From Candidatus Bathyarchaeia archaeon (GTDB taxonomy: Archaea > Thermoproteota > Bathyarchaeia > 40CM-2-53-6), in NCBI GenBank assembly GCA_050013255.1, contig JBEKFP010000003.1:218483-282482 (forward strand): a stretch of DNA of 64,000 bases. Direction: 5' to 3'. The notes under the pieces are model-generated. The model saw only the letters and a list, made by a program, of their open reading frames with translations, was not told where the DNA came from and searched no databases. Positions 1-64,000 of this stretch are shown here, piece by piece (positions within the stretch are counted from its first letter, which is position 1; each line of letters opens with the position of its first letter). Both the position numbers and the translations under genes were made by a program.

Positions 1-8827: not shown

Positions 8828-9544
8828 ATGAAGACTAACATAATCGCATACTACAGGAAACATGATCCCTTCTCTAGATATCTAACAACCGACAAGCGAA
8901 GGGTGAAACAGATTTATGGGCTTTACACTTCAAACAAACGCCACTTTGGACGCAGAGTCTTAGATATTGCGTGTGGAGGCGGAGTCTTAGGCTTCATAGT
9001 GGAGAGAGAGGGTCGCTCATACACTGGCGTTGACGTTAATCCTGACATGATTTCGTCGGCCAGAACTCATGCAAAGGAGGTCGGGTCAAGAAACCGGTTC
9101 ATCGAAGGAGATGTAACCCAAATGAAAATCGAAGGAAAATTTGACACCATATGCATTCTGGGCAATGCATTATGTCACTTCTCAACGCACGATTTCTCAA
9201 GGATCCTTCAGAACACTGCCGCATGTAGCGAAAGAGGCGCTTACTTCATAGTAGATTATCGAGATATGGTGCGCCTAATGTTTCACAAAAAGTGGAATAT
9301 CAAGAAAAGGCTTGTACAGAAAGAACGGGGAAGAATCAGCACGACAGAGGGTTGTGACACAAGAACCGGGTTCGTTCTAGTAACGACTACAGACCTGCGT
9401 GGAAAGAGCGAAGTCGGATTCGCTCATGCCATATGGTCGCCATTCATTATCACACCCATCATGAATAATCATGGCTGGTCCATGGTAAAGAGAACATTCT
9501 CGAAGAGATTGTCTGAATGGCTCGATATCTACCGAAGAACCTAG
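8828..9544 (+). CDS. Class I SAM-dependent methyltransferase (sole gene between J9 and J10)
   Basis: VLDIACGGG, GVDVNPDMI, FDTI motifs. Confidence 0.9.
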   Translation: MKTNIIAYYRKHDPFSRYLTTDKRRVKQIYGLYTSNKRHFGRRVLDIACGGGVLGFIVEREGRSYTGVDVNPDMISSARTHAKEVGSRNRFIEGDVTQMKIEGKFDTICILGNALCHFSTHDFSRILQNTAACSERGAYFIVDYRDMVRLMFHKKWNIKKRLVQKERGRISTTEGCDTRTGFVLVTTTDLRGKSEVGFAHAIWSPFIITPIMNNHGWSMVKRTFSKRLSEWLDIYRRT

Positions 9545-9573
9545 TTGCCAAAAACGATGAACCGATATTTCTC

Positions 9574-9613
9574 GTGTGTGTGGGTATGCTGGTGCGCCGC
9601 CCCCGCCGCCGCC
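9574..9613. repeat. Junction J10 and left terminal inverted repeat: GTGTGTGTG | GGTATGCTGGTGCG | CCGCCCCCGCCGCCGCC
   Basis: Direct-repeat copy 2 at 9582-9596; TIR 9597-9613 is inverted at 18624-18639 and 20546-20562. Confidence 0.9.
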
Positions 9614-9632
9614 TAGATTAACTTTGTGGTTG

Positions 9633-9760
9633 GAACGACGGTAGGAACCGAACGACGACGGTAGGATTGGAGACGACGGAACGAGTACGACGACGCTAAT
9701 ACGAACGACGGTAGGAACGACGACGACACGCCGATGTTCTATGTTTTATAGGAATTGAAA
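9633..9760. repeat. Left subterminal repeats (GAACGACGGTAGGAAC x2 plus variants)
   Basis: Exact 16-mer at 9633-9648 and 9703-9718; degenerate inverted counterparts at ~18535-18597. Confidence 0.75.
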
Positions 9761-9796
9761 CACGTGGAAGCAACAGCACAGCTAAACTCGCACAAA

Positions 9797-10309
9797 CTAA
9801 AATCGCAGAAGGCTTGCAAGGTATTGAGCAACGGCGAATAGGAAGACGAGAACTACGCCTAGCAAGAATGTCAATAGCGCTTGATAGATTCTTGACTGAG
9901 ATTGCGCCTTGAGTTTCTTCGGGAGACCCGTCACATCTGCGACTAGGTACGCTAGGAGGTAGAGAGGCGGGAATATCAAAAAGAGCGACGCCGCCTTGAG
10001 ATGTGCGAGAGCGACAGTCAAAAATATCGTCACCACATATCCTCCTAATTCTATCGTCATGAGAAACAGCCCCGCTCTAAATATCCAGCAACTTGATGAA
10101 ACGTTGCCCCTCTCACCCTTTGGGGGATAATCCAATGTTTCCCACAACAACAAAACTGCGAGTGCAAAGCTTGTAATTGAAACCAGCTGAACAATTATTT
10201 GGTTACCGAAGTGGGCGAGGACTGCTGAAATGCCGCCGAATACACCAAACGCTTCTAGAAGTTTATCATTAGCTTCAACAAAATCTCGCAGGCTCTTCCT
10301 TTGCTCCAA
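9797..10309 (-). CDS. Hypothetical membrane protein
   Basis: About 5 hydrophobic helices. Confidence 0.6.
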   Translation of the reverse strand: MEQRKSLRDFVEANDKLLEAFGVFGGISAVLAHFGNQIIVQLVSITSFALAVLLLWETLDYPPKGERGNVSSSCWIFRAGLFLMTIELGGYVVTIFLTVALAHLKAASLFLIFPPLYLLAYLVADVTGLPKKLKAQSQSRIYQALLTFLLGVVLVFLFAVAQYLASLLRF

Positions 10310-10425
10310 ATCTTGACGCTCACCAACCTTCGGGATTCGTTATCCACATCGAAGGGATTGCACGAAGGAACTACTTAATCCGTATTCTTGGCCCTTTATT
10401 CTTATCATGCCAGTATGCGTTGACG

Positions 10426-11160
10426 TTAGAAATGTTGTTCCGATGGTTCGGGGCAAAGATGGTGGAGCAATTGGACAACGGTCTTGATCGCTCGTCTGCA
10501 ATCAGATTCGATGACGCTTTTTTCTGTGACTTTTCCGTTCGCAATCATTGGCATTAGGCCTCTGGTCAAGGCCTTCGCATACTTGTCATAATTGCCTGTG
10601 TGCAAGGAAGGATTTCTAATTCTTGAAAGCCAGAGCAAGTCGATTTTCTCTCTCTTCGTCAACGTCCCTTCGCTGGCGAGCCTTCTGACCAACCGCCAAT
10701 ACTGCGCTTCGGAGCCTTTCGCTTTACGCCGGATAACAGATTCGACTACAGCTTGACACATGATAATTGTTGCGTAGTGTGCGCCGTTCATATAGCACGC
10801 CCCAACCTCCGGCAAAAGCAGACTCGTGAGAACGGGGATCCTCCACATTTCGTGAGGAAATTGTTTTCTCAGCCAGCGTGCTCTTCTCTCTTGCTCCAAT
10901 TCAAGTAACCGATCCCGTTCATCAAGATCGTCGGCATAGGGCCGCAATACTCCAGAAAAAGCGAAGGCGTCTGCCCCAGTCCAGTCATAAGGCCCGCTTG
11001 CCCATTCTTCAATGATCTGTTTTCGGCGGTGGAGCAGCGTCTTCGTTCTATTCTTCAATGACCGTTGAACCTCTACACAGGATACCTGTAGAGTTTGTTT
11101 TGGCGGATTACGTAGATTCCTAGATTTTCCTTGGGTATGTGTACCTTGAAGAAGTACCAT
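10426..11160 (-). CDS. DUF4145/HEPN-like protein (true start probably ~11010 or downstream)
   Basis: EVGACYMNGAHYATIIMCQAVVE and Rx4H motif RNPSLH. Confidence 0.6.
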   Translation of the reverse strand: MVLLQGTHTQGKSRNLRNPPKQTLQVSCVEVQRSLKNRTKTLLHRRKQIIEEWASGPYDWTGADAFAFSGVLRPYADDLDERDRLLELEQERRARWLRKQFPHEMWRIPVLTSLLLPEVGACYMNGAHYATIIMCQAVVESVIRRKAKGSEAQYWRLVRRLASEGTLTKREKIDLLWLSRIRNPSLHTGNYDKYAKALTRGLMPMIANGKVTEKSVIESDCRRAIKTVVQLLHHLCPEPSEQHF

Positions 11161-11531
11161 ATGCGCTGTCTTTCACGCCGTGTCCAGGGCGACGCCTTGA
11201 AAACTTCCACACGCTTGTAATCCCACTTACCCGTTTTCCTGTTCCTTGTTGTTCCGAAGCATAACTCTCTGTAAATGAATCCTTGTTCTCTCAGCTTCCT
11301 TTTGACCAAGGCGAGTTTTTCCCTCAGCCTCTTTGAGACGGGTAAATCTTCAGTTCTAGTTGTCTTATTGTATTTGAGGTACCATCTCTTCAGATCGGCT
11401 TCTTCGAAGACTGACTTCGCAACCCGCCGTATCGTGCCGTGTTCGTTTCTAAGCACTAGAACCCTGATAGTACGGCCTTTCACGTGGCGCTCTTCATATT
11501 GTAAGCGCCAGACCTTGAGCTTAGGAATCAA
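11073..11531 (-). CDS. Hypothetical basic protein
   Basis: 152-aa Arg/Lys-rich ORF in the same-strand gene run. Confidence 0.55.
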   Translation of the reverse strand: MIPKLKVWRLQYEERHVKGRTIRVLVLRNEHGTIRRVAKSVFEEADLKRWYLKYNKTTRTEDLPVSKRLREKLALVKRKLREQGFIYRELCFGTTRNRKTGKWDYKRVEVFKASPWTRRERQRIWYFFKVHIPKENLGIYVIRQNKLYRYPV

Positions 11532-11584
11532 CGCTCAAAACCCGTAAACACAGACGACGATAAGGGCGCTGAGAACCGTCTATG

Positions 11585-11905
11585 CTAACTGAGTTTCCTA
11601 CGTGGATGCGATAAACGATATTTCCTGTCGCTCTCACGTCTTTCCGCACGATGTGCTTCCCGATATTTTCTATCACTCTCTCGTCTTTCGGCACGGTGTG
11701 CTTCTCTATATTTCCTATCACTCTCACGTCCTTCTTTACGGCGCGCTTTTCGGTACTTCTCGTCCCTCTCATGTATTTCCGTGCGGTGTCCGTCCCGATA
11801 TTTTCTATGTTCCTCAAGTCTTTCCGCACGGTGCGTTTCTCTATATCTCCTATCGTTTTCTCTTGCCTTTTCAGGATGAAGAGACCGCCAACTTCTCCTT
11901 TTCAT
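11585..11905 (-). CDS. Charged repeat protein (~15-aa DRKYREAHRAERRES repeats)
   Basis: About 6 imperfect tandem repeats, also visible as ~45-bp DNA repeats. Confidence 0.55.
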   Translation of the reverse strand: MKRRSWRSLHPEKARENDRRYRETHRAERLEEHRKYRDGHRTEIHERDEKYRKARRKEGRESDRKYREAHRAERRESDRKYREAHRAERRESDRKYRLSHPRRKLS

Positions 11906-11917
11906 CTAATGCCACGT

Positions 11918-12415
11918 TCAGTGTTTTTCCTCGTGTTTCCAAGTTCTATACTTCAATATGGAAATAATCGCACCTCGGCTGACGCCGTATTCTTTGGCGA
12001 GGGTCCCAAAGCCGACTCCAGCTTTATGGTCTCTCGCATATCTCGCCCGAATTTCGACAACTTGATTCCGAGTTAGCTTATGTGCGGGCGAGTCTTCTCC
12101 TCTGAGACCTCTGGAACGGCCCTTTCTCGCCCTGTCTTCGGCGTTCTCCTTGAGTGTTCCGACAGACAAGTGCGCCGGATTTACGCAAGCACGGTTATCG
12201 CAATGATGCAAAACACACTTTCCTTCGGGTATGCGTCCATATTCGAATTCCCAAGCAACTCGGTGAGCCATAGGCGTATGTCCGCGGTAATGGAATCGGC
12301 CATATCCATCTTGGTTCTTGACACCCATCCAAATCCAACAACCATTATCCTCTTTGCGGACTTTTTCCCAAAAGCGCTCCTTGACAGATGATACCCTCCT
12401 TGGCATGATTCTCAC
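11918..12415 (-). CDS. HNH endonuclease with C-terminal HTH
   Basis: CWIW, AHRVAW, VLHHCDNRACVNPAHL, EN motifs; LAKEYGVS HTH. Confidence 0.9.
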   Translation of the reverse strand: MRIMPRRVSSVKERFWEKVRKEDNGCWIWMGVKNQDGYGRFHYRGHTPMAHRVAWEFEYGRIPEGKCVLHHCDNRACVNPAHLSVGTLKENAEDRARKGRSRGLRGEDSPAHKLTRNQVVEIRARYARDHKAGVGFGTLAKEYGVSRGAIISILKYRTWKHEEKH

Positions 12416-12464
12416 ATGTCCAACATTGCGTCTCTAATCATGCTAGGAACAACTTGCCAATCAA

Positions 12465-12599
12465 TCAATTCTTCAGCCAGAGTTTGATAGCTTCCTCTAA
12501 CGCTTTGATTACTGCACCTTTCTGACCGCCATACTTCTCCACGGCTTTCAGCCTGAACTTCTTCTCTAGCTCTTTGTCAATCTTGCCATACACTACCAA
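12465..12599 (-). CDS. 44-aa ribbon-helix-helix (CopG-like) regulator, divergent from cas1
   Basis: Translated by hand: MVVYGKIDKELEKKFRLKAVEKYGGQKGAVIKALEEAIKLWLKN. Confidence 0.7.
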   Translation of the reverse strand: MVVYGKIDKELEKKFRLKAVEKYGGQKGAVIKALEEAIKLWLKN

Positions 12600-12615
12600 A
12601 CCGTAATCCGCTCAA

Positions 12616-12670
12616 CTTGCTATCTAGATAACAAGCCTTATACGTTTTAGCTTGTGGTCTAGATAACTTG
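12616..12670. promoter_or_regulatory. Paired operator-like sites in the RHH/cas1 divergent promoter
   Basis: Near-palindrome CTTGCTATCTAGATAACAAG (12616-12635) and related CTTGTGGTCTAGATAACTTG (12651-12670). Confidence 0.55.
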
Positions 12671-12696
12671 CGATATAGCATTTCGAGGTTTGAGGC

Positions 12697-13911
12697 ATGA
12701 ACCCGTTACATCTCGGCGGTTTCGGCGTCGAAATTCAAGCAAGCAACCCAAAGCCACACGCCGAACTCATGATTACGAATGGACGGCGAAGCGAAAGCCT
12801 ACCAGAACGCTACCTCTTTCTGCCAAGAAAAATAGTATACGATTCAATCATACTCGAAAACTGTACTGGACATGTTTCACTTTCAGCCTTACGCTGGTTG
12901 AGCAAACACAACATTCCAATCTTCTTCTTAAACTTCGACGGCTCAACCATCAGCAGCATTCTACCACCAACACCAGTTAAAGCGGATTTACGTGCCGCAC
13001 AATTTCAAGCCGCCAACGACCCTGAAAAGAAGTTCAGAATCGCCCACGCGCTGGTAGAAGCGAAGATCGCTAGGAGCATACAGGTTCTAGACTGGTTAGC
13101 TCAGCGTTACGACATACAAAGAGAAGTACAAGTCACAAACGGCGAAGCTGTCAAGCTAGGCGAAGCCTCCACGGTCAATCAACTACGCACCGTTGAGGGC
13201 AGAACGGCGCTTCGATATTGGGAAGCATTCCGCAAAACTCTGCCTGAATCTCTACATTTCGAGGGACGCATGACCACAAGCCACAACAACAACGCCTCCG
13301 ACCCATTCAACGCGGCGCTGAACTATGGCTATGGATACCTGAAAATTATGTGCAGAACGGCGATTAACTCTGTGGGACTAGAGCCCGCCGTAGGCTTCCT
13401 GCATGAACTCAGCTCCACTCAAACAGCAGAAAGCCTAGTCTATGACTTGGAGGAACCATTCAGATGGCTCATAGACCTCTGTGTGATTCAAGCGTTCGAA
13501 ACCGGCAGCCTAGGCTTGGCAGACTTCGCTTTCACCAAAGACAATTACGAATATCGAATTGAGTGGGAAGGTAAGACACGGCTCCGTCAATTGCTGACGG
13601 AGACATTCAATTCAAGAGTAAGGTATGGCGGGCAAGTGTTGAAGTGGGACACCGTAATCGAACAGAAAACCTTGGAACTCAGCCGATACTTGACGGGAAA
13701 GGCGCCCACGTTGGACTTCAATGAACCCGCACCGACGTTAGAAAGACAGGATAACCGAGAAGTCAGAGAAAACATTCTGGCCCTAACACAGTCTGAGGCT
13801 AGGCAACGTGGGATTGGGAAGAGTACGCTTCACTATCTACACAAGAACGCACATGAGCGCAGTTCTTTTAGACTCTATGAGCCTGTAAGACGAAAGCTGT
13901 TGGGCGGTTAA
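12697..13911 (+). CDS. cas1: Solo Cas1 of casposase type with C-terminal HTH
   Basis: VSLSALRWL, VEG, NASDPFNAALNYGY, GLEPAVGFLH, SLVYDLEEPFR; C-terminal GIGKSTLHYL HTH; no cas2 or canonical CRISPR nearby. Confidence 0.95.
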   Translation: MNPLHLGGFGVEIQASNPKPHAELMITNGRRSESLPERYLFLPRKIVYDSIILENCTGHVSLSALRWLSKHNIPIFFLNFDGSTISSILPPTPVKADLRAAQFQAANDPEKKFRIAHALVEAKIARSIQVLDWLAQRYDIQREVQVTNGEAVKLGEASTVNQLRTVEGRTALRYWEAFRKTLPESLHFEGRMTTSHNNNASDPFNAALNYGYGYLKIMCRTAINSVGLEPAVGFLHELSSTQTAESLVYDLEEPFRWLIDLCVIQAFETGSLGLADFAFTKDNYEYRIEWEGKTRLRQLLTETFNSRVRYGGQVLKWDTVIEQKTLELSRYLTGKAPTLDFNEPAPTLERQDNREVRENILALTQSEARQRGIGKSTLHYLHKNAHERSSFRLYEPVRRKLLGG

Positions 13912-13912
13912 T

Positions 13913-14677
13913 TTGAAAGAAGTTTTCCTAAGCCACGCGCACGAAGACAAGGCACTAGCCGGAAAAGTAAAAGAGATTCTCGAAGCGAACGGGGTAAGTG
14001 CGTTCTTGGCTCATATGGACATGGAAGTCTCGGAAGAGTGGAGAACTGAAATATCCCGACACCTTGAGACAAGTTCAGCCCTAATCGCTATCGTGACGTC
14101 GAATTTCGGCAAATCAGCCTGGGCAAACCAAGAAGTTGGAATAGCCTTCGAGAAGAAATTACCGCTAATTCCGTTGATGTTCGACGGAAGCGCGGTTCTG
14201 AAGGGTGTGATCGAAATGTATCAGGGAATCCTTGTTTCCGAAAATAATCTAGTAGATGTGGTAAAGAGCACTATTCCGACAATAAACAAGGGAATCCCTT
14301 CAACCGAGAGAAAATTCTACGATGCCCTAGCAGGCATCCTAAATCGTTTGATACTAAGGTGGCAGACTTACAAGAGCCACCTATCAAACATAAAATGGAC
14401 TCAAGAAGCTATTGAAGAGATTAAGAAGAATCTTCGCAGCGATAGAGAGGAACTTCTCAATTTGGTCTCCAATGCGCCAGAAATCGATTTCGGCGTCAAA
14501 AATCAGACCACAGTTATCATGAGTCAAATTGACGTATTCGCACTCTTCAAAATCAATTTCAACAAGCCCTATGCTGAGACTTACGGCGAATTCCAAGAAT
14601 TAGAGCATAAAGGAGAACAGGTATCTTACACTGCTCAAGCCTTACGCGGTTGGTTGCAAACCGAGAAACTCTCCTAG
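13913..14677 (+). CDS. TIR-domain protein
   Basis: VFLSHAHED and SAWANQEVG (catalytic-type Glu), followed by a helical C-terminal domain. Confidence 0.85.
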   Translation: MKEVFLSHAHEDKALAGKVKEILEANGVSAFLAHMDMEVSEEWRTEISRHLETSSALIAIVTSNFGKSAWANQEVGIAFEKKLPLIPLMFDGSAVLKGVIEMYQGILVSENNLVDVVKSTIPTINKGIPSTERKFYDALAGILNRLILRWQTYKSHLSNIKWTQEAIEEIKKNLRSDREELLNLVSNAPEIDFGVKNQTTVIMSQIDVFALFKINFNKPYAETYGEFQELEHKGEQVSYTAQALRGWLQTEKLS

Positions 14678-14879
14678 CTAGAATGACTCTGAAGTCGTTT
14701 CTCACTTTCGACACGCGCGATTCTTGTCTCAGTGGAGGCGTGGTATAGCTGATGCGCCAACAACCTTTCAGGATTTACTCGAACGTGAAAGAGAAAATGA
14801 GTAATCCGCCCCTTGGGCAGCTGTGATTGAATCGTATACTATACATAAGCCTAGGCTAGTCTAACGTTTAGCAGAAATG

Positions 14880-15386
14880 TCATAATGCAACCTTCTTCTT
14901 CGGCTTACTATGCGGTTTGTATGGCGGTGGGGCTCCAGCATTTCGGCGAGCTTTTCGCATGTTCCACTGTCTGAATCTTCTCTTTCGGGCCTGAATGATC
15001 TTGTTCCTAAACTCGTTACTGTACCAACGTAACAACAGATCAGAGGGCGGCGCTTCTTCACCGTAAGGCTTTGCGCTTAGTTCATGGGCGGCGGCTATTT
15101 TCGCATAAATTTCTTCATCAAGAGGAAAATATGCGTAGTGCACTCCACCATGATACATGATTTTCAACTGCCGACTAGAGAGGTTGTACGTTAAATCGAA
15201 ATGCGGGGTTTGCGACAGTCTACTGAGCGTAACGCAATCTCTATTTTTCTTTCTTCTCTTGTCCAACCCTAGTGTTTCGACTTCTCCCGCAATCTTGAAA
15301 ATTGGTTTACCTGTTTCGTTGTCTAATTCAATTTTCACTTGCTGTTTGCGTGAACCTTTGAGGCCGGTAGCCCTGATGTAACCCAT
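14880..15386 (-). CDS. Hypothetical basic protein
   Basis: 168-aa ORF; no recognised motif. Confidence 0.5.
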   Translation of the reverse strand: MGYIRATGLKGSRKQQVKIELDNETGKPIFKIAGEVETLGLDKRRKKNRDCVTLSRLSQTPHFDLTYNLSSRQLKIMYHGGVHYAYFPLDEEIYAKIAAAHELSAKPYGEEAPPSDLLLRWYSNEFRNKIIQARKRRFRQWNMRKARRNAGAPPPYKPHSKPKKKVAL

Positions 15387-15867
15387 GGACTACGCTCTCT
15401 TGCACTTCTTGAGTCTGAACTCGAAAGTGTACTTCGACGGGTTCCTGTCGATTTTCTTGGCTATGATCTCGGGAACTAGAGTACGGAATTCAATGAGACG
15501 GCTTTCACGGCATGTCAGCGTTGACGTCTCCGCTTGCTGAAGAAGAAGAACAGCCGTGTTACAACTGAAGAAGAAGAAGAATTATGGCGAAATGAAGAAG
15601 AAACTTCTGTATTCAACTCTAATCGCCTTTTCCTCTTATTTGCGGAGCTCTTTACCTGAAAGAAGCTCGAAATAACCTTAGTTTTGAACTGTATAAAAAG
15701 TCTACTGTCCCGCAGTCAGACGACAATACAACACTCGGTGATCGCAAACCTGAGGAAGCAGACCGAGAATAGTCTTGACCCAGCTCCCTCAGGGGAAATG
15801 GCGATTCCAGGTCTATTATTGTCTGCGAGTGGTAAATAAATCTACTTATTTTTGAGTAATAGGTTCG

Positions 15868-16248
15868 GTGCCACCCCTTCTTGAGCACGTATTAAGGGGA
15901 GCGATTTACCCAAAAATGAGTAATTCTAAAATACCTGCGAGCGGGATACGATGGCTGAGTATCCCTATGACCGTTCCCCAGGTCGTTCCATCAGACCTAC
16001 TCTCAAGGAAGGAGCGCGAAGCACCCACAGACACTAAGCAGAGGATAAGCTTCAGGGAACTTGCGGAGCGTCGGATCATCACTAAAGGCCTCAACGGAGC
16101 GGCCGCCTGGTTGAGGGCTAAGGTAGGAGTTTTCCCAATCGATATCGAGATGCAGCAGTGTGGCGATGTCTACGAAATGGTTGTAAAAGTAACATATCGC
16201 CCTTTACCACCAATGCCTGAGGTCGTGTATGAACGTCAGGAATCATAA
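15868..16248 (+). CDS. Hypothetical protein (start probably 15917)
   Basis: ORF only. Confidence 0.4.
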   Translation: MPPLLEHVLRGAIYPKMSNSKIPASGIRWLSIPMTVPQVVPSDLLSRKEREAPTDTKQRISFRELAERRIITKGLNGAAAWLRAKVGVFPIDIEMQQCGDVYEMVVKVTYRPLPPMPEVVYERQES

Positions 16249-16431
16249 CAACAGAACGAAGAACGACTCGGCGCCATAGTTATGTGAATCCGATGATATC
16301 AAATCGAGGCTCAATTCTAACCAACGCTGGCAACAAGTCGATGAGTTCTCTCTCACTGTTCCAAAACGATTCGGCCCAACTCTCATTAGTTCCCCATCTA
16401 CAATTCTAAAGAGGCCTTACAGGCGGTTCCC

Positions 16432-16917
16432 ATGTCAGTGAACGTCACGGAATCGAGTCTTGATCTCAACACACTCTTGAGCAAACTCGGGTATCAACCC
16501 GACCAAATAGGTTCGTTATTGGGTGCTGACGTCCTGATGTTCCCGAAAGACTTGGAATCTGCCGAGTCATCGTTTGATGACAAATCAGTATCCATTAAGA
16601 AGACCATTGAGAAGCAGCTTCGAATTGAGGTGCTGACCAAGCAGGGCGCTAAGTCTCATTACGAAGCTCAAAGAGCCGCAGACATCCTTGTCCCTGCATT
16701 AGTCTTCTTAGGGGTGCAAACTTTTGATATCGGTAAGGGAATAATCACCAGCTGGGTTTATGATAGGTATCTCCAGCTACGCAACCGAGGTCTGACACCA
16801 AGTGTAGCATTGAAGTTCGTTGTGATTGATAAGAAGAAAGGGATTAGGAAGGAAGTAAGCTACGAAGGACCGGCCGAGCAATTGCAAGACACTTTGAAGA
16901 ATCTCAAACTGGATTGA
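16432..16917 (+). CDS. Hypothetical protein coupled to the next gene
   Basis: One hydrophobic segment; 4-bp overlap with the downstream ORF. Confidence 0.6.
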   Translation: MSVNVTESSLDLNTLLSKLGYQPDQIGSLLGADVLMFPKDLESAESSFDDKSVSIKKTIEKQLRIEVLTKQGAKSHYEAQRAADILVPALVFLGVQTFDIGKGIITSWVYDRYLQLRNRGLTPSVALKFVVIDKKKGIRKEVSYEGPAEQLQDTLKNLKLD

Positions 16918-17711
16918 AGTTGCCTAGACTCTCGTCTCTAAGACCCGTTCGACCGCGAACCATCACCGTGCTTTCACCGGAGCAGAGGGAAATTCTTGAG
17001 AAAGGATTGTCTAACGAGGAAAATGGACACCTTGGTAAAGCTGCTAGTCTGTTCCAGTCCCTTTATGAACAGATGCAGAGTGCCAACTCTGAAGTCTCGC
17101 AAGACTCAGCGTGTATGAAAGCGAACGCTGACTTAGTATTAGCCAGACTGGAAATCACCCGCAATCGAGACGAAGCGGAGAAACTGTTCAGAAGCACGAT
17201 ATCGGCTCTAGAAGTTGCGCTAAAGATCGATCCGTACTGGGCGGATTATTTCAATTTACGAGGGAAAATCGTGGCCTACCTGCATACTGATTTCGGCTGC
17301 AAGATAGTTCGTAATAGAGGAGTTTGGGAAATCAAATGTATCGATGTATCTAACGCACTACGAATCCCAGGGATAAGTAGAAGCGAGACTTTTGATCTTG
17401 AGTGCTCAATCTGTAAGAAGGACCCAATGTTTTGTCCGCATGTTTCGGGGGAAGTCTACGATGGCCGCCTAGCTCTAGGCATAGTAAGACATTTGGAAAT
17501 CAAAGAACTTTCAATAATTACGCCGCCACATGTTCCCGAAGAGCGTACAATCGGAATATGGCCTCGACCCTTAACCGACGGCGATATCAGGAAGCTCTAT
17601 TCGGAGAAGACTGCAAGGCAGATAATAGATTCAGGAGTGATTCGTTGCAAGGATCTCGTTAGAATAATTCGTAAGAACAATCTGGGCGGTGTGGAATGGG
17701 TGCAACATTGA
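16914..17711 (+). CDS. Helical-repeat protein with a C-terminal CxxC-x6-CxH metal-binding domain
   Basis: TPR-like N-half; CSICKKDPMFCPH...YDG...ELSI. Confidence 0.55.
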   Translation: MKLPRLSSLRPVRPRTITVLSPEQREILEKGLSNEENGHLGKAASLFQSLYEQMQSANSEVSQDSACMKANADLVLARLEITRNRDEAEKLFRSTISALEVALKIDPYWADYFNLRGKIVAYLHTDFGCKIVRNRGVWEIKCIDVSNALRIPGISRSETFDLECSICKKDPMFCPHVSGEVYDGRLALGIVRHLEIKELSIITPPHVPEERTIGIWPRPLTDGDIRKLYSEKTARQIIDSGVIRCKDLVRIIRKNNLGGVEWVQH

Positions 17712-17811
17712 CGAGCAAACAACAACTCAAGGATTGCAGAGTTAGGCATCTACCGGAAGAAAGCCCACGCTCTTGGCACTGTCTAAATGCAATCCTCTCG
17801 CAATGTACCAA

Positions 17812-18396
17812 TCAGCTTCTTCTGAGTTTCTTATCATATGTGAAATGTTTCTGAATCAGCGCTCTTGTCAGAAACTCTATGTCCTCATCTTGAGGCAGGA
17901 AATCTGATGTTGCTTCGACTATCTTCCCTATGTTTCCCCTTTTGTAAAGGGCCATTCCCAGAGACATGTGACGGCCAAAGATTCTCGCCAAGAGTTCTTT
18001 CTTCCCCCAGAGTAACTGTCTAAATTCCTCTATCTTTCGGTCGTCTGGGATATTTTGATGAAACCCTAGAATCAGGTTCGTCCGTTGAACTCCATTCTTC
18101 AGATAAAGAAGGGCCTCGCCAATTCCTTTGTAGAACGCATCCCAGCCCAATGACTTACTTCGTTCATCAAACTTGATCAATTTCATTTCATAGCCGTTCA
18201 GTCGGTATTGGTTCTGTGAAATCTTGTAGAATTCCAGGGCGTCAATGTCTGGATTAATCCTCCTTCCTGCTATGGCCGAGACCTTGGGGTACGCTCCATA
18301 TGGCAAGACAGACTTTAGCAATTCGTCTTCGGAAACAAATCGATCATACGTCATGGCGTGTGTCATTCGAGAGGCCTTGTGATTGGGCTGGTCCAT
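17812..18396 (-). CDS. PD-(D/E)XK nuclease-like protein
   Basis: PDID...GYEMK...GIGEALLY resembles restriction-fold motifs II-IV. Confidence 0.55.
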   Translation of the reverse strand: MDQPNHKASRMTHAMTYDRFVSEDELLKSVLPYGAYPKVSAIAGRRINPDIDALEFYKISQNQYRLNGYEMKLIKFDERSKSLGWDAFYKGIGEALLYLKNGVQRTNLILGFHQNIPDDRKIEEFRQLLWGKKELLARIFGRHMSLGMALYKRGNIGKIVEATSDFLPQDEDIEFLTRALIQKHFTYDKKLRRS

Positions 18397-18623
18397 AGGT
18401 TTAGTCTACCTGACCAGCGGATTATTCTTTCTGATTTTGATGTTCTGGTAGTGTTATGTCCGAGCTTAACTACTCACGCGGATGGTTCATCATGTGGTCC
18501 TTCATGTTTTATGATTCATAAGAAATCAGGTTCTTATCCTACTCCTGCCGTTCCTACTCCTACCGTACCGAACAGGTTCCTGCCGTCATTCCTACCCTTC
18601 GTGTTGTCACAATCCTAATATTA

Positions 18624-18662
18624 GCGGCGGCGGGGGCGGCGCACCAACGATACCACACACAC
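18624..18662 (-). repeat. Junction J11 (inverted) with internal right TIR: GTGTGTGTG | GTATCGTTGGTGCG | CCGCCCCCGCCGCCGC
   Basis: 14-mer at 18640-18653; near-perfect inverse of 9574-9612. Confidence 0.9.
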
Positions 18663-18687
18663 TTTTCAAACGAACGCAGTCCGATGG

Positions 18688-18717
18688 TCCGGCGACCGCA
18701 TCAGTGATACTACAGAC
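18688..18717 (-). repeat. Junction J12 (inverted, degenerate): GTCTGTA | GTATCACTGATGCG | GTCGCCGGA
   Basis: 14-mer at 18697-18710; TGATGCGGTCGCCGG resembles the tRNA-Gly 3' end TGGTGCGGCCGCCGG. Confidence 0.55.
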
Positions 18718-18729
18718 TAAGCGCGACTT

Positions 18730-20193
18730 CTATGTTGCTAGGCCACACTGCTTCCTGAGTTTCTCCATTAGTTCTCGGTATCGAGGGTCGGCCCTTGCCT
18801 TCGCGCAGAGAGGTGAGTACATCACGAACAGGGAAATTATCGCATGCTCTTCAAGGGCCTTGTTCACGTACTGGAAGTATGAGTCGAGGTCTCCGAGCGC
18901 GTGGTAGACAAACCCCATGTAGTTGAAGCCTATTGGACCCACCTTGGCATTCTCAATCTTCTTGATTGCGAGGAGTGCCGTATCTCTGTCGCCTTCCATG
19001 GCCGCGACGACCCCTCCCATCCAAGCGACCCTAGAATTGGTGGGATCGAGCTTCTCAAACTTCGCAAGGAGCTCCTTAGCCTTCTCAAGTTCCCCTTTGG
19101 CTAGGTAGTACTCCGTCATTCCCCTGTAGGTCCACGCAGGGGCAATCTGCTCGTACTTCTTCCAGTGCTCCAACGCCTCCTGCTCCCTCCCCGTATAGAG
19201 ATACGCTAGCCCCACAAGCCAGGTGAACCGCGGCCTCACGGGGTCTAGGCGGTATGCTGTCTCGATCTGCCTAACCATCTCCCCCTGGTTTCCCTTGATT
19301 CCCTCCACCTCAAACAGTATCCAGTAGGCGTCTGGGAGACTCGGGTTAAGCTCCAAAGCCTTCCTCGCCTCCGCCTCCGAACCTAAGACATCGTCCTCAT
19401 CGAAGAGCAAAACAGAAAGCACCGCGTGGGCCTCCGCAAGGTTCGAGTCGAGATTAAGGGCACGTTCCAATAATTGCCTCGCAGTCGAATGAGAGACATC
19501 AAACGGTTCCTTTCCGACGTTGGAAAGATAACTGTGGCACTCTGCCGCGCCGACGTATGCCCTCGCGAACTTGGGATCCAGTTCGATGGCTTTCTCAAAG
19601 AGGCTGATAGCCCGCTCTGTTGTATCTATGCTTACTTCCCGTAGTAGTTCTCTGCCTTGCAAGAAGTACGTGTACGCCTCAGTGTTCTCGGTAGGCTTCT
19701 TCTGTAGGGTTCGCTTCTCAGAGTCGAGTAGCTGGGTCTTGAGCTCTCCCGCCACCTTCTCAGCTATCTCACTCTGAACGGCGAAGATATCGTCTAAGTT
19801 CTTGTCATAGTGGGAGGACCACACGTGTTCTTCCGTTCCCGCGTTGATTAGCTGAACCGTGACCCTGACCCGGTTACCTGCCTTCCTTACACTGCCTTCG
19901 ACCACCGACCCGACGCTGAGTTCCTTTGCGATTTCGGAGACATTCTTCTCCTTCTTCTTGTAATTCATCACTGACGTCCGAGCTATGACCTTCAAACTCT
20001 TCACCTGAGAAAGCCTGTCAATCAACTCCTCCGTCATGCCGTCCGCGAAGTACTCGTCGTTAGGGTCGGGGCTCATGTTCTTCATGGGCAAAACGGCAAT
20101 CCGGAGCTTGTCTAGCGTCTGCTGTGCCGTGGAGAACGCGGGGGGAATGAAGCTCTTCGACCGGGCGAGGTCGGCTGGCTGCAAATGATTCAC
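18730..20193 (-). CDS. TolB-like plus TPR-repeat protein (adenylate-cyclase-associated type, no cyclase domain)
   Basis: IAVLPMKNMS, EYFADGMTEELI, VEGSVRKAGNRVRVTVQLI, then TPRs. Confidence 0.85.
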   Translation of the reverse strand: MNHLQPADLARSKSFIPPAFSTAQQTLDKLRIAVLPMKNMSPDPNDEYFADGMTEELIDRLSQVKSLKVIARTSVMNYKKKEKNVSEIAKELSVGSVVEGSVRKAGNRVRVTVQLINAGTEEHVWSSHYDKNLDDIFAVQSEIAEKVAGELKTQLLDSEKRTLQKKPTENTEAYTYFLQGRELLREVSIDTTERAISLFEKAIELDPKFARAYVGAAECHSYLSNVGKEPFDVSHSTARQLLERALNLDSNLAEAHAVLSVLLFDEDDVLGSEAEARKALELNPSLPDAYWILFEVEGIKGNQGEMVRQIETAYRLDPVRPRFTWLVGLAYLYTGREQEALEHWKKYEQIAPAWTYRGMTEYYLAKGELEKAKELLAKFEKLDPTNSRVAWMGGVVAAMEGDRDTALLAIKKIENAKVGPIGFNYMGFVYHALGDLDSYFQYVNKALEEHAIISLFVMYSPLCAKARADPRYRELMEKLRKQCGLAT

Positions 20194-20545
20194 GATTACC
20201 TGACTGCGTATCTAGCTAAGCTTGCCGAGCCGGTTGTTATAGAGCCTTTCCTCAACTCGCACGCGAGAGACTAGGTGGTTCAGCAGTCACTTCACATTCG
20301 TATTGTGACGAATCATCGTTCCGTATTCTCTCGTTCTTTAGGTCTTGTTTCTTGTAGGAAATCGTATGGTATTATTGGTCAGCATGTTTGTATTGGCATT
20401 GTCGTACGTGACGTCCAAGCGTCATGTTTTATGATTCATAGAACATCAGGCTACCGCCACTAAGAGAATGTTGTGCGAGCGAAGCGAGCACCAAGCTAAC
20501 CAAGTAAGCGAGCGAAGTGATCTTCAACAGGTTCCAACTTCGGGC

Positions 20546-20592
20546 GGCGGCGGCGGGGGCGGGTATGCTGGTGCGGGCGAGCGGATTTGAAC
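20546..20592. repeat. Right TIR and junction J13: GGCGGCGGCGGGGGCG | GGTATGCTGGTGCG | N11-TTGAAC
   Basis: Direct-repeat copy 3 at 20561-20575, followed by the T-loop mimic. Confidence 0.9.
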
Positions 20593-20604
20593 TCTCGTTT
20601 GGGG

Positions 20605-20631
20605 GAGAGCTTGGTGCGGCCGCCGGGATTC
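20605..20631 (-). repeat. Junction J14: duplicate of the tRNA-Gly 3' end and its flank
   Basis: GAGAGCTTGGTGCGGCCGCCGGGATTC matches 22818-22844 at 26/27. Confidence 0.85.
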
Positions 20632-20642
20632 AGGTCAGCCTT

Positions 20643-21584
20643 TCAGGGCTCGGGATAGGTGTATGACGGGTAGATCCTTAGCGGTGTTCCAGGTTTTATG
20701 ACGGCTTGGGCTTCAGCGTTTAGCAGGTAGCGCCCAGCAGGATCAGCGCTGCCCGCCTCCGCAAAAAGCTTGACAACGAAAGGTTTCGATTCGGCCCGCC
20801 GGTAGAAAATCTGAGCCTCATTCGGGCGTGTTCTAACGTACCTCCTCCAAAGCTGCTCGATGGGCTCAGTTCGCGCAAATGACCTGTCCATGAATTCGAA
20901 GAACCTTGCTAACTCCGATCTTCGGGGAAACCGACCGTAATGCTGCGAAAGTTCCTCATATGCTCCAAGGAAGTATTCCTGTAATGAGGCAAACCGCCGG
21001 TCCCTTAGGTACCCTTTGAAGAGCTCGATAAACTCTTGGAGCAGTCGATTTATGCGTTTATCGACTTGCCCGTGATTCGGTTGCGCTACGGGTAACTTGT
21101 CGGGCACGATTTCCCTTACCAAACCAAGTTTTCCGTTACCGGAAATTGCTAGGCCAGCTTTGCTTACCGTTCCATGAATCTCGCGTATCGCCTCGACCAT
21201 GAGATGGTTCTCATACATCTCGATTTCGAGAGCATGATCCTGCCTGAAGATTTCCGCCATTCTTTCCCACACAACCTCGTAACGTTTTCTCCGCATATCC
21301 AAACCAATTCCGGGGCGATCTCTCAACAGCCCCGCCTTTCGGAGGTCCGAAAGTTGCAGACTCACGGCGAACTTCGATTTACCCGTAAACGCTGATATTT
21401 CAGAAGGCGAGTTCGTACCCTTTGCCACTGCGACGAAGAGCTCACTCAGAGCTTGAGAACGAAGCGCCTTCCGGACGCGTCTAATCTCGCCGCGCAACGG
21501 GTCGCCGGAATCAACTTTAACCTCCATTGCAACGCGCCTTCCCCACAGCTGCCGTGCAAGAACCGTTGGTTTTGTTTTTGGCAT
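20643..21584 (-). CDS. Winged-helix (ArsR-like) transcriptional regulator
   Basis: SPSEISAFTGKSKFAVSLQLSDLRKAGLL; divergent from the SRPBCC genes. Confidence 0.65.
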   Translation of the reverse strand: MPKTKPTVLARQLWGRRVAMEVKVDSGDPLRGEIRRVRKALRSQALSELFVAVAKGTNSPSEISAFTGKSKFAVSLQLSDLRKAGLLRDRPGIGLDMRRKRYEVVWERMAEIFRQDHALEIEMYENHLMVEAIREIHGTVSKAGLAISGNGKLGLVREIVPDKLPVAQPNHGQVDKRINRLLQEFIELFKGYLRDRRFASLQEYFLGAYEELSQHYGRFPRRSELARFFEFMDRSFARTEPIEQLWRRYVRTRPNEAQIFYRRAESKPFVVKLFAEAGSADPAGRYLLNAEAQAVIKPGTPLRIYPSYTYPEP

Positions 21585-21590
21585 GTGGGA

Positions 21591-21635
21591 AATTAACTAG
21601 CAAACGGTATAAGTAGTTAATTGACCCCTTAACTA
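21591..21635. promoter_or_regulatory. Inverted-repeat operator in a divergent promoter
   Basis: AATTAACTA (21591) / TAGTTAATT (21614) / TTAACTA (21629). Confidence 0.5.
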
Positions 21636-21650
21636 TCTCGTGATGGAAAA

Positions 21651-22211
21651 ATGGCTAACGCAGACTCGATGAAGGGGACCATCACCAAGGTCTTCCAAGT
21701 AAACGCTCCCCCGGAACGCGTTTACAGAGCGTTTACGGACAAAAAGGATATGGTGGAGTGGATGTCGGATCATTTTGAAATTGATGCCAGGAAGGGAGGA
21801 AAGTTTCAGATGGGGAAGGAATCGGACGGCTTCGTTACAACGGGGGAGTTTCTTGAAGTCGTGCCAAACCAGCTACTCACTTATACCTGGAGAATGAATG
21901 GGTACGAAAAGAACACTGGGAAGCGTATCCCGAACTGGTCCGATGAAAACCCGTCGAAGGTTACGGTGAAGTTCGAAAAAGCGGGCAGGGGTACAAGGAT
22001 CACAGTTACCCACGAAGGGTTCCCAGAACGAGATGAGGAATACTGGGCGCATGAGGTGGGATGGGAGATGCTGGGTGGTGAGGTTTTGAAGTACTACCTA
22101 GAGCACTCTCAGGAGGAATTTGAAAGATGGTGGAAAGAAAACGAAGCGTCGTGGCAGGAACGCTGGCAGAAAAAGGTAGATGCACGAGCCAAGTCATCCC
22201 CTATTGCATGA
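21651..22211 (+). CDS. SRPBCC (AHSA1-like) domain protein
   Basis: APPERVYRAFTD, GTRITVTH, GW. Confidence 0.85.
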   Translation: MANADSMKGTITKVFQVNAPPERVYRAFTDKKDMVEWMSDHFEIDARKGGKFQMGKESDGFVTTGEFLEVVPNQLLTYTWRMNGYEKNTGKRIPNWSDENPSKVTVKFEKAGRGTRITVTHEGFPERDEEYWAHEVGWEMLGGEVLKYYLEHSQEEFERWWKENEASWQERWQKKVDARAKSSPIA

Positions 22212-22233
22212 TGGCAAGAGGTGAGAAAAGAGA

Positions 22234-22653
22234 ATGGTGAAAGTAACTGATGAAGGACTATTTCCGGCACCACGCGAAAAAGTCTGGCGCCTTATTGAAG
22301 CCCACGGAACAGACCCACAAGGCATACACCCCGCGATGAAATCCGCAAAGCCACTAAACAAAGAAGGCAGCATGGTGGAACAACAATGGGACATGAACGG
22401 ACAGAATGTCAGAATGGTTTTGAAAGTAACTCCGGCCCCACCCGACAAGTTGACCCTGGAGTTTCTCGAAGGGCCCGTCACAGGCAAAATGGTAAACACC
22501 TACACCGAAGTGGCAGGTGGAACCAAAGTAGTCACGGAATGTGACATGAAATCACAAGTCATGGACGACAAACAAGTCGAAAGCACTGTTAGACAAATCC
22601 TCGACAACGGCTTCGCCGACGACGTCCGCTACCTAAACACAAAAATGAAGTAG
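22234..22653 (+). CDS. SRPBCC family protein
   Basis: APREKVW, GGTKV; GAGGTGA RBS. Confidence 0.75.
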   Translation: MVKVTDEGLFPAPREKVWRLIEAHGTDPQGIHPAMKSAKPLNKEGSMVEQQWDMNGQNVRMVLKVTPAPPDKLTLEFLEGPVTGKMVNTYTEVAGGTKVVTECDMKSQVMDDKQVESTVRQILDNGFADDVRYLNTKMK

Positions 22654-22824
22654 CTGAGAAAGCAGGCGTACTAGCGCCAGTTTTCTCGGCACCCAACCTT
22701 TTCTTGGCTGTAGCAATTCTTGGCTAGCAATATTGTAGCCGCCTTCAAGCTGTGGATTTGCCTCAACTGGTTTTGTCCCCAATATTCGCATTGATGAAGC
22801 GATAAGGTATCGTTGCAGAGAGTT

Positions 22825-22919
22825 TGGTGCGGCCGCCGGGATTCGGACCCGGGTCGTTGGCTTGGAAGGCCAATGGACGCGTAAACGCAATGTCCTAGAC
22901 CAGGCTAGACTACGGCCGC
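22825..22919 (-). tRNA. tRNA-Gly(TCC), CCA encoded, with a 17-nt intron at position 27/28 (22873-22889)
   Basis: Acceptor GCGGCCG/CGGCCGC; anticodon arm TTGGC-CTTCCAA-GCCAA after splicing; BHB/BHL-like GGAC/GTCC helix with ATT bulges. Confidence 0.9.
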
Positions 22920-23069
22920 ATGCGCATCAGGAACAGCCGGTCTTCGCAAATAAGTGTTAGTGGATTCTCATAGTGGTAGTCTCATTGACAGAATGCGCTC
23001 CGAGCCGCAGTTTTTCTAAGGTATGCATCATTGCCAAACTCATTCAGGTTATGGTTAGGAGACTCGGGT

Positions 23070-23428
23070 TTGGTCGACGTCGCAAGGTTTGTTCAAGACA
23101 TCGTTCCTACAACCCGCCTTTACTTGGACGATTCGTACTTGCAATCCCTTGACGCGAATGTTGTGAAGTTTGCTCAGGAAAAGAACAATGCGTACGTGTT
23201 GTAATTAGGGCCATAAGTAGGTCTAATGCTGAGCGACTCATTGCAGATGCGCCTAACTTGGCAAGGCTTCCGAAAGGTGAGAACTTGCGGATTGTGACCA
23301 TCGCAAGGCAGATTCCGATACCCTGCGGAGGAAGGCACGTACGGAACCTCAAAGAAATCGGAGCCATAGAGTTTTCAAGAGCAGAACCTGCAGAGACAGG
23401 TTTCAGACTACACTTCCAAGTCAAGTAA
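23070..23428 (+). pseudogene. AlaX (alanyl-tRNA editing) remnant with an internal deletion
   Basis: N-terminal TRLYLDDSYL then a stop; C-terminal LRIVTI...PCGGRHVRNLKEIG; the central HxxxH region is absent. Confidence 0.7.
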
Positions 23429-23574
23429 GCGCTAGCCGACGATCTCTCCTAGTCGACGCCATGAAGAACGTTGGATGCAAAATTCGATAGCGCTCAGCCA
23501 GCGACCTTGGTTGAAGAGATTGTCAACGTGGAAATTCAAAGAGTTGGAAAGAGAGGTCGCCGAAACATGCTTGG

Positions 23575-24669
23575 CTACGAGAGGAGTCTGGCTGGCGTAT
23601 AAGGTACTAAGTCTGGGTTGGATTTTCCGGAGAGAATCTCCTCAGCCATCATTTCTCCGATCGCTGGGGCGAACATTGCACCCTTCCCTGAATCTGCAAA
23701 AGCCACCCAGAGATTTTCGTACACGAACCTACCCGTGACAGGCTCAGAGTCGCGCGTTGTCTCAACCAATCCTGCCCATGGCCTCAAGACCTTGACTTCC
23801 CGAAGAGTTGGTATGAAGTGAACGAGCTCTCTTGCAGCGTCCTCTAAGAATTCCAACGTAGATGAGTTATCATTCAGAATTTTCTCTCCTCTTCTCGGAA
23901 ATTGGCAGAGTATTTCCCCGCGGAGGCTTTGTGCGATGGAGATGCCTTCGCGGTACGATTGGATCATAGGTTTTAGAAAGAACCTTAGAGGTTCAGTTGC
24001 AAGCATCTCATGCTTCACAAGTCGGGTGGGCACGTCAAGCCCGATTGTTCGAAGGATTTCCCGAGATCCAGTTCCTGCAGCCACGACATAGACATCGGCC
24101 TTGTAGGTATCGCGATCGGTCTCGGCTGAAGATATTCGGTCCCCTTCGACATGAAGCGCTTTCACGGTTGTGGGCCTGACTACTTTGCCTTGCATCTCTT
24201 CGAAGCTGTCCCAAAGACCATTCACGACCGAGAACGGATGCACAGAGCCGTCGCCCTTTGAGAGAGTGCCGCCTACGATCGATGAGGTATCCAGGAACGG
24301 GTAGCGGTCTTGAATCTCTTCAGATGAGAGAAGCGTTGTGTCAAGTCCTAGTGAGCGTTGCAGGCCTGAATTCCGATCAAGCTCGGCCAGTTTCTCTTTG
24401 TTACTCGCAAGCATGAGATATCCGTCACGTCGAAATAGAATGTTGAAGTTGAGGTCAGATGAAAGGCGGTCTGTGATCTCTCGGTTCTTCTTAGCAAGAT
24501 TGATGTCGTGTTCATTCTCCCATTGGCTATGCACCGCTCCAAGCGCTCTTACGCTGATTCCACTTCCCGGGTATTGTCTCTCGAGAACAGCAACGTCGGC
24601 GCCGCGCTTGGCCAGGTTGTAGGCAATGCTCAGACCAAGAATTCCCGCGCCGACAACTACGACGTGCAC
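23575..24669 (-). CDS. FAD-dependent oxidoreductase, proline dehydrogenase/sarcosine oxidase beta-like
   Basis: VVVGAGILG, RPWAG, DAO fold. Confidence 0.85.
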   Translation of the reverse strand: MHVVVVGAGILGLSIAYNLAKRGADVAVLERQYPGSGISVRALGAVHSQWENEHDINLAKKNREITDRLSSDLNFNILFRRDGYLMLASNKEKLAELDRNSGLQRSLGLDTTLLSSEEIQDRYPFLDTSSIVGGTLSKGDGSVHPFSVVNGLWDSFEEMQGKVVRPTTVKALHVEGDRISSAETDRDTYKADVYVVAAGTGSREILRTIGLDVPTRLVKHEMLATEPLRFFLKPMIQSYREGISIAQSLRGEILCQFPRRGEKILNDNSSTLEFLEDAARELVHFIPTLREVKVLRPWAGLVETTRDSEPVTGRFVYENLWVAFADSGKGAMFAPAIGEMMAEEILSGKSNPDLVPYTPARLLS

Positions 24670-24938
24670 TTCATCTTGTCTCCAGCTAATACACCAAGTC
24701 GCACTGGGTCGATTAGTGGTCTTTGAGTGGTCAGGTGTTGGTCAGACGGCTTCAGTTTCTTCTCTGCCGCGAGCAATCTCAGGACTTGGAGCAGACATGT
24801 TTTGCCTTGGCATGGGCCGGTGGAGAATCCTGTATACCTTTTGAGAACTTCGATGTCGTCGTAGCCTAGGCGTATGGCTTTCAGCACGTCCTCTTCCGTT
24901 AGATCTTCGCAGTAGCAGACGAATTTCTTTTCCATCAT
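24657..24938 (-). CDS. (2Fe-2S)-binding small subunit
   Basis: CYCEDLT, GPCQGKTC, RP. Confidence 0.85.
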   Translation of the reverse strand: MMEKKFVCYCEDLTEEDVLKAIRLGYDDIEVLKRYTGFSTGPCQGKTCLLQVLRLLAAEKKLKPSDQHLTTQRPLIDPVRLGVLAGDKMKCTS

Positions 24939-25441
24939 GATCCCTCTACCTTGATCGCCCTCGCTTCGAAGAGCCAATCCTCCGGAACCTCTATTGTGAC
25001 CAAAGCCGTGCCGTCGTTGCGTTCAGGAGGTAGGACTCGTGCCACTCTGCCTTTGCCAAGAACAGTCCCTTCGCGGTCGACAGTTCTCACTTGTGTTCCG
25101 ACTTTCGGAATTGGCAGGAACTCGTACGGTAAGGTAACATACCCGACTCCATTCGTAGCCCTCAGAAGAAAGACTGCTAAACCGGGGCACACCATGACGC
25201 AGGCCATGCAACCTGTGCATTTGTCATAATCGACTTTCGGTATGTCGTTGACTGTTGCCATCTGTATGGCGCCAAGTTTGCAGGCGATGGCGCATGAATT
25301 GCATGGAATCTCCTCAATGCATTCTACCATTGCTACAGGCCGTTTATCCCTTAGCCGTTTTGCAGGAGGGACGGACCCCGAAGGCACCAGGTCTTCGAGC
25401 CTGATGATCCCGTCGCTAAGGTACTGTTGCTTTGACTCCAA
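24935..25441 (-). CDS. 4Fe-4S ferredoxin subunit
   Basis: CIEEIPCNSC, CTGCMACVMVCP, LPYEFLP. Confidence 0.85.
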   Translation of the reverse strand: MESKQQYLSDGIIRLEDLVPSGSVPPAKRLRDKRPVAMVECIEEIPCNSCAIACKLGAIQMATVNDIPKVDYDKCTGCMACVMVCPGLAVFLLRATNGVGYVTLPYEFLPIPKVGTQVRTVDREGTVLGKGRVARVLPPERNDGTALVTIEVPEDWLFEARAIKVEGS

Positions 25442-27026
25442 TCCTCATATCCTCTGGTAACATGACATGCTCCAGTCCCCGGCGGATCTTTTCGCCGAAA
25501 GGCCCTGAACGTTCGTCGTTGAGCTGCTTGATCCAAGTCTCCAGTTTCTCTTCGTCGCTTGGAAGCCCATATCCCAAGGTGAGGGCCGCGTGGAGGCCAA
25601 CGATCTGCCCTTCGAGCATTGCGGTCGTGGCTTCCTCGATTCCAGAAACGTCGCCGGCTACGTAGACTCCGTCGGCGACTTCCATGAATTTCGTTCTACG
25701 AGCCACGAATCCACCAAGCTCTGGCACGAATTGCAGTTGTGCACCTGCTTGGGACGCGTGCTCGTAGGTGGGCGTTAGTCCGACTGCGATGCAGATGAGA
25801 TCACAGTCGACTTTCCGCTCGGTCCCCGGAATTGGGCTGAAAGAGTTGTCGATCTTTGCCATGATAGCGCTCTGAACCTTGCCCCGCCCCAATGCCTTGA
25901 TAACTGTGTGCGAGGTCAGGATTTCGACACCTTGACGCCGAACCTTGGCGGCGTGAACCAAGTATCCACCTATCCTGGGGAGAGCTTCCACGATGGCCAC
26001 AACACTCACGCCAGCTTGGAGCAGCTGGTATGAGAGTATGAGGCCAACGTTCCCCGATCCAACAACAAGTGCCTTTGTGCCTGGCTTGATTCCGTAAGTG
26101 TTCATCAGCGTTTGGACACCGCCGGCTGCGTAAACTCCCGGAAGGTCATTGTTCTCGAAGACTAGTGTTCTCTCGTAAGCTCCAGTGGCAATGATGATCT
26201 TCTTACCGTGAATCTTCAGTAGGCGATTTTCTTGCGCAGCCGCGACAATGTGTCTATCGTAGATACCGAATACGTCAGAATCGAGAAAGGTTGTAACGTT
26301 CCGCAGTTCGCGAATCTGCTTTGTCAACGTTTCCGCGATCCGGATTCCCCTGACACCTGCGTAGTGTCGTGCGTCGCCGAAGAACCGGTGCGTCTGCTTG
26401 ACAAGCTGCCCTCCAAGCATCCTCTTATCATCAATCAAGACCACATTCGGACACCTCTTCCCAGCTTCGAGAGCGGCGGTTAAGCCGGCGGGGCCTCCTC
26501 CGATTATAACAACATCTGTTTCCATCGAGAGTTTCGAGTTATCCGCTTTGCTAGTCGACTCCTTTGCCGGGAGACTCCCTAATCCCACAAACTTGGTGAG
26601 GATCTTGAGGTAAGTTTGCCTTAGAAAGGCAGGGCGGATCAATTTTCTGTGGTAGAAGCCGGAGGCCAAGGAGAAGTAGAATCCCAACTTGTCCATGACA
26701 GACAGCAGGTCGTGGTCGGCGTTGGGGAAGCCGCTTTGCCGCGTGACGCGCATTCCTTCCTTCACGTTAACCATGCAGGTCCGGACGTTTGGGACATTGT
26801 CGACGGTCATCATGCAGGCCGAACAACGCCCGATGGCGCAGAAGAAACCCCTAGGGCGGTGGTACTTCATGCTGCGACTAAATGTCCGTAATCCGTTTGC
26901 GTAGAGTGCGGCCGCAACTGTCTCTTTAGCGTAAGCCTCGATTGGTTTGCCTTCGAAATGGAATATGACTCTACTTTCGCGGTCGAACGTAAGCACAGGG
27001 TGTTGCGTTATCCTGCCGCCCTTCAA
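25416..27026 (-). CDS. Proline dehydrogenase/sarcosine oxidase alpha-like subunit
   Basis: RPRGFFCAIGRCSAC, GGGPAG, ATGAYER, VYVAGD. Confidence 0.85.
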   Translation of the reverse strand: MKGGRITQHPVLTFDRESRVIFHFEGKPIEAYAKETVAAALYANGLRTFSRSMKYHRPRGFFCAIGRCSACMMTVDNVPNVRTCMVNVKEGMRVTRQSGFPNADHDLLSVMDKLGFYFSLASGFYHRKLIRPAFLRQTYLKILTKFVGLGSLPAKESTSKADNSKLSMETDVVIIGGGPAGLTAALEAGKRCPNVVLIDDKRMLGGQLVKQTHRFFGDARHYAGVRGIRIAETLTKQIRELRNVTTFLDSDVFGIYDRHIVAAAQENRLLKIHGKKIIIATGAYERTLVFENNDLPGVYAAGGVQTLMNTYGIKPGTKALVVGSGNVGLILSYQLLQAGVSVVAIVEALPRIGGYLVHAAKVRRQGVEILTSHTVIKALGRGKVQSAIMAKIDNSFSPIPGTERKVDCDLICIAVGLTPTYEHASQAGAQLQFVPELGGFVARRTKFMEVADGVYVAGDVSGIEEATTAMLEGQIVGLHAALTLGYGLPSDEEKLETWIKQLNDERSGPFGEKIRRGLEHVMLPEDMRIGVKATVP

Positions 27027-27056
27027 GTTGACATACCCTATTCTGTTTTGGAATCG

Positions 27057-27383
27057 TCACCCGCTTACTGTCAGAAGGTGTTCTCGAATATCCAAGTCAT
27101 CATACTCGACATCGATGGCTTTCTTTGGGCAGGCGCCGATGCATTGCCAGCAAAGGTAGCAGTCTGGTACATGGTACCTAATAGCTAGATTGACCGGCCT
27201 GTCTGAGGATAGGATGCGTTCAGAGAAGCTTTTGAGTGCTATACTGTTCTTCACAGAATTGTCTGTGGGCTTGCACCATCGCCCGTTGCTCGACAGTTCA
27301 AAGACCGAGCCAGGGCAACTGCTTATGCACGCACCATCGCCGTCACACCTGCTGTAGTCTAGAACCAGATAAGGCATTCTCAA
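27057..27383 (-). CDS. 4Fe-4S dicluster ferredoxin
   Basis: CDGDGACISSCP and CYLCWQCIGACP. Confidence 0.8.
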   Translation of the reverse strand: MRMPYLVLDYSRCDGDGACISSCPGSVFELSSNGRWCKPTDNSVKNSIALKSFSERILSSDRPVNLAIRYHVPDCYLCWQCIGACPKKAIDVEYDDLDIREHLLTVSG

Positions 27384-27627
27384 ACGAGCAAATTGAGGTT
27401 AAGATTTTCTCTTAAGATTATCGGACCGTGTACGTAGCCACGACTTGCCCGCACCTTGCGCCTTGTTGGCCTCTTCTGAACTTAAATCATCAGTCGAAGC
27501 GCCCATTAAATCATAATTTACGGCCCAGAAACCCACGCTCTTGCAAGACTGCATCTTAATTTGAACCCTCAGTAACCTATCACCCACTAGACCACTGTCC
27601 CACTAAAACCACACGAAAAACAAGGAC

Positions 27628-27652
27628 TAAACCAGGCTAGACTACGGCCGCA
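27628..27652 (-). repeat. Duplicate of the tRNA-Gly 5' end
   Basis: 27631-27652 is identical to 22899-22920 (22 bp); GCAAATAAG lies at the same offset beside both copies. Confidence 0.8.
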
Positions 27653-27769
27653 AGCAGTTCACGAAAATGCCTTCTCTGCAAATAAGGGTTCGCGGCTCGG
27701 ATTGCGTATCGACTGGTTACCAGAATAGCGCTCAGGATCGTCAATGCCGTGTTGAATTACGGATACGGT

Positions 27770-28008
27770 TTTCAGCATACTCGCTTTCTACCGGTTGGGA
27801 TCTGGTCGGCTTTAAACCGCAACCACTAGTCACAGACGAGACAGTGTGGGTCTATCTGTCAAGCATAGCCGGGCACTACCCGATGAACAGTGTCTGGGTC
27901 TACAACAACGAAAGCGCGGATTGGATTAGAATAGACTCATCAGACGTGCTCCGCCCCGGCCAGGCGATTTGGATCCTGGTAACCGCACCCGCCAAGCTGA
28001 AACCATGA
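27770..28008 (+). pseudogene. C-terminal fragment of a surface/extracellular protein
   Basis: LSTGWDLVG...PGQAIWI resembles the L..GWNL...PG.G.W surface-protein tail; the N-terminus is implausible. Confidence 0.4.
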
Positions 28009-28138
28009 TCTTAGCGATTTCGGCGGCGGCAAGAGAGTTGGTCTGAAGTGTCCTCTATGTGAAGAGATTGTGATTGCCGAGACAAAACATTTTCTAAGAA
28101 CAAAGGGGATTCACATCCACGAAGAATAGTGGTTAAGC

Positions 28139-28912
28139 TTGGACCTTTCGCTCGACCCTCGATGCTTAGACATGTATACCAGCAGTCTGCAACAAGCCCG
28201 ATGTTTGAGCGAGGGTTGGGCAGAGAATAACCTCTACTGCCCAAGTTGTCTCCAACCAACGTTGTCACGAGAGAAGGCCAGTACGAAAGTCCTTGATTTT
28301 CGTTGCCCTCAATGCTACCAAACCTACAACATCAAGGCCAGCATGAAACCTTTCGCCGAGAGGGTTCGCGATGCCGAATACCACACATTCATGCAGGCTG
28401 TCGAAGAAAGAACAAATCCGAATCTTGTTCTGATGCACTATGACAAGCCACGCCTTCGGGTCGTGGATTTGGAGGTTATCCCTCGATTCTTTTTTGTCCC
28501 ATCATGCATCATTCCAAGCAAACCGACTAGGCCGAAATCAAGAGGGAAGCCATGGCAGGGCTGTTACATCTCATTGGAATTGGTGCCGTATGATGGCCGT
28601 ATTCGAATCATTGAAGATGAGCGAATCGAAGACCGCCAGATGGTCCACGACAAGTATCTCAGCACTGCCAAGTTATTGCTGCGCAAGACCGTGGAGGGTC
28701 GAGGCTGGACGGCTGACGTTCTACGATGCGTGCGAGCCCTACGTAGGCAAGCCTTCACGTTAGAGGAATTCTGTCAAGCTTATCAGGAAGAATTGCAAAG
28801 CCTTCACCCAAAGAACAGATTCATAAGAGCCAAGATTCGTCAACAGCTACAGGTGCTACGCGACAATGCCATTATGCGATTCAGAGGGGGCGGCAATTAT
28901 GAGTTGGTTTAG
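28139..28912 (+). CDS. DpnI-like (Dam-replacing family) endonuclease
   Basis: SEGW..NLYCPSC, DFRCPQC, C-terminal HPKN..AKIRQQLQVLRD winged helix. Confidence 0.85.
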   Translation: MDLSLDPRCLDMYTSSLQQARCLSEGWAENNLYCPSCLQPTLSREKASTKVLDFRCPQCYQTYNIKASMKPFAERVRDAEYHTFMQAVEERTNPNLVLMHYDKPRLRVVDLEVIPRFFFVPSCIIPSKPTRPKSRGKPWQGCYISLELVPYDGRIRIIEDERIEDRQMVHDKYLSTAKLLLRKTVEGRGWTADVLRCVRALRRQAFTLEEFCQAYQEELQSLHPKNRFIRAKIRQQLQVLRDNAIMRFRGGGNYELV

Positions 28913-29097
28913 TTTTTGCTTAGTAGTTGAAGAGGAACTTCGCGGGTAACATCAAGCCTTTTGGCTTCTCCTTAGGGAGGCCTTGTCATTCATCGAGCCC
29001 TAAGACAAAGATCCGGACCTGTATGGCGCTTTTGAAATTGGATAAATACCTCCGAGCTTTCTCGAAGGTCAGGCTTGCGTGACTGGAGCATTTGCAG

Positions 29098-29231
29098 GGT
29101 GTATACACCCAATCATTGGGTGTTAAACACCTCCCTCCAGGGGGGGCACCACCCGAACATCAGGTGCGTGGTATTGTGAGTGACCATTTGGAAAGCGTGT
29201 ATAACACTCGAAATTCAGGTGTTATACACCT
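29098..29231. repeat. Cluster of GGTGT(W2-3)ACACC palindromes
   Basis: Copies at ~29098, 29119, 29197 (degenerate) and 29218; ACACCCAATCATTGGGTGT at 29105-29123. Confidence 0.55.
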
Positions 29232-29438
29232 TGAGAGGGTGCATTGCACGTTACCTCTTGTGCCCAGCGACCATGTAGATGGTCCCCGTCGACTAACTAC
29301 ATGGTCAGGAGACGTGACGGCCGGGTGGCATCCACCCAATCATCGGGTGGATTCCAGCTTGAGGCCCTAGTAGTGCTAGTTTCGTTGGGGAAATCATGCA
29401 GGATTCCTTTGAGTGATTGATGTGAGTCAGCATGTGTA

Positions 29439-30524
29439 TTACGGGAGTGCGCGCATAAGCAGTCTGACCCAGTTGCCGCCGAGGATGTTGTCGATGTCGG
29501 TTTGGGAAAAATCGGCGTCGCCGAGTGCTTCACCAATCTTCCGCAGGTCTGCCGCGGTGTCTAATTCGGCGGGAATGCTTTCGGCTCCAAACCCACCGTC
29601 AAAATCAGACCCAATTCCAACGTGAAGCTTATCGCCGGCTAAGTCGCACACATGGCGAATGTGTTTTACGACGTCTGCCAATGTGACTTTGGATTTTATT
29701 GCGCCAGTTTGCTTCCAGTCTGGCTGCAGGAATTTGTTGTACAGCACTGTCCCAATGACGCCTTCGCGTGCTATGAGGGCAGAAATCATTTCGTCGCTTA
29801 GCTGCCTGTCAGTTGGGACGATGGTACGGCAATTGGAGTGGCTGGCTATCACGGGTCCATGGAATAGTTCCAGCGCCTCAAAGAAACTAGCCTCAGCCAT
29901 ATGCGACAAGTCTAAAATTAGGCCGGTTTTTTCCATCTCTTTCATCAATTCGCGGCCGAGTCCGGTAAGCGGTCCCGGCATTTGTGTGCCGCCCGCGTAG
30001 CGGGTTGCGCGCCAAGCTGGGCCGACGATTCGCACACCAGCTTCAAACCATTCTCGGGCCTGTTTCGGAGTTACAATTGGGTCAGCTCCTTCCATAAGTA
30101 GAACCAAGCCAAGAAGTGAACTGTCCGGGTTCAGTACGCGGTCAATGTCGGTTCTTGAGCGAATCAGTGTGATACGTGGGTCTTTGGCGAGGGCGTTGTA
30201 GTATTCGAGTTGCTTTCTTGCCAAATCATAGGCTTGCTGGGGGGTTTCGTAGCATGGTTTGACCTTGGGTTCGGGCCTGTTGCAGGGCGCGGCCCACAGG
30301 GTTGCGAAAACTATTCGTACATCTGCTTGGAGGAGTTCGGGTAAACCAACGGTCGCGACTCCCTTGTCGCTGTCGGGCGGGGTTTCGAGCTTCCGTTTCT
30401 CGAGAGCTGAAAGCCTGAAATCACGTCCTTGCATAGCATTATCTGCTATGTCTTCATGTGCGTCAACTATGAACCTGAATGGCTTCTCACGATGAAAATC
30501 AGACCCCGCGCCGACCTTCTTCAT
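29439..30524 (-). CDS. Membrane dipeptidase (peptidase M19)
   Basis: DAHED, MEGAD, DLSH, SHSN, GSDFDG. Confidence 0.9.
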   Translation of the reverse strand: MKKVGAGSDFHREKPFRFIVDAHEDIADNAMQGRDFRLSALEKRKLETPPDSDKGVATVGLPELLQADVRIVFATLWAAPCNRPEPKVKPCYETPQQAYDLARKQLEYYNALAKDPRITLIRSRTDIDRVLNPDSSLLGLVLLMEGADPIVTPKQAREWFEAGVRIVGPAWRATRYAGGTQMPGPLTGLGRELMKEMEKTGLILDLSHMAEASFFEALELFHGPVIASHSNCRTIVPTDRQLSDEMISALIAREGVIGTVLYNKFLQPDWKQTGAIKSKVTLADVVKHIRHVCDLAGDKLHVGIGSDFDGGFGAESIPAELDTAADLRKIGEALGDADFSQTDIDNILGGNWVRLLMRALP

Positions 30525-30564
30525 TGTCCCTGTACCTTAGAGTTTAATGACAATTTATGTCCCA

Positions 30565-31950
30565 TCATGACCGGGTGATCGGAATTTCCATAGCAAGAAG
30601 TTGCGTAAGCTCGTGAATTTGAAGATTTTCTAGATTCATTGTCTTGCTGATTATTGCTTTCTCCTTCTCCTCACTCACTACCGATAACGCGTTAGTGTGG
30701 AATTTCGTCAGGACTTCTTCGTCACTCATTCGGTTCTTGGGATTTCCCTTCGGAAAATCAACTCTCTCTGTGAAGCGGCGTCCGTCCTTGCACGTTACCT
30801 CAACTATGGCGGTGGCCAGTTCCGGAAAGAGCTTTTCCAACTCCGGGTCAGCGACAACCTTGACCTTCCTGATGACGCTACGAATGCGGTCATCGTTCAG
30901 CTTAGTTTTGGTAAACTGGTCCAAGGTCACCGTCCCATCAACAATAGCGGCTGCTATACAGTAAGGTAGGCTGTGGTCGGCAGTCTCCTTGGAGGTAGGT
31001 GTGTACTTTGATGGGTCCGCTAGAATATCGACCGCTCGCGAGATTGTTCTAACCACGACTCCCTCTACTTCCTCGGGCATGATGCTATGACGATCCAAGA
31101 GCGTTAGCGTGGCGGTGATTGGTGAATGTGTAAGCCCCTCAGTAGGAAATGGCTTCATTGAGCACTCCATAATCTTGAAACGCTCATGAGTTTTGGTCAT
31201 CACGTCCATATCCCATCTCCCTCCTATCGTGTCGACTAGACCTTCTTTTCCTTCGAAGACTGCTTCTGGGCCTGTGAATCCCTTCTTCGCCATTAGGGCG
31301 GCCATGACTCCACTCTGAACTGCCAATGGGTCTGCTATGTTCTTGACCATTGACAGCTTACCAGCCGCCACTGCTCCGAGGGTGAAGTTGTGGCTGCCTG
31401 AGATTCCTATGGCATTACACATCTGGTCAACGTTAAGGTCGAGCATTTTTCCAGCAACGACGGGGGACACGAACTGAGTTAGCGACGCATGGTGCCACTT
31501 CCTTTCTCGAATTCCCGGAATTGCGGATTCACAGAGGCGCATTTCCAATTCATATCCAATTATCATCGCCGCGATCAGATCTTTTCCCGACTTGTTTTCA
31601 CGTTCACCAACTGAAAGCGCCGCTGGGATCAGGTCACTGGGATGGCTTGGATCTTGCTTCCAGTAAATGTCGTTATAATCGAGGGCGCGAATGAGAAGGC
31701 TGTTAGCTAATGCGGCATTGTAACAGTTGGTCTTAGAGTCGCTTCCGATGATTGTTGCCTCGGGAGTGCCTCCGAGTTCATCGAGCACCTTCACCAAGAT
31801 TGCGAAGTCTTCGCTGAGACATCCGCGTAAGGCGCATCCTATAGAATCCAGTAGAAATCTCTTGGCCTCTCGGACTGTTTCCGATGGTATCTCATCGTAC
31901 TTCAGGTTGACCGCGAACTCTGCGAACTTTCTTGCTACAGTCGTAACTAT
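30565..31950 (-). CDS. prpD: MmgE/PrpD family dehydratase (apparent ATA start at 31950)
   Basis: LDYNDIY, SHPSD, ETADHSLPY; the family N-terminus (AKRFLLDSIGCAL) extends upstream of the track start. Confidence 0.85.
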   Translation of the reverse strand: MVTTVARKFAEFAVNLKYDEIPSETVREAKRFLLDSIGCALRGCLSEDFAILVKVLDELGGTPEATIIGSDSKTNCYNAALANSLLIRALDYNDIYWKQDPSHPSDLIPAALSVGERENKSGKDLIAAMIIGYELEMRLCESAIPGIRERKWHHASLTQFVSPVVAGKMLDLNVDQMCNAIGISGSHNFTLGAVAAGKLSMVKNIADPLAVQSGVMAALMAKKGFTGPEAVFEGKEGLVDTIGGRWDMDVMTKTHERFKIMECSMKPFPTEGLTHSPITATLTLLDRHSIMPEEVEGVVVRTISRAVDILADPSKYTPTSKETADHSLPYCIAAAIVDGTVTLDQFTKTKLNDDRIRSVIRKVKVVADPELEKLFPELATAIVEVTCKDGRRFTERVDFPKGNPKNRMSDEEVLTKFHTNALSVVSEEKEKAIISKTMNLENLQIHELTQLLAMEIPITRS

Positions 31951-32066
31951 TCAGACTTCCCGGTCGCTTAGCTTAATGTCGGGACTCAAATATTGCATCC
32001 ATGATTTGCGGAATCGATTATGACGACCTACTAATGCAGTCAATGCTCAGGTGCAGTCGCTGTGGC

Positions 32067-32618
32067 TTATTGAACAAGCTCAAATTCGGTGAAGTCTGCA
32101 TGATGGAAGATTATTGCTTCGGGAGACCTCTTGAAACCAGCTGCCTCTTTTGAATGCACTGCGATTATGTGTAGTACGTCTTCTGGTATATCATGCTTTG
32201 ATGCTAATGCGACACCGACAAACGGATGCCTCAAGTACTTACTTGATTTGCTGAATATGAAACGATCACCTTCCTTTGAATATTCATGCAGCTTCCCCAC
32301 ATCTGCAAGCAGGGCCCCCGCGATGAGCTTGTCACGACTCAGTTCAATGCGATCTCCGTAGGCGTCTTTTAGCACATCGAGCATGGCGATACACATCCTG
32401 CATACTGTGCGTACGTGCGAGATAAAACTCGTCGACACTTTCTCGACAAGTAGGGTGAATGGCATCCTCTGAAGCGACGCGATGTCCCAGTTATTCTCTT
32501 TCATCGCATCGATCCAGACCTGAAGTGTCTTCTCTCTGAGAGCCCTGTCCTGAATCTCATTAAACTCTGGAATAATTCTAGTCAGTTCTTCTTTCGTCTT
32601 AAACACCGACTTGACCAC
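32067..32618 (-). CDS. HD-domain (HDIG-like) hydrolase
   Basis: H..V, LLADVGKL (AD in place of HD), RHPF, HHAD. Confidence 0.75.
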   Translation of the reverse strand: MVKSVFKTKEELTRIIPEFNEIQDRALREKTLQVWIDAMKENNWDIASLQRMPFTLLVEKVSTSFISHVRTVCRMCIAMLDVLKDAYGDRIELSRDKLIAGALLADVGKLHEYSKEGDRFIFSKSSKYLRHPFVGVALASKHDIPEDVLHIIAVHSKEAAGFKRSPEAIIFHHADFTEFELVQ

Positions 32619-32813
32619 CCGGTAGAGGCCTGTTGAGTCTATTTTACTTTCAGCGGTGGGGCATAATCGGTTCTTGATTAGGATCCTGCTAGCGGGTCTT
32701 CGTCTGGTTCTAGGGTTATTGATACGCCCTTAGACTTTGAACTTAACCGTTGCATCTATTGTGCAAGCTCAAAGTCTGCAAATTCGTGCCATAGTGTGGC
32801 CAATTGAATCCAC

Positions 32814-34958
32814 CTAGGGTACCTGCCGGGTTGGTTTTCCCTTGTAGATGGCCTCGGAGAAGTTGATGGGTCGCATTTCGGGTTGAGAGAGGATCTCTTC
32901 GAAATAATGCGCCGAGAGGCCGGCAACTCGTCCCCAAATGAAGAGGACCTTGGCGACTATTGGATTCAGTCCCATGTCCGCAACTATTGCCCCGATTACT
33001 CCATCCACGTTAATGGGCAGGTCCATGCCTCGCACTTGCTTGAAAACTTTGGAAACAATTTTGGAAACGGCTACATTCCCTGCGGCTATTCCTGCATCTT
33101 CACTCAGTTTCCAGAGAACATCTCGTCTGGGGTCTTGAGTGTGGATTCTGTGGCCGAGGCCTTCAATCCTTCGGCCATCCCGGACATACTCAGTGAGTAC
33201 TACTTTCGTAGCTTCCTCCAGATCGAGTCCGTTTCTCTTGGAACGAGAAAGACATTCGGAGTAGAAGAGCGCGGCTTTCTTTCCAGCCCCTCCGTGGACG
33301 TCCGTTATCGCGCCAACTCCGCTTGCGACCGACACAGTATAGTCTGCCCTTGTTGACGCCGAGATGATAGCGACTTGAGCTGAGGGAGGAGTAACACCGT
33401 GGTCGACTGATGCTACGGCCATTGCTTCAAGAAGGCCAGCTTTCTTGCGGTCAAAAGTCGTGTCGCCAGTAATGGCCCGGTATATCAGTTCAGTGAAAGT
33501 CGATTCTTCAGAAAGCCGGTCGAGCGCGGATGTATTTCCCAAGATTGCCGCGAGATACCTTCCGACTCTTCCCAAAGCAAAGGCGGTTTTGAGGATGGGG
33601 CCCGATCTTCCTTTCTGGGAAAAGGTCGCTAGGATTTTGTCAGAGATTAGAGCCCTAGCAAGAGCTTGAGAAATGTCCTCATCTTCATACGATCCGATTG
33701 AGGGCTCCGGCTTGAGAGCGCCCTTCATGGCTATGGCCCGCAACTCTTCCAAGAACTCTGGAGCCGCGAACTCTCCTTGGATCAGGAGATTAGCCACGTC
33801 CAAGAGCCCTTTGCGGCCGACGATTTGTTGCAGTGCGTATCCCGAGATCATGATGTTGTTCGGCTTTACTTCGGTGATTAGAGTCCCCCAGCTGGGGGCA
33901 GCCACTTTCGCCTCCCAGATGTGTTGCATTTTCTGATAGTATCGTTCTGGATCGAAGTAGGTTTTCTTCAGTCTTGACTTCACAGCTTCGATGAGGTCGT
34001 ACTGGGAGTTGACAACTGTTACTCGGGCACGTTCCAGTGCTTCCTTCTTTGACTTGAAGGTGCCGTAAGCTTGTCCTGGAGCAACTATTGCTCCGGCGTG
34101 TCCCATTGTCTTTCCTTCTGGGGCGTGGGCTCCTGAGACGAGGGCTACTAGGGGCTTTGGGTATCGTTCGGGATGGACAAGAATATCCTCGGCTAGCCGC
34201 TCTTCTTGGATACCGCCGATTTCTCCTGCGATCACCACGAGCTCGGTGTTGGGATAGTTCATCACAAGAGGGACCAGATCCACAAAGGTGGAGCCAATCG
34301 CTGCGTCGCCGCCAATGCCGATGACCGCGTTCTGAGCGATCCCTGCACTTGCCAGAGCGTCGGACATGTGGTATAGAATTGCGCCACTGCGAGAGATTAT
34401 CGTGACGCCCTTTGGTCCGAACTTCCCGGGAGCTGTCTCCTCAGGGTAGAAGACATCGGGAAGCATTCCTATCTTTACTTGCTCAGGAGGAAAGATGATG
34501 CCGGGCGAGTTTCCCCCAATCAGGACCGTTCTATTTCTTCTCGCAGCCGCAAGCATCTCGCGGACATCGCGCAAAGGAATTCCTTCAGTGATTAGGACAA
34601 CAAGTGGGATACCTGATTCAATGACTTCGATTACCGCCTCCTTCGCGGTTGAATACTGCTTCCAAACGCTCGCCGCAGCAACATGCGGGTGGTCTTTGAG
34701 ACACTCCGCGACGGTGTCATAAACTGGAATTGTCTCATGGATACGAATGCCGCCTCGTCCCGGAGCAATTCCAGCGACGATTCTAGTCCCGAAGTCCTGC
34801 ATTAATCCGGCATGTCGAGTGCCCTCTCTTCCCAGACCCACAACAATTGTGTCGATTTCTCCTGTCTCTTTGATGTGGGTTGCGAGTTCCGGTCGAAGTT
34901 GTTTGATGAGATTGTAGAGTAACCCTTCGTCGGCACGTATCTTTTGGATCATTTCCAC
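32814..34958 (-). CDS. SucD-like CoA-ligase fused to a citryl-CoA lyase/citrate synthase domain (ATP-citrate lyase large-subunit-like)
   Basis: ITEGIP, SRSG, GEIGG, MGHAGA; then DHG, HGGA, GLGHRIH, NVDG. Confidence 0.85.
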   Translation of the reverse strand: MEMIQKIRADEGLLYNLIKQLRPELATHIKETGEIDTIVVGLGREGTRHAGLMQDFGTRIVAGIAPGRGGIRIHETIPVYDTVAECLKDHPHVAAASVWKQYSTAKEAVIEVIESGIPLVVLITEGIPLRDVREMLAAARRNRTVLIGGNSPGIIFPPEQVKIGMLPDVFYPEETAPGKFGPKGVTIISRSGAILYHMSDALASAGIAQNAVIGIGGDAAIGSTFVDLVPLVMNYPNTELVVIAGEIGGIQEERLAEDILVHPERYPKPLVALVSGAHAPEGKTMGHAGAIVAPGQAYGTFKSKKEALERARVTVVNSQYDLIEAVKSRLKKTYFDPERYYQKMQHIWEAKVAAPSWGTLITEVKPNNIMISGYALQQIVGRKGLLDVANLLIQGEFAAPEFLEELRAIAMKGALKPEPSIGSYEDEDISQALARALISDKILATFSQKGRSGPILKTAFALGRVGRYLAAILGNTSALDRLSEESTFTELIYRAITGDTTFDRKKAGLLEAMAVASVDHGVTPPSAQVAIISASTRADYTVSVASGVGAITDVHGGAGKKAALFYSECLSRSKRNGLDLEEATKVVLTEYVRDGRRIEGLGHRIHTQDPRRDVLWKLSEDAGIAAGNVAVSKIVSKVFKQVRGMDLPINVDGVIGAIVADMGLNPIVAKVLFIWGRVAGLSAHYFEEILSQPEMRPINFSEAIYKGKPTRQVP

Positions 34959-36238
34959 CCCTTGGCGGTAAAGACCCCGTTGATTCCGTCTTTGATCACG
35001 TCAGCCATGATGACCTGGTTTCCTACCATGATCGTCATCCCTCTAAGCGCTTCAGGTGTCTCGGCCTTGGCCTTCTCCAAATACTCTCGAGCACTTGGAA
35101 GATCGGTTCCGACCATCCGGCCATAGATAGGAATGATTCTCTTGCCCTGAGCATGCCTTTCCCGGATGGCTTCTACGACCCCACGGATGAAGATGTCACA
35201 ACTTGAGATGCCCCCGAATCGTGACGTTATGATTAGGTCGACTTTATCGTAGTCCATTAGCAAATGGAACATCTGGGCTACCTGATGCTGAGAAGGCCCT
35301 CCCCCTGAGTCCATGAAGTTGACCGGGATGACTCTACCTCGAAAGAATCGATCGCCAATATTCGCCACCTCGTCGATAGAGAAAATACCATAGCCAGCTC
35401 CACCAGGGACAAGTCCTACGTAGATTTTCTTTGGGTCCCTTGGTGCGTCTTCAGGAAGAAGGTCTACGTACTTGAAACCATTCGCTTGCGCTTTTCGCTC
35501 ATTCGTGGTCAATTCAGCTGCATCGTGGCGCTTGTCAGTGATTCCAAGGGTTTCAAGTAGCTTGGGCTGCCGATACAACGCGTTATCGTCAAGCACTATC
35601 TTGGCATCAGCCGCTACAGGTCCTCTGGGGGTGATTATTAGTGGATTGATCTCACAGATTTTTGCGTCAGCTTCTTGATAGAGGCTGTAGACGTTTGAAA
35701 TGATCTTTGTGAGTTCTTCTGTGCTGGTGATGGCACGTACACTTGCAGGTAGCTCTTCCATAAGTTTTCTAGCTAACCCAGTTACTAGACTCGGTGGTAG
35801 CTTGCTCTCGTTTCCAGGGATCTCGATTCTGTGGATTGCTCCAGGGGTGTCCCTCGCCACCGTCTCAATATCTACGCCTCCCGCGGCACTTGCAATGACA
35901 ACGTTATTGAAAGTCAATGGGTCCATCGTCACTCCTATGTAGCAGGCCGCGAGCTGGTCTACGGCCTCCTCGACGAGTAAGGTCTTAACAGGGTAGCCTT
36001 TCACTCCAAACTTGAAAATCTCCTCAGATTTGGCCTTGGCTTCACTCTGATCCTTGGCTTTCTTTATTCCTCCCGCCTTCCCTCGTCCTCCTACCAGAAC
36101 AAGAGCCTTGAGGATCAAGGGGTAATTCGCATTGAGCCCTTCCAGTTCCAAGGCCGAGTGGATTACCCCATATTGCCTAGGTACGGGAATGCCCTTCTCC
36201 GCGAAGAGCTGTTTCGCCTCGTTCTCGTAGAGTCTCAT
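34949..36238 (-). CDS. SucC-like ATP-grasp subunit
   Basis: MRLYENEAK, GGRGKAGG, GGVDIE, EINPL, ADAK. Confidence 0.85.
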   Translation of the reverse strand: MRLYENEAKQLFAEKGIPVPRQYGVIHSALELEGLNANYPLILKALVLVGGRGKAGGIKKAKDQSEAKAKSEEIFKFGVKGYPVKTLLVEEAVDQLAACYIGVTMDPLTFNNVVIASAAGGVDIETVARDTPGAIHRIEIPGNESKLPPSLVTGLARKLMEELPASVRAITSTEELTKIISNVYSLYQEADAKICEINPLIITPRGPVAADAKIVLDDNALYRQPKLLETLGITDKRHDAAELTTNERKAQANGFKYVDLLPEDAPRDPKKIYVGLVPGGAGYGIFSIDEVANIGDRFFRGRVIPVNFMDSGGGPSQHQVAQMFHLLMDYDKVDLIITSRFGGISSCDIFIRGVVEAIRERHAQGKRIIPIYGRMVGTDLPSAREYLEKAKAETPEALRGMTIMVGNQVIMADVIKDGINGVFTAKGWK

Positions 36239-36465
36239 TATGTCTCCCTTTCACCTATGACATCTAGGGGGCCGTCAGTTACACGCGTGAAGGCATACCC
36301 GGAGGCATAATGTCTAACAAATTCGCCAGATTGCGAATTTGCAGCATGCCAGCCGTGTTGTTCGTACTCTAGGAGCTTGCCCACATCGTGAGGATACGAG
36401 TGATGAAGGAGTAGTGATTTAGCAGGTTCCATTATGCCATAATACTCTCGTAAGTCTTTGCTCAT
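36238..36465 (-). pseudogene. Short HD-domain remnant, similar to 32067-32618
   Basis: HDVGKLLEY...VRH..G...PLDVI parallels ADVGKLHEY...LRH..G...PEDVL. Confidence 0.45.
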
Positions 36466-36474
36466 GTTTTCTTC

Positions 36475-36969
36475 TCACGAGAAGGCCAGGTCGCCGTATT
36501 TTTCGACGTAGGCGATGAGTCCTCCTTCAGTGAGGATCGTCTCCATAGTCTTTGACATCGCGGGGAAACTGATCGTAGTTCCTTTTGTCAGATTCTCTAA
36601 TGCGTTCTCGGAGAGATGTAGTTCCAGTTTGTCGCCTTCATCGATTTTTGTTGTGTCACAAATGATCGCTGGCAATCCAATGTTGATCGCGTTGCGATAG
36701 AATATTCTTGCAAACGATTGGGCAAGGACTGCCGCAACACCGCACATCTTGAATACTAGTGGTGCGTGTTCCCTACTTGACCCCATTCCGAAATTTTTCC
36801 CAGCTACCACAAAGTCCCCTGTTCTTACGCTAGAGGAGAACTCCTTTCTAGCATCTTCTAGGGTGTGCTTCGCAAGTTCGGACAGATTCGACCGAAGACT
36901 CATGTACCTTCCCGGAGTTATTTCGTCGGTGCTAATGTTGTCCCCGAGTTTCCACGCACTTCCAGTCAT
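36475..36969 (-). CDS. LeuD/HacB-family dehydratase small subunit
   Basis: DNISTDEI, NFGMGSSREHA, SFARIFYRNAINIG. Confidence 0.9.
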   Translation of the reverse strand: MTGSAWKLGDNISTDEITPGRYMSLRSNLSELAKHTLEDARKEFSSSVRTGDFVVAGKNFGMGSSREHAPLVFKMCGVAAVLAQSFARIFYRNAINIGLPAIICDTTKIDEGDKLELHLSENALENLTKGTTISFPAMSKTMETILTEGGLIAYVEKYGDLAFS

Positions 36970-36985
36970 TCTTCACACCTTCTCT

Positions 36986-38248
36986 TCAGATGAACTCTCT
37001 TGTGTCCGTAATGTGACCAGTGATTGCGGTTGCTGCCGCTGTTGCGGGTGATCCCAAATATGTCTGGGCTTTCGGATTTCCCGTCCTGCCTGGGAAGTTC
37101 CTGTTGGAGCTGGAGAATATTACCTCATTGTCGGCGGGGATTCCGCCAAGTGCTCCGAAGCATACCCCACATCCGGGCGGGGTGATTACTGCTCCCGCTT
37201 GAAGTAAAGTCTCCAGAATTCCTTCCTCCATGCATTTCAGGTACACCTTCTTTGAGGAGGGGGTCACGATCAGCTTGAGGCCATTCGCCTTCTTTCTCCC
37301 CTTGAAAATCTGAGCCACAATCCGCATATCTTCTATTCTGGTGTTTGTGCAACTTCCGATGAAGACCTCGTTGACCTTCACATCCCTAGCTTCGGAAACT
37401 GGTTTGACGTTCGAGGGCGAACCTGGAAAAGCAACTTGAGGTTGTAGTTCCGAGGCGTTAATTGCGATTTCCGATTCGTAGGAAGCATCGTCATCCGCAT
37501 GGATTTCTTTCCATTGTTGCTCTCGACCGAACTCCCTCAGATACTGTTTTGTCCGTGTGTCGGATTTAATGAGACCGGTCTTGGCGCCAGCTTCAATAGC
37601 CATGTTAGTCAAGGTCAATCTGCCGTACACGTCCAGTTCGTCGATTGCTGCTCCATCAAATTCTAGTGACTTGTAGGTTGCTCCGTCAGTTCCGAGTATG
37701 GATAGGGTTTTCAGAATTAAGTCCTTGGCGAATACGCCTCTTGGAAGACGACCTTCAATATTCATCCTTATTGATTCAGGAACACGCATCCATGTCTTTC
37801 TTAGTTTCATCGCGATTGCGATGTCTGTCGCACCCATGCCAGTTCCGAATGCGCACAGACCGCCAGACGTGCAGCTGTGTGAGTCTGTTCCAACTATCAA
37901 GTCTCCTGGAGACGCGTAGTCTTCCGCCATCACTTGGTGGCAGATTCCGTCACCTGCGTCAGATAGAATTAACCCGCCTCCTAAGGCGTAGTTTCTGACG
38001 GTTGCCTGATCGTTCGATAGCTCTTTTGTGGGGCTTGGAACTGCGTGATCGATGAAGAAAATTGTTCGATTCTTGTCCACGTTGGAGACAACGTTCTTCA
38101 ATTTGCTTAGTTGCTGAATGAGGAGTGGTCCGGATGCGTCGTGAGTGAAAGTGTAATCCACCCTAACTATCACAACTTCTCCAGCCGAAACGGATCCCTT
38201 AGGAGTGTGCGAGCCGATCAACTTCTCCGCCAATGTCTTTCCCGCCAT
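36986..38248 (-). CDS. LeuC/HacA-family dehydratase large subunit
   Basis: GICHQV, DSH, IGSCTN, CGVCFG, NRNF. Confidence 0.9.
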   Translation of the reverse strand: MAGKTLAEKLIGSHTPKGSVSAGEVVIVRVDYTFTHDASGPLLIQQLSKLKNVVSNVDKNRTIFFIDHAVPSPTKELSNDQATVRNYALGGGLILSDAGDGICHQVMAEDYASPGDLIVGTDSHSCTSGGLCAFGTGMGATDIAIAMKLRKTWMRVPESIRMNIEGRLPRGVFAKDLILKTLSILGTDGATYKSLEFDGAAIDELDVYGRLTLTNMAIEAGAKTGLIKSDTRTKQYLREFGREQQWKEIHADDDASYESEIAINASELQPQVAFPGSPSNVKPVSEARDVKVNEVFIGSCTNTRIEDMRIVAQIFKGRKKANGLKLIVTPSSKKVYLKCMEEGILETLLQAGAVITPPGCGVCFGALGGIPADNEVIFSSSNRNFPGRTGNPKAQTYLGSPATAAATAITGHITDTREFI

Positions 38249-38460
38249 TTCGCTTAACCCACCTCTTCTCGCGGTAGCTTGGCGCATGCGGCAATAGAAA
38301 AACGTTGCACGCAAGAATCACCGTCAAGAGCCTGCGCAATACAAATCGTGAAGACAGAAAGCGGCCTCATTTCTCCCCGAGGGCTAAAGGATAGTTCGAG
38401 GCCTGTTCGGACTCCGTCCGCCACTTACGGCAAATACGCCTTTCCACGCCCGCCTCGGCT

Positions 38461-39654
38461 CTACACACTGAGCTTGGCCAGAATTGCATCCGTCATTGCT
38501 GGCGTTGAGGCTGCCCCCTGCTCTAGTACTCTCGGCCCGCCGGTGAGGCGCATCATGTCGTAAGTGCGGATTTTTCCTTCTTTCACGACGGCGCCAACCG
38601 CATCCCAGATCTTTTTCGCTTTATCGGGTTCGCCGACATGTTCGACTAGCATTGCCGCCGCCAGGATCGTGGCGATCGGATTCACGATTGGTGGATTCAA
38701 TCCCGCGTACTTAGGCGCGGATCCGTGTGTGGGTTCGAATACAGCAATTTCGCTCCCAACATTTCCGGAAGGGGCGAAGCCCAGCCCACCGATCAACCCG
38801 GCGAAAGCATCGGAAAGGATGTCGCCAAAGAGATTCGAAGCGACGATTACATTGAAGTCTTCGGGGTTCTTGTTCAACCACATTAACTGCGCATCAATAT
38901 TGTTGCGCCAGAGTTGGATGTCAGGAAACTTTGTTTTTTGGATTTCCTTCGCGACCTCCTCCATTAAACCAGAGGTTTCGCGCACCACGTTTGGCTTTTC
39001 GCAGATGGTCACAGCGTTGAAACCCTTCTTTTTGGCGAACTCAAAAGCTGCGGTGATGATCCTATACGCTGCCGGGCGAGTGATGATTCGCGCGCTTACT
39101 GCGAGGTCCTTCCCTGGAACGTGGGCGAAGGCCTTGAATTTGGGATGAGAGTCCAGCGCAGCGCGCACATTATCCGGAGGGTTCGTCCACTCGATGCCAC
39201 TGTACATGCCCTCTGTGTTCTGGCGGAAGATGGTAGTGTTGATCTGTGGCTCTTCGAAGCCACCCTCGGGCCTTTTCCGGATATAGTTCAACGGGTTGCC
39301 CTTGAAGCCTACGCAGGGCCGCACGCAGATATCCAAGTTGAAGCGTTGACGCATGGTTACGATGGGGCTGTAGTAGACATATCCTTTATCGCGTAACTTA
39401 GGGTCTAGTTCGGCTTCGGCATCTTTCTTCGGTTTCGATGTGATGGCGCCAAACAGTCCCAGCTTGTGCTTGGCCAGCAGGTCAACCGTGCGACCAGGCA
39501 GCGCGTTTCCCTCGGTCCGCCAAAGCTCCCAGCCGATGTCGGCATGGATGTACTCTGCATCGAAACCCACTGCCTTGAGGACGCGCAATGCCTCCGGTAT
39601 GACTTGATTGCCGATACCGTCTCCTGGCATGGTCACAATAGTATAACGAGCCAT
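38461..39654 (-). CDS. Isocitrate/isopropylmalate dehydrogenase family protein
   Basis: GDGIG, NLFGDILSD, FEPTHGSAP. Confidence 0.9.
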   Translation of the reverse strand: MARYTIVTMPGDGIGNQVIPEALRVLKAVGFDAEYIHADIGWELWRTEGNALPGRTVDLLAKHKLGLFGAITSKPKKDAEAELDPKLRDKGYVYYSPIVTMRQRFNLDICVRPCVGFKGNPLNYIRKRPEGGFEEPQINTTIFRQNTEGMYSGIEWTNPPDNVRAALDSHPKFKAFAHVPGKDLAVSARIITRPAAYRIITAAFEFAKKKGFNAVTICEKPNVVRETSGLMEEVAKEIQKTKFPDIQLWRNNIDAQLMWLNKNPEDFNVIVASNLFGDILSDAFAGLIGGLGFAPSGNVGSEIAVFEPTHGSAPKYAGLNPPIVNPIATILAAAMLVEHVGEPDKAKKIWDAVGAVVKEGKIRTYDMMRLTGGPRVLEQGAASTPAMTDAILAKLSV

Positions 39655-39909
39655 AATCGTGCGTGTCGTTCGGGTCAGAATGATTAAGATATCTGCTCTT
39701 TACAAGAAGCAAATTTGAGTATCACAACATCGTCCCGTTCAGTGACGATAGGCAAGAATTATTTATTTGCAATGTGTTTTTCGTGCTTCGCAGAGCAGTG
39801 AGGAAGAAAGAGGGGAAATGTCTTATGATATGCGGTTTGCGTTTTTTCGTAGCGCTCGTCCCAACTCTTATCATTCAAATCATAGCATGATGTTAGAGGT
39901 CGGTTAGGA

Positions 39910-40428
39910 ATGGCGACGCTGGGTAGGGATAGGCTTCTCGAACTCATTGAGGGCGGCTCAATCAAAATTGAACCGTTTAGGAAGGAGCAGGTTGGCCCTG
40001 CTTCCATCAACCTTCACCTAGGCGACAGTTTTCGCGTCTTCGAGAAGACCAGGGACGTGTTCCATGTGCGTGAGGATGCGGATTACAAGCAGCTCACTAG
40101 GGCTGTGAAGGTGGAGCAGAACGGCTCCTTTCTAATCATGCCGAACGAACTTGTAGAAGGCATAACGGAGGAAACCCTCACCCTCCCCTCCACCCTAAGT
40201 GGCCGAATCGAGGGACGCTCACGCTTCGCACGCCTAGGCCTACTAATCCACCTAAGTAGCGGTTTCATTCAACCCGGAAGCACAGGCAAAGTCGTGCTTG
40301 AGATTCTCAACGTCTCGCCGCTACCCTTAGCGCTCCATCCGGGCACGGCCATTTGCCAAGTGATTATTGAGGAAGCCCGCGGCGCAACAAAGTATACAGG
40401 AATTTTCTCGGGGCAGAGCGCTCCATAA
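39910..40428 (+). CDS. dcd: dCTP deaminase
   Basis: PASINLHL, EGRSRFARLG, GFIQPG, ICQ. Confidence 0.85.
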   Translation: MATLGRDRLLELIEGGSIKIEPFRKEQVGPASINLHLGDSFRVFEKTRDVFHVREDADYKQLTRAVKVEQNGSFLIMPNELVEGITEETLTLPSTLSGRIEGRSRFARLGLLIHLSSGFIQPGSTGKVVLEILNVSPLPLALHPGTAICQVIIEEARGATKYTGIFSGQSAP

Positions 40429-40439
40429 TCTGCAGGACT

Positions 40440-41765
40440 TTAATCGCGATCTGTTGCCAGGTGAGGCGGGATAGTCTCCCCAGCTATGAGATCTTCGTAG
40501 CTCTCGCGAGACCTAATCACCTCGCTTTGGCCGTGAGTTGTGAGTATAACTGCGGGCCGCGGTTGACCATTGTAGTTGCTGGCCATAGTGAAGCCGTATG
40601 CACCAGTGTCCAACACGGCCAGGAGGTCGCCTTCGCATAGTTTTGGCAGCTGTACGCTTTTGGCAATCACGTCAGCTGATTCACAACATGGGCCTCCTAT
40701 GTCGTAGGTTAGAGTCATGGGATCTGACATTCTGTTGGCTGGAACGACCTGGTGTTTCGCTCCATACAGTGCGGGTCTGATGAACGTGTTCATTCCTGCA
40801 TCAACTATCGCCCAGTTGATGTCGCCTTGGCGTTTGACCACATCAACCCTGGTTAGCAGGAATCCTGCATCTGCAACGATCGCCCTTCCGGGTTCAAAGA
40901 TCAATTTAGGCTTCCCTAGGTTCCTCAGAGTTTGCAAGTTTCCACTCAGTATAGCAGAAGCGTACTCACCATAGCTCATGGCCTTTGAAGACGGCTCGTA
41001 GGGAAATCCTAACCCACCCCCCATGTCAATTTTAGTCAGCTTTAAGCCGAGAGTTTCATTGACTTCGCTGACAAGTCGAAGTAGGGCTTTCGACATTTTG
41101 CTGAAGATCTCTGGTTGAAAGATGTTCGAGCCGATGTGACTGTGCGCACCTATAACATTCAAGGCACGTTTGTTAGCGGCCTCCCTATAAGCCGCCAGAG
41201 CATCCTCCACCCAGATCCCAAATTTCTGTTCTCTGAGAGCGGTAACTAAGGAGGGGTGCGTATCTGCTCCCATGCCCATGTTAACCCTAATGCCTACGTT
41301 ACACCGTTTTCCAACACGATCTGCAACTTCCTGCAAGTGGTCCAGTTCAGGTATTGAATCTGCATTTATCAGACCGACGCCGGAAGATATCGCTAATTTC
41401 ATCTCTTCCCTACTCTTGAGTGACCCATTGTAGACTATCTTCTCAGGGTCAACGCCAACATCTAGGGCAATTCTAAGTTCAGCTCCAGAAACAACTTCCA
41501 GCCCAGCTCCCTCACTCCTATAGATTCGGCATACTGCAAGGTGTGAGTTGGCTTTGCAAGCTGGACAAACAAGCACATTGTCGTAGATTTTTCCTAGCTC
41601 CGCACGAAATGCTCTAAAGTTATTGCGAACCCTGTCTTCGCTAAGAACGTAGAGAGGTGTTCCATACTCCTTCGCCAGTCGGTCGCATGGGAGACCATCA
41701 GAAACCAGCCGTCCGTTCTGAATAGTCAGATTTTCTCTGAATGCCAAAGAATTCATCTTAGCCAT
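40440..41765 (-). CDS. lysA: Diaminopimelate decarboxylase
   Basis: GTPLYV, KAN, HIGS, GGG, EPGR, GPCCESAD, GAYG, SNYN. Confidence 0.85.
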   Translation of the reverse strand: MAKMNSLAFRENLTIQNGRLVSDGLPCDRLAKEYGTPLYVLSEDRVRNNFRAFRAELGKIYDNVLVCPACKANSHLAVCRIYRSEGAGLEVVSGAELRIALDVGVDPEKIVYNGSLKSREEMKLAISSGVGLINADSIPELDHLQEVADRVGKRCNVGIRVNMGMGADTHPSLVTALREQKFGIWVEDALAAYREAANKRALNVIGAHSHIGSNIFQPEIFSKMSKALLRLVSEVNETLGLKLTKIDMGGGLGFPYEPSSKAMSYGEYASAILSGNLQTLRNLGKPKLIFEPGRAIVADAGFLLTRVDVVKRQGDINWAIVDAGMNTFIRPALYGAKHQVVPANRMSDPMTLTYDIGGPCCESADVIAKSVQLPKLCEGDLLAVLDTGAYGFTMASNYNGQPRPAVILTTHGQSEVIRSRESYEDLIAGETIPPHLATDRD

Positions 41766-41774
41766 GTTCTATGG

Positions 41775-42713
41775 CTAGCCTCCGGTTGCCGGTTCTTCTA
41801 TCCACAGTCTACCTTGAGTTGCATCAAGTCTAGCTCTCACTCCCAGAGGAAGTGTCAAATGGTGTGTTCCGTGACCGCAACAGAGTCCGTAAATGGCTGG
41901 TTTTCCAACCGAGCCGATCCGGTCTCTGAGCACATCCCAGATGGATAGTGAGGCGTCATAATCTCGTGGCTTACTTCGCACGATCTCGCCCACGATTATT
42001 CCTGCAGCCTCTTGGAGTTTGCCCGCCAGCCACAGGTGTGTAAGGTTTCGGTCGATCAAGTAGGGTGGGTCGTCCACCTCTTCAATGAACAGAATCTTGT
42101 CCCTCGTGTCGACCTCATACGGAGTTCCTATAGTTGCCGCTATTAGCGATATGTTACCTCCGACGAGATTTCCAGAAGCTTCTCCATCAGTTATCGTCTT
42201 AATGATGGGGCCGTCAGAAGGGTTTGTGATCTCGCCCAAAGGTTCAGGCCTAGTTAATGCTCTGATCAACCATTGCTGTGTATATTCCGTAAGCTCAGAT
42301 CCCACCACAGGCCCATGAAACGTAACCATATCCGATTTCTGGTGTAACGCAATATGAAGGGCTGTGATGTCGCTGTAGCCAAGGAATATCTTCGGTTTTG
42401 ATTTGATTATCTCGTAGTTCACATACGGAAGCATTCTAGGTGTTCCGTAGCCTCCCGTCACACAGAAAACAGCGTCGACCTCGTCATCTCGGAAGGCTTC
42501 ATTTAGTTCAGCAGCGCGTTCAAGATCCGTTCCTGAAAGATAACCAAAGGCTCTTACCTTCTTCACGCAGTCCCCAAGAGACACTTCGAATCCCAGTTCA
42601 GTAAGCTTCGCAATGCCTTTGTTGATCCCGCCTGGAAGGTCTAACTCACTGCTGGCTGGGGCAACCGCGCGGATCCTATCTCCTTTTCTCAAGGCTTTTG
42701 GTTTGTGGGCCAT
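41775..42713 (-). CDS. LD-carboxypeptidase (peptidase S66)
   Basis: GGYG, GYSDIT, GGN, FIEE, GH. Confidence 0.9.
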   Translation of the reverse strand: MAHKPKALRKGDRIRAVAPASSELDLPGGINKGIAKLTELGFEVSLGDCVKKVRAFGYLSGTDLERAAELNEAFRDDEVDAVFCVTGGYGTPRMLPYVNYEIIKSKPKIFLGYSDITALHIALHQKSDMVTFHGPVVGSELTEYTQQWLIRALTRPEPLGEITNPSDGPIIKTITDGEASGNLVGGNISLIAATIGTPYEVDTRDKILFIEEVDDPPYLIDRNLTHLWLAGKLQEAAGIIVGEIVRSKPRDYDASLSIWDVLRDRIGSVGKPAIYGLCCGHGTHHLTLPLGVRARLDATQGRLWIEEPATGG

Positions 42714-42993
42714 TTATGAGGACACGCATACGAGGGTCAGGCACATTCTATTGTTACTTTCGCTCTATTGTCAGGACAAAACACATGATTCTCAGAAATA
42801 GTAAGAGTATCGGCTTCAGACTCGCCCCATTAGGCCTGTCCCAGCGCAAGTGATACAGTTCACGCCGCACAAGAGCAATTTATAAAAGTTCAACAAAGAG
42901 TTAGTACTGGTTGCAAATACGATAGAGTTATTAGCTTTCCTAGGGCGCTAACCTGCTTAGGAGAAACGTTCTACGCGAACACGTACTAAAGTT

Positions 42994-44592
42994 TTGATTA
43001 TAGTTGCAGTGGCAATCATAGTAGGAGCAGGACTTGCCAACTATTTCCTAGCACAACCCCCTGCAAGTAAGATTCTGGTCTACTACTCTCAATATGATAT
43101 TCAGAGTTTGGATCCCGCAGACGCATACGATTCCGGATCATTCATACCCCTCCAAAACTGCTACGAAACTCTAATCACGTACCCTGTGGAGAACATCACC
43201 ACGCTTCTCCCAGACTTAGCGACAAGTTGGACAGTATCAAACGACGGGCTTGTGTACACGTTCAATTTGCGAACGGATGTCACGTTTAGCAATGGAGATC
43301 CCTTAACATCTGCCGATGTCGTATACAGCTTCCAACGCATTCTAACGATGAATTCGCCCTCCTCTGGTGTAGCTTGGATTGATTCACAAGAAATGAACTC
43401 CGCCAGCATCAAGGCACTCGACAAGTACACTGTGCAATTCACGTTGACCCACGCCTTTAGCCCATTCCTGGAGACTCTTGCGACCGTCGAACCAAATGGT
43501 ATCGTAGACAAGGCGGCAGTGGAAGCGCATGGTGGCGTTGTTGCTAACCAAGACAATTCATGGATGGCGGAGAATGCTACCTGCACCGGGCCTTATGAAA
43601 TACAATCTTGGACGCGGAGCCAACAAGTCGTGATGATCAAGAATCCAAGTTACTGGCGAGGCTGGAATGGACCGCACTATGACAAAATCGTAATGCTGCT
43701 GAATCAGCAGCCATCTACAGCAATTTCGGCTGCGAAGAGTGGTGATGCAACGATTGCTGACATACCTTTTGATCAAGCTCAAGCATTAGCTAACGAGACG
43801 AACTTCAAGATCGTTTCTAGTCCTGTTCCGCGCACAAAACTGTTGACCTTCAACCTGAATTCTACGGACGCTTTCATGAGAGACCAAAATGTCCGAGTCG
43901 CTCTTAGCTGGGCTTTCCCGTACGATGATGCGATTCAGCAAGCTTTCAAAGGCTACGCGGTCCCGCTTAACGGTGCCGTGCCAACCCAAATCTACCTTGG
44001 ACAAGAATCAATGTCGTCCAAGTACTATAGTTTCGACTTGCAGAAGGCCGCAACTATCCTCGACCAAGCTGGATTCACCAAGAATGCGAATGGTTTACGT
44101 TTCAACGGCACTCCTCTGACTCTATACTCTCAATCAACCACTGCCTGGGCCACAACTATAGACGAATTGTATCAAAGCGATCTTTCGAAGATAGGCATAG
44201 TCACCGACATTCACTCTGTACCCCCAAGCACGGTTTACGCTGTCCAGAAAACAAGCAATTGGGATCTGATGATAGTTAATTGGGGCCCTGACTACAATGA
44301 CCCGAGCGACTACGCTCTCCCATTCGTCGGTAGCACAGCAGTAGGCGGTGACACATACTACACTCATTACAATAACTCTGCGATCGACAACGCAATTCTC
44401 GATGCCATGCAAACTCAAAGCAGGGACAAAGAGATTGCTGATTACAAAGTCGTATGGGATGCAAGCAACAAAGATCCCAACATGATCTTTATGGCCGTAA
44501 CAACGAACATAGCTGCTGTCTCAAACACTCTATCGAACTACAGCTACAACGCTATCATTACGTACAACTTTTACTTCTACACACCTGTTTGA
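42994..44592 (+). CDS. Peptide ABC transporter substrate-binding protein (family 5)
   Basis: SLDPA, LATSW, TGPY, NPSYW, WGPDYNDP. Confidence 0.9.
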   Translation: MIIVAVAIIVGAGLANYFLAQPPASKILVYYSQYDIQSLDPADAYDSGSFIPLQNCYETLITYPVENITTLLPDLATSWTVSNDGLVYTFNLRTDVTFSNGDPLTSADVVYSFQRILTMNSPSSGVAWIDSQEMNSASIKALDKYTVQFTLTHAFSPFLETLATVEPNGIVDKAAVEAHGGVVANQDNSWMAENATCTGPYEIQSWTRSQQVVMIKNPSYWRGWNGPHYDKIVMLLNQQPSTAISAAKSGDATIADIPFDQAQALANETNFKIVSSPVPRTKLLTFNLNSTDAFMRDQNVRVALSWAFPYDDAIQQAFKGYAVPLNGAVPTQIYLGQESMSSKYYSFDLQKAATILDQAGFTKNANGLRFNGTPLTLYSQSTTAWATTIDELYQSDLSKIGIVTDIHSVPPSTVYAVQKTSNWDLMIVNWGPDYNDPSDYALPFVGSTAVGGDTYYTHYNNSAIDNAILDAMQTQSRDKEIADYKVVWDASNKDPNMIFMAVTTNIAAVSNTLSNYSYNAIITYNFYFYTPV

Positions 44593-44715
44593 CCGTAAGC
44601 CAAAACCCAAGCGAGAAAAACGGTGGAAGGAAGAACGGTTACGTTAGGTGTGACTGCGGAGAATCTTTGACGAAGATAGGCTCGTAATTAGTGCCATAGC
44701 ACTGATGGGGTGCAT

Positions 44716-45747
44716 ATGTCCATGAGACTCTGGGAGTTTATGGTTCGACGATTGATGGCTGGCATCCCAATAATCGTCGGGTTAAGTGTTCTAATTTTCT
44801 TTGTTACCCACATCGTACCCGCCGACCCAGCTCGATTATATGCAGGTTTCAAGGCCTCCCCGGAAACGATAGCGGCAATTCATAAAATGCTGCACCTCGA
44901 CGACCCAATTCTTGTTCAATACTGGTACTACCTGGTGGCGCTCTTTCACGGTGACTTAGGATATTCGCTTTCAATACGAAAGAGCGTAGCGGAGGGTATT
45001 TCTCTGTTCCTTCCAACGACGCTAGGGTTAGCCTTATTGACAATTGCCTGGTCCGCACCCGCAGGGATTATTCTTGGTATCATCTCAGCGACAAAGAAAA
45101 ATAGAGTCAGCGACACATTGTCTCGCGGTATAGCCTACTTTGGTCTGTCTGTGCCGACGTTCTTTCTCGCAATACTAGTTCAACTGATCTTCGTGGTTCA
45201 ACTTAAGGTTCTTCCTTTAACCGGCATGCTGTATCCAGGTCAGAACGCGCCCACAGCTATTACCCGCTTCTTCCCGGTTGACTCGCTCCTTACAGGGAAC
45301 TTCTCTGATTTCTCTTCCTCAATGATTCATCTTGTGCTACCTGTTTTCGCATTGGGTTTCTCTGGAATGTCCCTGACTTTACGGATGACAAGGTCGAGTA
45401 TGCTAGAAGTACTCACATCAAGCTTTGTTCGGACGCTCCGAGCAAAGGGCGTATCCGAAAACGCGATAACCTTCAGATACGCATTCCGTGCTGCGATGGG
45501 CCCCACTCTTACTGTAATCGGATTGTCTGCCGGCGGACTACTTGGCGGAACTGTCTTCATAGAAGAAATATTTGGACTCGCAGGTTTTTCTAACTGGGCG
45601 TACCAAGCTATCCTCGGATTCGACTACAACGTAGTCGTCGCGTTCACGCTAATCGTCGCAATCGTCTATATGATTATGAATATTGTCGTCGACATTGCAT
45701 ACGCCTGGATAGAACCCCAGATCAGATTGGCCGAGGAAATAGTCTAA
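44716..45747 (+). CDS. Peptide ABC transporter permease (DppB-like)
   Basis: PADPA, HLVLP, TRSSMLE, RAKG. Confidence 0.9.
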   Translation: MSMRLWEFMVRRLMAGIPIIVGLSVLIFFVTHIVPADPARLYAGFKASPETIAAIHKMLHLDDPILVQYWYYLVALFHGDLGYSLSIRKSVAEGISLFLPTTLGLALLTIAWSAPAGIILGIISATKKNRVSDTLSRGIAYFGLSVPTFFLAILVQLIFVVQLKVLPLTGMLYPGQNAPTAITRFFPVDSLLTGNFSDFSSSMIHLVLPVFALGFSGMSLTLRMTRSSMLEVLTSSFVRTLRAKGVSENAITFRYAFRAAMGPTLTVIGLSAGGLLGGTVFIEEIFGLAGFSNWAYQAILGFDYNVVVAFTLIVAIVYMIMNIVVDIAYAWIEPQIRLAEEIV

Positions 45748-45748
45748 G

Positions 45749-48031
45749 TTGGCTTCGGCTCGGTATCAGTCTCTCGCAGAGCGGTTCAGCCTTTGGAAAC
45801 AGCAGGCCGAGCTCACGTTCAAAGCCTTCAAGTCGAATCGAATTTCTATGACCGGGTTCGCCGTCATCGTTGCGGCGGCGCTATTAGCAATATCGTCGCC
45901 TATTATTGCGTCTCAGCACCCTAGCTACGTGTTTGTCGGTGGAACAGAACAGCAGAGATGGGGTATCACTCTAAGTTCAGTACTGTTGAGTCCGAGCTTA
46001 ATTCATCCGTTCGGAACAGATGAGTTAGGGCGTGATATATTCAGCCGTGTCCTTTATGGCGCACAACTTGACCTGATCCTTCCACTGGAAGTCGTTATTT
46101 TCTCCGCTGTCATCGGAATAGTGATCGGAGGGATAGGAGGATACTTCGAACGGTTCATTGGAGAAGCACTGATGAGGTTTACTGACGTTTTCCTAGCTGT
46201 TCCTAGCATCATTCTGGCACTAGCGCTTGTCGCAGCTCTGGGGGCATCACTCAACCATATTGTGATAGCGATGATTGCCACTTGGTGGGCATGGTACTCG
46301 AGGCTCGTCTATGGAGAGACCAGAAAGATCAAGCATCGGGATTTTGTTGACGTGGCCCGAAGTTCTGGGCTAAGTGGCACGGCGATTTTCTTTAGGCACA
46401 TACTTCAGAACGTATTAGCGCCAGCCATCATTCAGGCCACCTCCGATATGGGTACGGCAATTCTCGCGATTGCAGGCCTCAGCTTTCTTGGTCTGGGAGC
46501 GCCACCTGGAACGGCAGAATGGGGGCTCATGATCTCTGAAAGTGAGAACTATATCTTCAGTGCGTGGTGGTATCCGGTATTTCCCGGAATCGCCATAATA
46601 GTGACTGTTATGGCTTTCAATCTACTGGGCGACGGGTTGAGAGATGTCTTGGATCCGACTGCGAGAACTTGGCAATCGCAAATCAGCGAAAAGAAAGCGA
46701 TGCCAAAAGAAGCAAAGAAGCCTGACGAGGTTCCTCTCGGAACCAGTCTTCTGAGCGTTAGAGATTTGTCAGTTGACTATCATTCCTATGAGGGAACTGT
46801 GCAAGCAGTGAGGAATGTCTCGTTCGATATTCACGAAGGAGAAGCTTATGGATTAATTGGAGAAAGCGGAAGCGGAAAATCAACCGTGGCCTATGACGTA
46901 ATCGGCCTTCTGCCGCGTCCCCCGGCTGAAACGGTCTCCGGCCGGATCTTGCTCAAGACAAAACACGCCGATATGTCTCATTCCTTTGTAGACATGCTGA
47001 CCCTAAGAGAAGAAGAACTCAACCAAATCCGGGGAAAGAAAATTGCTATGATCTTTCAAGACGTTCTCGATTCTCTGCAACCGTCTTACCGTATATCATT
47101 TCAGATGTGCCAGACATACCTTCTTCATCAGTTCGATATGCTTCTTGAAATCGCAGCGAATGAAGTAAGGGGAGCCTATAGAGAGCGAGAATGTGTCAAA
47201 TGCGGAGCCAAAGTGGAGACGGATTCGTGGATCTGCTCCAAATGCCTTGCCATAGTAGATCCACGAGACGAAGACCGTTGGTCCTTTGACGAGGAAGTTG
47301 AGAAGACGCTCAACTACTCCGAGCGCCGAGAGCTGTTAAGGTACTTTGGGTTGTACAAGAACTACAAGAAGGCCCGCATTGGACCAGACAGTCCACCAGA
47401 CAAGCGATTGGACAGGATATGCAGAAAGCTCGTGATCAGAGACTTGCAAAGGGTGACGGTCCCTGCTCCAGAGAAGACGGTTGATCTTTATCCTTTCGAG
47501 CTCTCAGGCGGGATGAGACAGAGAGTGGTTATTGCCATGATGATGGCGTGTAACCCAGGTCTGTTGATAGCCGATGAACCAACCACGGCCCTCGACGTTG
47601 TCTCAGAAAGGAACATTCTAGACGTCATCAAAGAGTTCAAAACTTCTCTAGGCATATCAATTCTGCTGATATCACATGATCTGAACGTGATAAGACGTTT
47701 CTGTGATAGGGTGGCGGTCATGTATGCTGGAAGAATCGTAGAGGAGGGGCCGCTGAATGAAGTTTTCAAGAATCCGTTACATCCATACACAGATGGGCTC
47801 ATGAGGTCGAGACCTGTGATCCAAGAAGACGGACAATTCGTGAAGCGCGGAAACCTCCATGTTTTAGCAGGCGTTGTTCCTGACCTGAAGAATCCGCCGC
47901 CCGGCTGCCTGTTCGCGGACCGTTGCCAATACGCGTCTGAAATCTGTCGAAAGCAAATTCCTGAACTACTACCGCTAAATCCAGGCCACCTTGCAGCCTG
48001 CTATCACCCGTTAGGCCAGTCGAAGCCATGA
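45749..48031 (+). CDS. Fused DppC permease-DppD ATPase with a zinc-ribbon insertion
   Basis: GTDELGRD, NLLGDGLRD; GESGSGKS, LSGGMRQR, DEPT; inserted CVKC...CSKC. Confidence 0.85.
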   Translation: MASARYQSLAERFSLWKQQAELTFKAFKSNRISMTGFAVIVAAALLAISSPIIASQHPSYVFVGGTEQQRWGITLSSVLLSPSLIHPFGTDELGRDIFSRVLYGAQLDLILPLEVVIFSAVIGIVIGGIGGYFERFIGEALMRFTDVFLAVPSIILALALVAALGASLNHIVIAMIATWWAWYSRLVYGETRKIKHRDFVDVARSSGLSGTAIFFRHILQNVLAPAIIQATSDMGTAILAIAGLSFLGLGAPPGTAEWGLMISESENYIFSAWWYPVFPGIAIIVTVMAFNLLGDGLRDVLDPTARTWQSQISEKKAMPKEAKKPDEVPLGTSLLSVRDLSVDYHSYEGTVQAVRNVSFDIHEGEAYGLIGESGSGKSTVAYDVIGLLPRPPAETVSGRILLKTKHADMSHSFVDMLTLREEELNQIRGKKIAMIFQDVLDSLQPSYRISFQMCQTYLLHQFDMLLEIAANEVRGAYRERECVKCGAKVETDSWICSKCLAIVDPRDEDRWSFDEEVEKTLNYSERRELLRYFGLYKNYKKARIGPDSPPDKRLDRICRKLVIRDLQRVTVPAPEKTVDLYPFELSGGMRQRVVIAMMMACNPGLLIADEPTTALDVVSERNILDVIKEFKTSLGISILLISHDLNVIRRFCDRVAVMYAGRIVEEGPLNEVFKNPLHPYTDGLMRSRPVIQEDGQFVKRGNLHVLAGVVPDLKNPPPGCLFADRCQYASEICRKQIPELLPLNPGHLAACYHPLGQSKP

Positions 48032-49047
48032 CGCATCAAATTCTGAAAGATGGTGCCGAGACTGTTCTACAAGTTGAGGAATTGAAAAAGTACTTCCCGG
48101 TTAGGTCCAACATTCTATCGCTTCTCAAAGGGTTCATTCGTGCCGTAGACGGAGTCAGCTTCATGGTAGAGAGGGGTAAGACGTTCAGCATCGTGGGGGA
48201 ATCCGGTAGCGGAAAATCTACCTTAGCACGTGCCATCGTACGTCTCGTCGACCCTTCCAGTGGAAATGTTGCGCTTCAAGGACAAGATCTGACGAAGCTT
48301 CGTGGATCGAAACTTAGAAAGTCGAGAAAGAATTTTCAAATGATCTTTCAAGATCCAATCTCCTCCTTGAACCCGAGAATGCTCGCGGTCGACATTGTCG
48401 GTGAGCCGCTCAAGGTTCATACAAAGCTAAGAGGGGACGAATTGCGGAAGGAGATAATCAGGAATCTCGAACTCGTCGGACTTGACAGGTCCTTCCTGTA
48501 CCGATATCCACATGAGTTTTCAGGGGGGCAGAGGCAAAGACTAGGAATTGCACGCGCATTGGCCATACGACCGAAGCTCGTTGTTCTTGATGAGCCGACC
48601 TCCAACTTGGATGTGTCGGTGCAATCGCAAATTCTTGAACTCTTGGCCTCTCTCCAGAAACAACTACAACTCACCTATCTCTTCATCTCTCATGACATGG
48701 GAGTCGTCTATCACATCAGCGACATCGTGTGCGTCATGTACGCAGGTAAAGTCGTCGAGTTGGCTGAGACTGTAGAACTATTTTCAAAGCCAATGCATCC
48801 TTACACACGAGGCCTTTTAGAAATAGTCGCCTCGGAGGGAGCAGATATCGAAATGACTTTGAAGGGGGAACCACCTAACCCGCGCGCCTTCCCTACCGGT
48901 TGCCGCTTCAGGCCGCGATGTCCCTATGCTATTCCCATCTGCGACGAAGAACCGGAGCTGTTGGAAGCTTCCGCTGGGCATTTCGTTTCATGTCACGTGT
49001 TCGGTTGCGCTCCGGGGAAGCGATATGAAAAAGCAGAAGCAGAGTGA
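48028..49047 (+). CDS. Peptide ABC transporter ATPase (DppF-like)
   Basis: GESGSGKS, FSGGQRQR, HPYT, GCRFRPRC. Confidence 0.9.
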   Translation: MTHQILKDGAETVLQVEELKKYFPVRSNILSLLKGFIRAVDGVSFMVERGKTFSIVGESGSGKSTLARAIVRLVDPSSGNVALQGQDLTKLRGSKLRKSRKNFQMIFQDPISSLNPRMLAVDIVGEPLKVHTKLRGDELRKEIIRNLELVGLDRSFLYRYPHEFSGGQRQRLGIARALAIRPKLVVLDEPTSNLDVSVQSQILELLASLQKQLQLTYLFISHDMGVVYHISDIVCVMYAGKVVELAETVELFSKPMHPYTRGLLEIVASEGADIEMTLKGEPPNPRAFPTGCRFRPRCPYAIPICDEEPELLEASAGHFVSCHVFGCAPGKRYEKAEAE

Positions 49048-49390
49048 AGGTCGGAATATAGACGAGGACGACGCCGCGCTTGATCGGTCGGATATTATTA
49101 TGACCGTCCTCAACAAGTACAGTCGTTGGCGACGCAATGGCCTTCTGATGACTTCCAAATTATCAATGAAACACTTGCTGCTCAGGACAATTTACCTCAC
49201 TGCATGTATTCTCGCAGACGGGGCCATCCTGCCCGTAATCATAATAGCGATGAACCGAACGCCCGTTTCATACTTAGTTTTCATCGTCGCTCTTGGATTT
49301 GCAATATTCCTAGAAAGCAGGTTCTACTTGAAATGGAAAGCGCGGTGGAAGGAGCTCGAAGGCGGTACTGTCCCGCCCAAGTACGAATAG
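49025..49390 (+). CDS. Small two-TM membrane protein
   Basis: Two hydrophobic helices; overlaps the end of the ATPase gene. Confidence 0.5.
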   Translation: MKKQKQSEGRNIDEDDAALDRSDIIMTVLNKYSRWRRNGLLMTSKLSMKHLLLRTIYLTACILADGAILPVIIIAMNRTPVSYLVFIVALGFAIFLESRFYLKWKARWKELEGGTVPPKYE

Positions 49391-49475
49391 AACCTAGAAT
49401 TTCGGACCGTAACTTCCGTCGGACACGTAATCTGCTCCTTCCCGAAATGATCTCTTGAAAGGCCAGAGTACGGAA

Positions 49476-50558
49476 TCAGGCTGTATATCTAACGAACTCG
49501 TTCTCGCATGGGTTACCTTTAGTTATCCAGGCTTCCCTTTTCTCAGGGACGTATATCATGCCATCAAGCGTTCGGCTATGATGGGGCTTAGGCCTCGCTG
49601 GGTTCACGTGTGCACATATCGTGTTTGGTTTATTTTCATGATCTCTAAGGAACCCTTCAAAGGTTTCGAGATTCAGTTTTCCCTTGCTGCGATTTATGAG
49701 TTCCGCCATCCAATCACATCTTGTTTCGCTATTTACGCGGTATTCGTTACTCTTGCAGTCTGTGAAGCCGTGTGTTCCGTAAAGATAATGGTTGGCGTGA
49801 TGTAGGACATTCTCGGAACGCATTACGGTTACCTTTAGGGGATTAGCTTCAACGTCCATTATCCCCTTCTTATCCCCAAGCATGAAGTTGAGTGCGAAGG
49901 CTCGGTCGGCCCTCTCAATAGAGGCAAGGGCACCATCGAGGTCCTTCTGGTTGAGCACCTCTCTCACCACGCAAAGCATAGGCACCGCTATCTTCGCTTT
50001 CTCAAAGCCCAGCGCATTTATGCACACGCTGAGGCCGCTGGAGTTTATCCCCATCATGGCTGGAGCGCCGGCGTATGAATAAATTAGTGCATCAGGCGCA
50101 TCTTTCTGCGAGTATTTTGTAAGCGTGGTGCAGTCACCGTCGAGCCATGGATCTATCCCCTCATCGTTATTCTGGCCAACGTAAGTTAACCCATCAGTGG
50201 TCGCGTCGCCTCTCGCTGCAAACGAGGTGCAAGCTTTTGCTAGTTTCGGGTAGAAGACTTCGTTGAACGCAGTAATCAGTAAGACTTCAGCGAGTTGTAT
50301 ATTCGCTCCCTCGGCCGTTCCCTTAATTTCTTCAGCGACTTCTTCAGAATAGTCTCGGATGGGTCGTTCATATTGGGAAGCCTCTCTCAGAGCCTCTTGC
50401 TTTGGAGTTTGTAGGTAGCGAGCGTAGAAGTTGTAGTGGGAGTCGATAAGTCGCCGTATTAGGAGCTTGTGGTGGGCACCGTATGTGAAGCCTCTCTCGA
50501 ATCCGTCTCCTCGCGTTTCAAGTACTTCGTACTTGTTAACTCTTAGAAGCTCCGCCAT
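49476..50558 (-). CDS. C45 family Ntn-hydrolase/peptidase
   Basis: ACTSF autocleavage Cys, GQNND, GINSSGL, HANH. Confidence 0.85.
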   Translation of the reverse strand: MAELLRVNKYEVLETRGDGFERGFTYGAHHKLLIRRLIDSHYNFYARYLQTPKQEALREASQYERPIRDYSEEVAEEIKGTAEGANIQLAEVLLITAFNEVFYPKLAKACTSFAARGDATTDGLTYVGQNNDEGIDPWLDGDCTTLTKYSQKDAPDALIYSYAGAPAMMGINSSGLSVCINALGFEKAKIAVPMLCVVREVLNQKDLDGALASIERADRAFALNFMLGDKKGIMDVEANPLKVTVMRSENVLHHANHYLYGTHGFTDCKSNEYRVNSETRCDWMAELINRSKGKLNLETFEGFLRDHENKPNTICAHVNPARPKPHHSRTLDGMIYVPEKREAWITKGNPCENEFVRYTA

Positions 50559-50715
50559 GAGTTGTGAAAAAGGTCCAAGGGCTGATATACGCTTTCTCTA
50601 AAGGAGGTGCGGGGTAAGTGAAGCTGAAGTCATATCAGTTCTATTCAACCCTACGGAAACTATCGTGACGCGTGAGAACAGGTTCGCCTGCAGCAGTACG
50701 AGAGGAGCCGTTGCT

Positions 50716-50802
50716 GGCACAGCCATGTGCCAAGTGACTATTGGAGAAGCCCGCGGCGCAACAAAGTATACAGGAATATTTGCTGAACAAAGCGCTCCAT
50801 AG
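50716..50802 (+). pseudogene. Duplicated 3' end of dcd
   Basis: 74/87 nt identical to 40342-40428; encodes GTAMCQVTIGEARGATKYTGIFAEQSAP*. Confidence 0.85.
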
Positions 50803-50818
50803 AATAATTACTATTGGA

Positions 50819-52099
50819 ATGGTTAACCAAATATACAACCATCCCGGTTACCCGCGGCCCAACTCGGTGCTTGAATTGTTGGATTCAGGGGACATTGCAT
50901 GGGTACTCACTGCTACGGCACTCGTCATGATAATGACGCCCGCACTAGGGTTCTTCTACGGCGGACTGGTTAGGCGAAAGAATCTCGTTTCTACAATCGT
51001 TCAATGTTTCATAATCTTCGCGGTCGTAAGCCTAGTTTGGGCGCTGTGGGGTTACAGCCTCGCCTTCGCTCCGACTATGAACGGTATTATTGGAGACCTG
51101 TCAGCCGTTGGTTTGAATAACGTTGGTGCAGCTCCCAATCTGAAATATGCTCCGACTATCCCTGAACTACTATTCTTTGCATTTCAGCTGAAATTCGCTG
51201 CCATTACACCTGCGCTAATTATTGGGGCGTTCGCTGAAAGAATTCGGTTCAAGTCACTCCTCATATTCATCGTTCTCTGGGCGACTTTCATCTACGCACC
51301 AATCGCCCACTGGGTTTGGGGAATTGGAGGTTTCCTCAAGGTGATGGGTGTACTGGACTTCGCGGGGGGCCTAGTCGTGCACATTTCAGCAGGCGTATCC
51401 GCCCTGGCCGCAGCATTGGTGATTGGGCGAAGGAGAGGACTTGATGCAAAGAAGGAAATGCGGCCGAATAACGTTCCGTTCGTAATCCTAGGCGCGTCAA
51501 TTCTCTGGTTTGGCTGGTTCGGGTTTAACGGCGGTAGTGCCCTCGCCGCAAACGAGTTGGCCGTGTCCGCGCTTGTCGTAACGAATCTTGCCGCTGCAGC
51601 GTCTGGAGTTAGTTGGATGTTAGTTGATTGGATCCGCAAAGGCAAACCGTCAGCCGTCGGCATCTCAGTCGGCGCCGTCTGCGGAATGGTCGCCATAACG
51701 CCTGCCTCAGGCTTCGTAGCACCAATGCCCGCCATCATAATCGGCCTGGTTGCTGGAGTCTTATGCAATTCTGTTACAAATTGGCGGGCTAGGACTCGGC
51801 TTGATGATTCGCTCGATGTTTTCGCTTGCCACGGAGTCGGAAGCATGTGGGGCGTTATAGCCACCGGCCTCTTTGCCACCACGATGATCAACGCTGCTGG
51901 TTCAAACGGCCTCTTCTACGGCAACCCAGCTCAACTTGGCATCCAAGCCTTCGCAGTAGTCATCGTAGCAGCTTTCGCCTTCTGCGGGTCCTACATTCTA
52001 CTTAGGTTGATCAACGTCTTCACACCTGTCCGGGTCAGCTCTAAGGACGAGGACGCTGGCTTGGACATGAGCCAGCACGGCGAAGAAGCATACGCCTAA
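50819..52099 (+). CDS. amt: Ammonium transporter
   Basis: MTPALGFFYGG, AER, DFAGG..VH, WFGWFGFNGGS, DDSLDVF..HG. Confidence 0.95.
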   Translation: MVNQIYNHPGYPRPNSVLELLDSGDIAWVLTATALVMIMTPALGFFYGGLVRRKNLVSTIVQCFIIFAVVSLVWALWGYSLAFAPTMNGIIGDLSAVGLNNVGAAPNLKYAPTIPELLFFAFQLKFAAITPALIIGAFAERIRFKSLLIFIVLWATFIYAPIAHWVWGIGGFLKVMGVLDFAGGLVVHISAGVSALAAALVIGRRRGLDAKKEMRPNNVPFVILGASILWFGWFGFNGGSALAANELAVSALVVTNLAAAASGVSWMLVDWIRKGKPSAVGISVGAVCGMVAITPASGFVAPMPAIIIGLVAGVLCNSVTNWRARTRLDDSLDVFACHGVGSMWGVIATGLFATTMINAAGSNGLFYGNPAQLGIQAFAVVIVAAFAFCGSYILLRLINVFTPVRVSSKDEDAGLDMSQHGEEAYA

Positions 52100-52284
52100 A
52101 CAGGCCATCCATTGGGTGGGGTACACCCAATCATTGAATGTGTACGGTGGCCAATACATTCGCACAGGAATAGCCCCCTTTCCCTATACCTAGGCACTTG
52201 AATATCCCACCTAGCCTAAGAAATCAACCAAAAACAAGTAAAACAAGAAAAAGCGGGAAAAACAGCCCGCCCTGATTAGCATCC

Positions 52285-52359
52285 TTATGACACGTATTCG
52301 GTAGTATCCCTCGCTTCACGACCCTCAAGCTTCATCTTGACCTTGCGTTTCTTCGCCAA
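52285..52359 (-). CDS. 24-aa basic peptide (MAKKRKVKMKLEGREARDTTEYVS)
   Basis: Translated by hand; GGAGGTGA RBS and TTAAATA box upstream; T-rich tract downstream. Confidence 0.5.
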   Translation of the reverse strand: MAKKRKVKMKLEGREARDTTEYVS

Positions 52360-52634
52360 CTTCTATTCACCTCCAACGATTAGCTAGAGCTAACGAGCTC
52401 TAGGTATTTAAGGCGGCTTGGAGAAAAAAGGCAAAAGGGCGAATGTTCCACATTTCTACCAAAGCGAACCATAGAGACACTCATGGAGCTTCATGCGAGT
52501 CTTCAGAAATGGTGAGTTCCGCGGCCCGTGGGGAGGGGTGGTGCCAAACGGTGCCAAGCGTGCTGGTCGACTATGCGAACTAGTGTGAGTGAGCTTGAAC
52601 AAAAAGAGCTCATAGATACCCGGTGTGGTAGCAT

Positions 52635-53009
52635 ATGCATAAACGCAACACGCCACCTAGATACTTGGGCCCACACTTGAAACGTAACGCCCTGTTCATT
52701 TGTACGGCAAATCTTCAACGCAGCCCCACAGCCGAAAGCCTCTTCCAAAATTGGGGAGGTCGGTGGGAGACGAAGTCTGCCGGCATCAACCCCGGGCCGG
52801 GAGGCACTCTTCTTACTCAGGAGCTCGTCGACTGGGCTGACTTGATTCTAGTGATGGAGGGAGTCCACGCTTACTACATTAAGTCCCACTTCAGATGTGA
52901 CTCAAGCAAACTAAGAGTCTTAGGCATACGCGACCGTTACGTTCGTGATGACCCTGAGCTAATTCAACAATTGAAGGAGAAGGTCCCACCGATCCTGGAT
53001 GATTCGTGA
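52635..53009 (+). CDS. LMW protein-tyrosine phosphatase family protein
   Basis: LFICTANLQRS (Cx5R), WADLILVME. Confidence 0.85.
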   Translation: MHKRNTPPRYLGPHLKRNALFICTANLQRSPTAESLFQNWGGRWETKSAGINPGPGGTLLTQELVDWADLILVMEGVHAYYIKSHFRCDSSKLRVLGIRDRYVRDDPELIQQLKEKVPPILDDS

Positions 53010-53103
53010 ATCTTGCGGCTGAAATCTACTTGGTGTGGATGCGATTTTCATTGGAATCGTATATATCCGGAGCCTCTCATTGTGGCAAACAGGTGATTAG
53101 GCT

Positions 53104-53874
53104 ACGCCGCTCCCCGACATAGTTCAGGAGGCGCAGCGCGTTGTAGACGCCGCAGCCAAGAAGGGCGTAGTCCTTAGACTGTTCGGGGGGTTGGCCATAC
53201 GATTTCACTGCCCCAGCGCCACCCACAGGTCCCTCGGACGAAAATACGTGGACATAGACTTCATGGCACTCCGGAAGCAATCACGTGACATAAAGAAACT
53301 CTTCGCGGAACTCGGCTACGTTCCTCGAGATAGGTTCAACGCCCTCCAAGGGGACAAGCGCTTGATCTTCAATGATATAGAGAATGGGAGGCGTGTGGAT
53401 ATTTTCTTAGAAACCTTCGAGATGTGCCACAAATTCGATTTCAAGGACCGGTTGACCCTCGATACTCCTACCATAAGCTTAGCCGATCTCTTCGCGACGA
53501 AACTGCAGGTTGTGGAGATTACTGAAAGAGAGTATAGGGACGTTATGGCGCTGGTTATGGATCATGAGGTTGGCGATTCTGACAAGCCAGAAACAATCAA
53601 CGCTGCATATCTCGCGGGACTCTGCGGCGACGACTGGGGGATTTACAAAACATTCACGACTAACATAGACCACATACTCACAGCGCTGCCAAAGTACGCA
53701 CTAGAGCCGGAATCGATGGCCATCGTGCAGAAGCGGCTTGAAGACATCCAGAATCGAATAGAAACCGCTCCAAAATCAGTTCGCTGGAAAATCAGAGCAA
53801 GAGTGGGGGAGAAGGCTCAATGGTACGAACTGCCCGAGCAAGACAAAGAAGTTGTCGATTCTCGTCTCGGCTAG
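53104..53874 (+). CDS. Nucleotidyltransferase-like protein (start upstream of the track call, possibly ACG at 53104)
   Basis: LRLFGGLAI...DIDF...VDIF...LFATK; the frame is open from 53101. Confidence 0.65.
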   Translation, partial: TPLPDIVQEAQRVVDAAAKKGVVLRLFGGLAIRFHCPSATHRSLGRKYVDIDFMALRKQSRDIKKLFAELGYVPRDRFNALQGDKRLIFNDIENGRRVDIFLETFEMCHKFDFKDRLTLDTPTISLADLFATKLQVVEITEREYRDVMALVMDHEVGDSDKPETINAAYLAGLCGDDWGIYKTFTTNIDHILTALPKYALEPESMAIVQKRLEDIQNRIETAPKSVRWKIRARVGEKAQWYELPEQDKEVVDSRLG

Positions 53875-54032
53875 GGAATTCAGTACGTTGTAGGGCCTCA
53901 ACTAACCAGATGGCAATCATCGAAACGGGGCTAGCAAGCTTCACATGTGCTCGTTACTGCGGTCAAGTACATGGGTAGAATATCTTCAGCTACATGGCTG
54001 ACCGAGTTGTTGACCGAGCCTGCTCCAATGCT

Positions 54033-54593
54033 TCACTGGACGATTTTAGTTTTGATTCTTTCCATGTAGTCGGCAAATTCAAGGTTCGGTAACGGTTCGA
54101 ATTTCCAATCTATCTTCGCATATACCTTCTTTGCGATTATCCTGCCGATGACTTTCGTGCCTCCTACCCCAAAGGTGCCTTCGAGGAGCGTGAAGAGGCT
54201 GTCAAGATGTTCTGGTATCTCGTTTCTGCCAACGGAGTGTTTTCTTTCCATGTAGTCGTAAATGGCTTCTCTGGCACGGCTGCCTACAAGGTCCGTCAAG
54301 ACTTCACTAATGGAATCTGATAGCAGGTTGGTTAGTGCCTTCGGTGCGTCGTGTTTCGTTGAGAGGTTGATGCGGGCTTCAGGGGGAGTAGGAAGATTAC
54401 AGTAAATTCCCTGCGCGACGGGACTAAGGAAGCGTGGAGGATACGCTGTAGAGCCGGAGGCGCGGGTGGCACTGGTGATGTTGAATCGATTTTCCCGCGA
54501 CGCTGGCGAGCAAAACGGCCTAGACTTCATAGAGATCTCTTTGCATGGCGGTGAGTATATTAGTGTTCGCATTACAGAACATGGTTGTTCCAT
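54033..54593 (-). CDS. Hypothetical protein of DUF3227-like type (true start probably internal)
   Basis: C-terminal LEGTFGVGGTKVI region is typical; the N-terminus is doubtful. Confidence 0.45.
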   Translation of the reverse strand: MEQPCSVMRTLIYSPPCKEISMKSRPFCSPASRENRFNITSATRASGSTAYPPRFLSPVAQGIYCNLPTPPEARINLSTKHDAPKALTNLLSDSISEVLTDLVGSRAREAIYDYMERKHSVGRNEIPEHLDSLFTLLEGTFGVGGTKVIGRIIAKKVYAKIDWKFEPLPNLEFADYMERIKTKIVQ

Positions 54594-54711
54594 CCATTAT
54601 GGATGGCTCACCCATACGTACAGGGAATATCCGTAGCAAAGCGGCAATCTTCTCACTCATGCACCCGCGGAAAAATCAGTTAACGAATCGACATGGGGTG
54701 AGGGCCCGCAA

Positions 54712-55236
54712 CTATCTTACGCGTTCCCCGCGGATTCGTTTTGGCGGGGTCACGCCAAGGTTTCGGGCAAGCTTCCGTACCTCTTCCTCGTCTAGCCAAT
54801 CAACTTTCAAGTATTCGAAGATCTCTTCATCGGACATGCCTAATCTGCGGGCTTCCTCTGTCGCATGCCTGTAGGCTTCAAGTTCTGTCGGGCGGTCATG
54901 GTATTCGAAGCTTTCATCGAACAGCGCCTTCCCCTCCCTAAACTGCCTAACGTGCACGAGTTCGTGGACTACGTCCAGGTACTTGCTTAGCGGCTCGCCA
55001 GTTCTAAGGTAGTATGCGCTAACGATCAGGTGGCCGTCTTCGTCGCTGACTCCCATATAGCCGAACTTTGAACTGAAGAACTCCACTCTAAGCTCAGAAA
55101 GAACCTTCCCAGTTTCTTCTCCGAATATCTCCCGAATGACCGGAAGTTTCTCGAAACCCTTGAAGTAATCGGAGAAGGAATGCATGGCGATAGGAACGTT
55201 CCCCGGGATCTGAACGTCAGGTAGTGGCGATTTCAT
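54712..55236 (-). CDS. HExxH metallopeptidase-like protein
   Basis: VHELVH...ELEAY. Confidence 0.6.
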   Translation of the reverse strand: MKSPLPDVQIPGNVPIAMHSFSDYFKGFEKLPVIREIFGEETGKVLSELRVEFFSSKFGYMGVSDEDGHLIVSAYYLRTGEPLSKYLDVVHELVHVRQFREGKALFDESFEYHDRPTELEAYRHATEEARRLGMSDEEIFEYLKVDWLDEEEVRKLARNLGVTPPKRIRGERVR

Positions 55237-55816
55237 AATTGGAACACTCTAACTCGCGCGTAGCGCTTCGCTAAGCCTCAGGGATTGAAAGGCATTACGA
55301 ATAGCGTCAATCGCCGTGGAGCGCCCTCGTTCGGGTGAATACGTCCCATCACAAACACGATAAAGCAACAGGTTCTCCCCACAAAATTGCACCACCCACC
55401 CCATCCAAGAATATCGGGCAAAGGCTATCACAACTTCGTAACGCTCTTCGCCTCGGCTTGTAGCGATCCATCCCTGCCTGCACTAACCCATAACATACTT
55501 ACAACCGTTCGCAGCGGGGAGGGTGGATCCACCCATCAAGGGGTGGTGCCAAACAGTGCCAAGCGGTTCTTGGCGGGTCGAACATGCACTTTTCATTACT
55601 CTAAATTCTGTATATGCGAACCATCTATCAAACCTGCACCTCAACTACGTACCGATGAAGTTTGGAGTTCGCTCAGCTCCTCGCACAACACTCGGCACAA
55701 ATTACACTCCTCCTGGACGGAGGTCTCATAATTTGGGTGTTGTACGCCTTCAGGAAAACATTTCCGCCCGAATTAATACCCAGCAATTTGCACGTTAACG
55801 ACTTGCTGGGGGAGAA

Positions 55817-56020
55817 CTATTTCCTTCGAGCGCTTGATACCAACAATGCCAGGCCAGCAACCAATACCATTGTCCATTCGACAATGTATGCCGTGATGAA
55901 CGAGTAGTCCGTGGCCCCTCGCGCCATCATTCCTTGAAGGTTGATGCCGGCGCCGTAAACTAGTCCTGTAAGGCCGGCCAAAGTCAAGAAAACTCCGGCA
56001 GCAAAAATCGCCTTATCCAT
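55817..56020 (-). CDS. Small membrane protein
   Basis: Two TM helices; GGTGA RBS before MDKAIF. Confidence 0.55.
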   Translation of the reverse strand: MDKAIFAAGVFLTLAGLTGLVYGAGINLQGMMARGATDYSFITAYIVEWTMVLVAGLALLVSSARRK

Positions 56021-56327
56021 CAACTCACCACCTGAAAGATTTCGATGCTCGCTACCTAGCAACTATTTACGGTTACCTTTGACCAGTTGCATTCACCCAT
56101 CACATTTCGCAGGTCGCGTTTGTCCTGCAAGACGGATTTGAGGTTCATCAAGTAGGTTCAATGTTCCGGCTACGCCATGAGTCTAGATTATCGGGTGTGC
56201 GAGGAAAGCTGTTCGAGATGGTTGAATTCTTCGATGCTGAGAGGTATCAAAATTGACATCAAACTGTGTCGAAGAATCAAGAATCGAGGGGGAATGTACA
56301 GAGAGCTGGTAATAGGCTAGTTTCCAT

Positions 56328-56897
56328 ATGAGCCCCTACAACTGTTTTTACCATCCGAACCTGCCGGCTATGGCAGTTTGCAGCCGCTGTGGGCGCGGAA
56401 CGTGCGCGTCGTGCAGCAAACCCTACGGAGCACTCACCCTATGCCCCAACTGCTTCCACACGATACCAACTCCGCAAATGGCCCCTCCGCAAATGCCCCC
56501 TGGCATGGTAAACGCATATCCTGGGCGAGCACAACCCGGGTGGTACGGTCCAGTCTTCCCATTCAACTTCTTTAGATCACAATGGATGCCTATCGCACTA
56601 GTCGGCATCGCAGCAGCACTAATCTTCGCCAACGGGGTGGCGCTTCTCTCTCCAACGTTCTTCGCAGTTTGGACTAGCTTTCTCCCGTGGGTTGGATTTC
56701 TTGGGCCTGTTGGGTTCATTCTTGGCGTCATGCTCGGTTTCGTGCTGGTGGGGGCGCTTATCTTGATGCTACTTCGTTTCAGAGTAATGGCCGCATTCAT
56801 GATCTTCCCAACAGCAATCGTCAGCCTCTTCATCGGAGGGGGATTCATACTCGGCACGGTTCTAGCCGTATTAGCCGGAATCCTACTGCTACTCTAA
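56328..56897 (+). CDS. B-box-like zinc-finger membrane protein
   Basis: CxxHP, CxxC, CxxC, CxxC, then a Pro-rich linker and TM helices. Confidence 0.7.
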   Translation: MSPYNCFYHPNLPAMAVCSRCGRGTCASCSKPYGALTLCPNCFHTIPTPQMAPPQMPPGMVNAYPGRAQPGWYGPVFPFNFFRSQWMPIALVGIAAALIFANGVALLSPTFFAVWTSFLPWVGFLGPVGFILGVMLGFVLVGALILMLLRFRVMAAFMIFPTAIVSLFIGGGFILGTVLAVLAGILLLL

Positions 56898-57062
56898 CCA
56901 GCAATCGCCTAGCTTTCCTTCAGTCACAACCGCTATGATTGGTACTGCCGCTGTATCTTGAGGCTTTATTGCGCGAATGAAAGTTGGCGTGGTCCTGATG
57001 TAGCAGGGTAGGCTTACCTCTGCCTTCCTTTTTTATACCCATCCCAGCCACTCCACCACCCG

Positions 57063-57575
57063 GTGGCACAGGTGTCAGAACGTAGGCTGAGGTTCAAGAT
57101 TCGGCGCGGCAATTTTGAAGTGGAATTGGAAGGGGATTTTGAGTATGTTCAAGGTAAGTTTGAGGAACTCCTCAAATCCCAACCGTCCATATCGGCTATT
57201 TCTCAACAGGCCGGATTTGAGCAATCCGTTGATTCAGTCATTCCGGGGGAGGAGCTTGCGGGAATTCTTGAAACAACGCCGGAAGGGAAATTGCATTTCA
57301 CGATTCAGTTCGATCGGATTTCCGCGAAAGAAGCCATCGGGCTGATTCTTTACAGCAGCAATCCCTCGCCCCTCGAAGACGCTAAGCTAATTGAATTACT
57401 AGGAACAAGCTGGAAGGCAGTGAAGGACAACGTGGTCCGCGCTCGCGTCAGCGAACTAAGGAAAGAGGGAAAACTCATCGCAGAACAAGGACACTACTCA
57501 CTCTCAGGCGCCGGCATGCAATGGATAAGCAAAGAAGTCTTGCCAAAACTCAGGCCCGCAGCCACCCAAGCCTGA
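57063..57575 (+). CDS. Winged-helix domain protein
   Basis: VRARVSELRKEG...YSLSGAG. Confidence 0.65.
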   Translation: MAQVSERRLRFKIRRGNFEVELEGDFEYVQGKFEELLKSQPSISAISQQAGFEQSVDSVIPGEELAGILETTPEGKLHFTIQFDRISAKEAIGLILYSSNPSPLEDAKLIELLGTSWKAVKDNVVRARVSELRKEGKLIAEQGHYSLSGAGMQWISKEVLPKLRPAATQA

Positions 57576-57656
57576 AATGCCTTTTAGTATAAAGAACACT
57601 AAATATGCTATTAGTACTAATAGGACGCCACACTAGCAGTCACGTTATTTAGACCA

Positions 57657-57929
57657 TCAGAGTTTCGAATTCGGTTTCGTGGTTTGTTGTTCAAGCCAAC
57701 GTAGCCGTTGAATTCCCCGTTCAGTAAGGGCGTACGTGAAGGTCCCCCCCGCTCTTTCACGCTTCAACAACCCTTGCTTGTGGTAACGCATCAACGCCAT
57801 CCTGAGGGCGTGAATATCCAATGTGATTTCCTTACTTTCTGCGATCGTGCTTGCAAGGGAGCTACTATCCGTTGGCCCCGTCTTCGAAAGCAACCGCAGT
57901 ATTCGTAATTTCAGTACGTTATAGTTCAA
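57657..57929 (-). CDS. Small winged-helix protein
   Basis: ILRLL...QGLLKR...YALTERG. Confidence 0.6.
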   Translation of the reverse strand: MNYNVLKLRILRLLSKTGPTDSSSLASTIAESKEITLDIHALRMALMRYHKQGLLKRERAGGTFTYALTERGIQRLRWLEQQTTKPNSKL

Positions 57930-58163
57930 GCCTGAACCCCACAATGTGCACTGTTTAGCTTTAAAATGTTCGAAAAAGAGCCTGAGCACATCAGATTTTA
58001 CCAGAACCGAAGCCGAGTAACACCTAGCAGAACCCTCATTTCTATCACCATCTTGCTCGACCTCGCACAAAAGTGCATTATCGATGAGAGTAACACCTAG
58101 CAGGTTCGTTTTGCACTTCAAAGCTTTTATACAGTGTAGGAGTGAATGTGAAGTGAAAGTAAC

Positions 58164-58691
58164 TTGTCGGAAGGACAACAACAGCTCACGAGCATAGGAC
58201 TGCCTCTAGAAGTCACTATCAAGTACGGAACCCTCGAGAAGAAAATCACAGGCCCACCGGAACAAGTAGCGAAAGAAGTCTTCACATTCCTAACGAAAGC
58301 AATCCCCGAACTTGAGCTCGCCTCCCACTTGGCGTTATCCGTTGACCTAAGCGACCTGGCGAAAGCCTGCGAAGGTGTTCTTGCAATAACCCCCGAAGGC
58401 GTGGTCGTAACCGTTCCAGTTGACAAATTGGCTGACCGCGAACTCATGCTCCTCCATCTGGCCAAGGCGCGAATCGCGCACATGCTCGGAAAGTCGGACA
58501 AAGATTTCGTTCAATCTGCAGATCTGATCGCCTCGAGCAAGAAGACTGCTGGTACAGTTGCAGGCCGGTTGAGTGAGCTTTGCGGCGAAAGCCTAGCCGA
58601 GAGGAAGGGGAAGGGAGAGTATAGAGCCACCACTCTTGGCTTACATATGTTCCGAACACAAATCCTTCCCAAACTGAAACAGAAACAATAG
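58164..58691 (+). CDS. Winged-helix domain protein
   Basis: TVAGRLSEL...GEYRATTLG. Confidence 0.65.
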   Translation: MSEGQQQLTSIGLPLEVTIKYGTLEKKITGPPEQVAKEVFTFLTKAIPELELASHLALSVDLSDLAKACEGVLAITPEGVVVTVPVDKLADRELMLLHLAKARIAHMLGKSDKDFVQSADLIASSKKTAGTVAGRLSELCGESLAERKGKGEYRATTLGLHMFRTQILPKLKQKQ

Positions 58692-58704
58692 GGAACCACA
58701 AGCC

Positions 58705-59220
58705 ATGACGCAAACCGAAACCATGCAAGTCAAGGTCCAGATTGAAGTAAACGGTATGCGTTACGAAGGAAATGGTTCCCTTCAAGAAATTGTTCCTCAG
58801 ATTCTGCAATTCCTTTCCCAAGCAGTTCCAGCGTACGACCTCGCAAGAAAATTGGTTTATGTTCCCGACTTAGCTGGTTTGGCGGACAAAATTTCAGAAT
58901 TCGCCAAGATGACCAATACGGGCCAGCTCTTACTAGCGAATCGGGATCTGCCAGCCGAGAAAGCAATTTCGATTGTTCTATTCATGGCTCACTTGGCGGG
59001 TAAGATGGGTAAACGGGAAGGCGATTCACTTAGCATTGAGGAAATCGCCACCGGGGTAGGCAAAGCGCCCAAGACAATTAGAAACGTCATAGTCGAACTC
59101 CAGAAGTCCGGACTTATAGATCGAGCGGAGAGGGGCAGATATCGAATTACTCTGAAAGGCCTGATGGAGCTGGAAAACTCTCTGTCCAGCGTTTCCCAGA
59201 AAGGAGGTACCTCACAGTAG
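58705..59220 (+). CDS. Winged-helix domain protein (similar to the previous gene)
   Basis: SIEEIA...TIRNVIVELQKSGLI...YRITLKG. Confidence 0.7.
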   Translation: MTQTETMQVKVQIEVNGMRYEGNGSLQEIVPQILQFLSQAVPAYDLARKLVYVPDLAGLADKISEFAKMTNTGQLLLANRDLPAEKAISIVLFMAHLAGKMGKREGDSLSIEEIATGVGKAPKTIRNVIVELQKSGLIDRAERGRYRITLKGLMELENSLSSVSQKGGTSQ

Positions 59221-59318
59221 CGGGGTGTCTTGCTAGCTAATGCCGTCACTCATAACCGAGTGGTGCGGCGGCTGCGTGAGATTCGGGGGAATCCCACCGC
59301 AAAGGGGGCAAGAGTGAA

Positions 59319-60434
59319 ATGAACCGCCGCGCCCACCCAACCTCAAATGCACAACAGAGGATAAGTAATTTTCTCCACGCGGAGGACTCACTCAGCGGAG
59401 CAATTCCCGAGCGCTTCGTCGAATTCTGCCGACACTCAATTGAAGGCATAAGGGGCGATCTACTCTACACAAACCCCGTCCTCTCCCCTGAACTAACAGG
59501 TACAGAGTTTGACGATGCCGAAGCCACCACGCTAGAATTAGATACATTCGACGACGAACGGCTCGTTCCACTGGAACCAATCCCATCCAGTAAACCAGTC
59601 GTGGCGGTTGACACCTCCACAATTAAGCTCGGTGAACTGGCCGATGGTGCGCTTTGCGCTGTAAGGGGCGCGCTCGTCATACTCGAGGACAAACGCTACA
59701 GGTACGTAAGGTACGGGCCCCTCGTCTTCTCAATCGGTTACAACACGCTCGCCGCCTCACAAGAGTTCGCGGCACTGGGGTTGCCACCATTCACCGGTGA
59801 GCCAAACGTCGACAGCCTCCTCAAGCGAATACGAAACGTTCTCGAACGGTGGTTGCAATTCAACGCTAGTTCATCAATTGCCGGCGGCTTCATCCTGCTT
59901 GACGGATCGCTTACAGCAGGGACACCCGACAATCCATCGAAGGAACTCGAACGGATCCTCGAAACCGCCCGACGAGGCGGAAGCGCAGTGATAGCAATTT
60001 CCAAGAAAACGAAGCTGCGAATCCACAATCAGTCTCTAACTGAACTTCTCGAGAACCAGTCCGACCCCTGCATATTGGAGGTGGACGAACAGGTCACCGA
60101 CCAATTTCCACCCTACCCAGTACGGTTCCTCGGGCGTGTCTTTGTTGGAAAACTTGCGAGGGCAGGGTTTCCGTTTAGAATCGATGTGGACCGGGAAATC
60201 TCTATGCCTGAGACAATGAAAGGATTTTGCGAATTAGCAGGCACCGACATCGTTGACCAAGGCTATCCTGAAACGCTCAGGATGGCCCACGTGCTTTCAA
60301 CTTTCACAGCCAGCGACGTCTTGGCAATGCAAGCCTTCGCGGCGGCGCGTTATGGGGTTCAGCTTCTGCCGAAACTGGCCTTGCGCCGGTCGCTTTTCGG
60401 CCCATTCGGAACAGCTTGGGAGGCTTGGCATTGA
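59319..60434 (+). CDS. nurA: NurA family nuclease
   Basis: VAVDTS, LLDGSL, AISK, GYPETLRMAH. Confidence 0.8.
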   Translation: MNRRAHPTSNAQQRISNFLHAEDSLSGAIPERFVEFCRHSIEGIRGDLLYTNPVLSPELTGTEFDDAEATTLELDTFDDERLVPLEPIPSSKPVVAVDTSTIKLGELADGALCAVRGALVILEDKRYRYVRYGPLVFSIGYNTLAASQEFAALGLPPFTGEPNVDSLLKRIRNVLERWLQFNASSSIAGGFILLDGSLTAGTPDNPSKELERILETARRGGSAVIAISKKTKLRIHNQSLTELLENQSDPCILEVDEQVTDQFPPYPVRFLGRVFVGKLARAGFPFRIDVDREISMPETMKGFCELAGTDIVDQGYPETLRMAHVLSTFTASDVLAMQAFAAARYGVQLLPKLALRRSLFGPFGTAWEAWH

Positions 60435-61888
60435 AGATCCTCCGCAAAGAAGGCGACAACATACAACTTCTCTGCTTCCCAGAGGAGGAAGTGGAGAAGG
60501 GCGATTACCTACTCATCACCGACAAAATCAAAGAACGTTCGCTAATCGTTCAGATAATCGACATTCAATACGCAAACATCCCGGGAATCCTCGAAGACCT
60601 TCTCCGGGACGGCATATCCGAAGGGTCACTGACGGGCGAAGAGGTTGACCCATTCAAAGTCTCCTCCCAAATCACGGTTCTCAAGGATACGAGGTTACTT
60701 CTCGGAAAGATACGAGGAGCAATCGAAGAAGGCCAAATGAGTCGGGATGTCTCATGGCTTCCATCCAGAAACCACTCCCAGGTCGAAGTGATGCCGCCAA
60801 GATTCCTCACCGAAGCGCTCACAGCGAAACACCCTTTCGAACTGGGTTCCATGCGGCGTTTCCACCGCATATCCTCAGACCTAAGCGCTCTTGACGGGCG
60901 GCTCAACATCGTCACTGGCCGGAAGGGCACGGGGAAGTCCCACCTTACCAAGCTCCTCGTAACCAGCCTCGTACAAGAAGGCGCCCCAGTTGTCGTCCTC
61001 GATGTCAACGGTGAGTATGTCAACCTAGGCCAGACCCCGGACGGCCGCCAGATGCACCTATCACCGAAGATAATCTCCCTCATCCCCGGCCTCAACCTCA
61101 GGTTCAGCCTAAGCCAAGTCGGCCTGAGCACTCTCCTCGGGACGCTAACCTACGCGCTCTCGTTGCCCGAGAATTCCGCCCGGGTCTTCGCTCGCATTTG
61201 GCATGAGCTCGAAGAACAGAATCAACTCACAATGTCCGGCTTAGGTGCAGCGATCGCTAACTTCGACTGCCATGAAAGCATCAAAGACGCCCTTCAAGCG
61301 AGGTTCAACACGCTCGACGACTCTGGCATCTTCACGGACGACCCTAGGACCGCACTCAACCTTGAAGAGGTCTTCAGAAATCATGTCACCGGCTGCGCGC
61401 TAATCATCAACATGAAGAACCAATACGCAGCACTCCGCAGGATGACCGTCGAACTGCTCATCAGTAAACTCACAGACCTCCTATCAACTCAGAAGCTGCG
61501 GGCACTATTCCTATTCGCCGAAGAAGCACACCTCTACCTACGGGAGACATACTGGGATGACGCGGTCACCCGCATGCGGCACCTAGGCCTATTCACTACT
61601 TTCGTCACAAACCAGCCTGACACAATTCAGGCCAGCATCTACCGCCAAGCCGACAACATTTTCCTCTTCAACTTCAGCAACGAACACGATTTGGAAATAG
61701 TATCAAAGGTCGCAAAGGTCGATGCGGACACGATAAGAATGATTGTCCGCGACCTACCGCCGCGCCGCTGCCTAATCATTGGCGATGTTGTTGCTAACTT
61801 TCCACTAGTCGTGAACGTTAGGCCGCTAGAGGTCCAGACGCTTGGCGCGACGCGTTACTTCTTCGAACACCAATTCGCCCTGGCCTAA
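60431..61888 (+). CDS. herA: HerA/DUF87 family ATPase
   Basis: GRKGTGKS, DVNGEY, EEAH, RMRHLG, TNQP. Confidence 0.8.
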   Translation: MKILRKEGDNIQLLCFPEEEVEKGDYLLITDKIKERSLIVQIIDIQYANIPGILEDLLRDGISEGSLTGEEVDPFKVSSQITVLKDTRLLLGKIRGAIEEGQMSRDVSWLPSRNHSQVEVMPPRFLTEALTAKHPFELGSMRRFHRISSDLSALDGRLNIVTGRKGTGKSHLTKLLVTSLVQEGAPVVVLDVNGEYVNLGQTPDGRQMHLSPKIISLIPGLNLRFSLSQVGLSTLLGTLTYALSLPENSARVFARIWHELEEQNQLTMSGLGAAIANFDCHESIKDALQARFNTLDDSGIFTDDPRTALNLEEVFRNHVTGCALIINMKNQYAALRRMTVELLISKLTDLLSTQKLRALFLFAEEAHLYLRETYWDDAVTRMRHLGLFTTFVTNQPDTIQASIYRQADNIFLFNFSNEHDLEIVSKVAKVDADTIRMIVRDLPPRRCLIIGDVVANFPLVVNVRPLEVQTLGATRYFFEHQFALA

Positions 61889-62251
61889 CACTGGCCCGCG
61901 AGAACTACGAAGCTATGGCAACAACTTGTTCAGGCGCAAATCGCTGCTCGTGGCCATGGGTTGTCGCGTGAAAGAAGCAGTACGTATGACCGCACTCAGA
62001 ACAAGTCCAATTCGCGGGGCTCACACAAATAAAGGAAAAACAACGACTCAAGGCTACACCTTATCTTACGAACCGCTCCCCCAGATCGAATATAAGAATT
62101 GCCGGAATCGTCGCAGACAGGTGCAACCACTGTTCCCAAAACCAACCGTCACCATGGAACCGTTTCTACAATATGTTGGCGCTGTCCTTCCCTTGAAAAG
62201 ACTAAATATGATAGCAGCCCTCTTCGTACCAGAACAGCGGAGGTGTAAGAG

Positions 62252-62428
62252 TTACCAACTCACGGATCATTAACTAAAGCTGGGAAAGTTCGCTCCCAAA
62301 CGCCGAAGGTTCAAGCCCGCGAACGCCACTCCCCGATTCCAAAGATCAGGGTAAGGCGGAATTCCGAGAAACGCTTCGACCTAGGCCGCAAACCAGGTCA
62401 AAACTACATGCGAACGGGACCTCGTTAA
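62252..62428 (+). CDS. rps30e: 30S ribosomal protein S30e (apparent TTA start)
   Basis: Translated by hand: xPTHGSLTKAGKVRSQTPKV...; GGAGGTG RBS 6 nt upstream. Confidence 0.9.
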   Translation, partial: LPTHGSLTKAGKVRSQTPKVQARERHSPIPKIRVRRNSEKRFDLGRKPGQNYMRTGPR

Positions 62429-62878
62429 GGATTAGGGAGCGGGGTAGAGGAATCTTCGAATGTGTTCCTGTGTCTAGAGCAGGAAGCTCATTAGCTTCTT
62501 GAATCTAGACATTTTCTTCTGATATGCCCCGAGGGACATGATCTCCTCGAGGTCATCTGGCTTGCTCATTTACCCACACTACGAGTAGTAAATGAGCGCT
62601 GTGCGAATAAAAGTAATCGTATGATTTCCAACCTGTCGAAAGTATTACTCCCAAACACACTTGGAAGAGTGGCAGAAATTTTGAGGGCTCAAAACCTCGA
62701 AAAGAATCTTGATTTGCGTATGATCACAGCGGAAGAAATCAACCCTACCTGACTTAGTGAACCCCCTGTGGGCCACCATCAAGCGTGCGTGCGCCCCTTC
62801 AAGCCTCGGTGAACTGCGCTTCTCCCTGTAATCTCTTGCTTTGAATTTTAGGTATAGACGAAGCGTATTGGGTAGATC

Positions 62879-63406
62879 GTGGCGGGCCCGCTGGGATTTG
62901 AACCCAGAATGCTCGTCCCTTCACTTGCTATATACTCGAAGCCCAAGCAGAGTTCTGCGTGTCGCCAATTGACTGACCGCGCTCTGACCGCGCCTTTTGT
63001 CCCCAGACGAGGTGCAGCGAGTATCCCCAATCTGAGGATTGTTGAAAGAGCCTGGTTGGCGGGCATTGTGGAAGGCGAGGGAAGCCTGGGCTACAGTAGG
63101 GCTCCTCGGAGGAATGTTTGGCGAGCACGTTTAGCGATCGAGATGACTGATAAACCCGTCGTCGAGCGGTGTGCATTGATGATGGGAACAAGCGTATTCA
63201 TTGGCCACAGAAAAAGGAGGTCATTTGAGACTGAGGCTTGGGGTGAAAGATGCCTACGTATTTTGCAAATCATTTCTCCTCATTTTGCCGGGTCGAAACG
63301 AGAGCTCGCAACGAAGGTTCTAACAATAGGGCCTTCGGTTTCTTTGCAGAACCCTAGGCCAATCATACAGCGCCGTAGCCCAGAGTTCGCCGCGCAACAC
63401 CAATGA
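62879..63406 (+). CDS. Single-motif LAGLIDADG homing endonuclease-like protein (start uncertain)
   Basis: AWLAGIVEGEGS, IEMTD, IISPHF...K. Confidence 0.75.
   Translation: MAGPLGFEPRMLVPSLAIYSKPKQSSACRQLTDRALTAPFVPRRGAASIPNLRIVERAWLAGIVEGEGSLGYSRAPRRNVWRARLAIEMTDKPVVERCALMMGTSVFIGHRKRRSFETEAWGERCLRILQIISPHFAGSKRELATKVLTIGPSVSLQNPRPIIQRRSPEFAAQHQ
62880..62907 (-). repeat. Isolated tRNA 3' fragment (T-arm, acceptor strand, CCA)
   Basis: CTGGG-TTCAAAT-CCCAG-CGGGCCC-GCCA; no 5' half adjacent. Confidence 0.75.
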
Positions 63407-63508
63407 TGGCGGGCCCGGAGGGATTTGAACCCTCGATTTCCGGCTCCGCAGGCGTGCGCGAGATCACGCGTTCTCTCAGCGTCCTAATCCGGACTAGACT
63501 ACGGGCCC
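63407..63508 (-). tRNA. tRNA-Arg(GCG), CCA encoded, with a 23-nt intron at position 29/30 (63454-63476)
   Basis: Acceptor GGGCCCG/CGGGCCC; spliced anticodon arm CTGGC-CTGCGGA-GCCGG; BHB-like bulges TGA/ACG and GAGA/TCTC helix. Confidence 0.88.
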
Positions 63509-64000
63509 TGAAGGTTGATTGCGGATTGTGGTTAAAGAATTGTTGGGGTAGCGCGGTTTAGGTTGCTTGTTCGGATGCATGTTGCAAGGCGTTGGCCTTG
63601 AGGTAGGGCTCCAACCTAGGTCCCTTCGGCAATTGTTGTGATATTCGGTTGGTAAGAAAGGAGATTTGAGCGGCGCCATAGAGGACGTTGTCAATGATTG
63701 GCTGAAGAAAGACTCGAAGCCTAGAGATTGAACATAATGTCGCCTTATCGTCTGGGTTTCTATGACGAGTGGCAAATAATTTTGTCACGGTTAAGTTGAA
63801 CTCAATCGGGAATAGAAAACCTTATCCGAGCAACTTTATGATTCTACGAGCCGAAACGTTTTGTCAGCTGAAGCGAAACAAGACATTAAGATTAAGCCGA
63901 GTTTTGTGCCGTTCGCTTGGAAGGGTTTTGTCGTAGTATTGTTGGGTATCGTGGTTTACGGTGTGAGCTTTCTTTTCAAGTCTCTCTTTCTCCTCGGGTA

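Follow-up and report, generated by a model that had tools for sequence, protein, structure and literature searches.

Casposons, defined as self-synthesizing, were discovered through searches that required cas1 and polB side by side (PMC4046053), and members lacking PolB could consequently not appear. In family 2, whose reference elements are AciBoo-C1 of Aciduliprofundum boonei, the MetMaz elements of Methanosarcina mazei (PDB 6OPM) and NitNCS1-C1 (PMC4046053, PMC4779613, PMC6563490), the core consists of PolB, an HNH gene and two HTH genes. How casposon ends are released, and whether PolB is needed, has been stated to be open (PMC6977970). Excision and tandem insertion in vivo have been published for a gene-less mini-casposon, the host having retained the casposon PolB (PMC10359463). 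A different, PolB-poor casposase group is already in print: the proposed 'family 5' from hot springs, suggested in the passages compared to comprise non-self-replicating transposons (Salgado et al. 2022, PMC9755687). In a search that lay mostly outside the subscription literature, we found no paper pairing a casposon with Bathyarchaeia, and one review pairing a casposon with Bathyarchaeota.

The element described here lies in a window of 64,000 nt, the whole stretch of DNA analysed, from a Candidatus Bathyarchaeia archaeon. Delimited by sequence and junction mapping, it spans 10,965 bp (9597-20561), has CCG-type ends, carries neither PolB nor primase, and is present as a single copy in the genome. 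Judged from its sequence, this 11-kb stretch is a genuine transposable element; it is also a composite that heads an array, rather than a simple single insertion. A sequence-only reading had recognised terminal inverted repeats between identical 15-mers (9582-9596 and 20561-20575), and both hold: the inverted repeat is 17 nt long and 100% complementary (9597-9613/20546-20562), and the 15-mer occurs three times genome-wide against 0.005 expected, the third copy lying at 3964-3978. The duplication, earlier put at 13-15 bp, is refined to 13-14 bp by about 96 junctions across the genome, which define a 14-bp unit. This unit, a tRNA 3′-like heptamer plus 7 nt, lies on the minus strand as a distal copy (9583-9596) and a leader-proximal copy (20562-20575). 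If it is the duplication, the right tip (20546-20561, minus strand) is one C short of the left CCG repeat tip (9597-9613, plus strand), which implies either a 13-bp cut at the latest insertion or the loss of one base. These microsatellite CCG tips end in 3′-G, whereas family 2 has GGG tips, and 3′-C is the end found in casposases tested so far. Further in, an AT-rich palindrome at the left end (9737-9753, plus strand), with counterparts on the minus strand at an internal end (18507-18523) and the right end (20427-20443), is a candidate site for the casposase HTH. It occurs in 10 of 16 ends against 0.6 in shuffles, an overstated contrast in that the palindrome was defined on the same ends.

The target resembles that of family 2 in its duplication of about 14 bp starting CGCA, its T-loop motif in the leader and its tandem insertions. 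The leader (20576-20592, minus strand) mimics a tRNA T-loop outside any tRNA gene, and its motif TCAAATC (20584-20590) stands 8 nt before the duplication, a placement shared with the target of the A. boonei casposase (PMC6614799). Family 2 targets a tRNA gene; here the nearest is 2.2 kb away and the site is a tRNA mimic. Each junction has the look of inverted arms flanking a short core that varies, and three tyrosine recombinases are encoded in the genome. The junctions could accordingly be read as attachment sites of a tyrosine recombinase, with an overlap of 7 bp and cas1 as a passenger. We regard this as improbable in the extreme: none of the three recombinases lies within the element or the junction clusters, the same sites also receive canonical GGGG casposon ends, Cas1 is the sole gene common to all autonomous elements, and the leader spacing equals that of the tested casposase target.

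The pairing of the variable heptamers supports the reading favoured below. An identical 7-mer partner in direct orientation exists for 12 of 29 distal ends, against 1.7 by permutation, while an opposite-strand control gave 3 of 39 against 3.8. The 7 nt are drawn from a small repertoire, giving a chance of about 3% that any two random sites agree. Because of this small repertoire, and because older array members have equally perfect duplications, the perfect duplication from which a recent insertion had been argued is weak evidence of recency.

Directly to the left lies an older Cas1-less element of 5,604 bp with CAC tips (3979-9582), the second member of the array; beyond it stands a third identical duplication (3965-3978, minus strand), giving two inserts in tandem between three identical duplications. 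Junctions also occur inside the older element, and a stretch of 858 bp (88%) is common to it and an element with GGGG ends on contig C1. Comparison with genome G004, a close relative, delimits a whole island of 19.3 kb (1285-20621), in place of which the orthologous locus has 73 bp between flanks that are 92-94% identical. The exact empty site that had been predicted did not turn up when the orthologous locus was compared in four relatives; instead, G004 lacks the entire island and retains a degenerate leader only. Remnants are abundant in such islands, among them the tail of a Cas1 at C3:171762 and, at C1:770467, an orphan CCG end.

The composite structure is evident from a third, internal CCG end (18623-18639, minus strand), which matches at 16 of 17 positions, is inverted relative to the left end and has its own target copy. 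After this copy (18640-18653) come a CAC tip and a portion of a cassette without Cas1. Together the three form a captured cassette (18640-20115, plus strand), which over 1,480 nt is 78.6% identical to a self-contained cassette at C1:1352968-1355410. Neither the third end, nor the tRNA-mimic target, nor the older neighbour had been noticed in the sequence-only reading. Captured DNA of this kind, and a genome containing dozens of cassettes without Cas1, set the locus apart from family 2.

The casposase is a Cas1 of 404 aa (12697-13911, plus strand), of the family-2 type with a C-terminal HTH. The motifs and HTH had been judged intact, and indeed residues E167, H236, D250 and E253 are invariant across 121 homologues, and the alignment to the best PDB match, M. 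mazei casposase 6OPM (E 8e-77; best CRISPR Cas1, 2e-22), extends through the HTH to residue 395. In the Cas1 tree, a check proposed earlier, the protein groups with family-2 casposases, apart from CRISPR Cas1. Cas1-solo group 1, with its incomplete active site, was ruled out, since all four catalytic residues are present. Values of dN/dS of 0.13-0.16 against five relatives, with synonymous sites saturated, indicate that Cas1 is under purifying selection. As in the casposon superfamily, the locus combines a Cas1 group 2 active site, no linked CRISPR or cas2, and terminal inverted repeats with a duplication; unlike it, there is no PolB.

No frame in the element approaches PolB in size, as had been remarked: the longest has 493 codons, against 866-965 aa for canonical family-2 PolBs. 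Searches with Pfam PF00136 and PF03175 found no PolB in the element, but Pfam alone was rejected as proof, since it gives canonical casposon PolBs poor scores or misses them. A custom profile built from three canonical casposon PolBs was used instead, which detects PolB at 8 of 12 outgroup loci as a positive control. Run in six frames with stops read through, it found none in the element, at the 24 clade loci or elsewhere in the genome, and no divergent polymerase or primase was found inside the element. PolBs of 614-639 aa in relatives were considered as the missing partner and rejected, as they do not adjoin Cas1. Among viral contigs, no relatives were found.

The Cas1 clade to which the element belongs has 25 members (support 100), and PolB is missing at all 24 readable loci, which range from genus to class level. 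At least 12 complete clade elements of 5.7-17.5 kb have matched duplications, and for a further one of 4.9 kb the contig end falls within the duplication. The absence of PolB is, on this sequence evidence, a lineage trait rather than a one-off deletion. A decayed ordinary casposon, immobile since PolB was deleted after insertion, would be in keeping with the broken PolBs known among casposons, the many island remnants and a truncated cargo gene in the element. This reading is nonetheless strongly disfavoured, and we think it very unlikely, given no trace of PolB even through stops, its absence across the clade, purifying selection on Cas1, and tips unlike the GGGG tips of PolB-bearing elements. 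Rather, we think it probable that the element is an intact member of a Bathyarchaeia lineage derived from family 2, in which PolB was lost at the base and which persists PolB-free by the mechanism outlined below.

The earlier description of the element as polymerase-independent stands in that it encodes no polymerase, but a primase-like gene and ATPase of a second Cas1 element, on C1 of the same genome, could act in trans. This second element belongs to the CAC-type branch of the clade, which has a small primase-like gene; the CCG branch has neither PolB nor primase. At 12 CAC-type loci a conserved protein of 110-150 aa with DxD and GxH motifs adjoins an ATPase; on C1 it is encoded at 1336103-1336465. 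In structure the protein matches Prim-Pol in the Atlas (TM 0.5-0.58), whereas its predicted model matched generic folds only in the PDB. Our element might on these grounds be a helper-dependent satellite, with its own integrase but dependent for copying on the primase-like protein and the ATPase that CAC-type elements encode; an ATPase homologue does occur at one CCG locus (L048). We consider this unlikely, if well short of negligible. In G003 and G004, two genomes 75-78% complete that have CCG elements, no intact primase-type Cas1 partner was found. Further, the CCG branch is nested in the primase-bearing branch in one tree, but not once outgroups are added (AU p 0.19), and CCG elements may descend from CAC elements or be their sister.

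For the intact PolB-free lineage that we favour, we propose that the casposase binds the short CCG tips, its HTH perhaps resting on the palindrome 100-150 nt inside. Excision would most likely proceed without element-coded DNA synthesis, as proposed for precise M. mazei excision. Insertion would occur at a tRNA-3′-like site read via the upstream T-loop motif, by a 13-14-nt staggered cut that host enzymes fill in to leave the duplication; the geometry is seen in the sequence and the chemistry is known from the A. boonei and M. mazei casposases. The leader-side site survives, new elements stacking as leader-repeat-insert-repeat, as the two inserts between three identical duplications show. Landing beside a Cas1-less cassette, followed by use of a distant CCG end, would place part of that neighbour inside the element; the composite is observed, the order of events is what we infer, and other routes are possible. 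This casposase and the second one on C1 probably act in trans to move, as well, those cassettes of the genome that lack Cas1. We speculate, with some hesitation, that the CCG branch represents a minimal Cas1-only transposon, composed of the casposase and a 93-aa cofactor, that moves without a DNA-synthesis gene and captures cassettes via a distant end. On this view the branch and its sister enzyme would together power a system, extending across the genome, of cassettes and of tRNA-mimic landing sites that the elements supply themselves. The branch might then be an extant form that links casposons to leader-repeat arrays of the CRISPR type.

The putative cofactor (15967-16248, plus strand) is a conserved companion of CCG-type elements, without known family or fold. 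A Cas2-like identity was rejected, its predicted model being one helix plus a hairpin without a fold match. On the minus strand are two basic proteins common to two other CCG elements, of 106 aa with 45-nt tandem repeats (11585-11905) and 152 aa (11073-11531); these and the companion could serve replication. A small ORF divergent from cas1 (12465-12611, minus strand), also found in two other CCG elements, is by inspection probably a ribbon-helix-helix regulator, without a Pfam match. As in family 2 there is an HNH endonuclease gene, here with a C-terminal HTH (11918-12415, minus strand), for which the other casposon loci fetched, canonical ones included, gave no homologue; unlike family 2, there is no upstream HTH gene. 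Other cargo comprises a TIR-domain protein, possibly defensive (13913-14677, plus strand), a probable membrane protein of 170 aa and a 244-aa ORF, both without family (9797-11160, minus strand), and ORFs of 168, 161, 265 and 194 aa without confident family (14880-18396). The truncated gene is a TPR gene (18730-20193, minus strand), whose 697-aa paralogue on C1 has an N-terminal KaiC-like domain absent from the element's copy.

What is new here, on sequence grounds, is a PolB-free variant of casposon with a C-terminal-HTH casposase. Family 5, in the passages compared, also mostly lacks PolB and keeps the active-site residues, but lacks the C-terminal HTH and falls close to type I-A Cas1 phylogenetically, and target duplications, target sites and arrays are not reported in those passages (PMC9755687). 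By eye, the catalytic region of our enzyme follows the family-2 rather than the family-5 rows of Figure S8 in that paper. A widespread, selected PolB-free lineage with one branch lacking primase makes the need for PolB testable with a small enzyme and short tips, and its 3′-G terminal bases offer a natural test of casposase end specificity. Long-lived and stacking gene cassettes at tRNA-like sites, the lineage can be used to ask whether Cas1 alone moves DNA.

The arrays show Cas1 chemistry making repeat-insert-repeat rows of whole genes in nature, with implications for how CRISPR adaptation arose and how accessory genes turn over in soil Bathyarchaeia. As in adaptation by Cas1-Cas2, leader-directed Cas1 insertion duplicates a repeat and builds such rows. 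Unlike adaptation, the inserts are of kilobase size with defined ends, the element gives no sign of guide RNA use, and the genome yielded neither a Cas2 match nor CRISPR-spaced repeats. Comparable behaviour is known from composite transposons, MITE-like units and Tn7-like islands: adjoining DNA is taken up through a distant end, units lacking an enzyme are moved in trans, and insertions pile up at the same site. Here, the driving enzyme is Cas1 rather than a DDE transposase, and in many units a new landing site lies some 50 nt in from one end.

The element, a 10,965-bp Cas1 transposon with CCG tips (window 9597-20561), is best explained as an intact, PolB-free member of a Bathyarchaeia lineage derived from family-2 casposons, and we regard this reading as probable. 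The inverted 17-mer, duplicated 15-mer and cas1 gene described in the sequence-only reading are all where it placed them. The 15-mer occurs three times in the 2.46-Mb genome, against 0.005 expected, and all three copies are within the window. The 404-aa casposase encoded by cas1 (12697-13911) aligns over residues 4-395 with the M. mazei casposase 6OPM (E 8e-77), compared with E 2e-22 for its best CRISPR Cas1 match. The nearest named relatives are Bathyarchaeia. Its catalytic residues, previously judged intact, are indeed so: E167, H236, D250 and E253 are invariant among 121 sequences. Neither Cas2 nor a CRISPR array was found in the genome. A perfect 19-nt inverted repeat has one arm within cas1 (12832-12850) and the other past a TIR-domain gene (14824-14842).

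The insertion site mimics a tRNA, and no tRNA gene lies closer than the one at 22825-22919. The site, read on the minus strand, runs from the leader (a T-loop mimic) through a tRNA 3′-like heptamer to a further 7 nt, with TCAAATC exactly 8 nt ahead of the duplication. The same 8-nt spacing was mapped for the A. boonei casposase target (PMC6614799), and the M. mazei duplication likewise begins CGCA (PMC6977970). The order in the window is leader, duplication, element, duplication, an older 5.6-kb CAC-tipped element, and duplication. Because it adjoins the leader, the element would be the youngest member of this array. In a relative, G004, 73 bp stand in place of the entire 19.3-kb island (1285-20621), between flanks that are 92-94% identical; the island is either younger than the split from G004 or was cleanly lost there. 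For the pair of stretches at window 20605-20631 and 22825-22851, the copy is degenerate in G004. Tandem 60-bp mini-units of CAC tip, leader and target copy occur either side of a MarC gene (2981-3053 and 3813-3888), and similar ones at many islands supply the elements' own landing site.

Published work shows that casposases join ends to such sites with 14-15-bp duplications, that a mini-casposon without genes undergoes tandem insertion in vivo, and that a native casposon excises to leave one empty site (both PMC10359463). The element would work like a family-2 casposon; the casposase HTH would bind a subterminal palindrome, excision would proceed without element-coded synthesis, and gaps would be filled in by the host. 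GCGAGCGAAGCGAG-type motifs are present inside the right end (20460-20530), and similar motifs begin other units at C1:721329, C2:279778 and window 7580.

Testing for PolB required controls, for which canonical family-2 casposons were fetched. These have GGGG tips, short flanking duplications and ORFs of ~900 aa that contain both catalytic motifs of PolB. Because Pfam gives their PolBs low scores or misses them, it is insufficient by itself to establish absence. A custom profile built from three canonical casposon PolBs, searched in six frames with stops read through, recovered PolB, or part of it, at 8 of the 12 Cas1 loci of the outgroup, among them two Bathyarchaeia GGGG-type loci. It matched nothing in the element or genome, upholding the earlier claim that no PolB lies inside; the element's longest open frame is 493 codons. 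Pfam detected only three PolBs in the genome, every one on contig C2; protein-primed PolB, Prim-Pol and a second primase were all absent from its hits. Loci L113, L117, L119 and L120 are intact canonical family-2 casposons whose PolBs (866-911 aa) Pfam missed or barely scored, and such casposons may be miscalled PolB-less in automated surveys. PolBs of 614-639 aa in several genomes of the genus (L063, L065, L067-L071) do not adjoin Cas1 and do not resemble canonical casposon PolBs; they probably belong to another mobile element.

Since the defining PolB test was negative, the element falls outside the self-synthesizing casposons as published (PMC4046053), a class drawn from elements picked by cas1-polB co-occurrence. 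PolB-poor casposons are already proposed in PMC9755687, for a different group that lacks the HTH. A literature search of incomplete coverage found no paper on the present lineage. The locus contributes a CCG branch that lacks both PolB and primase, a test for PolB with positive controls, an orthologous locus from which the island is missing, and a cassette capture that could be traced.

The casposase falls in a 25-row Cas1 clade (support 100). Readable DNA was available for 24 clade loci, and at all of them the element lacks PolB; at one, a cellular PolB is close by but beyond the element's bounds. At least 12 clade elements (5.7-17.5 kb) are complete: each has its two ends and a matching pair of duplications. 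A further 4.9-kb element is incomplete only within its duplication. Kin loci are not independent, and a single PolB loss at the clade base would be the simplest reading. Comparison of the casposase with five relatives gives dN/dS of 0.13-0.16 with dS above 1, and it has therefore long been kept under selection without PolB. That the element is a decayed casposon is improbable. Within the PolB-free lineage there are two end types, CAC and CCG. Most CAC-tipped elements encode, next to an ATPase, a small protein bearing DxD and GxH motifs (12 loci). Atlas ties this protein, a putative primase, to Prim-Pol folds; PDB fold searches with its model returned generic folds only. A profile search found this gene in no CCG-tipped element, including this one. 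CCG-tipped elements share a 93-aa protein (70 homologues), present also in a Cas1-less CCG element and without a match in fold searches.

The element is also composite. After a third CCG end (18623-18639) come a target copy of its own and a CAC tip. Beginning exactly at this target copy, window 18640-20115 shares 78.6% identity with the opening 1.47 kb of a Cas1-less, self-contained cassette (C1:1352968-1355410). The cassette's 697-aa gene includes a KaiC-like domain that the element's copy has lost. In the simplest history, a 9-kb core inserted beside the cassette and then moved using the more distant CCG end, an order that we infer; other routes require more deletions. A second composite (L051:7934-19916) holds a CCG element within a CAC mini-end, with near-identical flanking duplications and outer ends that appear mixed, CCG and CAC-like. 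At L074:3314-18142, one CAC and one CCG Cas1 element stand in tandem with three identical duplications in common, the Cas1 of the CCG member falling outside the main CCG branch.

Some 96 junctions of this type, joining leaders, CAC, CCG or GGGG ends, occur in the genome, whereas a Markov-model genome yields 1-2, and the junction motif is present in each of 22 further genomes from the genus. Of 29 distal ends, 12 had an identical 7-mer partner in direct orientation, where permutation gives 1.7, and a control on the opposite strand stayed at chance; the junction repeats are therefore duplications. That they are recombinase sites is very unlikely; the genome does have three tyrosine recombinases, all outside the junction clusters. 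Intact casposases number only two, the element's own and that of a 16.3-kb element with 45-bp CAC repeats (L006:8273-20000 and L007:1-4556; C1:1330273-1346555), which carries a primase-like gene, an ATPase and defence-type cargo (AIPR, DndB-like, DNA methylase). A helper-dependent satellite, which would need the primase-like protein and ATPase of such CAC-type elements, is a less likely account of the element. Under the favoured reading of a PolB-free lineage, Cas1-less cassettes may be moved in trans. A Cas1-less element of 5.2 kb whose long GGGG repeats are canonical (L008; C1:716105-721311) occupies the same kind of site and has 858 bp in common with the older element in the window. An orphan CCG end (L009; C1:770467) resembles the element's left end, and a lone casposase HTH-tail fragment lies at C3:171762-171887 (L012).
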